Shown here piece after piece: positions 1 to 64,000 of a stretch of 64,000 nt of DNA (position 1 is its first letter; each line of letters opens with the position of its first letter). Where the stretch lies: the NCBI RefSeq assembly GCF_016432865.1, contig NC_067401.1:446400001-446464000 (forward strand), read 5' to 3'. Source of the DNA: Antechinus flavipes. Its lineage: Eukaryota. Under the pieces are notes generated by a model. That model saw only the letters and a list, made by a program, of their open reading frames with translations, had not been told where the DNA came from and did no database searches. The position numbers and the translations under genes were made by a program.

Positions 1-1000
1 GCCCCGCCCCGGCCGCCGCTGCCGCTCCTTCCGCCACCTCTCCCGCCCTGCCCCGCCTCCCCAAGCTACGCTCCGCCCCCTGAGGCCCCGCCTCTTGCCT
101 CCCTCGCTGCTCTTCTCTCCTCTCCCGGGCCGGGCTCCGCCCCTCCCCTCCCCGGCTCCTCTGCCCGCTCCCTCTGAGGCGGCGGTGGCGGCGGCTCCGC
201 CCGGCTCCGGCTCCGGCCCCGGCTCCGGCTCTGGCTCGGCTCCGCCCGGCCTGACATGAGCATCATGGACTTCAATGTGAAGAAGCTGGCTGCGGACGCT
301 GGCACTTTCCTCAGCCGTGCCGTGCAGGTAGCGCGCGGGACGGGCCGGGGCTGGCGGGCGGGAGGCCGAGGCCCGTGGCGGCCCGTTCCCCAGGCCCCGC
401 CTCCGGCCGCTGACAGCCGGGCCCGGCCTGGCCTAAGGGGGGGGTGGGGGCGGGTCGGTAACGGAAGGAGCTGCGGCCTCGCCCTCTTCCTTTCCCCGAG
501 GGCCGCGGCCACCAGGGAGGGGCCTTTCCCGGAGCCGGAGGAAGGCCTGAGCCGCGGCCTGACCTCCTGACCTCCCCCGGGCCCTTGGGGCCCCCACCCG
601 GGAAGCGTCGGTTTTGGGCTAGACAGCTGCTGGGAGGTGGGGGAGCGCTCCGGGGACCCTGCGGGCCCTGGCTGGGGGCGCCGCGCTGGAGGTAGCCAGG
701 GGCCGGCTCTGGCCGGGGGCTGGGCCGGGGGCTTGGCCTCGCCTCAGTGTAGGTCCGAGACTTCCCTCGGGCCTCCGGGAGGGTCTCGTCCTCAGCTGCC
801 TCGGAATAGCCGGCCCCTCGGCTCCTGGGCTCGGCATTTAGTGCAGCTTAATTACGTTCTTCTGAGGGAGCCCGGCGCTGGGTTGGAAGTTTTTCGCAGA
901 AACTTTTGTTGTTGTTTTTAACTGGGAATAAGTTGAGGTTTCGGTGGGAAGCCCGCCGGGAGGTGTCCGAGGCAGGGGAAGGAGTGACTCAAGGCTTTCT
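1..1000. promoter_or_regulatory. SH3GLB1: CpG island / TATA-less GC-box promoter, 5'UTR and start of intron 1 of SH3GLB1
   Basis: Very GC- and CpG-rich against an AT-rich, CpG-poor window. Four CTCCGCCC (Sp/KLF GC box) copies at 71, 135, 195 and 240, plus GCCCCGCCC at 1. No ATG upstream of 256. The TSS cannot be placed from sequence. Confidence 0.9.
256..327 (+). CDS. SH3GLB1: SH3GLB1 exon 1 coding part (MSIMDFNVKKLAADAGTFLSRAVQ, helix H0)
   Basis: ATG at 256, 24 codons, donor CAG|gtagcg at 328; matches the endophilin-B1 N-terminus. Confidence 0.98.
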
Positions 1001-1819
1001 CAAGTTTCAGATTCCAACTGGAAGGGGCCGGAGGGACCGGCTCTGGACTGGCCACTGGAGACGGAGAAAAGTAGCCGGAAAAATAGCCAGTCCGCTCCAG
1101 GCTCCAAAGCCCGCCTGCACACAGTCCGCCCCAGAGCTCCTTTAAAGTACCTTGAACCTTGGTATTGCTTAGACATCACATTTAGGCATGATTCTTGGTG
1201 AAATTTTTGAACCACCTCCCCCTGAATTTTAATGAAAATAGCTTTAAAAAAAAAAAAAAGCCCCAGTTCGACAAGACATCATTTAAGATTGAGTTTTTTT
1301 GGTTGAATCAGTTTTCTGGGTTCATGGTTACGATTAGAATGTTTGAGGACTTGGAGTAAACTTAAATTTATGGTCATTCTATTCTAATTCTCCTTAGCTC
1401 TGGTCATTTAATAACCCATTGAACTGGTTTCCTTGCTTATGTTTTGTTTTGATCTCATAATATTGTAAAAAATATTGTCTTTCTTTAGGATGATTGACAT
1501 TTGATAAATAAAGTCTAGTTCTTCCAATGTGTTTCTTATGTTCCTAAGACAGGATGCTGATAGAATTCTTATACATTTATGTTGTCTGATCTGTTTAATT
1601 AGTCTTTCTGAAATTTGAACCTTGTAATTTCACTGAGAAATTCACATTTTCTATTTAGGCCACTAAGATGTTGCCTAAAATTGTACCTACCTTTGTTAAA
1701 AGCAAGAGACTTCTCCTGACCCAGCTAATTTCAGTTGGAATTTTAGTCATTGTTTCTTGGGAATTTACTTATAAATGGGTCAATGACAAGTCAAATTAAT
1801 TCTTGACTCAAATCAGAAA

Positions 1820-1890
1820 ATGCTAATTAAGCATTTATTATGTGGTGGTCATTGTCAATGACCACCACATAATAAATGCTTAATTAGCAT
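1820..1890. repeat. Perfect inverted repeat, 35-bp arms with a 1-nt spacer
   Basis: 1820-1854 atgctaattaagcatttattatgtggtggtcattg is the exact reverse complement of 1856-1890. Confidence 0.97.
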
Positions 1891-3864
1891 AAAAAAGACA
1901 GTTTGAAATTTATATTTTTTGAAAGATGTGACAGGTACACAAATAACAATGTTGAGATGGAGCCAAATCTTAGGATGGAAGAGTTGAGGTAGAAAGGATC
2001 ATTAGGCATCTGGTTCTAATCAGGTGGAATATGGAGGTTAAATGACCTGCCCAAAGACACACAGGAAGTGGCCAAAGTGCAACTTGAACCGAAGTCTTCT
2101 GACTCTTCGTTGTAAGAATATATGGCCTCATCATACAGGAAAATTTGAGAACAGAAAGCATACTTTTCCAATGGCCAGGCAGGAATCAAGGAAAGTTTCA
2201 GGCTGTATTTTATGTATTAAAAAGGCTTGACTAGCTAGATGCTTTATTAAGTAAATCAGAACTCCAAGTGCCCATTAGGTCAATTTGTACATTGGCCAAA
2301 CCTCTAAATGCCAAATGCAGTTTTAATCTCTGTCTATATTTAACATTGTCTTTCTCCACATGCTCGGTTCCATTTGGAGTGACTTGGTTTGATATGTTTG
2401 TATAGAGTGGTAGCCTAAGGAGACACAACTGGAATTTACTATATTAACTTCAGAAGACAGACAGTAAAGTCTAGATGTGTTGATTGTATGCTTTTAAAGA
2501 AGTGGTGATTTAGAAAACTAGAAAAAAAGCCTTTGTGAGCTTTATTTATAGTTCACTCTCTTTTACCTGCCTGTAATGTTAGCTTGGACTTAATCTTTTT
2601 AGGAATAAATTTTAAATTATTAATATTAAATCAGTATAAATATGTGAAATTTAAAAAAAGTCTGGAACCATTAAGAATAAAACTTACCACCTTATTGAGT
2701 TAGGAGATCTTGGGACTTTTATTTCATGTGAGACTGAAAATAGTATGCTGATTGTTTAGACAGAACACTGCTTTGTGAAGCTTATTTCAAAAACAGCATT
2801 AAGTCAATAGATGAGATTTCATTCTATACTTTGTTGACTTCAGTGATCACAGCAGTTATAGGTAGGGTCATAGATTTAGAGTTGGATTAGAATTTAGAGA
2901 TCACCTAACCTATAATCATGTATAAAGTCTAATATGTTGCAATTAAAGCTTGACAACTGTACCAGACCATAAATTAATTAAAAAAAAAAAAGTAGAAGGA
3001 AAAACAAATTGTTATCTATCTAAATATTAAGAATTACCCATTACAATCAAATAACATTTCTTAGTATTGGGAAGAATAAGCAACAAACCAGAATTTGTAA
3101 GGAGCCATTTCCCCTCATATGTAGTATATGTTTATTTTAATTTCCTCCGAGTAGCAGACTTTTTAAATCCTAGCAAAAAAAAAAAAAAAATCCATCTCTT
3201 CCGTCAAGGTTACTCCTGACTACACTCAGCTTAGAGTACCCTCTTCTTCCTGTAAACATTATCATCAATTTATTGGCACAAACTTAAGATGTCGTCTGTC
3301 ATTGTCTTGAACTATCATTTAGCGCTCTTATAAGATTAATGTCAAAAATATGTCTTGTCTTTCTTTGTTTCTTCTATAATAGGGGAGTGCCTTGTATACA
3401 GTAGTAACGTGTTAAATTAAAAGGAGAAAATATATAATTTTCATTTAAAAACTATATTAGGAGTTCAGGTGTAATAACTCATGCTATGGCAAGGCTAAAG
3501 TTAGGGAATTACTTAAGATTGGAGTTGGAGAGAGAAAATTGATCAGATAATGCACTAGTCAGCCTGAGGAGGAAAATAAGCAGGTCAAAGCTTGTGTGTT
3601 GATCAGCAGTGAGAAGGCTCCTCTACTTTGAGTCTGGGCAAGATCAGGAGACCAGTTTCCCAACCTCACTACCAACACAAAAAAAGTAGGATAGCAAAAG
3701 GAAAGCACTCTCATTTCTCAGAAGGACTAATTGCTTTTAAGATTTCACTCAAATATCACCTTTTATATATTAACCCTTTCCTGATTTTCATTTTTCCCTT
3801 CCCCTTCAGGCCCACCGGTCATCCTTTGCCCTTTCTCTCAAAACTACTTTGTATTCATTTTCTA

Positions 3865-4056
3865 AATTCCATTTTTATTTTTTCTCAACTAAATCTAAAC
3901 ATTTTTAAACATTCGTTTTTTTAAATTTTGAGTTACAAATTCTTTTCTCCCTTCTTCCCTTCCCCCTCCTTGAGCAGAGAAGCAATTTGATATAGATTAT
4001 ACATGTGCAGTCATGCAAAACATTTCCATATTAGCGATGTTGTAAAAGAAAATATC
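3865..4056 (-). mobile_element. L1 3'-end fragment
   Basis: T-rich start, then the marsupial L1 3'UTR antisense motif (atacatgtgcagtcatgcaaaacatttccatattag), similar to the copies at 51467 and 60640. Confidence 0.6.
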
Positions 4057-4092
4057 TTGTATTCATTTTTATATATTATTTATATGCATATA

Positions 4093-4128
4093 TGTGTGTG
4101 TATACATATATATATGTATACACACACA
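4093..4128. repeat. 36-bp perfect palindrome within a (TG)n/(TA)n/(CA)n microsatellite
   Basis: tgtgtgtgtatacatata|tatatgtatacacacaca; alternating purine-pyrimidine throughout. Confidence 0.9.
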
Positions 4129-4599
4129 CACACATACACACATGTTGTCTTTCCTATTAGAATATAAACTCCTTGAGGGTGGGAATCATTTCACTTTTCT
4201 CTTTATTCCCAGGACTTGATACATACTAAGTAGTTAATGTTGATTGATATGCTTATGTGCTGCATTTAAAAAAAAAAAATTCATCTCAGTAACACATTAT
4301 ATTTTGAAGCCAAATTACATTATGCTCAAATTCCTTTTGAAAGAAATAGGGTTTTCAATGATTAAGAATTTAAGAAGCATATTCTGGTGTTTAATTGAGT
4401 TTTGATTCTCTGTTGGTCTGTTTAGAATGACTTTATTTTCTTTGTCAAGTTTCCCTTTCCTTTTTCAAACCTCCTTGAGAACCCTTCTTTTAGAGATTAT
4501 AATATTAACAATTTTTCCATTCCCTTTCCATTCTTATATGTACTGCAATTGGGGTTAAATCTCAAACTGAAACCTGTTGAAGATCTTAGTTAAAAAAGC

Positions 4600-4790
4600 C
4601 AACTTCTCCCATTTCATCTAGGACTATCTCCAATCATCTTGATCTACATCTGGCCATAGGAACCCAGATGGCTCTGGAGAGGGAAGTGAGGCAGGTGACC
4701 CGGCACAGCCCTCCCTCACTTCAGTCCAATTCACTTGCATGTCATAGCATTACCTCCCTGAAGTCATGGTCCTTAACCACAATAACAATA
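4600..4790 (+). mobile_element. Marsupial RTE-type SINE fragment (WALLSI/RTESINE-like)
   Basis: Motif cacagccctccctcactt...ccaattcacttgcatgtcat...gtcatggtcct with a CAA-like tail. Related copies at 8340, 47805 and 54898. Confidence 0.6.
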
Positions 4791-5356
4791 TATAAAAAGC
4801 TCCTCATAGATAAAATTTATATGGTGTAAATAACCCTCACTTATTTAGTGTTTCATATATTTTTGTGTTAGGACATGTGTAATTAAGTACCTGTACCACT
4901 GATTGGGAAGTTATATAGGCTCAGTATCATATTCTTTCAGTTTTGTATGTGGTTATTCCATAATTAACACAAGATATTTATTTTTCTTCTCATTTCTTAA
5001 AAGGACCAAAATGTCTGCAAGAGCCTTTTTATATTTTATTTCTGAAAGCCATTTTTAAAATTATGCTTAATCTTGATATTTTAATAACATGAAGTAATTA
5101 GGAAAAAGTCCAGAGAAAAATTTTTGTTCTGCAACTGTAGTTTCCTTAGAATAGGGAATTTTTCCCCTCTACTGAATATGGAATAGGGAAGAAGAGGGAA
5201 ATCCCTCTACTGACTCAAATATGCAGTTTGTAATTTTAGTGTCAGCTTGTGGGGCTGACAAGTAAGTGATTTGCCTAAGATTATCAAATCAATGGGTATC
5301 AGTGAGAACTTGAATCTAGGTCTTCCTTAGATTGGCCATATCTCTATTCATTAAGC

Positions 5357-5549
5357 CAGGGGTCCTCAAACTTTTTAAATAGGGGGCCAGTTCACTGTCC
5401 CTCAGACTGTTGGAGAGTCGGACTATAGTAAAAGCCAAAACTTTTTTTTGTGGGCCTTTAAAGAAACGTCATAGTCCTGGGTGAGGAGGATAATGGTCCT
5501 CAGCTGCTGCATCTGTAGTTTGCCCATGGCCATAGTTTGAGGACCCCTG
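5357..5549. mobile_element. Non-autonomous hAT DNA transposon (OC1/OposCharlie1-like MITE), 193 bp
   Basis: Perfect 16-bp TIRs CAGGGGTCCTCAAACT/AGTTTGAGGACCCCTG and a perfect 8-bp TSD CATTAAGC (5349-5356, 5550-5557), diagnostic of hAT. The family name is from recalled terminal sequence. Confidence 0.92.
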
Positions 5550-6329
5550 CATTAAGCCATCCACTTAATATGCTTTAAAGTGTTGACTAAGAGCATTTAT
5601 TAAAGGCTTATACTGTGTGCTAAGCAAATAATTGCAAACAAGATTATTTCCACTTTCAAGTAGTTTATATATCTAATTGAGGAAAAATAACACCTATGAG
5701 TAGAGTAAATCTGGGAGTGATTGAATGGGACTATGGAAGGGGGCTACTGGATGGGAAGTTAGGGTAGAGTAAGGAGAGTAACTACAAAGCTGGAGTGAAG
5801 TGAGCGTTAGCCTGAATACCTCATGAAATAATCAAAGTTTTAATTATTTTAAATACCACTTTAAATGTACCCAGAATATGCAGAAAATAATGAAACTTCC
5901 AGATCAACTAAATATATGTTGCTTAAAGAGTAACTTGATTTAAAAATTAGATGTAATCAAGTTATTTGAATAGGAAAACAAAAATCTAGATATTAAAGAT
6001 AAAGATCTGGTTCTCTAGGGTGGGCTAAAAGAAAAGTTAATGTAGAGAGTCATGTATGTTTAATACCTGTCAAATTATGAGATTAGAAATCTTTCTGATT
6101 TTCTAATAGTAAATTATATCAGAATTTTCATAGTATCCATCCTCCAACAAACTTGTAATTCTTTCAAATGATTGTCCTTCCTTCGTGGAATTGATAATGT
6201 TTCTTCCTAAATTAAATATATTTCTCATGCAAGTTACATATTTTATTTTCTCCTGGCCCTGATTCTGTGTTAAATAGATCTAGTGGACCACATGCTTTTT
6301 TTTTTGTAGAGACCTGAAGTTAAAATTTT

Positions 6330-6857
6330 TTTTAATCTACTTTTTTATTAAAACTTTTTATTTACAAAACATTCATGGATAATTTTTCAATATTGACTCT
6401 TGCAAAGCCTTCTGTTCCAACTTTTTCTCTCCTTTACCCACCCCCTCCCTATATGGTAGATAGTCCAATACATCTTAAATATGTTAAAATATATGTTGAG
6501 ATCCAATATATGTATATATATATATTTATACAGTTATCTTGCTGCACAAGAAAAATCAGATCAAGAAGGAAGGAAAAAAAAACTGGCAAAGAAAACAAAA
6601 TGCAAGCAAACAACAGAAAGAATGAGAATGTTATGCTGTGTTATGGTCCATGGTCCTCTCTGGGTGTATATGGCTCTCTTCATCATTGAACAATTAAGTT
6701 GATTTGAATCATCTCATGGTTGAAGAGAATCACATCCATCAGGATTGATTGTCCTATGTCTTCTTGTTGCTGTGTGTAATGATCTGGTTCTTTCTGCTCA
6801 CTTCACTCATCATCAGTTCATGTGAGTCTCTTCAGGCCTCTCTGAAATCATCCTGCT
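6330..6857 (-). mobile_element. L1 3'-end fragment with degenerate TSD
   Basis: Poly-T start, dasyurid-type L1 3'UTR (gctgcacaagaaaaatcagatc), flanks ctgaag(a)ttaaaa..tttt followed by an AA endonuclease-type site. Confidence 0.8.
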
Positions 6858-8339
6858 GAAGATTAAAAAAATTTTAAAAGAACATAACCTCCCAGACATC
6901 CGTCTGGCTTTTCCAGTGTTCTAAAAAAGCCTCTTCATTCCCTTTTTCTTCTTTTTCTACTCTGTTGTAATTAGGAATACTGCTAAAAACAGCATTTCAT
7001 TTAGAACACTTTATATAGAGGAATAAATAGAATTCTGCTAATCACTTCATCCTCTCACAATAGTAGTGAAATAATAGAAACGTAAGTTACAGTTTAATTC
7101 TTGGCATTTTTATATTCATGATATATTTCATCAATGAAGTCAATCATTGAACATTTATTAAATGCTTTCTGTTTGCTTTAGGGTCATTCTTTCACCTGTG
7201 TCTTTCCCATTATCTTATAGATAATCCACCTAACACTCTGAGGATCTTTACCTGGCTCCTTTGATATTTCTGGGCTAACATTGTAGCAGTCGGGCTGTCT
7301 GATCTTAATTTTGTTACATGACCCAGTTACCTTTTTTCACTTCAGACTTGTCCTTAAATGCCTTGGATGTCACCTCTTACATGCATACTATTGGTGATGT
7401 GTTGCAATTTTCTTGTCCCTGACTTTCATCTTTCTCTTGCCTTTGGGTCCTTATAACTTTTAATTCTAAAGAAATTTCAGGTGCAGAAAAGTGAAGTTTT
7501 TATTTTATTTTTTTCCAGAATTGATAGATTAGAGTGATATCAGCCAAAGCAGAGAGTGTGTTAAATAAATCTTATGTCATTTACGTGTCATTTAAGTGTC
7601 AGATACACCATAATTGAATTGGAGTAAGATGGAATTGTTTTAGAGATGGAAGTGATGGTGGAGTTTTATCTTGTCTACTTGTTCACTTTATAGGAGGAAG
7701 TCAAACTAGATGGTGAAGTAATTGCCTAGAACCATCTAGGAAATGGCAGAACCAGAGCCTCACCCCAGGCTCACTTTTCACATCACTTTTGACTGCACAC
7801 GGTTTGCAATGTTTTCCACAAACTCATTCTGGTTGGTGCTGCAAAAGTTTAAATTTCTTTTTAATTTTTTGGTTCCTTGATCTTACAGATGTGGGCTACT
7901 TGCTCCTTACAAACAGTACATTGTAGTATGTCTACTTGTCTTGATCCTATGCTATTCCTGTCCCAGTCCTTATGTACCCAACATACTGGGATGTTTTAAC
8001 TTAATTGCACTATGTATGGGGTGTGCACCTGTTACTTCTCATTCCTAGACCAGATTACTTCTTGTTCTGATATATTTCTTTGACTCGGACTGCTTATGTG
8101 TACTATTCCCTTTTTATATAGTATTACCGGAGTCTCTTTATGACTACGGTGTCACTTTCCATTGCCTTTTCAGTGCTTATAATTGTGTAAATCTCTAAAT
8201 AACATAATCTCCCTGATTTATAACCATGTAACTTTACAAAAACAGGTTTGCAAAAAAATGGGAGTTTGTTTTCAGTGAGAAGCTTGGGATCATTGACAGT
8301 GCTGCAGATGAATGAACTCATTCTCTTATTTGTACTCAA

Positions 8340-8900
8340 TTCTGCATCTTTCTTACTGGACCCAGCTTACAGTCCATCTTTTAGTCTCTGGTACAGTGCC
8401 TTGCCCAGGCCTTTTCTGGGCTGCTCATCCATTTTTTTGTCTTCTTAGCACTCAACTCTCACCTGTGGCACAGTGACCACACCCAGTAAACCATTTTGGT
8501 AGATGGGTTAAACCAGGTTGAAATTTGAATTAAACCATCTAACCTCAAACCCATTGGTGAGTTAAGGGAATATCTACCTCATGCATATGAAGATTACTCC
8601 CCCATGAAGTAGATAAATAAAAACAGTTTGTTCCAGTGTTCATGCAGGTAACTAAAGCAGGAATTGTGGAATGCTTCCAGTTTGTCCTGACATTGAAAGC
8701 ACCAACGTCATCCGTTATACATTCTGGGTCATAACCAGTGATTCTTTTGACTTTTGTTTTGCCACTTGACCTTAGTGACACTGAAAGAGTGAGACTGACA
8801 ATTTTGTGCAACTCTGCTTCACTTAAATCCATTTCAGGCATAAGTTAAGATACCATTCTGTCATATCATTGGTCCTCTTCAAAAATGAACTGATAAACTG
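8340..8900 (+). mobile_element. Marsupial RTE-type SINE (long copy)
   Basis: ggttaaaccaggttg...cctcaaacccattggtgagtta...gtgcaactctgcttcacttaaatcca...attggtcctcttc; 3' part matches the 4600 copy. It explains the ORF at 8545-8841. Confidence 0.6.
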
Positions 8901-11900
8901 ATTCTATTAACTGATAGACAACTTCTATGGGCTATTCATGCAACTACATATCCTAGTCTTAATAAATGACTTTGTCATCCACTAGGTATTTCCTATTTGG
9001 ATAGTTAAGCTAATTCTTAATGATTCTAAATCTCATTTTGGAGGCTGTTCAGGATTTCAGAACTTGTAGTCAGTGAAATATCATTTGTAAATAAGCATCT
9101 TCACTTTCTATAAGGAATGCTTCTTTATGTATGGGCTCTGAATTGGATTATTTCCAAGACAGTTAAAAGCACCTTACACAAATATCTAACTTGTTTTATG
9201 CCTCATATGATATAAATAACAAATCATCCCACAATATTATTTATGTATTTATTAAGGAATTCTTTATGATTTTAAAATATGTATAGAAGATATCTAGTTG
9301 GAAAAGAGCTATAATACTAAATCACATACTTTTTGATAGTCAAATAGTAGGATCTTGTATTTTCTGAAGTTACTAAAAGGAGGTTCAATGATGAAAAAAA
9401 TTGAACTGATTAATGGAAAATATTCTTGTATTCTATAGTCTAAAACAGTTATCAACGTGATTTTTTTTTTATTTTTGACAAAATTTGCCATTAAGAGAAC
9501 ATTAGATTGGGTTTTTATGACTTTGATTTGATTTAGTATCATTGTAGATTAAAACAATAATGAAAGAATGGTAGATATATCTGATACATGAATTTAACAC
9601 AAAAGATAAATTGGTAAGATAGGAGAGGAGGTAATTACTTTACAGAAGGGTTCACCATGAAGTCCAGGGCATTTAAAATAGGCTTCCATTTTTAAAAAGT
9701 CGATTTAAAATCAACTCTCAGAGCTGGAAAAGCACCTTAGAGGTCATCTAGTTCAGGTTTCTACTCAGTACAAGAAAATAAAATTGCTGGGTTAAACTCC
9801 TTATCCTTCATGTATACAGCCATTTAAAATCCACCACATATTTTTTGACTTAACAGGGTACTTTCATTCCCTAAACATATTCAGTCTATTGTAAATATCA
9901 TAGTAAAGATAATGTTTCAAAATGTTTAATGCTAAAGTGATTTTTATACATAAAAATTAAAACAATTGGATATAGTCCCATATGGAGTGAAATATTCTTG
10001 TTACACTTTTGTAGTAGGTGAAAGAGAGTAAATGTCCGTAAATTGGGAATGGTGGCAGAATCACAGGTTTAGAGCTGGAAGAGACCTTAGTGATCATCTA
10101 ATTCTAATCCATCTCTGCCACCCAGAAAGCTTTAACAGTTTTCCCAATGTCACTGAGATACTGGGGTCAGAACAAGAATGCAGATCAGAATCCTGTCTCG
10201 AGATTCAGCCCTTTTTCTACTGCACTACATTGCCTCCCTGTGGTTATATAGATTAGGATATATGAATGTAATAGACTATAACTGTGTTGTAAGATAACAA
10301 ATAGGAGAAATTTAGAAGCATGTGAAAAGACTTGTATAAGTTGATATGGAACCAGGGAAACAGTAAAATCATAACTCCAATAGTTTATTTGCCAAAGCTT
10401 ATTTTGCTACCAAATTAAATTTTTTAAAAATGAGTCAGGAGAACAGTTAATGAACAGATGAAAAAAGGGCAGAGTAAATACAGCTGGTAAGGTAGATTGG
10501 AGATATTGAAGAAGGCCTTGAAATACAGGACTAAGTTTGTATTTTAATCTCCAGTTAGTGAGGAACCATTTCTTAATGTGATGTTTCAAATAGAAGGTGA
10601 GCTTGAAAGTCTCATTTTTTAAAAATTTGTATCCCAAGTGTTTGACATTAGGAAGGGTTAATAATGCTTTTCCTTTCTGTTCTCTTCCATTCCTCAGAAG
10701 GCTTTTCAAGAGGGAGCTGCAGGATCAGACCTGTGTGCTCCAATCTAGTACTCTATGGGATCTTAATAAATGTGGATATCGCCTCCAGTAATAATAGATG
10801 ATACCTTGTCTGTGCCTGCCAATGCTATGGCATTTGTCTTTCCCCTTCTTTCTATAAGTCAACATTAGACATCCATCCAATATGCTCAATGCCTTCCTCG
10901 ATGTTTTTTGACCTTACAAGGCTCCCAGGGAAGCATGGATAAACTTTGCCAGGTGACCAAGTGATGTTACCCAACGATATTACCTTTCTCTTCTGCTGCT
11001 TCTTTACTCTTTGTGATTGGTTAAAGCCTTGTCATGACCACCATGCTTTTCTTTCTTACACTTGGAGTGAATCTCAGTATCAGTTCTTCAACATAAGGAC
11101 CCTTATTTTGGTAGCTACATGAAAAATAGGTTCTAGAAGAAAGAGCTAAAGGTAGGAAGAACATGGAGAACTTGACTGCGGAAATCTTAAGTTTGAATGA
11201 TAAGCAGTAGTAAAGAGAGTCATGAGGTATAGATGAAGGGATTGGAGGGGGGACAGAACTGATGAAAATTGGCAGAGAAAGGAAGAACTTGAGATCATTG
11301 TGAGATTTGAGACAGGGTTATTTGAATAGGAATGCCCTTAATAGAAATAGGGAAGTTAGGTGGAAGAAAATATCTGAGGGTTAAGTTATAGGAAAAGTTG
11401 AAGTATCAATGGACTTCCAGTAGACAATTGACAGTGTGGTATTAGATTGGGTGTTTTGGACAAAGGTGTGTTGAAACTGTGCTTTAAAAGTGGGTATCAT
11501 TTTGATAGCTGAAGATGGTAGTGATAAGAAGGAGAGGATGATATATATTCCCCTAGGTGGTACAGTTATAGAGCACCCAGCTCAGATTCAGACACACCCT
11601 CCCAAGATCAAATCTGTGTGTTCTGTGTGTTCCTGGGTAGGTTCCTGAATTCTGTTGGCTTTAATTTGTTCATCTGTCAGGTAAACTGGAGAAGGAAATG
11701 ACAGTATGTCTGCTAAGAGGACATGGAGAGTCAGAGAAGACTGAAACATTTAAGCAGCAAAGAGCATAGTATAAGCAGAAATGTGGAAATGACTTGTGTG
11801 TATGTTTGGGGATATTGCAAGAAATCTCTGGCCAATGAGTTCATCAGTTAACATTTTCTGAGCAAATTTTTTTTTTTTTTTTTTTTTGGTAGTCCAAGCA

Positions 11901-12057
11901 CTGGATGAAGCTCTGAGAATACCAAGAGAGCCCCAGTCCTCAAGGAGCTCAAAATCTGATGGGGATGGGGGGGAGGAGGAAAACACAACAGCAACACACA
12001 TTTGTACAGTCAGGCAATGCACAAGATAAATAAGAAATTATTAAATGAGGAATAACA

Positions 12058-12297
12058 GCAGCTAATATTTTTATATGATATTCAGCCAAGCCCTGTTCTA
12101 AGCATTTTGCAATTATCTTATTTGATCCTCACCACAATCCTCTGGAAGAGCTGGAATGAATGTTATTATCCCCATTTGACAAATGAGGAAACAGGCAAAG
12201 AGAGGGTAGGGGACTTGCCTAGGGTCACACAGCTAGTAAGTGTCTGAAGCTGGTTTTAAACTCAGGTTTCCCTGACTCTAGGCCTGATGCTCTATCC
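12058..12297 (-). mobile_element. MIR/THER1-type CORE-SINE
   Basis: Antisense CORE motif cccatttgacaaatgaggaaac...gacttgcctagggtcacacagctagtaag. Confidence 0.75.
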
Positions 12298-12299
12298 CT

Positions 12300-12660
12300 T
12301 TTATGGTCAGAGAGATGAATTGTCTGTGAGACAGCCAGGAAGCTAGTATTGCTGGATGTAAAAGTACATGGCAGGAAGCTGTAAGAAGCCTAGTGTGCAA
12401 GCTGGGGCTCAATTTGGCAGGACTTTCAATACTAAGCAGAGGAATTTGTATTTAATACTGGAGATAATAGGGAGCCACTGGAGTTTTTTGAGTAGGGAGT
12501 GACATGATCATCCCTGTGCTTTAGGAAAATCACTTTGGTGGCATGGAGAATGGATTGGAATGGGGAGGGACTGGAGGAAGATGGACTCCCCAGCAGCTAA
12601 TGCATGAGATAATGAGGGACTGCACCAGGGGGATTAGGAGGAGGAGAGAAGGAAGGCAAA
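12300..12660 (-). mobile_element. L2 LINE fragment
   Basis: gggagccactggagttttttgagtagggagtgacatgatc...tttaggaaaatcactttgg, typical antisense L2. Confidence 0.7.
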
Positions 12661-15294
12661 TGCACTTCTCTTTGATGAATATGTGATCTCCTCAGTGTAG
12701 GTGTCCCCTCTATCAGATTGCTGTCCTTGCATACCTTACCTAGTTCTCCCACAAATCCTGAGTTTTCGAGGCTTTTTTAAACCCAAGTGAGCTGACTTTC
12801 CATCACCCTTCTCTCTCACTTCATAACTCAACTCCTTTTCTGATCCTTGATGCAAGTGATTTTTCTTTCTCTGAATCTCCCCCTTCCCGTTTTTTCTTTT
12901 CTTCTTTTTCTTTGTTGTTGTTATTATTTATTTTTCTAACAGCTGAGGAGATGGACCGATTAAGTGATGGGACCTATGTCACCCAGGACTATACCATGAT
13001 TCAAACCCAGTTGCCCCATACCTAGGTCTCTCCATCAACCTTGGTTTCCCTGTAGCTTTTGGTCTTTGGGATAAAATTTGTTTTTGTTAATTCTTATTTC
13101 TGTCTTATATGTGAGCATTCCCCTCTCCCTGAATAAAATAACCAGTGAGATCCTTGTCTATCCACTTGGGATGGATCTATCCATCTTTTTAGGTAGCTCT
13201 CCCTTTTTTTCCCCTCAAGCCAATGTTATTTTTCTTTGACTACCCAATTCTGAAGTCACAGAGTAGGATATCCTTTAGGAAATTATAGTAGTTGTTATAA
13301 AAATTTGAGTAATTATTGGTATTCAATCCCATAATATTTCAAAATATTATTAAATACCTTTAAGCTCACTAGGTTCTTATTGTAACTTATTTTGTGGTAT
13401 TTGTATAGAGAGAAATCACCTAGAAACCCAATCAATTTCTATTTTTGTTTTATATCCTTTTTAGGTTTTTTCCTTTAGGTTCTCAGTATAATAATTATAG
13501 TAATAATAGCTCATCTAGTTTTTTTCTGTTTTACACAGTGCTTTCATGTGAATTATTTCATTTAATCTTCATAGTATCTTTGTTGTGTGAGTAGGTGAGT
13601 TCCTGTTTTACCATTGAGGAACCTAAAATTCAGAAGGGGTTAAATTACAGGTACAAGGTCATGTAAGTAGTGTCAGAACCGTAACCTGACCGAAGTCTTC
13701 TGACTTCTAAAGGATTCGAGTATGAACTCCAGTATTGAAATCAATTAATCCCCTTTAATCCAGAGAGATAATTAACTTTCTCCTATTCTAATATATTCTT
13801 CCCCATTATGATTATGCATATAATGAAAGAAAACTCAATGCCTTCTGGAAAACCAAGTGTAGAGTAATTATGTAAGTTGATTTCCCTATTCATGTTGACA
13901 GAGTTCATGGAGTGAGGAAAAAAAAAAAAGATTTCCATAAATATTAAACTTTCAGATTCCTTGGGCTTTAAAGTATACAAAACAAACAAAACAAAACAAA
14001 ACAAAAAAACCTTGACTGCTTTTCAAATGAACCAATTGGCTATTGAATTTAAGGATAATTAAAAAAAAAAAAACTATTAATGGCCATTTCCAGTTAAATA
14101 AATTCACAATTTCTAGAATATAAAAATATAGCTTTTCAGGTTAATCCTAAAAGTAGGAGGAAGAAGCAGTAATCTTAAATTCCCAAACACTGCCCAGTGG
14201 TTTAGGATTATATGGGCATACCTTGCCTACTCTAGGGGAAAGGTCACCACTCACACCCCTTTCCCTAATCCTTTCTGGGATTTAGAAGGAAGTGGGAATC
14301 AAGAAGGATCTCTAGATGATATAATGGAAAATACACCAGATAAAAAGAGGATTCGAAACCTTAAGGGTGCCCACATGCAGTGGCTTTGAGCCTGGAAATA
14401 TCCAGATTTCTCCAAAAAGAAATCTTTTTTTTTTCATTTAAAATAAGATTATTTTTTAAATATTTAATTAAATTCTGGTTTCTTTTGTTTGAATAAAAAA
14501 TGTATTTTATGATCATTGAAGAAATGTTGCTGTAAAAGATAAAATTTTTGAATTCCCTCACACTCCCTGAAGAAATGAGCCATACATTCATGTGGTATGA
14601 TTGTGGTTTAAGTTTTTCCTCACTGTGCAGTGGACTTGACAATAAGTATACTACCTATCTGCATGGTAACTATGAATGCTTGTAAACTATGAAGCACTAA
14701 TTATGTGTAATTTTGTTGTTATGGATTAATAAATAACATTTATCTCCCCGATACAGCAGGGTTCCTGGCTGCTGTTTTCTAGTATAGTACCCATTTATAA
14801 CAAGGTTAGTCTTCACACCTTTGGGGACACTGTACAAAATAGAGCTTAATGCTTATGGCCTGAATAGCTTGTGGTTATTTATAAATTACAAACTGTTTAA
14901 TAAATTACCTGAAGTTATGAATTTCTATTGAGGGAAGCTTAGAAAGCAGTAGAATCAAGGTAAGAGCTTATGGTCCATAACCCATTTAAGATCTTTGCCC
15001 TCCACCTTCCCATTATTCGTTTGTATACTAATGATTTCCCTCTCTATCCAGCTTCTCCTTTCAATGATCATGTCAGTCTGTTAAGTTGTCAGGATATCTG
15101 ATCTTTAAGTGTACCTGACCTCTGTGTTGTACATTCTGATTTTCAAATATGCTGCAGGTGATTAGTCTTTTAGAATATGTCTTAATCACAAGTTGGGGAC
15201 TGCCTGTGTATATTGTTGATTATAAAATTATTTGTTGTTTTTCAACTCAGCTTGAGGGATAATTTATTCTTTTTTTTTTTTTAATCAAAAACAG

Positions 15295-15436
15295 TTCACA
15301 GAAGAAAAGCTTGGTCAGGCAGAGAAGACTGAATTGGATGCTCACTTAGAGAATCTTCTTAGCAAAGCTGAATGCACCAAACATTGGACAGAAAAAATTA
15401 TGAAGCAAACAGAAGTGCTATTGCAGCCAAATCCTA
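15295..15436 (+). CDS. SH3GLB1: SH3GLB1 exon 2 (FTEEKLGQAEKTELDAHLENLLSKAECTKHWTEKIMKQTEVLLQPNP)
   Basis: T-tract then aaaaacag acceptor; 142 nt; donor A|gtaagg; phase 0 to 1. Confidence 0.98.
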
Positions 15437-17491
15437 GTAAGGAACCTTTTTTCTTTCTATTTGGTTCTATTTGGCAAATTTTATTTAAAGTACTACCTCT
15501 GCTATAGCATCCTTATTTAGCTTTAATGGGTCTTTTAATGATTGGATTTTGGGGAGTCTTTCTTTTTGATTGAAAAAAAGAGTATTTTTAAATGTAGTTA
15601 TTTATTAACATGTATCATATTTTATCTATTTTCATATCTAATTTATATAATTGACAGTATTTGAAGGCTTTCTGGAATCTTGTGTAACTAAATACAATCA
15701 GAATAAAATTCAAGTTATGCCCAATAACAATAATTAAAATACAAGCTCAAAGACTTTTCAAATTATGAGCTCAATGAATTTTAAGAAACATGTTTGGAAG
15801 GCCCACAAAAGTAAACAAATCCTTCTGTTTGCTTGGAGCTAGAAATCTTTCTGAATCATTCCAGATAAGATACATTAGGGTTATTTCATATTTGTCCAAA
15901 CATAGAATTGTAGAGCAGGTAATTTTATCTCTGTTTTATAGATGAAGAAATTGAGTCTCAGAATGGTTAGGTGGACTTTTTCATGTTGCTCAGCTTATTA
16001 GCAGTGGAGACAGAACTAATACTTGAGGCTTTTAAAACCAGTCAAATACTCAATCTACTGTTACAATATTTTGAGGGGGAATGAGGAGAAAAGGACACAT
16101 GACAAATATTTGATGGGAATCAGCTACGTGAATTTTTTCCTTGCCTAATTCTCTTCCTTTTTTCTACCATGATATGTTGACTGCATGAATTTGAATTATT
16201 AGATATTTCATTTGAATTTTAAAATTTTAGACAAGTATTTATTACTACAATGTGAATATCAAGTTCAAGAGTGATTAGAAGTGCTAAATGTTCTGGGTTT
16301 TTTCTTAGGTTATGTAGTTTTGTTTTTTTAACAGACATTAAGTGAAATTTAGTTTCATTGGAGGGATGTTAATCTTTCATGCTTATATAGCTTGTCCATA
16401 GTTTAAAAGAAGAAATAATAAATATTTTTATTTTAATGCCTTCCTTTATGATAACAAAATTTCTTTTATATTTATTAGTAATCCACAGTAAGATAACCCT
16501 GAAGTCACTCATTTTTACTTAAAACCCAAGTAGATATTCAACTTTACTAATTTAAAATGAATTTTATTAATATTTCACAGTTGCCTATTAATCAGATTTA
16601 ACTTAGTTATATATAAATTCTAAAATCAGTACTTGAAATATGTAAGCAACCCTTCATTCTCCCAAATCACAAATATGTCTAAGTAGTTTATTCTATGCAG
16701 CAAAATCTACCATAGAAATCATTATTACTCTAGTATTAGCATCCAACAGAAGTAAATTTTTTGCAGGAAGACATGAAGTATGAAGCTGTTTTATTGATCC
16801 AAACTAAATTAAATTTAATACATGTGTGTTATTATTGCTAACATCAGGCCAATTGCATAGTCATTTCATAGTCTGAACTGGATCATTTACGGGAATGATC
16901 TCGTACTCTCACATCTATATTTAGTCTTTGAGACTTTTAACCACGCCTAACAGATTAGTTAAAGGTAGAAGAGACTTGTATGTTATTCTCATTCTCTAAT
17001 AACTTTTCTCTTCTAAACTTAGAAATAGTTTGTATTTATAGTTTCTAAATCTGGGATACAGAGCTATAAAATTGTGTTTCATTCAAAAGCAAACGTTTAG
17101 TAAATTTGAAAGAAAAGTCTAAATGTACAAAGGAGTTTGTACTTGAAAATAGCTGTTCCTATCAGATTTTTTTAAGAACTTAAAATCCCACAGGATTCTT
17201 ATATAACCCTAGGAAAAGTTTTGCCTTTTAAAATAAATTGTGTCCAGTTATTTTTTAATAAATTTAATTCCTGATTTTAAAAAAGACATTGTAAATAAAC
17301 TTCTAAAGAGGAAGAATTTTGGTATGTTAATATTTTGATGGTCAAATAAGATATTTGTGCTATTTTTCACAATCAATGAGATCTATGTTTTAATCATACT
17401 TGTTTGAAGAGATGGCATAGTTCATAACAAAATGCTTTTTAAAATAAAAACAGCATTTTAATTTAAATTTATAATCTTAACTTTTTCCCAG

Positions 17492-17620
17492 ATGCTAGAA
17501 TAGAAGAGTTTGTTTATGAGAAGTTGGATAGAAAAGCTCCAAGTCGTACAAACAACCAAGAAGTCTTGGGGCAATACATGATTGATGCAGGGAATGAATT
17601 TGGCCCAGGAACTGCTTATG
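17492..17620 (+). CDS. SH3GLB1: SH3GLB1 exon 3 (NARIEEFVYEKLDRKAPSRTNNQEVLGQYMIDAGNEFGPGTAYG)
   Basis: ctttttcccag acceptor; 129 nt; donor G|gtaagt; phase 1 to 1. Confidence 0.98.
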
Positions 17621-19499
17621 GTAAGTGAAAACTTAAGAAGATTTGATAAGAAATACTTCATAATAGGATTGGATCCTTATTTAGAACATTTTACTTGAAA
17701 TCACTTTAGCTTCAGATATGGGATATTCAGTTGTTACTTGAAGTGATGGACAATTTAATAAAAACAAAATTTAACAGTAGCCATGGAATTCTGTAAAAGG
17801 TCTGTTTTAAAAAGATTTATTTATTTTTTTACCACTAAGTAGTATTTGATTCACCATTCATTCTTAAGCATAAATTTTAATTTTAATACATAATCTAATT
17901 AAAATTTTTCTGCTATATATAGTTTATGAACAGATCCTGAACAGATAATTTTATATGTGAAATATTTTTTGAGTAATTGAAACTCGAACAAAAAGTAAAC
18001 TGAGTATTGAATTTGAAGTACGATATTTTTACATTTGTGATTCCATTGGCTTCATTTATTGTATTCAAAATTTAGATTTCTTGGAGACCCAAAGATATTT
18101 AAAATCTGATTTACATAAACTTTTGGACTTTTAGTTCTTAAGATAAAGAAATCTCCAAACTATGCTTTTTTTGAAGGAAAGAATTCAAATAATTACTTCA
18201 CAGTTTTTAAGGTCATCAAAATCTATATTATAGTCAGATGTCAAATAAATCTTTGTCTCACCTCTTTTTTATCACAAACTTCTTACTCACTGAATTTTAT
18301 ATTTGAAAGCCACCTTGGCAATGATCTGATTCAATTTCTTCATTTTACAGAAAAGAAGAATCAGCCCCTGGTAGCCAAACAAATGAATTCAGCTTAAGAT
18401 CATGCTAGTTAGTGCCAGGGTTTGGTCCAGGGTGCTGGCCTTCTTTCTCTTTTGCCATAATGGTCTTTCCACCATCTCATGATGCTCTTACTCTACCTCT
18501 TAGTAGAGTTGTAATTGATTCTGCCATGTGTTCAGTATCTTTTTGTCCATCTTTATTTTCCTTGACTTTTCTGAAAACATTTGACTGTTATGGGAAGCAA
18601 CTTGCTAGTGGCTTCTGGGTGTTACAGAAGCCACCAGAGAATGGGTGCTGGAGATCTAATTCTGACCAGCAGAATAGATCCCTTCATGTGAGAGGATAGA
18701 TAATAACAATACAAGGAGACTGAGAGGCAGGTGCATTTTCTGACCTCCCTTCTCTTCCCTCTTGCCTCCCATTTATTTCATTCCCAATCCACAAGCCACA
18801 TCTGTGTCAGTAGAAGCTGATTTGCAATTCCTTCAAGTATGTTATAATTCACAGCTGTGGGGGCTTTAGGAGAATTGACCTGCCTCTTCACACTTAATTG
18901 TGGTTCTTAAATTTGACAGTGACCATCCTTCTTCCTCCTATCTCCTTTGGCTTGGGTTCCTTTTTTTTCTCTTTCACCACCTATGTTTTGAGTATACCCC
19001 ATGTCTCTCTCCTTGGCTTTCTTCATACAATATTTTGTCTGCTTCAGTTGCTATATCTCTACTTGGATAACTGCTATTTCTATGGTTCTGACATATCCCA
19101 AGTTTCTTAGGATTTAAGACATCTTCACTTAAATGTCCAACTAACACCTCAAACTCAGTTTTTTAAATACTAAACATATCTATTATCTTATTCCTTACTA
19201 CCCTTTTTCCCCCTCTTCTTCTACTCCCCATCCCCCAAAAGCCCATTGCTCTTCCTTATAAATTTCCTATGTATTGTCTGTACCACCATCTCCTAGTCAT
19301 CCAGACTTAGAACTTCAGTCATTGCTCAGATTATTCCCTGCCCCTACCACTTCCCAGTTGCCAAGTCAATTGTTAAGCCCGTCAGTGTCTGAGGTATCAG
19401 AGATCCAAGTAGGAGAGTCCTTTCTATGGGCCCCATGGCCAGCCGTGGCAGAGATTTGGTGCCTCCTGAGGCAGGCTGAGTCTACTTTGGGGCAGTCCT

Positions 19500-19970
19500 A
19501 GTTACCAGGAAATTCACCTTCTTCTTAATCCAAAATCTCTGCCTTTGCAGCTCCTACCTATCGTTTCCAGTTTTCCCTTAGAGCCAATCAGAAAAAGTTC
19601 AGTATTCCTAAAATATTTGAGGACTGCCGTCCTGTGCTTCTCCAAACTAAACATCCTTACTTAGTTCCTTCAGTTTTGTACTGGAAAACAATCCCCAGTC
19701 TCCTGTCTCTTCTGACCATGTTCCTCCTTGCCAGGGTCTTACAGTGTGTGATGCCCAGATCTGGTCTGATCAAAGCAGAAGACAATGGGATTGTTACATC
19801 CTGGTTGTGGAGCTGCTGTATCACACGGATCAAGATTTGGGGTTGTGTCTTCTAAGATTTCTCACACCGTGATTTTCTAGCCATGCTTCCTCCATCCTGT
19901 TCTCGTGTAGTTGGTGCTTTTGAATCTAAGTGTAGGACTTCTTATTTACCCCTATTATGAATTCCGACTA
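19500..19970 (-). mobile_element. L3/CR1 LINE fragment
   Basis: cttctccaaactaaacatcc...agttccttca and gaatctaagtgtaggact motifs of antisense CR1/L3 ORF2. Confidence 0.65.
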
Positions 19971-20029
19971 AGATATCCAAGTGGACCCTGCCTTTATGAC
20001 ATTTTCAGATTTGATGAGCAGATGTTCTA

Positions 20030-20590
20030 TTCCTTATCCAGATCACCTCATTTCTAGACTCCTGCTGCTGGGTCTCCCTGATTCATCAGTCTCCTCACTC
20101 CAGTCCCTTCTTCAGTGTCTGAATCAGTTGTCAAACTGACTCTGTCATGCTCTTATTCAATTACCTTCCTATTCTCGCTCACCTCTAGGATCAAATTTCA
20201 GATTTCCTGTTTGTCCTTCAAAGCCTTTCATTACCCAAAACCTTTTTACCTGTGTAATTCTACATTCTAGAACAGCTGACGACCTTGCCTCTGTCTCCCA
20301 GTTCTAGGACATTTTCACTGGCTTGCCTAGCTTCCTTCAAGTTTGGACTAAAATTCCACTTGTGAACGAAACCTATCCTAAATCCTTTTTAGTCTTCTTT
20401 TTGTGATTTATTTCCAGTTTGTCCTGTTTTTAATTTGTTTGTACTTAGTTGTTTACATGTTGTCTTCCCCTGCTAGACTGTTAGCTTCTTGGGAATAGAA
20501 TAGGTCCTGTCATACTTTGGTTCCTCAGTGCTTAGCAGAGTTTCTGGGTATATCATAGGTACTTAATAAGTACTTATTGTTTTGTTGACT
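20030..20590 (+). mobile_element. L2 LINE 3' end
   Basis: Ends in cagtgcttagcagagtttctgggtatatcataggtacttaataagtacttattg (L2 tail). Confidence 0.7.
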
Positions 20591-21007
20591 AAATGCTCAC
20601 AAAATATCCCTTTCATAATATATTATTTCCAAGAAGAAATTAAGCTCTTTGGCCTATAGTCCATCCTCTTCCTGTTTTGAAAATTTTGTGACATATTCCC
20701 TTTTGTGAATTTCCTCACATAAGTATATGTCCTTACTGTACTGAGCTGCTCATTGCTGTTCTTGGAAGGGTACTCATGCATCCTCTCCTAGTCAAAAGTC
20801 ATATCCCATCAAGTCCTATTTCCTGTCATTTCTGCTTCTGCAGTGTCCCATCTCTGTTCCCTCACTTTCACATATTCCCTGCCTCTTCCCTGAGCCTGCT
20901 CATCCCCTCATAACTGACCTCTTTTCCTCCAGTCTTTCTTCCCTCCCTTATACCACAGTCAAAAAATCTTTCTCGAGTCACCCCCCCCCCCTTTTAAAAA
21001 AAACTGT

Positions 21008-21232
21008 TGGGTGCTGGATGTGGATCAGGAGGTCCTGCATCCAGTCTTGACTCTGGCACTTACTAGCTCTGTAAGCCTGAGCAAGTCACTTCACTGCTGC
21101 CTGCCTCAGTTCCTCATTGTTAAATCAGGATAATAATAGTGCCCACCTAACAGGCTTCTTATGAGGATCAAATAAATCTGTGTGAAGCATTTTATAAAAC
21201 TTAAAGTGCTGTATCTATGCTAGCTATTATTA
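21008..21232 (+). mobile_element. MIR CORE-SINE
   Basis: cacttactagctctgtaagcctgagcaagtcactt...cctcagttcctcattgttaaatcaggataataatagt. Confidence 0.75.
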
Positions 21233-21706
21233 TGTCAGTGGCTCTCTCAGGATATAGTACTCCTTATTGGATGCCCTTCTTGGGCATATCCACTGGCCCC
21301 CAAAACTGACGTGACCTGAAGCCACTTTCATCAGACTAGATTAGATAGGGGCATCACTGGCAAAGTGGAACACTGGGGGACATTGTTACAGTGCAGTTAA
21401 ACAGAAATGTGTTGTTTGGACATATGGTTGTTAACATTTTAACAGTTCACCTGTGCCCTGAGCTTTAGTTTCTTCATCTAAAGAATAAAGAGGAGAATTG
21501 AATCAGGTGGCATCTGTGATCCCTCCCAACTCCCAAGTCTGCCATCCCATGTAAGAGTTCTCTTGAGACTGCTCAGGTATTCTCTCTTTCCTTAACTATA
21601 GCTAATGGAGATTGCTCTCTCCCAAATCTCACATGCAGCCTAACCTTTCTCATTCTTACTAGTGTCAGTTGTTGTTACTATGCATTTCTCATACAACTTT
21701 TATGTA

Positions 21707-21940
21707 AGCTGGTTGGCACAGTGGATAGAGCGCCAGGCCAGGAGACTCATCATTCTGAGTTCAAATCTGGCCTCAGGCACTTACTAGCTATGTGACTTTG
21801 GGCAAGTAATGCAACCCTGTTTGTCTCAATTTCCTCATCTGTATGATTTAGAGGATAGAAAAAATCACTCTAGTATCTTTGCCAAGAAAAGCCCAAATCA
21901 CAGAGAGTGAGATGTGACTGAAATGATTGGACAACACAAA
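21707..21940 (+). mobile_element. MAR1-type CORE-SINE (RTE-derived tail)
   Basis: tRNA-like head cacagtggatagagcgcc, B box gagttcaaatc, CORE, tail agtatctttgccaagaaaa...gactgaaatga...caac. Confidence 0.8.
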
Positions 21941-22629
21941 TATATAATAACTTTTAGATTGTAGAATTCTTGAGAATGGGAACTATCATGTTTGATAATT
22001 CAATTAATATAGCATTTTGTACCTAGTGGGTATTATTACTGAATGAATAGCAACTTTCAGGTATATATATTCCTGTTCTCTATAAATTCTTTATAAAGAA
22101 TTTTGTAAGCATTCACATCTTATAAACAATTTTCTTCAGTTATTCCAATACTATTATGTGTATTTTAATACTTTTTAAATTTTCTGACTTAAAAATAGCT
22201 AATTTGTTGTTAATTATAATTATCACTGATTTAATAGGAAGGCATTTAGCAATTATAGATTAATAACTTTAAACTATTTCTTGGTTTAAAAATTAAACTC
22301 ATTCTAAGCCATAGGAACTTTAGAGTTGGAAGAGACCTCAGAGACAATCTAGCCAAACACCCTCATTTTACAGATGAAGAAACTCAGGCACTGGAAGGTT
22401 GTGACTTGCCCAAGTTCACACAGATAAGCAGGCATTAGAAGTGTGATTTGGATTCAGCTGCTCTTAACTTTAGGACTAAAGTATTTTTGAGGTTATATAT
22501 TTTTAAGTAATAGTTTCATAAGAACTATTTGATTTTTGAATAGTCAAGTTGCTGCTTTATCTTCTCATTGTATGGGCTTAATTATTTTACACATTGCCAG
22601 AAGATGGTAAATAAAGTTTTCCTTTGCAG

Positions 22630-22763
22630 GTAATGCCCTCATCAAATGTGGAGAAACACAAAAACGAATTGGAATGGCAGACAGAGAACTGATTCAAACA
22701 TCTGCAATAAACTTTCTTACTCCTTTAAGAAACTTTATAGAAGGAGATTATAAAACAATTGCT
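22630..22763 (+). CDS. SH3GLB1: SH3GLB1 exon 4 (NALIKCGETQKRIGMADRELIQTSAINFLTPLRNFIEGDYKTIA)
   Basis: ttttcctttgcag acceptor; 134 nt; donor GCT|gtgagt. Confidence 0.98.
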
Positions 22764-23959
22764 GTGAGTTGGAACTTTTTGTTTTTGTAAAATAATAAAT
22801 ATGTGCTCATACTGTAATAAGTATTGGCAACTATATTCACCTTCTTAATGATTGATTTCAAAAATCTTAATTATATACATGTAATAGGCACAGAAATTTT
22901 AAAACAAAATATCTCCAGTTATACTCTCTGTTCAACATATGTAGCATTGAAGTGGTAATTAAAAGCTGGGCCAAAGTAAAGAACTAGTGTGGGAGTATTA
23001 AGGAGCTCCTTGTCTCTGTCCATGAATGGATTTATAGTGGGATTCCTAGAAATTCAAGGAAAGGCAAAGACTATCATTTAAGTAGCACCTAAGTCGCAAG
23101 ACAGTTTTCAAAAACACACTATGACTGTTAACCCTATATGTCTGGATTCTAGAGCCATATACAAATCCCAAATACCCACCTATTTAATCCTTAGGGCAAC
23201 CTAATCAGTGGGACTTGTGGAAATTATGCATCATTTCCTAAGAAATATGCTGAAACACTACATTATGGGAAGAAGCAAATTATTCCCAATTGTTTTTGAC
23301 ATATACTCTTTCCTGCTTTTTCCCAGCGGACTCAACCCACTGTGCTCTCTAGGCTAAAACCTACCTAGAATGAAAGTAGGGAAAAGCTGTCATCTTGATT
23401 TCACTTTGAGACCTTTTAGCTAATTTGCAAGAACCTTCATTCTAAAACATTTTGGCAATGTGTTGTTTTTAGAAAATGTTTGTTGGTGTGAAAATTAAAT
23501 GTCAATAGCACTTGATTTTTTTATAGCATTTTAGCCTTACTCAAAAGAAGTATCGATCTTTTTTCTTTTAAAAACGTTATTTATATCTTTATCTTTAAAG
23601 CTTTAGCAAAACTAAATCTACATATCAACTGAGAATATTTGCTGTTCCCCACACATATAGGGCCCAATCTCTGTGAAGATGGAAAGGAGCTCCATTTTTC
23701 ATCAGTTCTCTAGGATCAAGCTGGGATTTCTTAACCACATTCTGTTTTATTCCTAAATCTCCTTTTTATATAGGATGAAATTAAGATTTAGAGAAGTCAA
23801 GGCATTTGACCAGGGTCCCATGGCTAATAGTCATTCCCTCACTCTAGGTCCAACATTGTAGCCATTGTACCTCTGAAGTGCCTAGAGAAAATGTATCATC
23901 TGCTTTTTTCTGCTTGCTGAATTGTTAACTCTCTAAAGGGCTCTTTTTCATATTTACAG

Positions 23960-24052
23960 AAAGAAAAGAAACTACTGCACAATAAGAGACTTGATTTGGA
24001 TGCAGCAAAGACCAGACTAAAAAAGGCAAAAATGGCTGAGGCCAAAGCAATA
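23960..24052 (+). CDS. SH3GLB1: SH3GLB1 exon 5 (KEKKLLHNKRLDLDAAKTRLKKAKMAEAKAI)
   Basis: tatttacag acceptor; 93 nt, phase 0/0; donor ATA|gtaagt. Confidence 0.97.
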
Positions 24053-25258
24053 GTAAGTAGTGTTTTGGAGTCATCATTAATCCCCCCAAAAAAACTCATT
24101 TTTAAAAAGTACTCAGAATTATTACTGTATCACATGAAGTATGTATGACTAAAAGAAAATTTTTATTTTAAAATCAAATTCATCCATATTTCACACCCCA
24201 AATTATTATTATTCTTTTAGAGGAATTAAACTCTATATATATTTGTTATGTTGCTCTTTCTGCAAATAATCATTGGCATTGCTTTAGAGCTCTTATCACA
24301 TTCAGTTTAATATCTTGCCCTATATCACGTTCTAGATGGTAAATGAAGAGGATAATGACTAAGACATAGCCCTTTTTAATCAATGGATGCAAAAGAAAGG
24401 GGATCTCCAACATTGTGTTTTGTGTTTCTTGATAACTGTTGAAGATGGTACCTAAAGGGAAACTGGAACAAGATCTGCTTTTTTTTTTTTTCTTAACCAA
24501 GCAATAGCATGAGTTTTAACTCTTAAAACAAGAGGTTATAACTTTAGAAATAATAATGATTGTTAAGCATTTATGTAGACTTTAAGGCTAAGTGTTTGAC
24601 ATATTTTAAATCATTTTTAACACAGTTACCTTGTGGGAGATAGGTGATATTATTTCTTCATTTTGTAAATGAGGAAACCAAAATATATAGCGGTTAAATC
24701 ACTTTTCCAGGGTCATACAGTAAGTATTTAAGACAGGATTCAAACTCAGGTCAATGCCAAGACCCACCTTTTATCTTCTGTATCACCTAACTGTCTTTGA
24801 AGTTATTCATATTATTCATTTTTATCCACTTATTAGTTTCTAAGATAACATGCAAATTAGTTATCAAAAGCACATTTTTACTTTCAAAACACAATTTCTA
24901 GGGCTTGCTACAGCAATATGTATGCAACTTAAATTGGGATAGTGATCTTACGTAGCTTTGCTCTAATGGGTTTGAATAATTACCCTACTAAACAATTTTG
25001 AAACCCTTTGAAAGAATCCCAGAGCTTTAGAATTAATATGAAAGAATGTGAATTGGAATTCTGTATTAGTTATTCATTTTACTTTGGGATATATCCTTCC
25101 AATTACTTATTTACTTAAACTCTCATTTGCCTCTGTAAGGTTATTTTAAGGTGTTATGAATTTTTTTTTATCTTTTTAGGACTAATTTTTATTATTTTGT
25201 AACTTTATTAATACCAATTTATACCTACCACAAAAATTCTTGCGATTTAGTTCTTCTG

Positions 25259-25364
25259 GGACAATTAGGTAGCTCAGTGGATAGAGCACCAGCCGTGAAG
25301 TCAAGAGGACCTGAGTTCAAATGTGGCCTCAGATACTTAACACTTGACCCCAATTGCCTCAGCC

Positions 25365-25396
<32 letters not shown>
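25259..25396 (+). mobile_element. WSINE1-like SINE with internal deletion, A8+(GA)n tail and 15-bp TSD
   Basis: A/B boxes present. TSD gatttagttcttctg at 25244-25258 and 25397-25411. Confidence 0.88.
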
Positions 25397-25402
<6 letters not shown>

Positions 25403-28238
25403 GTTCTTCTGTCACTTTATCACAAAATACAATTTTTCCTTCATATTCACATGACTTGGGACATTTTCTACAAATGAAACTTTTTGCCTTTGAAAAACAT
25501 TGGACAGCTCAGAGCTTGCTAATTCTGCAAAGGAAGCAGAAAGTGGATCTTCTTCCCATAAGGTTGTAACTTAAAAGAGAACAGGGACAGACTACTTGTA
25601 GGAAAATATATGCAGGTTAAAAATTGAGTTTTTTAACTAATTGACTGGGGAAACCCTTACAACAAGCTTTCTAAAGTCTAGAGGTATGCTGGAAAAGCCC
25701 TTAATAACAAAATCTAGGAAGCTGGGGCAAGGTGCAAACATCGATTCAGCATTATGAACAAGTGCAGTGTGAGTAAAAAATATTTTTTTCCTGCCATACT
25801 TGTAGTGTATAATCTTGATTCCAAGTGCTTAGATAGATTTGGATTTGAATTTCTACAGTGTCATTGAATTGTAGATCTTAATATTAGCTTTGTTTTCAGA
25901 ACAAGTTTGCTTGTAAGAAAATTCAGTGTTACTAGCTATATCTAAGTTGACTGCAACTTTAATCTTAGAATAATGAATCACAGTGCAAATTGTGGATTTG
26001 ATGAAATATTAATAGAATTGTCAATATGCAGTCTGATGTGTTGAAATTTTAGCCTTTTAGAATTTGATTTTGAAAATTTATAGTTTGAATAGAGATAATT
26101 TAATTCTAACTTCTCATTTTCAAGATAAAAAAATTGAGGCTGACATTAAGTGGCTTGCCCATGGTTAAGCTATTTGTCTTGAATCTTCATCTCCAAAAGC
26201 CTTAAACATTTATAGTCAGTAGCTTAGTAGATATTTGCTAGATGTATGTCCTTATGGAATAGGTTCCGCAATCCTGTTCAAATGAACATTGTATTATTTG
26301 TTCATGATTAGACTGCTTACACAAAGGTCTGAGGGCATAAAATTTCATAAGTAAAAAGATTGGAAGGTCTTGCCATGATGGTCTCCAACAAGTGCTTGGC
26401 AGAACAAAGTAAGCCTTCCTCCTTCAACTTTCCCCTAAATCCAGGGAGCTGAGAACTTGGATTTGGTGCTTTTCCAAGTTTTCCGGTTTATCATATCCGT
26501 CTCCAAGAGAAACTATATATCTTTGATAGTTCTAAGATGTTGTTATGACTTTGATACATGTACCATTCATTCATTCCCTGCCTTGAATGACTGGATCTCA
26601 AGTTTTCACCTAGTTTAAATGGAGAGATGAGACTATATCTCTTGAGTTTCCTTCTAGCTCAAAATCTATAATAAATCTGTGAGTATTTGCAGTCTTGTTC
26701 TGTCCAATGGACTTTATGTAGTTATATGTTCTTTTTGGTTGTTTGATTGAAGTAATAAAAGATACTAAGATTCTGAGCCATATATACTCCTGAATAAACA
26801 TGCTAGGCTTATTTGAGAATAGTCCAAGTGATCAGTCTCATATCAGAGCAGCAATTCTGAATCCTCCATTGCCATATTTTAGATTTTTTTAGGTAAAGAA
26901 TGAATTTTACTTTTGTGTGGCACCCAGCGACCAGGTTTTGTTTAAATACTGTTTTACATCTGATTAAATCAGTTGTCACTAGGAGCCAAAAATGCATTAC
27001 ATGTCTTAATTGCCCGGCAAAAACTTTATATTATTCTAATATCATTCAAAAATGAATTAAATTATGCTGTTTTAACTAAAATATATTTCTTCCAAGGGGA
27101 TATCATATTACTTTTTATAGCACGTCACAATGTAAGTATTTTTGTAAACTTTATTAGCATATGGTTTTAGATACCTGATTCTACCTGTTAGAAATATTGA
27201 TATGTTTGACCTCTGATTTGACAGCAGTTTTGTATGTTCAGAAATTTAAGATACCCCAATGGCATCTAATGGCCTTCTAAGGTGTTCTTAGATTGGAAAG
27301 AGTAAGGGGAAAACTTGCCTTCTGACAATAACTAAACACTTTAAAGTGTCCTAAATTGCAGTTTTCTAAATTGGGGGGTGGGGGTGGGGTGTTCACGTAT
27401 TTAAAAATTACATGAAAGAGACAAAACTAAGTATATCTTTTTACTTTATCACTTACATATTAGTCCACCTTTCCATCCTTCAGTAACCATACTTGGGAAT
27501 GTATCTCTAACTTAAAATTTTTTATCCCTTTAATTGAATTGTGTTTGAGTTCTACTTGGTTTCCAAGTTATGAATAGGAAAGAGAATGCCTTCAACTTTA
27601 ATGCTAAGCTGCAATCCTGCTTTCTATATTATTGTCTCTATTTTTTTGTAAATGGGCTGCATTTATAATTTCTAAACTGAGCACATTATGTTGTTACCTA
27701 GTTGACAAATATAGAATGAACATTTAGATTGTCTGGACCTATTCCCACAGATTGCCACGAGTATATGTAATAAAATTTTTATTTAATAAAAATAAACAGA
27801 TGTGCATGTTTTTCATATTTTAGGGAAGTTAAGAACTGCCTGAAACTGGCTAAAAGAACATTATACCTATAATTATTTATTCATAACCGAAGAATGAATT
27901 TTGAATAGAAAATCTTTGACCAGGTAGAACAGATTTAGAAGTTGGTTGTTTTAAGTTTGGCATTTTCAAAGCTGCTTTTTTTTCCTTAACCTATCTTGTG
28001 ATGACTAGTCAAGACTCTTCTACACCATCCTGATTTAAATTAGACCCCACCTCTTAGATAGTGATGAGATTTTTAAATTTGTGTCCTAAATAAAAATGAA
28101 TAATACAAACTGTTTACACAATTTCTAAAAGAAATTTTATCTGTTCATCTTGGTTAGTGTTGTTTGTACAAAAGAGATAACTCTTTCACTGTGTTCATTG
28201 TTATAATATGTTCTTTGTCTCTTATCTGTACACTTAAG

Positions 28239-28277
28239 CAACTAAATTCGACTCAACCTGAAGGAGATAACTTTATG
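28239..28277 (+). CDS. SH3GLB1: SH3GLB1 alternative exon 6 short (QLNSTQPEGDNFM)
   Basis: cacttaag acceptor; 39 nt; donor ATG|gtaaat. Homologous to QLNSARLEGDNIM of neuronal endophilin-B1b. Confidence 0.92.
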
Positions 28278-28325
28278 GTAAATTTATCTTACATGCTCAA
28301 CTTGCTGCATGTAAAATGGCTGAAG
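28239..28325 (+). CDS. SH3GLB1: SH3GLB1 alternative exon 6 long (adds VNLSYMLNLLHVKWLK)
   Basis: In-frame 48-nt extension to a second donor AAG|gtttgt. Matches the VNFSYMLNFLHVKWLK segment of endophilin-B1c. Confidence 0.9.
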
Positions 28326-30067
28326 GTTTGTTGGCCCTACCATGTTCTCTACATCTTCAGTGAACTGTCTTCTCTTGCTATTCACATCTTTTTCCATTTT
28401 GAATTTCTAAAGTTAGACATTCAGAATTATATATTAATTGTAAAAACGAACTATAAAAATTTGTCATCAAAGTAACTTTTTTGTGCTTACAAACCAGTTG
28501 TTAATGTCAGAATCTATAATCACATACTAAAATAGGCTTTTTCTTCTGCCTTTCCTTGATATATGTAGGCCAGTGTTTTCATCAGAATTTGAGCTTTGCT
28601 TAGTATAAGAACATTCTCTCTCCCATCCTAGTATTGGGGGTATTGTTACTGCCTCTCAACAAGGAGGCACTCAGCCAGCAGCTGCCCATCTCCTGCCCAA
28701 TCCCAGCTCCTCTCTTGTGGGTCTACAAAGGAGCCAGAAGTGAGTTGTTGAGAAGTTTTTTTTTTTTTTTTCTGCTATTTTCTTCACAGCTCATATTTCT
28801 GCTATAGTATATATGTTGACTCAAATTGGGGGGAATTTAAAAAAAAACTTTAGGATTAACTTGCTATAATTTTAGGTTGTCTTTTGAGACACTGGAGATA
28901 TAACTTTTTTTAAGTTATTTAAAATTAGTTCAACTTAAGGCACTGAAATCTGAAAGCATTTTTCCAATTTTATTAAGTTCCATATTAGTAAACAAGTACT
29001 TATTGAGCAATTATGATTGTTGGATATCAGTGGCCTGTGCATGTGTTATTCCAACTGGAATGGTAGAGAATCTTTAATGTAATTAGGACCACTTTGGCGA
29101 GACAACTTTAAAAAAATTAATGCTTTGCCAAAAACAGGGAAACTGCATATGATAATCAGGCTTAATATAATTTTTTAAAAATACATACTAAATATATACA
29201 ATTTGTGATGATTTTTCACTGTTTCTACTACCACAGTTACTGAGGTCCTTCTTAAGAAAATTAGCATATTTTTCAAATAGCAAGAGAATACATTTACTCA
29301 TTTTCATTGTCTTATTTAGTAGATAATGTGAATGTATGAAAATGTTTGTCATAATGCTAAAATTAGTGTGTTAGTTTTAGTATACATAAAATATTAGAGC
29401 CAGAAGGAAAGTCAGAGCATTCAGCTAAAGATCTTAGGTTAAATAGAAGGAAAAACAACAACAAATCTTTTCCAACTGTTGTTATGGAATTTGCTATAGA
29501 TTACCTTATGTTTTCAACATTTAATACCCCAGCTTTTTTTAACATGAATTATTATTATAACTTGGGTTTATTCTTCTAAAGCTAGTAGTGTTAATGTAAA
29601 GTATCCAATTATAGCCCCTGTTAATATTAATCTCATCTAAGTATGAATCCATAATTTGAGCCAGAAGTCATGTTGGCAGTTATCTTACTCAACATACTGA
29701 TAGATGAGGAAACTTGGACCTAAAAATAACTAAAAACTGGCCCAAAATGAAATTCTGGTTTTCATTAATTTCTGTATAGTAATTGATTTCTATAATCTGT
29801 AGTTTCTATAATTGAGCTATTCAAGTGATCATTTTTATTTAAATACATTTATCACTGAAGAAGGCTTTTTGTAAATTCAACTGAATAAGTTGTTAGAATG
29901 TTTTAATCTGCCAAAATTTCAATAACGGGGGTGGGGATAAAGATAGTTCTAATAAGGATGCTAAAATAATGTTGTAATTTATCTGTGCAATGATATAGAA
30001 AATGTTGTAATCACAGTTTTCTTTCATGGTCTTCAATGATTTTCCTCTAATTTTTAATGCTGGCTAG

Positions 30068-30091
30068 ATTTGGGCGGAGGAAGTAACAAAA
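30068..30091 (+). CDS. SH3GLB1: SH3GLB1 alternative microexon 7 (IWAEEVTK)
   Basis: 24 nt; acceptor aatgctggctag, donor AAA|gtaagt. Peptide identical to the neuronal exon-7 insert. Confidence 0.95.
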
Positions 30092-31239
30092 GTAAGTAAG
30101 TCTTTAAACAAAAATTTGTGAAAAAAAATTTCTAAATCTAAAATTTGCTGATCAAATCTGAAAATTATAGAAAAGACACTTGGGGTGATATACGACTTAA
30201 TTTTGCTTATGCAACATTGAGTTGCACATTATTATTATTGATAAGGCAATTTTCCAAAAAGGCATTATAAGGGAAAATAGTAATTAGATTTTTATTCTTG
30301 CCATGCAGTAGAAAATATAGTATGCCTTTTTTTTTTTTTTTTTTTAATATTCAGGATCAGTTTTGGTTACCATATAAACTATGTGTAGTATCTTGAACTA
30401 CTACTCTATTTAAGAGCTATTGTTTCAAGTGTTGACTTCTACGAACTTAAACTGGTCATATGACATTTAGGAATAATTGTAATTGGGTTTAATCCGTTTC
30501 ACAAAGGAGCTGGCACTCATACTTGAGTGATAAAAATTATAGGAACCTGTTCATATAGTCCAGGGGTTCTTAACCTTTCATGTGTCATAGGCCCCATTGT
30601 CTTGTCAGAATCTATAATTATAACCCCAAAGTCTATGGATCTCCTCTTAGAATGTTTTTAAAATACATAGAATTACAAAGGAAACCAAATAGATTTAAAT
30701 ATAGTTATAAATATTTTTAAAATTTAACTGATCCCAGTGTAATCCCTAATCTAGTCCAAGTTGTGAATGGGTTCCTACCCAGCGATGGAGTTAGTTGGTA
30801 ATAATTTAAAGGACTCGGGTCTTTATCACCATAGCTTCCTAAAATTATAGAACAACCAAGTCTTCAAATGCTTGTCTTTGGCTCAAACATCTTTTCTTAG
30901 TTCTTGTAGTTTATAGCAGGGGAAGGGCTTGTGGTAGTTATCTAAGCAAACCTCTCTTTTCCTTCAGTGGCTAGGGTTTTCTTTGGGCTTGGGTCTTTGT
31001 TTTGTTCTGTTTTGTTTTTTTACTAGCTGCCCTAAAGATACCCATTTCATAAACATATTAGAAACATGTTTACATAAGCATCCTTTAGATCTTGCCAGAA
31101 TATTGTAAAATGTAGTTAGGTGAAGGGTATTCAGCATTAGCATGGTGTATGAAAAAAATCACACAGATGGATTTCCCAGAAGTCTGACCAATAATTCCTA
31201 GGTTGTGGAGAAGAGTTGTTTTTAAACTGAAGATGTCCA

Positions 31240-31400
31240 ATCCTATTGTGGGAATGAATGAACAAGCATTTATTAAGTCAGTCAGTCAGTAAACATTGAT
31301 TAGGCACCTACTATACGCCAGACACAGTGTTAAATCCTGGGAAGAGAAAGACAAAGACTGTCTCTGTGCTCAAGAAGCCTTCAGTCTGATGGGCAAGACC
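31240..31400 (-). mobile_element. L2 3'-end fragment
   Basis: gaatgaatgaacaagcatttattaag...caggcacct-like...tgtgctcaagaagccttcagtctgatggg. Confidence 0.65.
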
Positions 31401-34400
31401 AGAGGTGAAGGGGAAGGAAGGGAAAGAGCTAAATAATAGCTCAAGGAGAGGAGTGGCCAGGAACAGGCCTCAGGGGCCAGGTCTGATACTGGGAGGCAGT
31501 GGCAAAGTTGAAATAGAAAGCGGGATGTGAGCTAGCTGCTGAGGAATTAGCAAGAGAATCCCTGAGCTGCCTGCCCAAGCTGGTGGAGTTGGCTCCTGGC
31601 ATCTTTCTTGTCCTTGTACCTTCTTGGCTTATGCCTTAGAGCAGGTGTTAGAAAAGCATAGCAGCTTTTTTCCCTTCCTTCTTCGACCATACCTCAGTTG
31701 TATTGCATATTGGGGTGGTTCCTCTGTGACTGAAGGTTAACTCTTGAAGCATGCATCTGAAATATATGTCTTAAACAATACATACTATATAATTTAAACT
31801 TTTCTTATTTTCTTCAGAAAATGTCAGATCTATGTCTTAGAGACAGAAATTCAACCCAATTCAAAGTCTTTTGTTCCCACCATATACTGAACTAAAATGA
31901 TAAAGTACATCTTTTTTCCTACCAAGTTAAATATTAAATTAGACTGCAGTATTCTCCTTTAAGTTGTTTTCCTACTGTTAGTAATCTTTGGTGTCCTTTG
32001 AAATTCAGCAGTATTCTTTTACTTAAATATCTATAATCACTTCAGTAATAATGACAATTGTCATTTCTGTGGTTCCATATGCTGAAGTACTTTATAAAGA
32101 TTTTATTTTTACAAACACATGTGAGGAAAGCATTATAATTACTATCACTTTTTTTTTTAAACAAATGAAGAAACTGGAACTCAGAGTAAGTGTCTTTATA
32201 TTTAAACCAAGGTTTTTCTGCCTTGCAAAGCCTGTGCTCTCTGCATGTGAATTAATCTAAATATGGAAAATTTCTACCTTGTGAATGTCTGATTTTGTCA
32301 TCACAGCTTGGTCAGATCATGTCATGTTTTTACAAACACTGAAGGCCTAAGTATGAGTGGCCTCTAAGAACTCTTAATTGAAATATTTATAAAAAGCCAT
32401 TAGGCACATAATAGGCATTATATACATATGATTATTTCCTTCCTCTTCTTGTGAGATTAATCCTTCTGGGTTTGCTAGAGTATCATTATCAGAGTTTTAT
32501 TGTAACATCAATTTACTTCTATTGTTTTCCCCAAAGCCTTGACAGTTGCCCAGTCAGCTGTAAATGCACGTGATTAAAGATGTAACCTTGAATTTATTGA
32601 TTTTCCTTAATATCTTTGTTAGGTAGAACATTTATTCCTTTTCTTTTTTCCATTTACTTTTCTTGATCTAATTGGTATTATTAGCACTAACTGAAATAAA
32701 CTTGAGCCTACTGCTAAAGCACAATGTGCTGTGGTTGAGGCCAAATAATTTTTATGACTTCATTGTATGATTTGTTGAGCAACATATTGCCAAGGGGCCT
32801 AACCCAGTGGTGAACCTACTTTTTCCTACTTAGGTCAGTGAAGTGGAGATTGATTGTCCAATTAGATTTTCAGCACCTTTGTTTATTTTTCCCTTTACCT
32901 GTTTCTTACCTATTCATAACATTCAAATGCCTCAACTTAGAGAGTGAAGAGTTGAAAAACAGAGAAGAATTTGCCCAATTAGTCTTTTTGTTTGTTAAGG
33001 TTTTAGATGAAGTTGTTTGCCTTGTTGTATGGGACTTAGAACAACTTAACTATGGCAAGTGGAAGAGATACTGATATTCTGGTTTCTGTTTCTATTGATA
33101 TACCTCCTCTGAAGAGGATAAACTAGTCAGTTTAGATGAGCTAAGCAATTATTCCTTGGGGATTTGTGAACAAATCTATTTAAACAATTTGAGGGAAAGG
33201 CATGAGGTGAAGTTAATAATTGTTGGCAAAAAATTATTTCTGAATCACAAAATTCAGTGAACTTTTTTAGTTATTACTCCAATTTGCAGTGAGTAATTGA
33301 GGGTTGGCTGTAACTTTGAGAAATATTATATAACTTTGAAATGTCACAGAAAATCTGATGGTTTTTCTTTTTGTAAAAGATGCCTTGTGGAAGCTAAAGA
33401 AGGAAAAAACTCAGATATTGCTTAATAGATTTTAGAGGGAAAAAGGTCAAAATTTTTTACAAAGGAGTTCTTTTACTAAGAAACCTTAAAATTGTGCAGC
33501 CTCATTGCTGTAACTGGTACAAAAGGATAGGATTTCAGAATTTTATCTCCAAGATCTGTTTATTTGATTTAAAACTTTTTAAAAGTTTGAAGTAAAAATT
33601 AGAGAAACACTATGAAGATTATTAAAATATTGTTTTGAAAATTGCACTTTCAGAAACCTCAAATAATCCCTTCCTTCCTTTTATTAAATGCCTGCTGTGG
33701 GTTAGGTACTGGAGATACAAAGACAAAAAGTAGAACATTTTCTACTTTTGGAGGGCTTGCATTTTACTATAGTGTAGGGTGGCACTGGAACTGAGTTTTA
33801 AGATATATGGATGTGGAAGACAGTACATATACAGACATGGAAGAAACCGCCTGCAAAGTCAGAGAGCAAGAATTGAAACACCAAGTTTGGGGAAGAGAAG
33901 CTAGGTCAATTGTCTGGAACATAGAGTCTATGAAGGAAGTAACAATAACCCTGAAGAGGTTGATAGGAGCATGATTGTAAGGAACTTTAACTACTGTGAA
34001 TAGCACCCTGGATACTTTAGAAGCAGCGGGAGTCAGGATAAGCAAAAGTCTTTGATCTTTTTTCTTTGTCAAAGGGAAAGGAAAGGGATGGACACAGGAA
34101 TCTCCTTTTTTTCTACCGCCTGGAGTCACACTCCCTTGTCCTACTCCACCCTCTAATCCTTCCTCCAAATCTCTATATGCCAACATATCGAGCCAGCACA
34201 GAGTAGTGGGCAGGGCCATTCTTTCTCCAAGCATGTGCTAATAGAGTATTATCCAATTGGCAATTAGCCGCAAGTGCTGGGACCTCATGAAGTGCATCAA
34301 CTCAGTTTCAGCCCATTACAAAATACCAAATAATAGAGGGGCCCTAGATAGAGGCATTATTTCCTTAGTTCTGTGTCTATAAACTATGTGAAAGATGGAT

Positions 34401-35347
34401 TGGACCCATGAGGAAAATATTTTAGTAGTCTAGGTGAGATGGAAAAGTGAAGGCCTGAACTAGGTGGCTATTGGAGTCTCAATTAAAAAAAAATAGAATT
34501 GACATGCCTTGGCATCTGGTAATATGTAGAAAGTGAGAGTGAAGGTGAACATAAATGCCTAGAAGAATGGCAGTCTCTTAAATGAAACATATTAAGAATA
34601 GGGAGGGTTGAGGAGGAGATTAGTTGTGTCTTGTACATGGGGCTTGAGATGCCTTTGGAAGATCAGGTGAAATTGTTTGATCAGTATTTGGTGACTAAGG
34701 ACTAGAAAAAAAAGGCCTGGACTTAAGAATAAGATCATCATCAGGTTTGGTATTTTAGATGTCACTGAACTTTGGAAGAGAGCTACTTTTTGGAAAATAA
34801 ATTATGATTGTTTTGCTCAACAGTGCTTATTTTGTATTTTTTTTTTTCCCCATAAATTGGGATGGGGGAACAGATGTCAGGGGTTATCAATAGTAATGCC
34901 AGAAAAAGGGCCATTGTAACATTTTAAATGCACAGAAGAAAACAAAATAAGATTCAAAAGGAAGCAAAAACAATGAAGACAATTTGAAAATAATTTTACT
35001 ACTTGTGTAAAAAATCTTTTTCAAAGCAAATTTTATGTTATGGAGAAAGAAAATAGTTGCAGTATTAAAATAATTAGTCCTAAGTATTGTAATGTCTTGA
35101 GTTCTCCCCTTGTATTTTTTCTCCCAATATTTTGTGCATATTTATCCTTTGTATGACAATATTTCCCCTTCTTCAGTGTCAATGAGTTCCCTTGTAAATA
35201 AGTATTAAGTTAAAATTAGCTAATTGTCAGATAAGAGGGTTTGTTTAAAAAAAAAACATAATTGAAGGATTAGGCTAAATGCTGCATTAATATATTTTTT
35301 CCTTTCAATGAATTCTAAATATGTGTATATATATATATTATCTTAAG

Positions 35348-35437
35348 TCTGAACAGGAATTAAGAATAACTCAGAGTGAATTTGATCGACAAGCAGAGAT
35401 AACTAGACTCCTCCTGGAAGGGATCAGCAGTACACAT
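35348..35437 (+). CDS. SH3GLB1: SH3GLB1 exon 8 (SEQELRITQSEFDRQAEITRLLLEGISSTH)
   Basis: tcttaag acceptor; 90 nt; donor CAT|gtgagt. Confidence 0.97.
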
Positions 35438-35819
35438 GTGAGTATTAAAAATCATTCATTTAGAATATCAAATGCTCAAGAAAAGCCTAGGCTGTATACT
35501 CCAAAAGGATGGAAATGGGAACAGGGACATAAATTATATAGATTTTGTCAGGTTAAATGTAGATAGTACATCTCTCTCCTTGATTTGCTTTGCCTAATAG
35601 AGCTATGCAGATTTTCAAGTCAACTTGTCTTATTTTTTATGTGGTCCTCTCCATACACATTCACTGTTATAGTATTGTATTAATAAAATAAACTTTATAT
35701 TATTACTCTTTGGTAATGCAGTGGTTTTCCTAAGTTAATTGTGGATTTTTACAATTCTTCATTAGTGTAATGAAGTTGTCTGTCATACTGAGCTGCTAAT
35801 ATTTAACCTTATCTCCTAG

Positions 35820-35920
35820 GCACACCACCTTCGCTGCCTGAATGACTTTGTGGAAGCCCAGATGACTTACTATGCTCAATGCTACCAGTACATGCTGGAC
35901 CTGCAGAAACAACTTGGGAG
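35820..35920 (+). CDS. SH3GLB1: SH3GLB1 exon 9 (AHHLRCLNDFVEAQMTYYAQCYQYMLDLQKQLG)
   Basis: atctcctag acceptor; 101 nt; donor AG|gtagga; end of the BAR domain. Confidence 0.98.
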
Positions 35921-37431
35921 GTAGGAGTGAATGCTTTTTGTGAACAGAGCTGTCAACCCTTGAGGAGTGAGACTTTACCTGTGAACTGATCTTAGGAATG
36001 AAGATGAGAGATGTTAGGGTCTCTACAGTATATAGTATCAGTTACTTTTTCAGAACCGTAATTTAGTTCTCACACTATTCTCTCCATATAGTAGAGTAGT
36101 TGCTACTGTTTGCAAACATTTAGGCATGTGAACAGTATGTAGATAAGTATTGTTGAGGGAGTCTAGTTTCTGTGTAGTGTCAAAAGGAACTTTGAAGTAG
36201 AAAAATAAAAGAAATGTAACTGGAGCAACATCATATCAGTATATTTAAGAACAAAAGATCAGTCCAGTTCATTCTAGTCCCCTCGTTTTCCATGAAGAAA
36301 TTGAAATGCAAAAAAGAAAGTGATTGGCCCAAGCAGAGGAGGTAGGTGAAGAGTCAGTCAGAGTCTGAAGGACATCAGTGGACCATGGCCTTGGTGCTCA
36401 TGGAGCTCCCAGCATCTCCTTTTATAGGTGAGGGAACAGACCCAAAGACTGCAAGTGACAAGTTAAGCATCCAACAAGGAGGTGGCAAAGCCAGAATTTG
36501 AGCCCAGCTCAAACTCTCCAAGTTCAGCTTGTCTGTATTGTCACCCAGCTTACGTTTCATAACAAGTTCTTTCTAGAATCCATTTGAAATATATAACTAC
36601 CTTCTTCTACAGGTATTTTTGCTTCCACTTCAGACCTTCAAACATCCAAGTGATGTCAGAGCATCCTGGCTTCTAAGAGAATCATAACAGCTGCAGTTTA
36701 TATCATACTTTGAATTTTGCAGGAGGTTTTCTTTACATATTCTTGTTTGGTGCTCATAATACTTGGGGAAGTTAGTACAATAGATATTCTCCCTTTTTGC
36801 AGCTAAGGTCTGGCTCAGAGAGGTTAAGCTGCTGCCTAAAGTCAAATCCTACTAAATTGCCTGGGAATTTGTCATCCTATATCATCCCAAGTTTGTTTGC
36901 CATCTGCACATGTCTGCAGGGAGAGAGACAGGGCAAGGCAAGGCAGGGGAACTTGGCAAGGAACCAGCCAGACTTACCAACCCTCCTCCCTCCACTGAAT
37001 TCTGGGAAGACTGAGACTGGTCTTGAGAAGGCAAAGGACAGGAGTTTCTGGAGAGGGTTTGCTCTGCTCTTCTTAGAACAGAGGAGAGAAACCTGGCTGC
37101 ATCAGTTTGGATCAAGCCACTAAAATAAACTGGTTTTAAAAAAAACAGGATGAAAAATTAGAGTTCAAATTTAAAGGATCTAACTTAGTTGAGAATCACT
37201 TTTTTATTTTCCATCGCCTATACTCTGGTTGAGGAACTAAAAGGAAAGCAGGTAGCAAAATAGTAGTTTTAGGTACCTTGTTTGCTTTTCTTCCAAACTT
37301 GCATTTATTTTTATTCAAGTCTCTGTTTTAATAAAGCACTAAGAAGGGTATAAAGTTAACTGAGACATTTGAATTTAAAATATTATGTATTTGCTTCTTG
37401 AACAATAAATTGGATTTTAAAATATTATATC

Positions 37432-37592
37432 AGGATAGCTAGATGAAACAGTGGACAGAGCACCCACCAGCCCTGAAGTCAGGAGGACCCGAGTTCAAAG
37501 TCAGCCTCAGACACTTAACACTTCCAAGCTATGTGACTGGACAAGTCACTTAAACCCTACTGCCTCATTTAAAAAAAAAAAAAAAAAAAAAA
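37432..37592 (+). mobile_element. WSINE1-like SINE with A22 tail
   Basis: agccctgaagtcaggaggacccgagttcaaa; 19-bp TSD with 3 mismatches (37413-37431 vs 37593-37611). Confidence 0.88.
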
Positions 37593-38006
37593 GATTTTAC
37601 AAAATTACATCAATAATCCAAACAAATACATTTAGTGTGAATCCTCATTGGCATTCTCATAATAATAGAAGAAATTACACTAATTTTAAAATAGGATATT
37701 TGGATATGATTAAAACAAGAAAAACCGCCCATCTTCTCTCTTCTTAATTTCCTATAAGTCTACCCTGCCTTTTTAAAACTCCTGTTTTGCCGGGCAGAGA
37801 GGTAGATAGGTTCTATGTGCCTGAGATTAATTACACAGACCTGAGAGAAATAAGAGCTTTCCTTCCTTCTTCTGATCATTCAGAGTAAACATGGGGTTAT
37901 CAGTGAAGAAATAACATCAGAGTTTTGCCTTTTTGAAGGGTGGAACCTAAATTTGGTAGTTGTGTTTGTTTTGATTGGAACTGCCTAACAGAAGCATTTT
38001 CTTTTT

Positions 38007-38038
<32 letters not shown>

Positions 38039-38436
38039 TTCCCTTTTGAAACAAAGAGAGATGTATTTTTGGAGCAGCCTTCCCTTCTACTAAGTGAGCT
38101 TAGTTTCTCGGGTTGTAGTCTATGGGGAAATGGGGAACCAGACCTTTTGCTTTCATTGAAAACAGGACCTCCTCTCCCCCCCCCCCCCCCCCTTTCCCTC
38201 CTACAGTGAGGAAATTCTCTCTGCCATTGTTGAGCCAGGGCTTTGTCTCAGTATAACCTTAAGGAAGGCCTTAGAGCCCTGGCACCCTGTATGGGTCTCA
38301 CAGGCAAATATAAATTTGAGGCTTCCCTCTGACTTCTGAGACCAGTTCTCTTGACTCATTATATCACTGTTATTTATTTCATCATAATTAGAAAAGATTA
38401 GGTTAGAGTGAACATAGGTGCAGATGCTGTGCATTC

Positions 38437-38605
38437 ATTTCAGTTGTGTCTGACTTCATGATCCTATTGAGGGTTTTCTTGGCAAAGATACTGACTTGGT
38501 TTGCCATTTCCTTTTATTTGTTTTACAGATGAGGAAACTGAAGCAAACAGGGTTATGTGACTTGCCCAGGGTCTTACAGCTTGTATTTGTGCTTGGATTT
38601 AAACT
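38437..38605 (-). mobile_element. MAR1-type CORE-SINE
   Basis: ttttcttggcaaagatactg...ttttacagatgaggaaactgaagcaaacagggtta. Confidence 0.75.
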
Positions 38606-40216
38606 TGGTTTCTCTTTAATATGAGTATAGGTTAAGTGGCTATGCTATAAGTTAAAACTACTGATTTGTCTTCAAATTTTTTCATGAACCTAATATTCAT
38701 TCAGCATACAGCTTTAATGATTTCAAAGATACTTCCTATTTTTTCTCTAAAAAGTAAGAGGCACAGATAAAGCTACAAAAAATGGAAATAAAAGTAATAG
38801 AGAAAACTATTATTTAAACATCTATGTTAAGAATTTCATTAAATCAGGTACTTGTAAAAATTATTCTTGGGTAAATATAAATTCTATTGAACTTTCTTTA
38901 CAAAGGTTTATTCTCTTCAAAATATTCTTGTGGTGTTTGGGACAAAGCTAGGCGCAGAGCCCTAGGGCATTTCCCAGCATAGTAGATGAGTGAGAATTCC
39001 TCTTTGCAAAAGTTTTGCTTGTCAAGTCATCAGACTTTTATTAAGCAAGTACCATGTTCTTGGTACTCTGCTAAGCAGTAGGCATATAAAGAGAGGCAAA
39101 AATAGTTCCTTTCCTTAAGGAGCTCACAGTCTAATGGAAGAAACAATATATATCCAAGATACAGTTGAGATAGATGGAAGATCATCTCCAAGGAAAAGCT
39201 CAAGCAGCAAAGAGGTTTCCTAAAAGGTTTCTTCCAGAAGATAGAATTTTAGTTGAGACTTGAAGGAGCCAGACACCAACAGGCAGAAGTGATAGGGGAG
39301 AGGGCTTAATAGCTTTTGACCCTGGGCAAGTCACTTTAACTCATTTGCCTTAGTTTCTTCATTTGAAAAAAGAAACAGCAAATCACTGGAGCGTCACTCC
39401 AAAAAAATCCCAAAATGAAGTCATAAAGAATCCAACAAACCTAAAAAATGTCTAAATAATAGGGAGTATTGTATAGTGCCATTTTAATTGATATGTACAG
39501 ATTACTGTACATATATTAATTAATACAGATTATACTGATGCCTGTGTCCATGATGATAATTTTTGTTTCTTGTATCTGAATTTCTAAAGAGAGAATTCTG
39601 GGAAGTTTTCACTATTATTTAAATAAATATTCTGTTCTTTGCCTACCCTATCTTCCTCCCTTCCCCCCCAATAACATTTTTAAGGTCAAATGTGAATTTC
39701 TACTTTTCTGGGAAATCTCTTCATACACAAGAAACATTTTGTAAGAAGTAATATTTTGTCCCAAAGATCTTTAAAAGCAAACTTTTGTAACACGCTTTTA
39801 GTTATTTTTCCCTGAAGCTTTATGAACTTTTTCCGGTATCCTTGTTCTGCAGATTTAGAAGTGAATAGGAACTGGGTAAAGAATATTTTGTCACTAACCA
39901 TTTTTCTCCCAAAATGGAAATTGAGAAAGTGAATAGTGCCACCAAGTGGTGGCACTATGATGTTGAATATTTCACAACTGAAATTTGTTGAAATATTTAT
40001 TGTCTGATCTCAAGAAAAAATTCTTACCTTCAGAGTTTAACAACAATCCCACAGGTCTGATCATCTACTCTGAGGAAAAATTGAATCCCTTATTTTAACT
40101 AAAAAGTTCATCATTGTGAACTGAAACACTAACAATTTTGCAACTAATCTATGTTAATTTTTTTTACTAAAGTAAGAAATAGAGAAATGATTCCTTGACC
40201 ATTTTGTTTTCAACAG

Positions 40217-40448
40217 TTTTCCATCTGCCTTTGTTTCTAACAATAATCAGTCTTCTGCAACTTCCATGTCAAATGCCTCCGTTTCTTCATCAACCGCAGT
40301 TACCACCTCTCTCTTGCCTTCAACAAGTAACACAGTTATTACTCCTACCGTCAGTGACTTGAAGGAGTCCAGTGGAAGTAGGAAAGCCAGGGTGCTTTAT
40401 GACTATGATGCTGCAAACAGTAGTGAATTATCACTTCTCGCAGATGAG
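40217..40448 (+). CDS. SH3GLB1: SH3GLB1 exon 10 (Ser/Thr-rich linker and start of SH3: ...SRKARVLYDYDAANSSELSLLADE)
   Basis: ttttcaacag acceptor; 232 nt, phase 2 to 0; donor GAG|gtaagg. Confidence 0.97.
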
Positions 40449-40878
40449 GTAAGGGATATGATTAGTATAAAGACACAGGTCACCAACTTAGGAACGTACT
40501 CTCTGGAACAAGCATGACACATTGCGGACTCCCAAAGTGACATCTAGAAAATCCATTTTTTCAAGCATGACTCTTTGGATTTTTAATGGTTTATATTATT
40601 GTCTTTCTTTTCTTGGCTTAAAATCTCGAATAACAGAATAAAATATTTAAAAAGGGTTAATATTGTGGTTTTTCTCTGGAAAAGTGGCCCTATGAGATAT
40701 TCCATCTTTTGACAAGGTTATAATATTGCTTAATCCCTTTAAAAAATGAGAGTTTGAGCCAGGCCTTGAAAAAGTATTTCTTATTTTTTTATAAATAACA
40801 TGAATCACAAGGGCAATTATGATCACTGTCACATTTTATTGATAAAATTAGTAACTACAATTTTTTTTTTTTTTTTAG

Positions 40879-40986
40879 GTGATCACAGTTTACAGTATCG
40901 TTGGTATGGATTCAGACTGGCTGATGGGTGAAAGGGGAAATCAAAAGGGCAAAGTACCAATTACTTACTTAGAACTGCTCAACTAA
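40879..40986 (+). CDS. SH3GLB1: SH3GLB1 last coding exon (VITVYSIVGMDSDWLMGERGNQKGKVPITYLELLN*)
   Basis: Poly-T + ag acceptor; SH3 C-terminus; TAA at 40984-40986. Confidence 0.98.
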   Translation: MITVYSIVGMDSDWLMGERGNQKGKVPITYLELLN

Positions 40987-41338
40987 GTGGGGGGGCCTCT
41001 AGACAGACTACCAGTTATGACACAATATTTATATATGATTAACTATGTAAAGCAGGTTTAAGTGTCTTCCATGTTAATGTCTTAAGAGACTCAGAAACTA
41101 CCAGCCATCAGAAATAGGCTTTTCTGCCAATAATGTTGCATGGTAAATTTTTCATTGCTTCAGATTTGGTGTTAAGAGCTTTTTACTTCGTGCCAAGGAT
41201 GTTTTCTTACAGGATTTTCTGTTTCTACTGAAGTTTTCACTAACAAGCGGATTCTACTTTTGAGTAAACTAGATCGAAAGCAGGAGATCTGTTTTCTACT
41301 GAATTTTTCACTAATGGCAAGCTTCTTCCTTTATGTAA

Positions 41339-41344
41339 AATAAA
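41339..41344 (+). terminator. SH3GLB1: Polyadenylation signal AATAAA of SH3GLB1 (probable proximal or main site)
   Basis: TGTA immediately upstream (41334) and GT/T-rich tract downstream (41361-41390). No other AATAAA was seen between the stop and ~41960. Cleavage site not determined. Confidence 0.7.
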
Positions 41345-42309
41345 TTTATTGTGAATTGATGTCTGCTTTGCTCTTTTTTTTTATTTTTATTACATACAGG
41401 TAGCAAACACAAAATTGATTAAGTTTCCTGGCTAGAATGTTTTCATAGATACAACTTTTTGACCGAGAGTACAAAATTGAAAGTGTCCGTGAAGATCAGA
41501 AATCCACATTTCTGTTGTATTATCAGAGTAAGCCAATTCTCATCTAGAAAACATTTAAAATTTCAATTGAAAATAGAAAAATGTATAAGAGCATACATAG
41601 TTATTTGGGCATACTAGTTTCTCCCAAGTTACCAAAAAAATTCAGTCTCTTTTGCAGTGTTGTTATTCTTTCTTTGACAGATGAGAATCTATAACTATCA
41701 GCATAGACCTCTGATAATAACTTGATAGAAACAGACATTTCATATTTTGTTTATGTTTTTTCACACCATCATTTCCTTATTGTACACCAGTTGGCAGATT
41801 TATTTGAGACAGCTTCTATTCAATTGAATATCACTTAGAGAACATTATAATGTAAGTAACGAGATTATTCTTTTATTGAACAAAAGTTTTGGTGGTGATG
41901 TAAGGGCTTATGGCAGTTGACTCATTTTTTACACGTGGCATGCTACATGGCTGGTGCAGAAAAAGATGGCATTTAGCCATCCCAGTCCTACCCTCTCTGT
42001 CTGGCTTGTCGGACGCCTCCACTGCGTGACACCCATGCAGACACTCCCAGTTCCTGTCCCATCAGGGCGTCAGTTGAAGGATGGAAACGAGAAGGGTTTC
42101 TGAGGGCTCAAGGGGGTGGGGAGCTGATCTCCTCAACTCTGCCCTAAAGATCTCCTGGGCACAGAGCAAAGGAGGACTTTGCTCCCTTGGAGCCCCTAAA
42201 GGAAGAGCTGCTCCTAAGGGAAGCTGGGAAGACGTTTCCATAGATTTTTCTTGATCCACTCTCCCAGCTCCTCTTGGCCCTCTCTCTCAGCACTCCTACT
42301 GTGGGAGCT

Positions 42310-42937
42310 TGTTGTGTTTTTCTTCTTCTTTAAAATATAATAAGGATAAATATGATGGTTCTCTCTGGGAGAGAGTTGATTTCTTGGAGAGGTTTTCTGG
42401 AGGCAGCCTTAGTATCAGTTCAGATCAATAATTACCCCAAATGCAGCCAGGTGATAAAAGTTCAGATCTTTTATTGTCTCCAATATAGCCCGATTAACTT
42501 TTCTTAGAGGCCTCTCTCTCTCTCCTTGGTTCTAAGAGCTCTTGCAGTTTTGTCCTTTGCTTCTGCCTCTGCTTTCTTCAGCCTTCAGTCCAGCTCCACT
42601 CTTCGTGTAATTCTGCTGAAATCTGACTGAGAGCCTCTGTCTGTATCTTATATATGAGAGAGAGGAATTGTGGGATACGAGAGAGAGGGATTATGGGTTT
42701 TCTCCCATAGTGCTTTCTTGCCCTAAAAGCTTCAAGGGAGGTGTGAATTCACAAAGTTACACAGTTTGTGAATCTCCCATACTTGTGAACTCCAGTGAGT
42801 AAAGGTGTGAACACAAGCGTTGTATCAATTAGAAACTTAGTACCTTGTTTCAGGTTCTGGCCCAAAACATCTTCTTGTAAGATCGGATCAATAATCTATC
42901 AACTCTAATGAGTTAGCAGTTTGTAAAGATTCCAACA
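42310..42937 (-). mobile_element. ERV solo LTR, 628 bp, with 6-bp TSD (class II/beta-like by TSD length)
   Basis: Termini TGTTG...CAACA; TSD GGAGCT at 42304-42309 and 42938-42943; minus-strand TATATAA (42648-42654) and AATAAA (42470-42475) in U3-R-U5 order. Confidence 0.92.
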
Positions 42938-43749
42938 GGAGCTGGCCCAAGTAGTGCCCGTGCGGGGTCAGAGCCACGAGAGGCTTATTACTAGGACAGG
43001 CTCTTGCTCCTAGAACAAACCAGATGATGGCGTGAGGCGCCTTCCAGATGCTTCCTTACTTCTGAATTCTGGAGGATTTCTAGGAGGGAAGAACACTGCA
43101 GAAGCCTGGAGGGAAGCACACACACCAAAGGCCCGGGGGAGGGAGTCTCCATTGCCTCCCGCCAAGTCTTGTGAATGGGAAGGAGCCCCCTCCAGCCTGC
43201 CCCTGCCTCCCTCTGGCTCCGCTGCCTAAGGTCAGGCTCCCTTCTGGTCTGGGCTGTGGGCAGGGCATCCGGCCCAGATGCTGACAAGGACCGGTGGAGG
43301 GAGGCGAGATCGGAGCTAAAACCAAGGTCCACCTGTCCCTCAAGTGACCATTTCCCTAAGTTGGTGTTGCAGACTTTATCCTGGAACAGCAGCTCTGACA
43401 AGTTGTTGGCACGTTTACCTCCCGAGCTCGCTCCCATAAACAGCCCATTTGTTAATGTGTTTTTAGGCAGCGTTTCAGTGACATCTTTCCACTGCCTTTC
43501 CAACCTCCCATAGGGATGCACTCCTTTTTTTTTTTTTTTTTTTTTTCTTTTTAACTCCTCCTGAAGTATAGAAATCTTATTTACATTTTTATAATGGGAA
43601 CAATTTAATTATGGACAGACTGATATCATTATTAGCACAAATTGCTTATGGGAGAGGGAAGGGGACAGAAATAATGTAGCCCCTAGTAGTGTTTGCAACT
43701 ATTATCTTGGCGGTAGCCACTGTAAATAACTACAAAATAAAGTTTTCCT

Positions 43750-43890
43750 GGAGCAGCTGGGTGGCGCAGCGGGTAGAGCATCAGCCCCGAAGTCAGGAGG
43801 ACCCAAGTTCAAATCTGGCCTCAGACGCTTGACACGTGCTGGCTGTGTGATCCTGGGCAAGTCATTTGACTCCAATTGCCTCAGCAAAAA
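43750..43890 (+). mobile_element. Young WSINE1-like SINE
   Basis: Intact A/B boxes, several CpGs retained, A tail, 14-bp TSD aaaataaagttttc (43734-43747, 43891-43904). Confidence 0.92.
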
Positions 43891-44554
43891 AAAATAAAGT
43901 TTTCTTGGTGATTGTGACTAGTTACAACAAATAAGCTGATGAAGGTATTAGAACTAAAGTTCACTCTTTGCTACCTAGTGACTCAAAACTGGTCTATTTT
44001 TAAAATAATGCCGTTTGCTAGCCAAATTCTCCCAAAGAATTGTGTTATCTTCCAAGGTATGTGTATGTCCCAATTCTCTTTCCATTATCTCAGGGTTGTA
44101 CATCTAGACTAGGCTGAGAATTTATTCCCAAACAAACAGGTTATCTTGTCTCCATGTAACACCACATTGGTGAAACCCTTGAATTTTAAGAGTGTAATTC
44201 AACAAACCCACTACATGTGGATATAGGGGGTGGGGGACAGAACAAGCAGTACCCTTCAGAAGCCCACAGTCTGATAGGGGGGAAACAAGCTCTGTCCAGA
44301 TGAATAAACAAAATACATGCGTTGCTAACTAAGACTAATGGGAGAGTATCAGGAAAGGCTTGGGGCGAGAGGCGGCATTGGTTGGAGCCTTCACAGAACT
44401 GATCGGCTTGAGCACTTCTGAATTCCTGTGTGCCGGGCCATTATCCACGTCCTGTCCCCTAATGTGGGTAGACCCCATGGCCCTTTCTTGTGTCCCTTTC
44501 CACTCTCTCTTGGGGATTGGTTGTCTCTGTGTGTAAGTGTCGTCCATGATTCCT

Positions 44555-44800
44555 CCTTGAATTCCAGAGGGATAGTAGATGGGACCTCTGCAGCTCATGG
44601 GAAACGCCCTGGGAGAGGTCAGCCTCGGCTTGAAAACCTCCATTCTTGGGGCAGCCTGGTCCACGTCTCATCATAAGGAAGGGTTCTTCCCAACAAGTCC
44701 ACATTTATCCCTCCGTGTTTTCCCTGTTGATTCCATTTCCACCCTCTGGGGACAAACAAGAACAAATACTCTGGTCCCTCTTCCACATAAGAACCTGGAG
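44555..44800 (-). mobile_element. L3/CR1 3'-end fragment embedded among L2 pieces
   Basis: Minus strand tatgtggaagaggg...ccccagaggg...aggctgcc...tggaggttttcaagccgaggctga resembles the CR1/L3 3' terminus. L2 motifs flank it (44250-44370, 44830-45600). Confidence 0.65.
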
Positions 44801-45619
44801 AAGGGAACTGGAAATTCCAAGCGGCGGAGGTGAGGGGGGAAAGCCTTCCAGGGACAAGGGGTCAGCCTGCGCAAAGTCTGGGAAAGGAGAAATGCAACAT
44901 GGAGGACACAGGCTGTGAACCGGCCGGGAATGGCTTTCAGTGCCAGAGAGAGGAGCCCCTCCCCGGGGGCAAGCTACTCATGCAGAGGCTTGATCAAGAT
45001 TGTTTGGCTGCTGGATGGAAACACGGATTGGAGGAAGGGACACAAGTTAGGAGGCTATTGAAGTAGTCCAACGATGACCTGAATTAGAACACAGAAGGGG
45101 AAAGTCGGGAGAGTTTTGTCGTTAGAATCTGCAAGACTGGCAAGCTAATTAGGGGAGGGCAAAGAGAAAAATTGAGAATGACTGAGGTGGGTGAACCTGC
45201 ATGGTTGGACCTCGACAGAAATAATGATTAGGAAGAAAGGTAGGTTTGGGGGCAGGAGCTGGGGTTGGTGAGAGAAGAATACATTCGACTTGAACATAGC
45301 AAGTTTGGCCCAGCCGAGAAAAGTCCCATAGGCAAGTGATTTTATGGGAGATCAGAGCTGACCGAAGTGTGGCCTTGGACAATACTTTTACCTTGGAGCT
45401 GATAATTAAACTCAGGTGAGTAGATCTCCAAGAGACTAGAAAGAAGGGAGTTTACAACTGCAAAGAAAGTTAGACATCGGGTACAGTGAGGCTTGAGAAG
45501 AGGTTCTTCAGTGAAGAGAGGTTTAACAACCTTGAAGAGAGTAGTAGCCAGATTGCAAAGCATTGAGCGGTTGGAAGTGAGGAAACTTAAGTGACCAGTG
45601 TAGACAGGTAGATAGCAGG

Positions 45620-45790
45620 AGCAGCAAATGGCAAAGTGGATAGAGTGCCGGTCCTAGAATCAGGAGGACCTGACCTCAGGTTCAGTCCAGGAACTTACCA
45701 GCTGTTTCTTATCTGTAAAACGAGCTGGAGAAAGAATGGAGATTACGCCAGTATCTCTGCCAAAAAAGCCTCAAAGGAGGACACATTCTG
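45620..45790 (+). mobile_element. MAR1-type SINE, degenerate
   Basis: aagtggatagagtgcc...tcaggaggacctga...ccagtatctctgccaaaaaa. Confidence 0.65.
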
Positions 45791-47804
45791 GAAACAGCCG
45801 AAAACAACCACTCAGTAAAATGTAGACAACCCTTTAGGAATGTGGGACAAAAGGGCTAGATTGTCACCTAAGAAGTGGAAGTGAAGTTTTTGGGGTTCTT
45901 TTTTAATGGCGAGACCTGATTAGAAAGGTATGGAGAGAGAGATTGAAGCTAGGGAAAAGAGGGAATAATTAAGAAAATGAGGTTTCAGATGAGCCCTGAA
46001 TGGAGTGGAGTGTAAGGATGTAAGCTAGAGAATAGAAATTGTTTCACTGCTTGTATCCCTGGCACATAGTAGGTACTTAATAAATGCTTATTGATTTATT
46101 TATGTCATTCATTGCACAATTGGAGGGATCGGCCTTTATCAGGAGAAAGCCCATCTTTTCATCTGAGACTGGGGAGGAGAGAAACAGAAGAGAATGCAGG
46201 CTGCTGCAGAGAGGATTGGAAGTGTGCAGGGAGAGAAGAGAGCTTGGGACCAATGGTCTCCTTCTGTAAACCTTCAATAAAACCTCTGTCCATAGGGAAA
46301 GGGGGAGAGAGGACGAAGAAATCCTAAGAGAAGAGCTGTGGAAGTCATCTTAGTGTCAATTGGGGAGGAAAAAAAAAAAGACTTCTACAACAGTGAGGAG
46401 CCAGGTAGGATTAGATAATGGAACCCTCGTTTTCCAAGATCTAGGATCAGAGACTGGAGGCAGGTTTAAGGAGATTCCCTATTATCGGTACTGGGACAAG
46501 AGAATAGTGGTGAGTGGGAAGCGGCTGGGCCCAAGCAAGCTCGCCTCTCAGGGACACAAGCAGAGGCTAGGGTTCAGGTGTGGTGGCTGTATGGAAAGGG
46601 GCCAGGTGGATGGGGATGGAAACTGCAAGGAGAGACGGGAGAAGATTTTTGCCTTTAGAGACAACTGACCATGATCTAAACTCTCCAAATTACACAGAGC
46701 TCTTTTTTTAAAGCTTTAAGGAGAATTTACAGATAACAAGAGCATGGGATCAACAGCTGCAATAATTATAGAGGGCAAAACCCCAGGGACAAAGCAATCA
46801 GCATTTGGGTGAACTCTGCCAGACTTAAATTAGCATTGGACTCACTGGCTATAACTTAAAGTACTGGGCTGAGGAAGAGTGAGCGTTAAGAGGACAAGCC
46901 CTATGGGGGGCATAAGGAGGGAAGGCTATTACTATGTAAAGCTTAAATGGATGATTAACTAGGCAGCCTGTGAATGGTAAGCAGCCCCCTGCCAATTGCA
47001 AGTACCGTTAGACTAAGGTAACGTCCATGATGGCGAGATTGTGCAGTTGTTTGCAGGGGTTTCCATGCCTTGGTGAAGCTGAAAGGACTGCTAACTGATA
47101 TCAGCAAGCTCGAAAAGCAACTATTTCTGGAAACTTTTTCCAGTCCAGCTTCCTATTTTGTTCTCTTATCAGAAAACCAGAGCGTCTGCTCTTCTTCAGT
47201 ACTGTAGAAACTTTCCCATTCTTCACCATCATTTTAAATACTAATACAATTTTTCAATTAACAATCGACCAGTTCTTTCAGTACCCAAGGATGTAGTCTG
47301 GAAGCCAAGGGATGTAAATTCATCGAGGGCAAGTAGGTGACAATACTTATGTTGGGCATTAACTCCTTATTGTCCATTTTTGTTTTGCCCTTTTTTGCGT
47401 TCCCCTTGGCATAAAATAAAACACAAAGAATGGGGTAGTTCTGCCTTTTTGTTGTTCATTATCAGAGCACCATCTACTCACTATGGACACCATCCCAGAA
47501 TTTCCATGAATTAACCAGTTTAGTCAAGAAAGAAAATAAGGTGAATCTGAAAGAACTACTCGTAATAAAGCCATCCTCTTTGAGAACATTTTCCTTTTTC
47601 TTCAGTAGCCAAAACGCACTTATTTAATGCCAACAGTCAAAAACATTTACTAGGTACCTAATATGTGCCAGGTATCATGCTAAGCTGGGGACATAAAGAA
47701 TGGCAAAATAGTTACTTCCCTCAAGGAATACACAATCTAATAGGAGGCGGCAAAAACGCGAACAACTATGTGCAAACAGATTACAGATCGGACACATTCA
47801 ATGT

Positions 47805-47975
47805 TGTCGTTGCTCTCCATAATTGGAAAGGACTGTGACAGCAGGGAGATACATGACATGCAAGTGGATTAAGGGAGGGAGGGCTATGCAGTCACCAGTC
47901 TCACTTTCTCCTCCAAAGCTATCTGAGACCAACGGCAAGATATGGATCAGGACGACTGGAGATGGCCCTGGAGGA
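47805..47975 (-). mobile_element. Marsupial RTE-type SINE fragment
   Basis: Reverse complement of the 4600 copy (catgacatgcaagtggattaagggagggagggct...ctcactttctcctcca). Confidence 0.6.
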
Positions 47976-49277
47976 ATCTCAGAAGAAAGCCACTAACATT
48001 AAAATCTTGCAGAAAGAAGGTGGGATTTTTGATAAGACTTAGTGGAAACCAGGGAAATGAGGAAAAGCATTTCACACATGGTAAATTACTGATGAAAATA
48101 CAATTAGAGATGAAGAGTTCTGTGAAAAGAACAGCAAGAAGGCCGGTGTCCTTATATCAGGGAGGGTGAATAAGATGTAAGAAGACTAGACAGGTAGGAA
48201 GGGAGCTAAATTGTGAAGGCTTGAATGCCCAAGAGAGGATTTTATATTTTATCCTGGAGTTCAATGACTAGTAGAGTCCTTAGCTGCCTGGTTCGCTTTA
48301 GTCTCCTGCTTCTTAAACTGGGGAGTCTCATAACTGAAGGATTGTGAAATTATAATGTTATCAGTAAATGTTTGATTTGCACATCTATTTCATATACCTA
48401 TATATGACCTGTAAAGATTTCTTGGGCTATAAGGGATTGGGAGTGGAAGAAAGCTTAAGAAGCCCTGGTTTAATAAGATCAGTTTATCTGAGTGGGTAGA
48501 GACAAGTCAGGGAGATTAAGTAGCAGGTGTTGTAGCAGTCCAGGTGTGATGTGATAAAGGCCTTAATGAGAAGAAAGTAGGGAGGTATATCCAAAAAATG
48601 TTAAGAAGGTAGAATTGACAGGATTTAGCAAGAGTTCAGGTGGGAGTGTAAGAGACAGAAAGAGAGGAGACACCTGAGATGAATGATGGGAGAGTGATGG
48701 TACCTTCAAGAGTAGTGGGAAGATAAAAAGAGAAGAGGGTTTGGGGGGAAAGATGTGTCTGCTTTGGACATCCTGAGCTTAAGATGCCTATAGGAATACA
48801 GTTCAAGTTGCGAGTCAGTTGGAGACGTGAGACCGAGATGGGGAGAGAAATAGGGCTGGACAAGGACCTGCAGAGTCCGTTGTCAGGTTACCTTTCCACA
48901 ATGGTGACTCCCTGGAGGACGGGCCCAGGCTGATAATGGAGATCTGAAGGGCTCTGGGCTTCTTGGGCTTATCTGTCTCATGTTGGTGACAGTTGGTTTT
49001 GGTCCTTGGGAGGGTGGGATCTTTCTCCTCTAGGCTGGCTCTCCTAGATAATGGCTGTGGGAACAGGGCTGGATGCAGGACCAGTGGGGTGAGGGGATGA
49101 CGCTGGCTCCCAAGCTCTTGGACTCTAGATCCTGGGTTATCTCCATGGAGTCCAGACAGAGGTGGTCAGGGTAATGGTGGGGTTTAACCCACCTTCCACA
49201 CACCACATCCTGTTTCCAAAAACAACATGTGAATTGTGTATAGTTGAGTCACTAAACCTCTGATCTGATGATATATC

Positions 49278-49626
49278 TTTTTTAAAGCTTTTTATTTTCA
49301 AAACATATACATAGTTTTCAACATTCACCCTTGCAAAACTTTGTTCCAAATTTTTTCTCCCTCCTTTTCTCCCCATTTCTTCCCCTATACAGCAAGTAAT
49401 CTAATATATGTTAAATACATACAATTCTTCTATACATATTTCCACAATTACATGCTGCCCAAGGAAAATCAGATCAAAAAGAAAAAAAGAGAAAGAAAAC
49501 AAAATGCAATGAAATAACAACAAAAAAAGTGAAAATGCTTTGTGGTGATCCACACTCAGTCCCTACAGAGCTCTCGCTGAGTGCCGAAGACTCTTTTTGT
49601 CACAAAACCATTGGAAATGGCCTGAA
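49278..49626 (-). mobile_element. L1 3'-end fragment
   Basis: ttttttaaagctttttattttcaaaacatat... is the antisense of the L1 3' end seen at 52340-52377. Confidence 0.8.
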
Positions 49627-50545
49627 ACACTGATGGTATTACTTTAAAACTGATTTGCATAAGAAAACAAATTTCCATTAGAGAGGAAAAGGAAGGATCC
49701 CAAAATATTACCATCAACTATTAAGTCATACAGAAATTTATGCTGATGTAACTGACCATATTCAACATCTTTTTAATCAATTAACAGAATCACTGAATAA
49801 TGTGAGAATCAGTGGGCAGACGAAAATACTTTTGACCTCTGGATATAAATCTCTTAAGTCTGATGGGAAATAGCAGAGATTGAAAGGGTTTATTCCTTGA
49901 TTAAACCCAAAGGAGCTCACTTTATGTCTGTTTATCTCTTTTCTAAGATAATTCCTCACAACTTCCCCACTTTATGGATTCATAGGCTGATAGATTTAAA
50001 GTTGGAAAGGACCTCGGAGGTCAACAGTATTCTCATTTATGGTTCCCTTCCAGTTCTATCCACAGTTCCCGCTAAGCCAGCCTGTATAGGACTTGACCTA
50101 CTCAGCAGGAGGTGACATATCTTTGCATACAGCTTCTGTTTGTTGACAGATAAAGATAAATAGGACCCAAGAGGCCAAAATTGTGATTTTAGCAAAGTTT
50201 GTCTTCCAGATCTCTAGTTTCTCTTTTTCCCTAGATACCATCCCTTTCTTCCTAATCTAAGATGTTTAGAGTCTTGCTGCTTTTTAACTCCCTCCTAACA
50301 ATACTTTTATGCTTTGACTAAAGCTCATCTATACTGATGTATAGTTAATACTTTCTTACATAATTGTATTTTAAAATCCTTTTTCTCTAATTATGACAAG
50401 AAAATCTTTGTCCCCTAGTTAAAGAAACTCTGGGAATTACTAAGCCGGTGAACAGAGGGAGAGAATTTTAGAAGATAAACCTTGTACTTGTTCTTGTCTC
50501 AAATCTTATTAGGCCCAAGGATACCCTTAAGATCGATCAGTTGAT

Positions 50546-50605
50546 CAATCTATCTATATGTCCATCCATCTATTCATCTATCTATCTATCCATCCATCCA
50601 TCATA
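50546..50605. repeat. Compound (TCTA)n/(TCCA)n microsatellite
   Basis: tctatctatatgtccatccatctattcatctatctatctatccatccatccatc. Confidence 0.8.
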
Positions 50606-51466
50606 GATGTCTGTCTCTCTCTTTAATTATCTTTGGTCAGGGCCTATGATTTCAGCAGAATAGGGTGTTACTATTGAGAAAATATCCTCTACAAAAGCAG
50701 ATTTGAAATTTAAAGAATCCAAGAAAGTCATCTGAGGCCCCAAGAGCCAATATGAACCAGAAGCTGACTTGAAACCAGATATTGGAGATTCTAAAGCCAG
50801 CACTCAATTCACTGTTATACGTAGCCTTAAATTTAAATAATTTTTAGGGTACTTTGGGGACCTGGGTCAGCAAAATAGGATGCCCTTGGACTGGCTTCCA
50901 ATCCATTCTCCATCTTGTAATCTGACATCTTCATCCCACATACCTCTCTTCCTTAAGATTCAAAACTGGGAATCCAGAGTCAATGATTTAAAAAATCAAT
51001 GAACAATTCATGTGTTAAGTATCTACTTTCCAAAGTTGTTATGAGGAGGGAGAGGGAGGAAGAAGGAAAGGAAGAGAGAGAAACAGATAGAGCAGAGCTA
51101 GAAATTGGTGGGAAGGTGCCCATGGAAGAAGGTGCCAACGAAGAAAGAGGCTCCAGAGCAAAGTTTCCCCAGTAGTACAGGAAGAGGTGAAGTTTGATGG
51201 CAGACAAGACAAGAAGGAGGTGAAACATGGCTGAGGTCCTTCCCTAAATTGTGATCTCAGGGAGGAGGTCTCCATAAGAAGAGAAGACCCTAATGTGGAA
51301 GTCCCCCAAAGTGCTCATGCAGCAGGCAACCAGGAGGATATGGAATCATTCAAGTAAATACAACAAACATTTACTTTCTGTGTGCTAGGTGCTGGGAATT
51401 AAAAAACAAAAACAAAACCAAAAATAAAACAGCCCCTGTCTTCAACAAGCCTACATTCCTTTATAA

Positions 51467-52615
51467 AATTTAACATTTTTTTATTTTCCCTAGTTACATG
51501 TAAAACAATCTTTAATATTTGTTTTTAAAACTGAGTTCCAAATTCTCTCCTTTCTTCCTACCTCCCCTCAATGAGAAGGCACCTGTGAAGTTTTGCAAAT
51601 ATTTCCATAAAAGTTACTTTGAGAAAGAAAACATAGATTCTCCTCCCTCTCCTCCTCCCCAAAAAACCTTCAAGTAAAATTAAGTTTTAAAAAATCTATA
51701 TTCAGACACAATTATCTTTTTCTGGGTTTGGACAGCATTTATCATTATAAGTCTCTCAGAGTAGTCTTGGATCATTGTGTTTCTGAGAATAGTGAAGTCA
51801 TTCATAGTTGATCATCCCACAACATTGCTATTATTTTGTACACGATACATATCATTTTGAGTTCATAGAGGACTTTTCAAGTTTTACTGAGAGCATCCTG
51901 CTCATCATTTCTTATCATCTCCTCAATTTCCAGTTCTTCGCCCTGAGAAAAGAGCTGCTATAAATATTTTTGTACAAATAGGTCCTTTTATGTGGCTCTC
52001 TTCAACAATGAGATGATTCAGACCAGTTCCAATGATGTTGTGATGAAGAGAGCCATCCACACCCAGAGAGAGGACTGTGGGAACTGAGTATGGTTCACAG
52101 CATAGCATTTTCACTCTTTTTGTTGTTGTTTGTTTACATTTTGTTTTCTTTCTCCTTTTTTTTCCTTTTTAGTCTGATTTTTCTTGTGCAACAAGATTAT
52201 TGTATAAATATGTGTGTATATATAGGACTTAACATATATTTTAACATGTTTAACATATATTGGATTGGGGAGAGAAGAGGGGGGAAAGAGGGAGAAATTT
52301 GAACACAAGATTTTACAAGGGTCAATGCTGAAAATTTATCCATGCATATGTTTTGAAAATAAAAAGCTTTAATTAAAAAATAGGTCCTTTTCCTTTATAA
52401 AAAAAAATCTCATTCATTCATTCATTCATACCAAGTAGTGGTATTGTTAGGTCAAAGGATATGCATTATTTTATAGTCCTTTGAGCATAGATCATATCTT
52501 TTATCATATATCAATTAGGGAATAACTTGTTTTTTATACATTTTGACTCAGTTTTCTATGTATTTGAGAAATAAGGTCTTCATCAGAGAAATTTGTTTCA
52601 AAAATCTTTTCACAA
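51467..52615 (-). mobile_element. Older L1 3' fragment, interrupted by a younger L1
   Basis: Antisense L1 3'UTR motifs on both sides of the 51990-52377 insert. Confidence 0.7.
51990..52377 (+). mobile_element. Young 5'-truncated L1 with 14-bp TSD
   Basis: TSD aaataggtcctttt at 51976-51989 and 52378-52391; ends AATAAAAAGCTTTAATTAAA. Confidence 0.85.
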
Positions 52616-52964
52616 TACTGTTAACTGCATTCGCTTCTCCCGTTTATTCCATTCTCTCTCTCCCTTCACCTTGTCCTTCAAAAGTGTTTTCGAGCTTTCA
52701 TTCTTAAGTAAATATAAAATATAAGTTGATATAAAAAAGTACATAATATCAGGAGAATATGTTAATATTAATTATAGATACTAAAGAAAAATAAATTAAG
52801 AAGGAAACATTTAAAAAATAATTTGGTTATGGAAAAACAATGTTAATTATATGAATGTTAATTATAGGAATTATATTTACTATATAATTAATATATGTAT
52901 ATAATTATAGGAATATATATATATATATATATAATTAAAGGAATACAGGTGAATGATTATTCAT

Positions 52965-53205
52965 AGAGGAAGCTAGATGGCATTAGGGAGAGAGTCCTGG
53001 ACCTGGACTAAGTCCCAAGTTCAAATACAACTTCAAAGACATAGTAGCTGTGTGATCCTTGGCAAGTCAGTTAACGACTGTTTGCCTCAGTTTCTTCATC
53101 TATGAAGTGGAGATATCATCTCCCAAGGCTGTAAAGGAGATAATATTTATAAAATGCTTAGCAAGTGACTGGCAGGTAGTAGGAGCTTAATAAACACTTA
53201 TTTCC
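52965..53205 (+). mobile_element. MIR/THER1 CORE-SINE
   Basis: agctgtgtgatccttggcaagtca...cctcagtttcttcatct; L2-like tail gtaggagcttaataaacactt. Confidence 0.7.
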
Positions 53206-53757
53206 TTCCTCCCTCTCTGAGAACATACCCCTTAGCAGTTCTGGAACTATAATCAAATCAATATTGCCATTACTCTTGGAGTGTGCCAGTCTCCTCCCCT
53301 ATGACTCCATTCACCAACCAGATAACTTTGTAACCTAAAATGCCCCCTCCCTGTCCATAAATCCCTTTATTTGAATGTAAGCAAGAACTCCTAATGTTTT
53401 GTATTTCAATACTTAACAGAGTTCTTATACAACACTTAATAAATGTTTTTTTATTCTTTTATTTCAATCATAAAATAAATGAATAAATAAAAAATAAAAT
53501 GCAACTTCAAGACTATGCTCATCAATATTTTATCATTTAGACTAGGCAGAATAAATGTAAAAGTAACATTCCCCTTTCCCTTAATCTTTTTATCCATGTT
53601 TTCTATCCTATTATCTTGTAAATGAATGGATGAGAAATCTTATTTTCCCTTTTTGTTTGCAGAGCAAAGACAAAAAACTCTTCTTGCCAGTAATCTGTAA
53701 CTGCATGTACCTGGATGGACTCTTTGTCTCCCATATGGAATGTCTCTGAGTCTATTA

Positions 53758-53940
53758 CAGGCAATCCTCCATTTTGAACAGGCTGTGTTCCAAAAGTTCA
53801 TTTGTAAATCAGAAGTCAGAAGACATTTTCCCATAAAAACAATTTTGTAAATGGTTAGATTCCCAGACTAGCCCACAAAAGCTGCCATAAGCCATAATGG
53901 AGCTGACGTAAATGGAGCTGATATAATACTGATAATGATC
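53758..53940 (+). mobile_element. Tigger-like (TcMar) DNA transposon 5' fragment
   Basis: TA|CAGGCAATCCTC...tgtgttccaaaagttcatttgtaa...ttttcccata..aacaat...gttagattcccagactagcccacaaaagc resembles recalled Tigger termini. The other TIR was not found. Confidence 0.6.
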
Positions 53941-54897
53941 TAAAGTCTGGGGTGCCCATAGGACCCTTGGGTCCCAACCTCTGAGCTACCCAAATTTGGA
54001 TGGGTAAAGGGGGGTGGAGAGGAGAAGCTTCAGTAGCTGGTCCATTATTTTAGCAACACTGGAGGAAAGATATAGATGGGCAAGGGAAGGTCCTGGGTCA
54101 AGGATCTAATCAACTGAGAGAGTGCTTCATGTAAGGGAAATGTTCAGATGTATGATTGACTTTAGAGGTGAGTAGAAGTTCCAGAATGCCAATTTTTAGT
54201 GGTTTTGCCCTAATCTTTGAAGAGATTCTACTCTTTTGCTTCCTACTGAAGCAAGATTGTTTGAAAATGTATTTAAATTATAATTTTTCTTTTGTTTTCA
54301 TTGCCAAAGTTTTATTCTGAAGCTCTCACTTTGAAATCTTGTAGCATAAAAAGGCATGTTTACAAGTAATATAAAGTAAAATAGTGAGCATGTGGATGGT
54401 TAATTGAGAAAAAAAGAAAATGTATTTGAATTAAAAGCAAATATCATAGTGAAGAGCTAAATCAAACATAGCAGATACTGGATGGGATTGGGCCCTGCTG
54501 ATAAATCTTGGAGTCATAAGAATTCTTTCTGGGTTTGTTTCTTTTTAAATGGGGCATTTGGACTAGATGCTCTCTCTAAAGTTCTTGCTAGCTCTAAATT
54601 CATGATATTATGATTCTCTAATTTTGATCAGGAAGGGATCTCTGAGGTCATCAAATCTAGGAGCTCCCTCATTTTATAAAGAAGTAAACTCAGATTGGTC
54701 TCTAGCTTGTAAGTGCCAGAATCAGGAATCAATCCTGGACTTGGATGCGGTCATGTCTGCTTGTACCCCAAACATGTTGGGGGACAGTATTCTAAGTATC
54801 TTCTAGGCTTTGGTCATGAGAGCCCTGAAGACTCAAACAACTTTGTCTGAGAGGACTTTGAAGCACATCTACAACAGAAATTTCTCTGTACAAATAT

Positions 54898-55005
54898 CAT
54901 TTTTGTTCATCCTTTGGTCTCAAAGAGGACTGATGACATCAAGAGGATGGTATCTTGACTTGCAAGTGAATTGGATTTAAGTGAGGCAGAATTGTGCAGT
55001 CAAAT
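54898..55005 (-). mobile_element. Marsupial RTE-type SINE fragment
   Basis: gacttgcaagtgaattggatttaagtgaggcagaattgtgca, antisense of the 8800-region motif. Confidence 0.6.
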
Positions 55006-57714
55006 ATTCACCAAAAGCGGCTCCTAAATATTGAAAATAGAATCCTTAACATTAATCCTACAGGTGTAAATCATGTAATTATTCCTGAGAAGGGGATGAT
55101 GGAGATTGACAATCTATACCTGTCCTGAGTGTGGCAACAACTGAGTTGACTTGCATTCATCTGGACTTCCCAATTTTTGGAATAGAAAGAAAAAAAGGAG
55201 GAAAAAAAGAAAAAAATATATTTGTAGCTGCTCCCCCACTGCCAGGTGAGTAACTTCCTTTTCTGCCTGCAGAGAAGTACAGACACGGCTGTATTTCCTC
55301 CTAAAGAGATGAGGCAGAAGAGAAAGTAAGAGACAGAGAAGCAGGTATTCAGATAGGTAGACAATGGTACAAAATAGAGACAGAAAGGGAGAGACAGGGC
55401 AGTTAGACAGGTAGAACTGTTCAGTGTATCTCAGGCTCCTCATCATTCCTTTTCTTCCTAGGATTAAACCTGCTTCTCATTTCTAGTACTGTCTCACCTT
55501 TTTTATTTACATCTCCCTAGTGCTTAAAACAGTGCTGGGTACATAGGAAGCACTGAATAAATGCTTCTTTGTTCATTCGTTCATTAAAAGATGGACTCAT
55601 TTTTTAAATAAAAAATAACAAAAAGCGACCTTTTCAATTGATTGAATTGATTCAATTACTAGAGACTCCTGTACATTGCTGGAACTAAATGAAGGTTACC
55701 TTACACAGACTCCCATTCAAAGAGCTGGAAGGTATTCATTATTAATTATGACATTCCCAAGCAAGGCTAAATTCACTGAGGAGGTCTCCTAACACTGATG
55801 CCCTGAATGCTGCTTTAGCTACTAACACACTCCTGCCTGCTTTTGATAATGTGTAGTTCATTTTCAGATGACAGGAACACAGCTAACACTCAATCATCCA
55901 TAGGAATGGAGACATCAGTTAAGATGGGCAATTTAAATGCCCTGAAATCCTCCTGGAAAAAGCCAAAAAACATTATTTTAGGAAAGAGAGCTGACCTCTA
56001 CCATCACCAGATCTTTTTTTGACAGGTTGCCAAATGGACCAGTTTGCTTTTTCCTCTTATTTTCTGCATCTCTGCTCAGAAAGTGTCAATGCTGACAAGC
56101 TGGGGCAAACCTAGGTAGCAGGAGGAGAAAAAGAGGTAAAGCTAAGACTTGGAATAATCAGTCCCTGAGAGGGCCTGTAATTTATTCTGAGATGGCCTCT
56201 AATGTGCTGGGGGTGGGGAAGCAGAGCAAGAAGAGAGGCGGGAAAGCAGATGTTCCTTGACATTTTTAATAATAAATCTAATGGACCATACTTTATGAAT
56301 TCAGTGGTGTTTTATGATTTACCCTGAAATTCTCTCAATACCTTTCCCAGTTCCGGCTCTCCCTATTTCATCCTGCTACTAGAAAGGGGAAGTACTGTGG
56401 CCTTTGTTGTCCATGGTCATCGATAACTGGTGAAAAGAGGAGTTTCCTTCTGTTTTGAATTAAAGATGGCAAACTTGACCCCAATCTCAGCCAGATCTCC
56501 TCAGGCCCAGGGTGACATTAGCGGAAGAGTGTTTTTTGATGACATAACAGAGACATTCCTTGTAAATCAATAGCTTCTCCCTCTTCATGCTCAAACCATG
56601 CATACTGACTAGCTAATTTTCTGGAAAGCCTGAGAGGTGTTTTATTATCCTTTTTGAATTAATTCTTCTTCAGTGTTTTAATCAGCCCTGCAGATTTTAT
56701 TTTATCTCCAGGAAACAAGCCTTGCCAACCTTCTACATCCTGATTAGCCCTTGGCTACAATAATGAAGAAAAGCCATGATTTACCTGAAAACTTCAGCTT
56801 GAATAAATAAGGAATTCATGCTGTAATCAGGGTGGAATATGTAGATATAGTCCATATATGTCTATGCATGCATTTACATCCACACATATGTATAAACAGA
56901 CATATCCACACATATATCTACACATGTCTGAGATGTGACAAGAGTTTATGAATATATTCCTATATATCTAACAGGATTACACTGGTCACCAACCTTACTT
57001 AGAAGTCCTTCACCAGTCTACTATTCAACTTGACCCCATATTGAATCTTGTTATCCTGAGCTCTAGAGTAATCCAGAAGCAAGTTTATATATTTCCTTGT
57101 TAATGAATACAAATTTAACCTATTTTTCAATTATAAGCTAAGCTCAGAGTCCCCTTTCTGTTCATTAGACATTTTTATTCAATAAACTAAAAAAACTTCT
57201 CCCAATAATAGTTACCTTTCTCTAGGTTAAATCCCTTAATTCCCTAGAATCAATTAAAGTTACAGATACATATGTGTTATTGATATGATGAACAATAAAG
57301 CAAAAACAGATAATTTTGTTATCTATGAGAAAAATCTCAACCTTAAATCCTCACTGTTTCTGTAGATGACATCCCTTTGCTTCTGAGAACACATTCTCAC
57401 ACCATTTAGTTCACTCATGATAACAAATAATGTATTTTCAAAAGCATGCATTACAGGAAAAAGGTTATAATAGCTCCCAATATTGCTCCAGAAGTCATAG
57501 GAAAACAATATCTTTAACTTCTCTGAAGCTCTCTCCATTCTCATACTTCATAAAATACCCTTTATAATATTTCTTCTTGAAATATTAGTTAACATCAAGA
57601 AACAAGTTTTTCCTCACCTTCTCCATAATTTATCTTATAGCTTTTCATATATCAAAAGATAAACTCATATACTCCCCCTGATTCAAAAGGGAGACATAAG
57701 ATACCTCTTAATTC

Positions 57715-58035
57715 AAGGCAATTCTAATAGATTTGTGATGGAAAGTGCCATCCACATCTAGAGTGAGAATTATGGAGACTGAATGTGGATCAAAGTATTT
57801 TCGTTTTTTGTTTTCTTGTTTTTTTTTTCCTCTCGTGTTTTTTTTTTCTTTTTTGACACATGGAAATATGTTTAGAAGAATTACATATGTTTAATCTATA
57901 TTGGATTGCTTGTTGTCTTGGGGAGAGGGGAAGGGGGAGAGGGAGAGACAAAAATTTGGAGCACAAGGTTTTGCAGAGGTGAATGTTGAAAACTCTCTTT
58001 GCATGTATTTGGAAAAATAAAATACTATTTTTAAA
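57715..58035 (+). mobile_element. L1 3'-end fragment
   Basis: gccatccacatc...ggagactgaatgtggatc...gcacaaggttttgca...ggaaaaataaaatact. Confidence 0.75.
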
Positions 58036-59149
58036 AGAGAGAGACACTTCTCACAGAATAACAATTATAGCTGTACCACTTGACATTTTTTGTCTTCAAA
58101 CAACAGTTATAGTTTCTATACTCTGCTGAGAGATTTGAAATAGGTGTTACAAATGAAAATTATTTCCCATTAAACTTAAAACATTTCTAAAATAAAAACA
58201 TTTTATCTAATATTAATCACACATAGCATCAGAAATTTAAGGATGAAAGAGCTCATTTAGTCCGGTGTTTATAAATGAAGAAGCTTTGAACTCCAGAGAC
58301 AAAGTCACTTTCCCATGACAATATAAATAGTACACAACACGGCCAGGACTTGATCCTAGGTCCTCAGTTCAAATAAAGCACTCTTGTCACTGTTTTATAC
58401 CAAAATAACTATATAAAAAAATAGATAGAGAATCCAATTTTGTGCTAGTGAATACACATGATAAAGATTTACATCTATGTATGTAATATATACACATATA
58501 AATCAAAAACATGTAATTTATCTTTGTGATATTAATAGGAAGAAAAAATAAAGATGCTATGGATGAAAAGGAAAGTATAAGGCTGACCTGTTGCTTTGTA
58601 ACTGGGCAAGAAGTAAAATCAATCAGCTACTCAATAAACATTTACCTTGTGCCAGGTGCTATCATATTGGGCATGAAACAAAAAGAGAAATTAGCAGCAT
58701 CTCTGTGGTTTTAACTCCAAATGAGGGTCTCAGATTGAAACACCAGCAGTAAGTAATGAGTACAGGGAATGTAAAATAAGGGAGAATCTCAGATCATTCA
58801 TTCTGAATTTTTAGTCTTCCATCTAGCTAATAAGAGCTGGACTGAGCAGCAGTCTACTAAAACTCCAATCAAGGGTAAGGTTACCATGTGTCTCCCAGAT
58901 TCAAAACAAGGGCAAGAGCTTGCAAAGCTCCCACGAAGAAGGAGACTTCACCCTAAATCACGTGCTTTGAGGGCCCCAAAAGTTGGCAGGTTTTTTACCT
59001 AAGCTGTCCCTAAGATCCATGAAAAAATGCAGCATTCAAGAAAGCCCAAGTCACAAATCCAGAAAAAAGAAAATGATTCCAAAATATCTACAAGGAAACC
59101 TCAAAGAAAAACCTGGCTTCTTCACAAGGCCATTTAGAATCCCTAAAAC

Positions 59150-59900
59150 TTATAAAGCAATTTTTTTTAATTAAAATGATTTTAAATGAAATGAAGGTGC
59201 TAGAGAAAAGAATAGGAAAAATGAGATCTCTGGAGGAAAGGAAGGAGAATTAACATCTTAATACAAGATGTATAAAACCTTATATAAACAAAAGACTCCT
59301 TGAAAATTTGAATGGACCAAAGAGAAATGAGTGATTTTTTTGAGATAAAAAAATGTTAAAGTACAAAACTGACATAAATAGAATAAAAAAATAAGATACT
59401 TCATTAAAAAAAACATTGCCTTAGAAAACAAATTAAAGAAAGAAAATTTAAGAATCATTCATCAAAATAAGAGTCTGGATATCACATTCCAGGAAATCAT
59501 GACAGAAAGCTTCTCAGATTTCTTAGAACTAGGGAATAAAGTGAAAATAGAAAAATAATTTATAGGCCACTTCCTGAAAAAATAAATTCCAGGAATATTA
59601 TGGTCACATTCAAAAGCTTTGAGGTCAAAGAAAAAAAATTGCAAGAAGAAAGGATCAAGTATGAAGGAGTGACAGCCAGTAATATCCAAGATTTAGAAGC
59701 TCTTATTTTAAAGAAGTAGAAAATAAAATGTTGTCATCCAGCAAAACTTGAGTATTATCCTACAAGGAAAAAATGAATCTTAAATGAAATAGAGGACTTC
59801 CAAACAGTCTCGATGAAAAGACCAGAGCTGCCTTTGAAATTTTGAAAACAAACCTGGGTATCAAGAGAAAGATAAAGTAAACAAAAAATGAGCAATTGGA
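59150..59900 (+). mobile_element. Degenerate L1 ORF1 region
   Basis: Broken translation KENLRII...FQEIMTES...PAKLSIILQGK...EDFQ..MKRPEL, typical of the ORF1p RRM/CTD; many frameshifts. Confidence 0.75.
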
Positions 59901-60639
59901 AGGGATTAAACAAGAGTGAAATATCTTCATTCTACTAGAGGGGTATGATACAAGTATCCTCACAGAAGTCTGAGGTCATAAAGGATAATAGGAATTAAAT
60001 AAGACATGGACCTGGGAGTGGTTTTGTTATATTTTGATGATTATAAAAGAAGAAATGAAATAGAAAAGTTTACACTGAGGAAAAAAGGTAGAGAAATAAA
60101 GGTATGAGTTTGTGTATGTATGTGTGTGTGAGCATGTGTGCACATGTGTACACACACAAATTTATGTTACATAACCAGAGTGTACAAAGAGATTATAAAA
60201 ACCAGGATGAAATGTAAAGGGAATGGACAATACATGAACCTCTCATCATTTAAACTAATCAAAAGAGGATGGAATGCAGAAGGATACATAATAGGCAGAG
60301 TTTGGTATAGAAACACAGTCAAATAATAGGAAAACAAGAGAAAGAAGGGAAAAGGGAAAAAAAGCAAGTTTGAGGTAGGAATTGATGATAAGCAAAATGA
60401 CCTAACTCAGAAAAGAAATAATGAAAAGATAATTTATGACTGAGGTCTGGATGAAGGAAAAAAATAGAAGCAGAGAAGCAAAAGTAGATTGCATTAAGGG
60501 AAAGTGCTGAACATATTCCTTTTCTCTCACCATCCTCTTTTTCTTTGTAAAGAGGGTTCAAAGTGAAAAGAAAGCAAAAAGAATAATAATGAATAGGATA
60601 GAGGGAAATACAAAAGTAAAAAAAAATTAATATCAATAG

Positions 60640-61188
60640 TTATTTTATTTTCCCCCAATTACATATAAAGATAGTTTTCAATATTTATTTTTGTAAGATT
60701 TTTCTTCTCCCCTCTCCCTTACCTTCTCCTCCCCAAAAAAGTAAGCAAACTGATATGTTATACAAGTGTAATCATTTTAAGCACATTTCCATATTAGTCA
60801 TGTCAAGAAAGAAAAATCAGAACAAAGGGGAAAAAACATGAGGAAAAAAGCAAGCAACAAAAGGTGAAAATAGAATGCTTCAATCAGCATTCAATCTCCA
60901 TAGTTCTCTTTCTGGATGCAGATGGAAATTTCTTTCCCAAGTCTATTGGAATCATTTTGGATCTCTGTGTTGCTGAGAAGAGTGAAGTTTATCATGGTTG
61001 ATTATCACATAATCTTACTGTTACTATGCACAGTGCCCTGGTTCTACTCACTTTTTTCAGCATCCGTTCATGTCTACCTTTCCAGGCTTTTCTGAAATCA
61101 GTCTGCTCATCATTTCTAAGAGAACAATAATATTCCATAACATTACATAATTTATTCAGCCATTTTCCCAATCGTGGGCATTTAGGTA
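60640..61188 (-). mobile_element. L1 3' fragment nested antisense in the older L1 inter-ORF region
   Basis: Same antisense 3'UTR motifs as at 3865 and 51467. Confidence 0.7.
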
Positions 61189-61189
61189 C

Positions 61190-61880
61190 ACAATTAATGA
61201 ACATAAATATGAATATGAGTGAAATGAACTCATCCATAAAATGGAAGAGGATGGCAATGAATTAAGAAACAACAATATGTTGCTTACAAGACACACATTT
61301 GAAACAAAGATTCACATAGAATTAAAATAAGAAGCTGAAGCAAAATCTATGATACTTCAGCTAACATGCAAAAAGGTTAAAATAGCAATCATGATCTCTG
61401 ACAAGGCAACTACAAAAAATAGATTAAAAAGAGTTTAAAAGAGTTAGTTTGGGAAACTTATGTGGAAAAGTTAAAAAACAATGAATTATGATCAGCACTT
61501 AATATATACATATCAAATATAAAATTGAAAAGCTTAGAGTAAAAACTAAATGAATTGAAGAGAAAAATAGATAGTAAAACTATAATAGTGGAGGACCTCA
61601 ATGTCCTCCTTTCAGAGCTGGACAAATCTAACAAAAAAAAAGAAAGAAGCTAAGCACCAAATAAAATTTCAGAAAACTTAGATATGATAAAACTCATGAT
61701 TATTGAATGGGAATAGGAAGGAATATATATTTTTTCATCATTTCATTGTATTTTTATCATTTATGCATTAAGGCATAAATATTTCACAAATAAATATCAA
61801 AAAACATAAATATTAAACACACAGTTTACTGACTAAAATGATTTTTTAAAATTATATTTACTAAAGGGCCACTGAAAAAA
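61190..61880 (+). mobile_element. Degenerate L1 ORF2 endonuclease region
   Basis: MNSSIKWK...CCLQDTHL...AIMISDKA...IIVEDLNVLLSELDKS motifs with stops and frameshifts. Confidence 0.75.
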
Positions 61881-61900
61881 GGATTAAAAATGAGTTAGAA

Positions 61901-62199
61901 GTTGGGAATGATATGGAGCCTACAGGGAAGGCTAAAGTTAGTGGATTTCTTGAACTCAGGAGTTCTGAATTGCAATGGGCAAAAGCCAATTAGGTATCTG
62001 TACTAAGTCCAGGACCAATATGATGAAACCCTTAAAACAGGGACTATCAAGTTCCCTACAGAAAGGTGAATCAACATAGGGCATAAATAGAGTAGATCAA
62101 ATTGTTTATGCTGAGCAGTGGTGGCATTGGGTTCATGAAGAGATGCTTTATATGTCCAACATGGTTGAGATTGTGATATCCAGCCTCAAAAAATAAAAA
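61901..62199 (+). pseudogene. Degenerate 7SL (SRP RNA) retrocopy / P7SL-type SINE
   Basis: Colinear matches to 7SL including the S domain (caggagttctg, actaagt, caatatgatga, gggac..ca.gtt.ccta, ggtgaa, gag.ag.tcaaa, tgctgagcagtggtgg), followed by an A-rich tail. Confidence 0.75.
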
Positions 62200-62399
62200 T
62201 TAATTGGAGATTAAATTACTGGAACTCTAAAGAATCATTGGATCGAAGAACAAATCATAGGATCAATAGATAAATTTGGGGGAAAGAAGTCAGCATCCAA
62301 ATAGAGCCAATTCTGTCTACTCAAAATTACTTGGACCAGCAATTGAGGTTGTGAATTGTCCAACACAGGAAAAGACTGAAAAACTTTGATATCCAACCC

Positions 62400-63410
62400 C
62401 AAGGAATATCATAGGGGACAGAGTTGGAAAGTGAGAAATAGGGGAAATAAGGGGGAGAAAAAGAATGAAATGACTAAAGATCTCAGGAAGAAGAAAATTC
62501 GAATACCTTGAACATAAGTAGATAAATCAATAGGGAAAACATTAACAAAAGACCAGAATATGGCCTCCAGAACTAATTGCAGAAACAAGTTCAGACATCT
62601 ATGAATAAATATTATAAAACAAAACAAAATGATCCTTGATGGAAGTGAATGGGATGTGAAAAGAACATGCTGTTTCTAAGTGGTTCAAAGAAGAAATAAG
62701 AATTATTAGAGCAGAATTTCTTATCTGCACAACAAAATTAATGAATAGAATAGAAAAACTAAAATCTGCAATGGCAATTCTTACCAAAAAAATAATAAAG
62801 AGAGAACAATAGATTGGGAATGCAGATATGGAAAAGTGACAGACAACATCAGAGAAGCAAAAGATGATAACATTAAAAGAAAATATGTTCATTTGAATTT
62901 ATAGACAGGATGCAGAGACAACTTAAGAATCATAGGTCTCCCAGAAGAACATGACAAGACAAAAAAATCTTAATGCTGCAATGAAGAAATAATAGCAAAG
63001 AACTGCCCGGATTTCTGAACATAAAAAATGAAATACTAATTGAAAGATTTCATAAATTACCTCCAGAACAACAACAAAACCAAGGCTACAAACTACAAGA
63101 TACATAGTGGTTACATTTAATAACATAATTCAGAAATAACAAGTTCTATAAGCAATGAGGAGAAAATCCTTCAAATGAAAAGAAAAGAAAATTTTAATAG
63201 CATAAGACTATTCTGCGACCATCTTAAAACACAGGAGGGAATCACATTCTTAAGAGCAGTAGAGTTTAGAATGCAGTTCAATGTGACCTACCCTGAAAAT
63301 ATGAGCTTAATTATAAATGAAAATGATGCACTTCAATGTTAAAAGGATGCTTAAAATATTATTAGAAATAAAACCATAATTGAAAAGATTATTTGCTTTT
63401 TGAATATCCC
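62400..63410 (+). mobile_element. Degenerate L1/HAL1 ORF1
   Basis: RDNLRIIGLPEEHDK...IERFHKLPPE...TYPENMSLIIN motifs; frameshifted. Confidence 0.7.
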
Positions 63411-64000
63411 AAACATCAGAAAATGTAACAGGAGTGAATAAATGTAGCAGTCAAAATTAGCAACAGAGTTGACAGCAGAGAAACCACAAAGAGACTTCTT
63501 TCTAAATGTACACAAGAAGATAAGGGCAAAGAAGGAAGTTCTGTGGATATAACAGAGAAGAGGTAGATCTGGACATTATGAACGGAACCTGGCGACACCC
63601 TACCCACAGGTGAATTAATGTTTTATGTGGGACTACAATGCAAAGGGAGGGTATGTGAAAGGTGAACAGATCAAGGGGATAAAGAGCAATGTGAGATTTG
63701 CCCAAGCCAAATAGAGGACTGTTAATGAGGGCAAACGTGACCCTTGTGGTCTCAGTAAGAGAAAATCCTTCATGGGAGTAGAATAGAAGGAAAGGGAAAG
63801 AGTTGAAAGGGAAGAAAGGATGGAAGGAAGCCTTGCTTTGGTGGTGAAAGGAGGTTCCACTGATAAATACTTCTGTGGGTAAAGAGAGACAGTGTATGAA
63901 GGGAGACAGGAACCTTACAATGGGTGTGGTCTGGGAGATTTGATGTTTGCAAAGTTTATACTTTCTATCTCTGGAGGGGGGTGAGAAATTGAAGCTCTGG

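What the first reader, a model, noticed from the sequence alone, without database searches (positions are those of the whole stretch)
1820..1890. Perfect 71-nt fold-back hairpin in intron 1: a possible de novo small-RNA hairpin made by template switching
Seen: 35-bp arms with zero mismatches and a 1-nt spacer. The left arm begins with an L2-tail-like motif (aagcatttatta), and L2-like aaaaaagacagt resumes right after the right arm. Known: replication template switching creates perfect inverted repeats; pri-miRNA stems are ~35 bp with basal UG and apical UGU motifs; several mammalian miRNAs derive from inverted L2 ends. Here UG sits at the stem base (1821-1822) and UGU at the apex (1853-1855). 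However, there is no CNNC and almost no loop, so Drosha would yield a ~45-nt miR-451-like hairpin. Inference: a very young duplication that could act as a small-RNA precursor, an ADAR/dsRNA substrate or a cruciform.
Basis: partly seen in the sequence, partly recalled or inferred. Interest (0 to 1): 0.7.

Follow-up and report, generated by a model that had tools for sequence, protein, structure and literature searches.

The report
Young template-switch palindrome in SH3GLB1 intron
A perfect 71-base palindrome in the first intron of the endophilin-B1 gene is real and arose very recently, when a DNA polymerase copied the 36 or so neighbouring bases backwards; this kind of mutation is well known, and nothing shows that this copy does anything yet.

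Summary
Arms 1820-1854 and 1856-1890 pair perfectly around T1855 (RNA fold -53 kcal/mol, z = -12.7). No other non-microsatellite palindrome in the 64 kb has arms longer than 12 nt.

It is not an assembly artefact. In a second individual of the same organism (run X2), short-read contigs break exactly where a 31-mer graph must break at such a palindrome, and a 60-nt contig crosses the centre without a difference.

It is young. In three related organisms (about 0.7%, 2% and 4% diverged here) one contig runs straight through. The left arm is there, the right arm is not, and 14 unrelated letters (AGTATATAAGGAAT) stand in its place. So 36 nt, the reverse complement of the left arm plus the next ancestral base, replaced those letters. 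That is the signature of a template-switch mutation, and it meets all published criteria I could test.

X2 also carries a second contig. Simulation explains it only as a second palindromic allele with 38-nt arms and a 5-nt spacer, so the centre is polymorphic.

No small-RNA, editing or cruciform role could be tested. The near-absent loop, missing CNNC and lack of conservation argue against a working miRNA. This is a clean new example of a known kind.

The parts
256..327 (+). Coding part of exon 1 of the host gene SH3GLB1 (endophilin-B1), inside a CpG island (about 1-1100). It fixes the transcribed strand as +.
   Evidence: ORF from 256; peptide matches Endophilin-B1 residues 1-24, E = 4e-9; GC 0.74-0.80 over 1-800.
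1820..1854 (+). Left arm: the pre-existing sequence that served as the source (template) of the inverted copy.
   Evidence: Present and unchanged in organism B (all 7 substitutions of its contig lie elsewhere) and present in D and F (one C>T at 1850 in F), each inside a single through-going contig.
1855..1855 (+). Centre base T. It is the complement of the ancestral A that followed the left arm, so it is best read as the first base of a 36-nt inverted copy.
   Evidence: The ancestral string after the left arm begins with A (rebuilt). The reverse complement of the new letters plus microhomology maps to ancestral positions 1820 to 1854 plus 1.
1856..1890 (+). Right arm: the new inverted copy, specific to organism A. 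The last two bases (AT, 1889-1890) are also present in the ancestral sequence, giving 2 nt of microhomology at the return switch.
   Evidence: 100% reverse complement of 1820-1854. In B and D, 22 of these 36 positions are left out and 2 are changed, leaving 14 unrelated letters. Junction analysis.
1829..1840 (+). AAGCATTTATTA, the start of an antisense L2/MIR-type 3' tail. It shows that the left arm is a decayed interspersed-repeat fragment.
   Evidence: Motif enriched in the window, 9 sites against 1.4 expected. Copies at 31264, 46089 and 55566 carry the GAATG-type lead-in. Unrelated contigs of D and F match 1806-1845. Longer alignments are weak.
2036..2104 (+). MIR-type SINE core, multi-copy. 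It is context only and not part of the palindrome.
   Evidence: 71% match to 13638-13705. Many unrelated contigs pile up at 2030-2107 in all four runs.

Best explanation
In the lineage of the sequenced organism (run organism A), a DNA polymerase switched template for a short stretch. It copied the sequence just upstream (1820-1854 plus one to three further bases) in reverse-complement orientation, then returned to its proper template using a 2-nt microhomology (AT). The inverted copy overwrote a few ancestral letters of a decayed L2/MIR tail. One event thus turned unstructured intron sequence into a perfect hairpin-forming palindrome. This is a template-switch mutation (TSM). It happened after the split from a relative that differs by only about 0.7% here, and the centre of the palindrome is still polymorphic. 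One individual appears to carry both the 35-1-35 form of the window and a 38-5-38 form. The longer form is the more natural primary product: it allows a loop-back with a 5-nt loop and has microhomology at both junctions. The window form would then follow by a 10-nt deletion at the hairpin tip. The palindrome is transcribed passively as part of SH3GLB1 intron 1 and is most likely a neutral, function-less newcomer. Shown: that it exists, that an independent individual has it, that three relatives lack it, the ancestral letters, and the junctions. Inferred: the polymerase mechanism, the letters and primacy of the second allele, and neutrality.
For: Perfect 35/1/35 palindrome. Unique in 64 kb. Not a tandem or simple repeat. 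Run X2 is a different individual of organism A: it has a 36-nt deletion at 1587-1622 and C>T at 2072 relative to the window. Its left contig ends at 1849, its right contig starts at 1861, and a 60-nt contig covers 1825-1884 with no differences at depth 19.8. These are the breaks a k=31 graph predicts. Organisms B, D and F each have one contig of 2.7-3.6 kb spanning 1500-2250, which is impossible if they held an inverted repeat of 31 nt or more. B and D share the same 22 left-out positions and 2 changes in 1855-1890, and bin depths (28.9/35.8 and 12.4/35.8) confirm which positions are missing. That leaves AGTATATAAGGAAT between the left arm and AAAAAAGACAGT. The new letters are the exact reverse complement of ancestral 1820 to 1854 plus 1; microhomology is 0+2 nt for the direct route and 1+2 nt for the 38-5-38 route. 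The ancestral RNA has no stem at this site: -22.2 against -58.8 kcal/mol. All published TSM criteria and the three 'miRNA-like hairpin' criteria are met. Second allele: a 65-nt contig lies on 1828-1882 with 10 extra letters and no mismatch at depth 14.8, and 19.8 + 14.8 is close to the flank depth of about 30. Only a 3-nt arm extension plus a 5-nt spacer reproduces all four contigs, and the 1825-1884 placement fixes the first extension letter as A, which is the ancestral base.
Against: All comparative data are Logan contigs, not raw reads. Contigs can drop minor alleles, so absence of the palindrome in B, D and F is shown for one sample each. The organisms are coded, and their branching order is inferred only from divergence over about 715 nt, with a few conflicting sites. 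F's replacement letters could not be fully read because some table rows were hidden. The letters of the 65-nt contig were not shown, so the 38-5-38 allele rests on contig geometry and simulation, and its keeping of ancestral centre letters is an assumption. Sequence alone cannot separate a replication-fork switch from snap-back synthesis during break repair. Neutrality is argued from youth, anatomy and base rates, not measured.
Confidence: 0.85

Rival explanations
1. Same product, different setting. A double-strand break near the ancestral 14 letters was repaired by polymerase-theta-mediated end joining. A resected 3' end snapped back on its own flank, was extended in cis (giving a reverse-complement templated insertion), then paired with the other end through 1-2 nt of microhomology.
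For: Snap-back synthesis gives insertions in reverse-complement configuration to the flank that served as template, primed by single-nucleotide homology (PMC5068794; PMC4912351). The event here pairs a small deletion (3-12 nt) with an inverted flank-templated insertion and 0-2 nt microhomologies.
Against: In the C. elegans data snap-back is described as a minor part of such deletion-insertions. From my own knowledge, not checked here, templated inserts of this pathway are usually shorter than 35 nt. Short inverted replacements of this kind in primate genomes have been ascribed to replication. Sequence cannot decide between the two.
Confidence: 0.25
2. The hairpin is already a working small-RNA locus. 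It would be cut out of the SH3GLB1 intron by Drosha, giving a short miR-451-like pre-miRNA, or handled as an endo-siRNA hairpin, and its products would target transcripts carrying L2/MIR tails.
For: It has a 35-bp stem with single-stranded flanks in the sense strand of an intron of a broadly expressed gene. UG lies near the base and UGU at the apex. It meets the three 'new miRNA-like sequence' criteria of PMC10710096. L2-derived miRNAs exist (PMC6433296).
Against: The spacer is 1 nt (a 3-nt loop in the fold), where a loop of 10 nt or more is strongly preferred. There is no CNNC and no mismatch motif. Rfam hits are generic, occur on both strands and fall far below gathering scores, for example mir-3912 at 45 bits against 95. 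It is absent from relatives, so there is no conservation. The base rate is about 18 miRNA genes from more than 6,000 such hairpins. No small-RNA data exist for the organism that carries it.
Confidence: 0.05
3. It is an old palindrome that the three other organisms lost.
For: Palindromes are deletion-prone, and unspaced inverted repeats are counter-selected (PMC3300023).
Against: B and D, and in outline F, share the same non-palindromic state. Those 14 letters cannot be derived from the right arm by a simple deletion: a forward alignment needs seven separate gaps and two substitutions. Arms without a single mismatch are not expected after 4% divergence.
Confidence: 0.02
4. It is a palindromic miniature transposon (MITE) insertion.
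For: Short perfect palindromes such as mariner-derived elements exist in mammals and have given rise to miRNAs (my own knowledge, not checked here).
Against: The 'empty' site in B, D and F already contains the complete left arm, so only one arm is new. Ancestral letters were overwritten rather than duplicated, so there is no target-site duplication. There is no second copy in the window.
Confidence: 0.01
5. It is an assembly fold-back artefact.
For: Long-read chimeras can create false inverted duplications.
Against: An independent individual's short-read contigs contain the centre junction at depth of about 20, and the flanking contigs end at exactly the k-1 positions expected.
Confidence: 0.01

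Closest known systems
Template-switch mutations (TSMs) that create perfect hairpins, including TSM-born miRNA loci (Monttinen, Frilander and Loytynoja, PNAS 2023, PMC10710096; for example mmu-mir-3086)
   Same: A single complex replacement puts a reverse-complement copy of adjacent sequence in place of unrelated letters. It gives perfect pairing for a stem of about 35 bp where the parent had none. [quoted passage not shown]
   Different: No small RNA is known from it. The loop is 1 nt (5 nt in the inferred second allele) rather than 10 nt or more. It is much younger than the published miRNA cases and seems still polymorphic at its centre. It is in a marsupial, whereas the published surveys cover primates and mice.
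Polymerase-theta snap-back templated insertions at repaired breaks (PMC5068794, PMC4912351)
   Same: A reverse-complement copy of the immediate flank, a small accompanying deletion, and 1-2 nt of microhomology at the junctions.
   Different: The insert here is 34-35 new letters. The setting (replication fork or break) cannot be read from the sequence.
L2-derived miRNAs formed by two nearby L2 fragments in opposite orientation (Petri et al. 2019, PMC6433296)
   Same: The arms contain the start of an L2/MIR-type 3' tail, so any small RNA would be complementary to many such tails in transcripts.
   Different: Those hairpins come from two independent old insertions and are imperfect, conserved and shown to be AGO2-bound. 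Here one fragment was duplicated in place, is perfect and unconserved, and no RNA evidence exists.
miR-451-type Dicer-independent short hairpins
   Different: From my own knowledge, not checked here, the miR-451 stem is about 17-18 bp with a 4-nt loop and is deeply conserved. Here the stem would be about 22 bp. This comparison is purely hypothetical.
Unstable DNA palindromes and centre-break revision (PMC3300023 and the work of Cunningham et al. 2003 that it cites)
   Same: It is an unspaced inverted repeat, and two alleles appear to differ only by 10 nt at the centre of symmetry, which is where palindromes are revised.
   Different: The arms are only 35-38 bp, far shorter than the palindromes studied. 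The inferred change shortens the spacer instead of creating a stabilising asymmetry. Cruciform formation was not tested.

Membership tests
Template-switch mutation (criteria of PMC10710096, Methods) | Inverted fragment of at least 15 nt | tested here: met
   36 nt including 2 nt of microhomology (34 strictly new letters); 38 nt for the inferred longer allele.
Template-switch mutation (criteria of PMC10710096, Methods) | At least 80% identity between the inverted fragment and its source | tested here: met
   100%.
Template-switch mutation (criteria of PMC10710096, Methods) | The inverted solution beats a forward alignment: at least 5 differences from the parent | tested here: met
   The forward alignment of B and D to 1855-1890 needs 22 left-out letters in seven gaps plus 2 substitutions.
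Template-switch mutation (criteria of PMC10710096, Methods) | Source region conserved in sister and outgroup | tested here: met
   The left arm is identical in B, has no listed change in D, and has one C>T (1850) in F.
Template-switch mutation (criteria of PMC10710096, Methods) | Ancestral state of the target region agreed by sister and outgroup | tested here: met
   B and D give the same 14 letters. F also lacks the arm, but its letters were only partly visible.
Template-switch mutation (criteria of PMC10710096, Methods) | Not a simple repeat | tested here: met
   No tandem repeat in 1600-2100. Arm composition is mixed, GC 0.31. dustmasker itself was not run.
TSM-born 'new miRNA-like sequence' (same paper) | No equally long hairpin in the parent; stem of 30-55; loop in the central third of the TSM region | tested here: met
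   The ancestral fold has no stem at the site. The stem is 35 bp and the centre, 1855, is the midpoint of 1820-1890.
Canonical pri-miRNA / miRNA gene | Stem of about 35 bp flanked by single-stranded RNA | tested here: met
   34-35 bp stem; the 3' flank is unpaired and the 5' flank mostly unpaired.
Canonical pri-miRNA / miRNA gene | Unstructured apical loop of about 10 nt or more | tested here: not met
   1-nt spacer, 3-nt loop in the fold; preference as stated in PMC10710096.
Canonical pri-miRNA / miRNA gene | Accessory motifs: basal UG, apical UGU, downstream CNNC | tested here: inconclusive
   UG at 1821-1822 and UGU at 1853-1855 are present, but the UG lies inside the stem. There is no CNNC in the 35 nt downstream.
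Canonical pri-miRNA / miRNA gene | Match to a described miRNA family | tested here: not met
   Best Rfam hits are 39-46 bits against gathering scores of 90-140 and occur on both strands, so they are generic hairpin matches.
Canonical pri-miRNA / miRNA gene | Discrete reads of about 22 nt with fixed ends and a 2-nt offset duplex | not testable with these tools
   No RNA run of organism A was found. The RNA runs listed belong to organism F, which lacks the palindrome.
Palindromic transposon (MITE) | The whole unit is absent from the empty site, with a target-site duplication and multiple copies | tested here: not met
   The empty site keeps the whole left arm, ancestral letters were overwritten, and the unit is single-copy in the window. 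Genome-wide copy number was not testable.
Assembly fold-back artefact | Junction absent from independent read data | tested here: not met
   A centre-spanning contig with no differences in another individual, with break points as simulated.

The most novel reading that the evidence does not exclude
This is a hairpin locus caught within roughly the first million years of its life and still segregating as two palindromic alleles, the primary 38-5-38 template-switch product and a 35-1-35 centre-deleted derivative. At least one form is already processed from the SH3GLB1 intron into small RNAs, by a non-canonical route that tolerates a tiny loop, and these pair with L2/MIR tails in many transcripts. 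That would be a natural before-and-after series for the birth of a small-RNA gene: the ancestral state in sister species and two derived alleles within one species.
Probability: 0.05. Interest if true: 0.6.

Novelty: new member of a known kind. Interest (0 to 1): 0.3.

Why it matters
Template-switch mutations are the proposed fast route from unstructured DNA to a complete hairpin, and so to new miRNA genes. This locus is an unusually clean, dated example outside primates and mice. The ancestral letters are known from close relatives, the source and the copy are both intact, and there are no later mutations. The species appears to hold two versions that differ only at the hairpin tip, which may show how such palindromes are revised after birth. 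It does not change what is known. It is a good test locus if small-RNA and long-read data for this species become available.

Tried and rejected
- **Rfam at a permissive threshold over 1-6000.** Only generic sub-threshold miRNA-hairpin hits, on both strands. Rejected as evidence of family membership.
- **Exact-product look-up of two chance ORFs next to the palindrome, to fetch orthologous contigs as readable DNA.** Neither is on record, so the relatives' letters had to be rebuilt from the read laying tables.
- **Alignment of the ancestral and derived forms to five other L2/MIR-tail copies in the window.** Scores of 17-21.5 for both forms, too weak to use as an independent polarity test.
- **Heterozygote of window plus ancestral allele in X2.** Rejected: it predicts a broken right-flank contig and a 71-mer, and neither is seen.
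- **Other centre structures with 10 extra letters** (extension 0, 1, 2, 4 or 5). Rejected by simulation. Random 11-letter centres reproduce the contigs in 3 of 1500 trials.
- **Findings search with five words.** Blank. 'palindrome' alone gave nothing on this locus but did give a species name.

Full report
**1. The observation**

Window 1820-1854 and 1856-1890 are perfect reverse complements around a single T at 1855.
- As RNA, the + strand folds into one uninterrupted stem at -53.0 kcal/mol. Shuffles average -15.7, giving z = -12.7, and 0 of 200 fold as well. The - strand does the same.
- The arm occurs nowhere else in the 64 kb, even with 3 mismatches allowed.
- A scan of the whole window for perfect palindromes with spacers up to 20 nt finds only two others: a TG/TA/CA microsatellite (18-nt arms, 4093-4128) and one with 12-nt arms. 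A looser scan agrees.
- There is no tandem repeat at the site.

**2. Context**

An ORF starting at 256 on the + strand, inside a CpG island (GC 0.74-0.80 over the first 800 nt), begins MSIMDFNVKKLAADAGTFLSRAVQ. It matches residues 1-24 of Endophilin-B1, E = 4e-9. The palindrome therefore lies about 1.5 kb into intron 1 of SH3GLB1, on the transcribed strand. I searched only this exon, by reference, and built no joined model.

The left arm holds AAGCATTTATTA. This motif is enriched in the window (9 sites against 1.4 expected). In other copies it follows a GAATG-type tail and leads into AAGTGCCTACTATGTGCC..., which from my own knowledge is the antisense 3' end of L2/MIR elements. Unrelated contigs of two other organisms also match 1806-1845. 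Longer alignments to the in-window copies are weak, so I treat the repeat context as likely but not proven. A MIR-type core lies at 2036-2104.

**3. Known RNA families**

Rfam at a permissive threshold gives only sub-threshold miRNA-model hits on both strands, for example mir-3912 at 45 bits against a gathering score of 95. Any perfect stem would give these, so there is no family membership.

**4. Is it real?**

Public runs from several coded organisms hold this stretch at graded similarity. I laid the contigs of four runs on 1500-2250.

Run X2 is a different individual of the best-matching organism (A). Relative to the window it has a 36-nt deletion at 1587-1622 and C>T at 2072. Its contigs are:
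- one ending at 1849;
- one starting at 1861;
- one of 60 nt on 1825-1884 with no differences, at depth 19.8.

A simulation of 31-mer unitigs shows that a palindrome with 35-nt arms must break the graph exactly at 1849 and 1861 and leave a separate centre unitig. The centre junction is therefore present in independent short-read data, and the assembly-artefact reading is refuted.

**5. How old is it, and what was there before?**

In organisms B (X4), D (X8) and F (X11), a single contig of 2.7-3.6 kb runs through the whole stretch. That alone excludes an inverted repeat of 31 nt or more.

*What B and D show.* In B, all 7 substitutions of the contig are accounted for and none lies in the left arm. 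B and D share exactly the same pattern in 1855-1890. The left-out letters are 2 at 1855, 1 at 1860, 8 at 1862, 1 at 1872, 1 at 1877, 3 at 1879 and 6 at 1883, and there are A>G changes at 1858 and 1876.

*Checking the coordinates.* I checked how the table numbers its places against the bin depths. 28.9/35.8 means 5 of 26 positions are missing in 1838-1863, and 12.4/35.8 means 17 of 26 are missing in 1864-1889. Both fit only if the listed place is the first letter left out.

*The ancestral letters.* The remaining letters read AGTATATAAGGAAT. The ancestral order was therefore left arm, these 14 letters, then AAAAAAGACAGT.

*Organism F.* F also lacks the arm, with only about 7 of the 26 positions in 1864-1889 matched, but some of its rows were hidden.

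*Divergence and age.* Outside the event, B differs from the window at 5 of about 715 sites (0.7%), D at about 2% and F at about 4%. On ordinary mammalian neutral rates (my own knowledge, and rough) 0.7% means a split of the order of one to a few million years, and the palindrome is younger than that. Arms without a single mismatch fit this.

**6. What kind of event?**

The new letters are the exact reverse complement of the left arm plus the ancestral A that followed it, so the centre T is part of a 36-nt copy.
- They overwrote ancestral letters rather than adding to them.
- The final AT is shared with the ancestral sequence, giving 2 nt of microhomology.
- The ancestral RNA has no stem at the site: -22.2 against -58.8 kcal/mol.

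This is the anatomy of a template-switch mutation as described by Monttinen, Frilander and Loytynoja (PMC10710096). Their published criteria are an inverted fragment of at least 15 nt, at least 80% identity, at least 5 differences from the parent, conserved source and target in sister and outgroup, and no simple repeat. All are met. So are their three criteria for a 'new miRNA-like sequence': no hairpin in the parent, a stem of 30-55, and a central loop.

A transposon is excluded because the empty site already holds the left arm. Loss of an old palindrome in three organisms is excluded because the 14 letters are not a deletion product of the right arm.

**7. A second allele**

X2 has one more contig: 65 nt, lying on 1828-1882 with 10 extra letters and no mismatch, at depth 14.8. 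Added to the 19.8 of the 60-nt contig, this is close to the flank depth of about 30.

| Simulated case | Prediction | Fit to X2 |
|---|---|---|
| Window allele alone | 61-nt centre unitig, no 65-mer | No |
| Window + ancestral allele | Right-flank contig broken at 1889-1918, plus a 71-mer | No |
| Window + palindromic allele with 38-nt arms and 5-nt spacer | All four observed contigs | Yes, to the base |

Among all palindromic centres with 10 extra letters, only a 3-nt extension with a 5-nt spacer works. Random centres work in 3 of 1500 trials. The observed placement of the 60-mer (1825-1884, not 1826-1885) also requires the first extension letter to be A, which is the ancestral base.

I could not read the 65-mer's letters. 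If its centre keeps the ancestral AGTATATA, it is the primary product:
- only 3 letters (GGA) were replaced;
- there is microhomology at both junctions (1 + 2 nt);
- it is compatible with a loop-back on a 5-nt loop.

The window's 1-nt-spacer form would then be a secondary 10-nt deletion at the hairpin tip. The direct route to the window form is harder. It has no microhomology at one junction, and it cannot be made by an intrastrand loop-back, because a 1-nt loop is sterically impossible (my inference). I give the two-step order about even odds.

**8. Replication fork or break repair?**

Polymerase-theta end joining can extend a 3' end in cis after snap-back. That gives reverse-complement inserts templated on the flank, with single-nucleotide priming (PMC5068794; PMC4912351). 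The product would look the same, so I keep this as a mechanistic rival at about 0.25. Both are template switches.

**9. Does it do anything?**

Nothing tested here says so, and the tests were not possible. The only RNA runs listed belong to organism F, which lacks the palindrome, and both read tools are capped at one call.

Against a working miRNA:
- pri-miRNAs strongly prefer an apical loop of 10 nt or more, and this one has 1 nt;
- there is no CNNC;
- the stem has no mismatches;
- there is no conservation;
- in primates, more than 6,000 such hairpins yielded only 18 miRNA genes.

In its favour:
- it sits in the sense strand of an intron, where most template-switch miRNAs lie;
- its arms carry L2/MIR-tail sequence, a known source of miRNAs and of their target sites (PMC6433296).

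A 35-bp perfect duplex is also a plausible ADAR substrate (my own knowledge). As DNA, an unspaced inverted repeat is the form most prone to cruciform extrusion (PMC3300023). The centre polymorphism may be a trace of that, but this is inference.

**10. Species**

I did not check this, and nothing here depends on it.

**11. Verdict**

The functional suggestions are untested and unlikely a priori. This is a new and very clean member of a known kind of mutation. The one feature of real interest is the apparent coexistence of two palindromic alleles that differ only at the hairpin tip.

Noticed in passing
window 4084-4143 (perfect core 4093-4128): A TG/TA/CA microsatellite forms a palindrome with 18-nt perfect arms and no spacer. 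It draws sub-threshold Rfam hits to mir-297 (57 bits against 90) and mir-466, families known to sit in such repeats.
   Followed up: partly
window 1587-1622: The second individual of organism A (run X2) has a clean 36-nt deletion here relative to the window (2 nt of junction ambiguity). Organism D has a 5-nt deletion at 1585 and F a 6-nt deletion at 1604, so this is an indel-prone spot 200 nt upstream of the palindrome.
   Followed up: no
window 1817-1835: A small hairpin predates the event: AAATGCT / AATTA / AGCATTT, a 7-bp stem at the outer end of the left arm. The inverted copy stops inside it (at 1820), so template structure may have prompted the return switch. This is speculation.
   Followed up: no
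window 1780-1787 against 1847-1854: TCAATGAC upstream is the reverse complement of GTCATTGA at the inner end of the left arm. The ancestral RNA fold pairs the two. It is probably a chance 8-mer.
   Followed up: no
window 2020-2123: Contigs from elsewhere in all four genomes pile up here (summed depth up to 289 against about 36 in the flanks), which marks a high-copy MIR-type SINE core.
   Followed up: partly
I did not examine it.
   Followed up: no
window 1942, 1532, 1915, 1989, 2109: Shared differences among organisms B, D and F conflict: B+D share states at 1532 and 1942, D+F at 1989 and 2109, and B+F at 1915. This suggests incomplete lineage sorting or recurrent mutation among these close relatives, so their branching order is not firmly fixed by this locus.
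   Followed up: no
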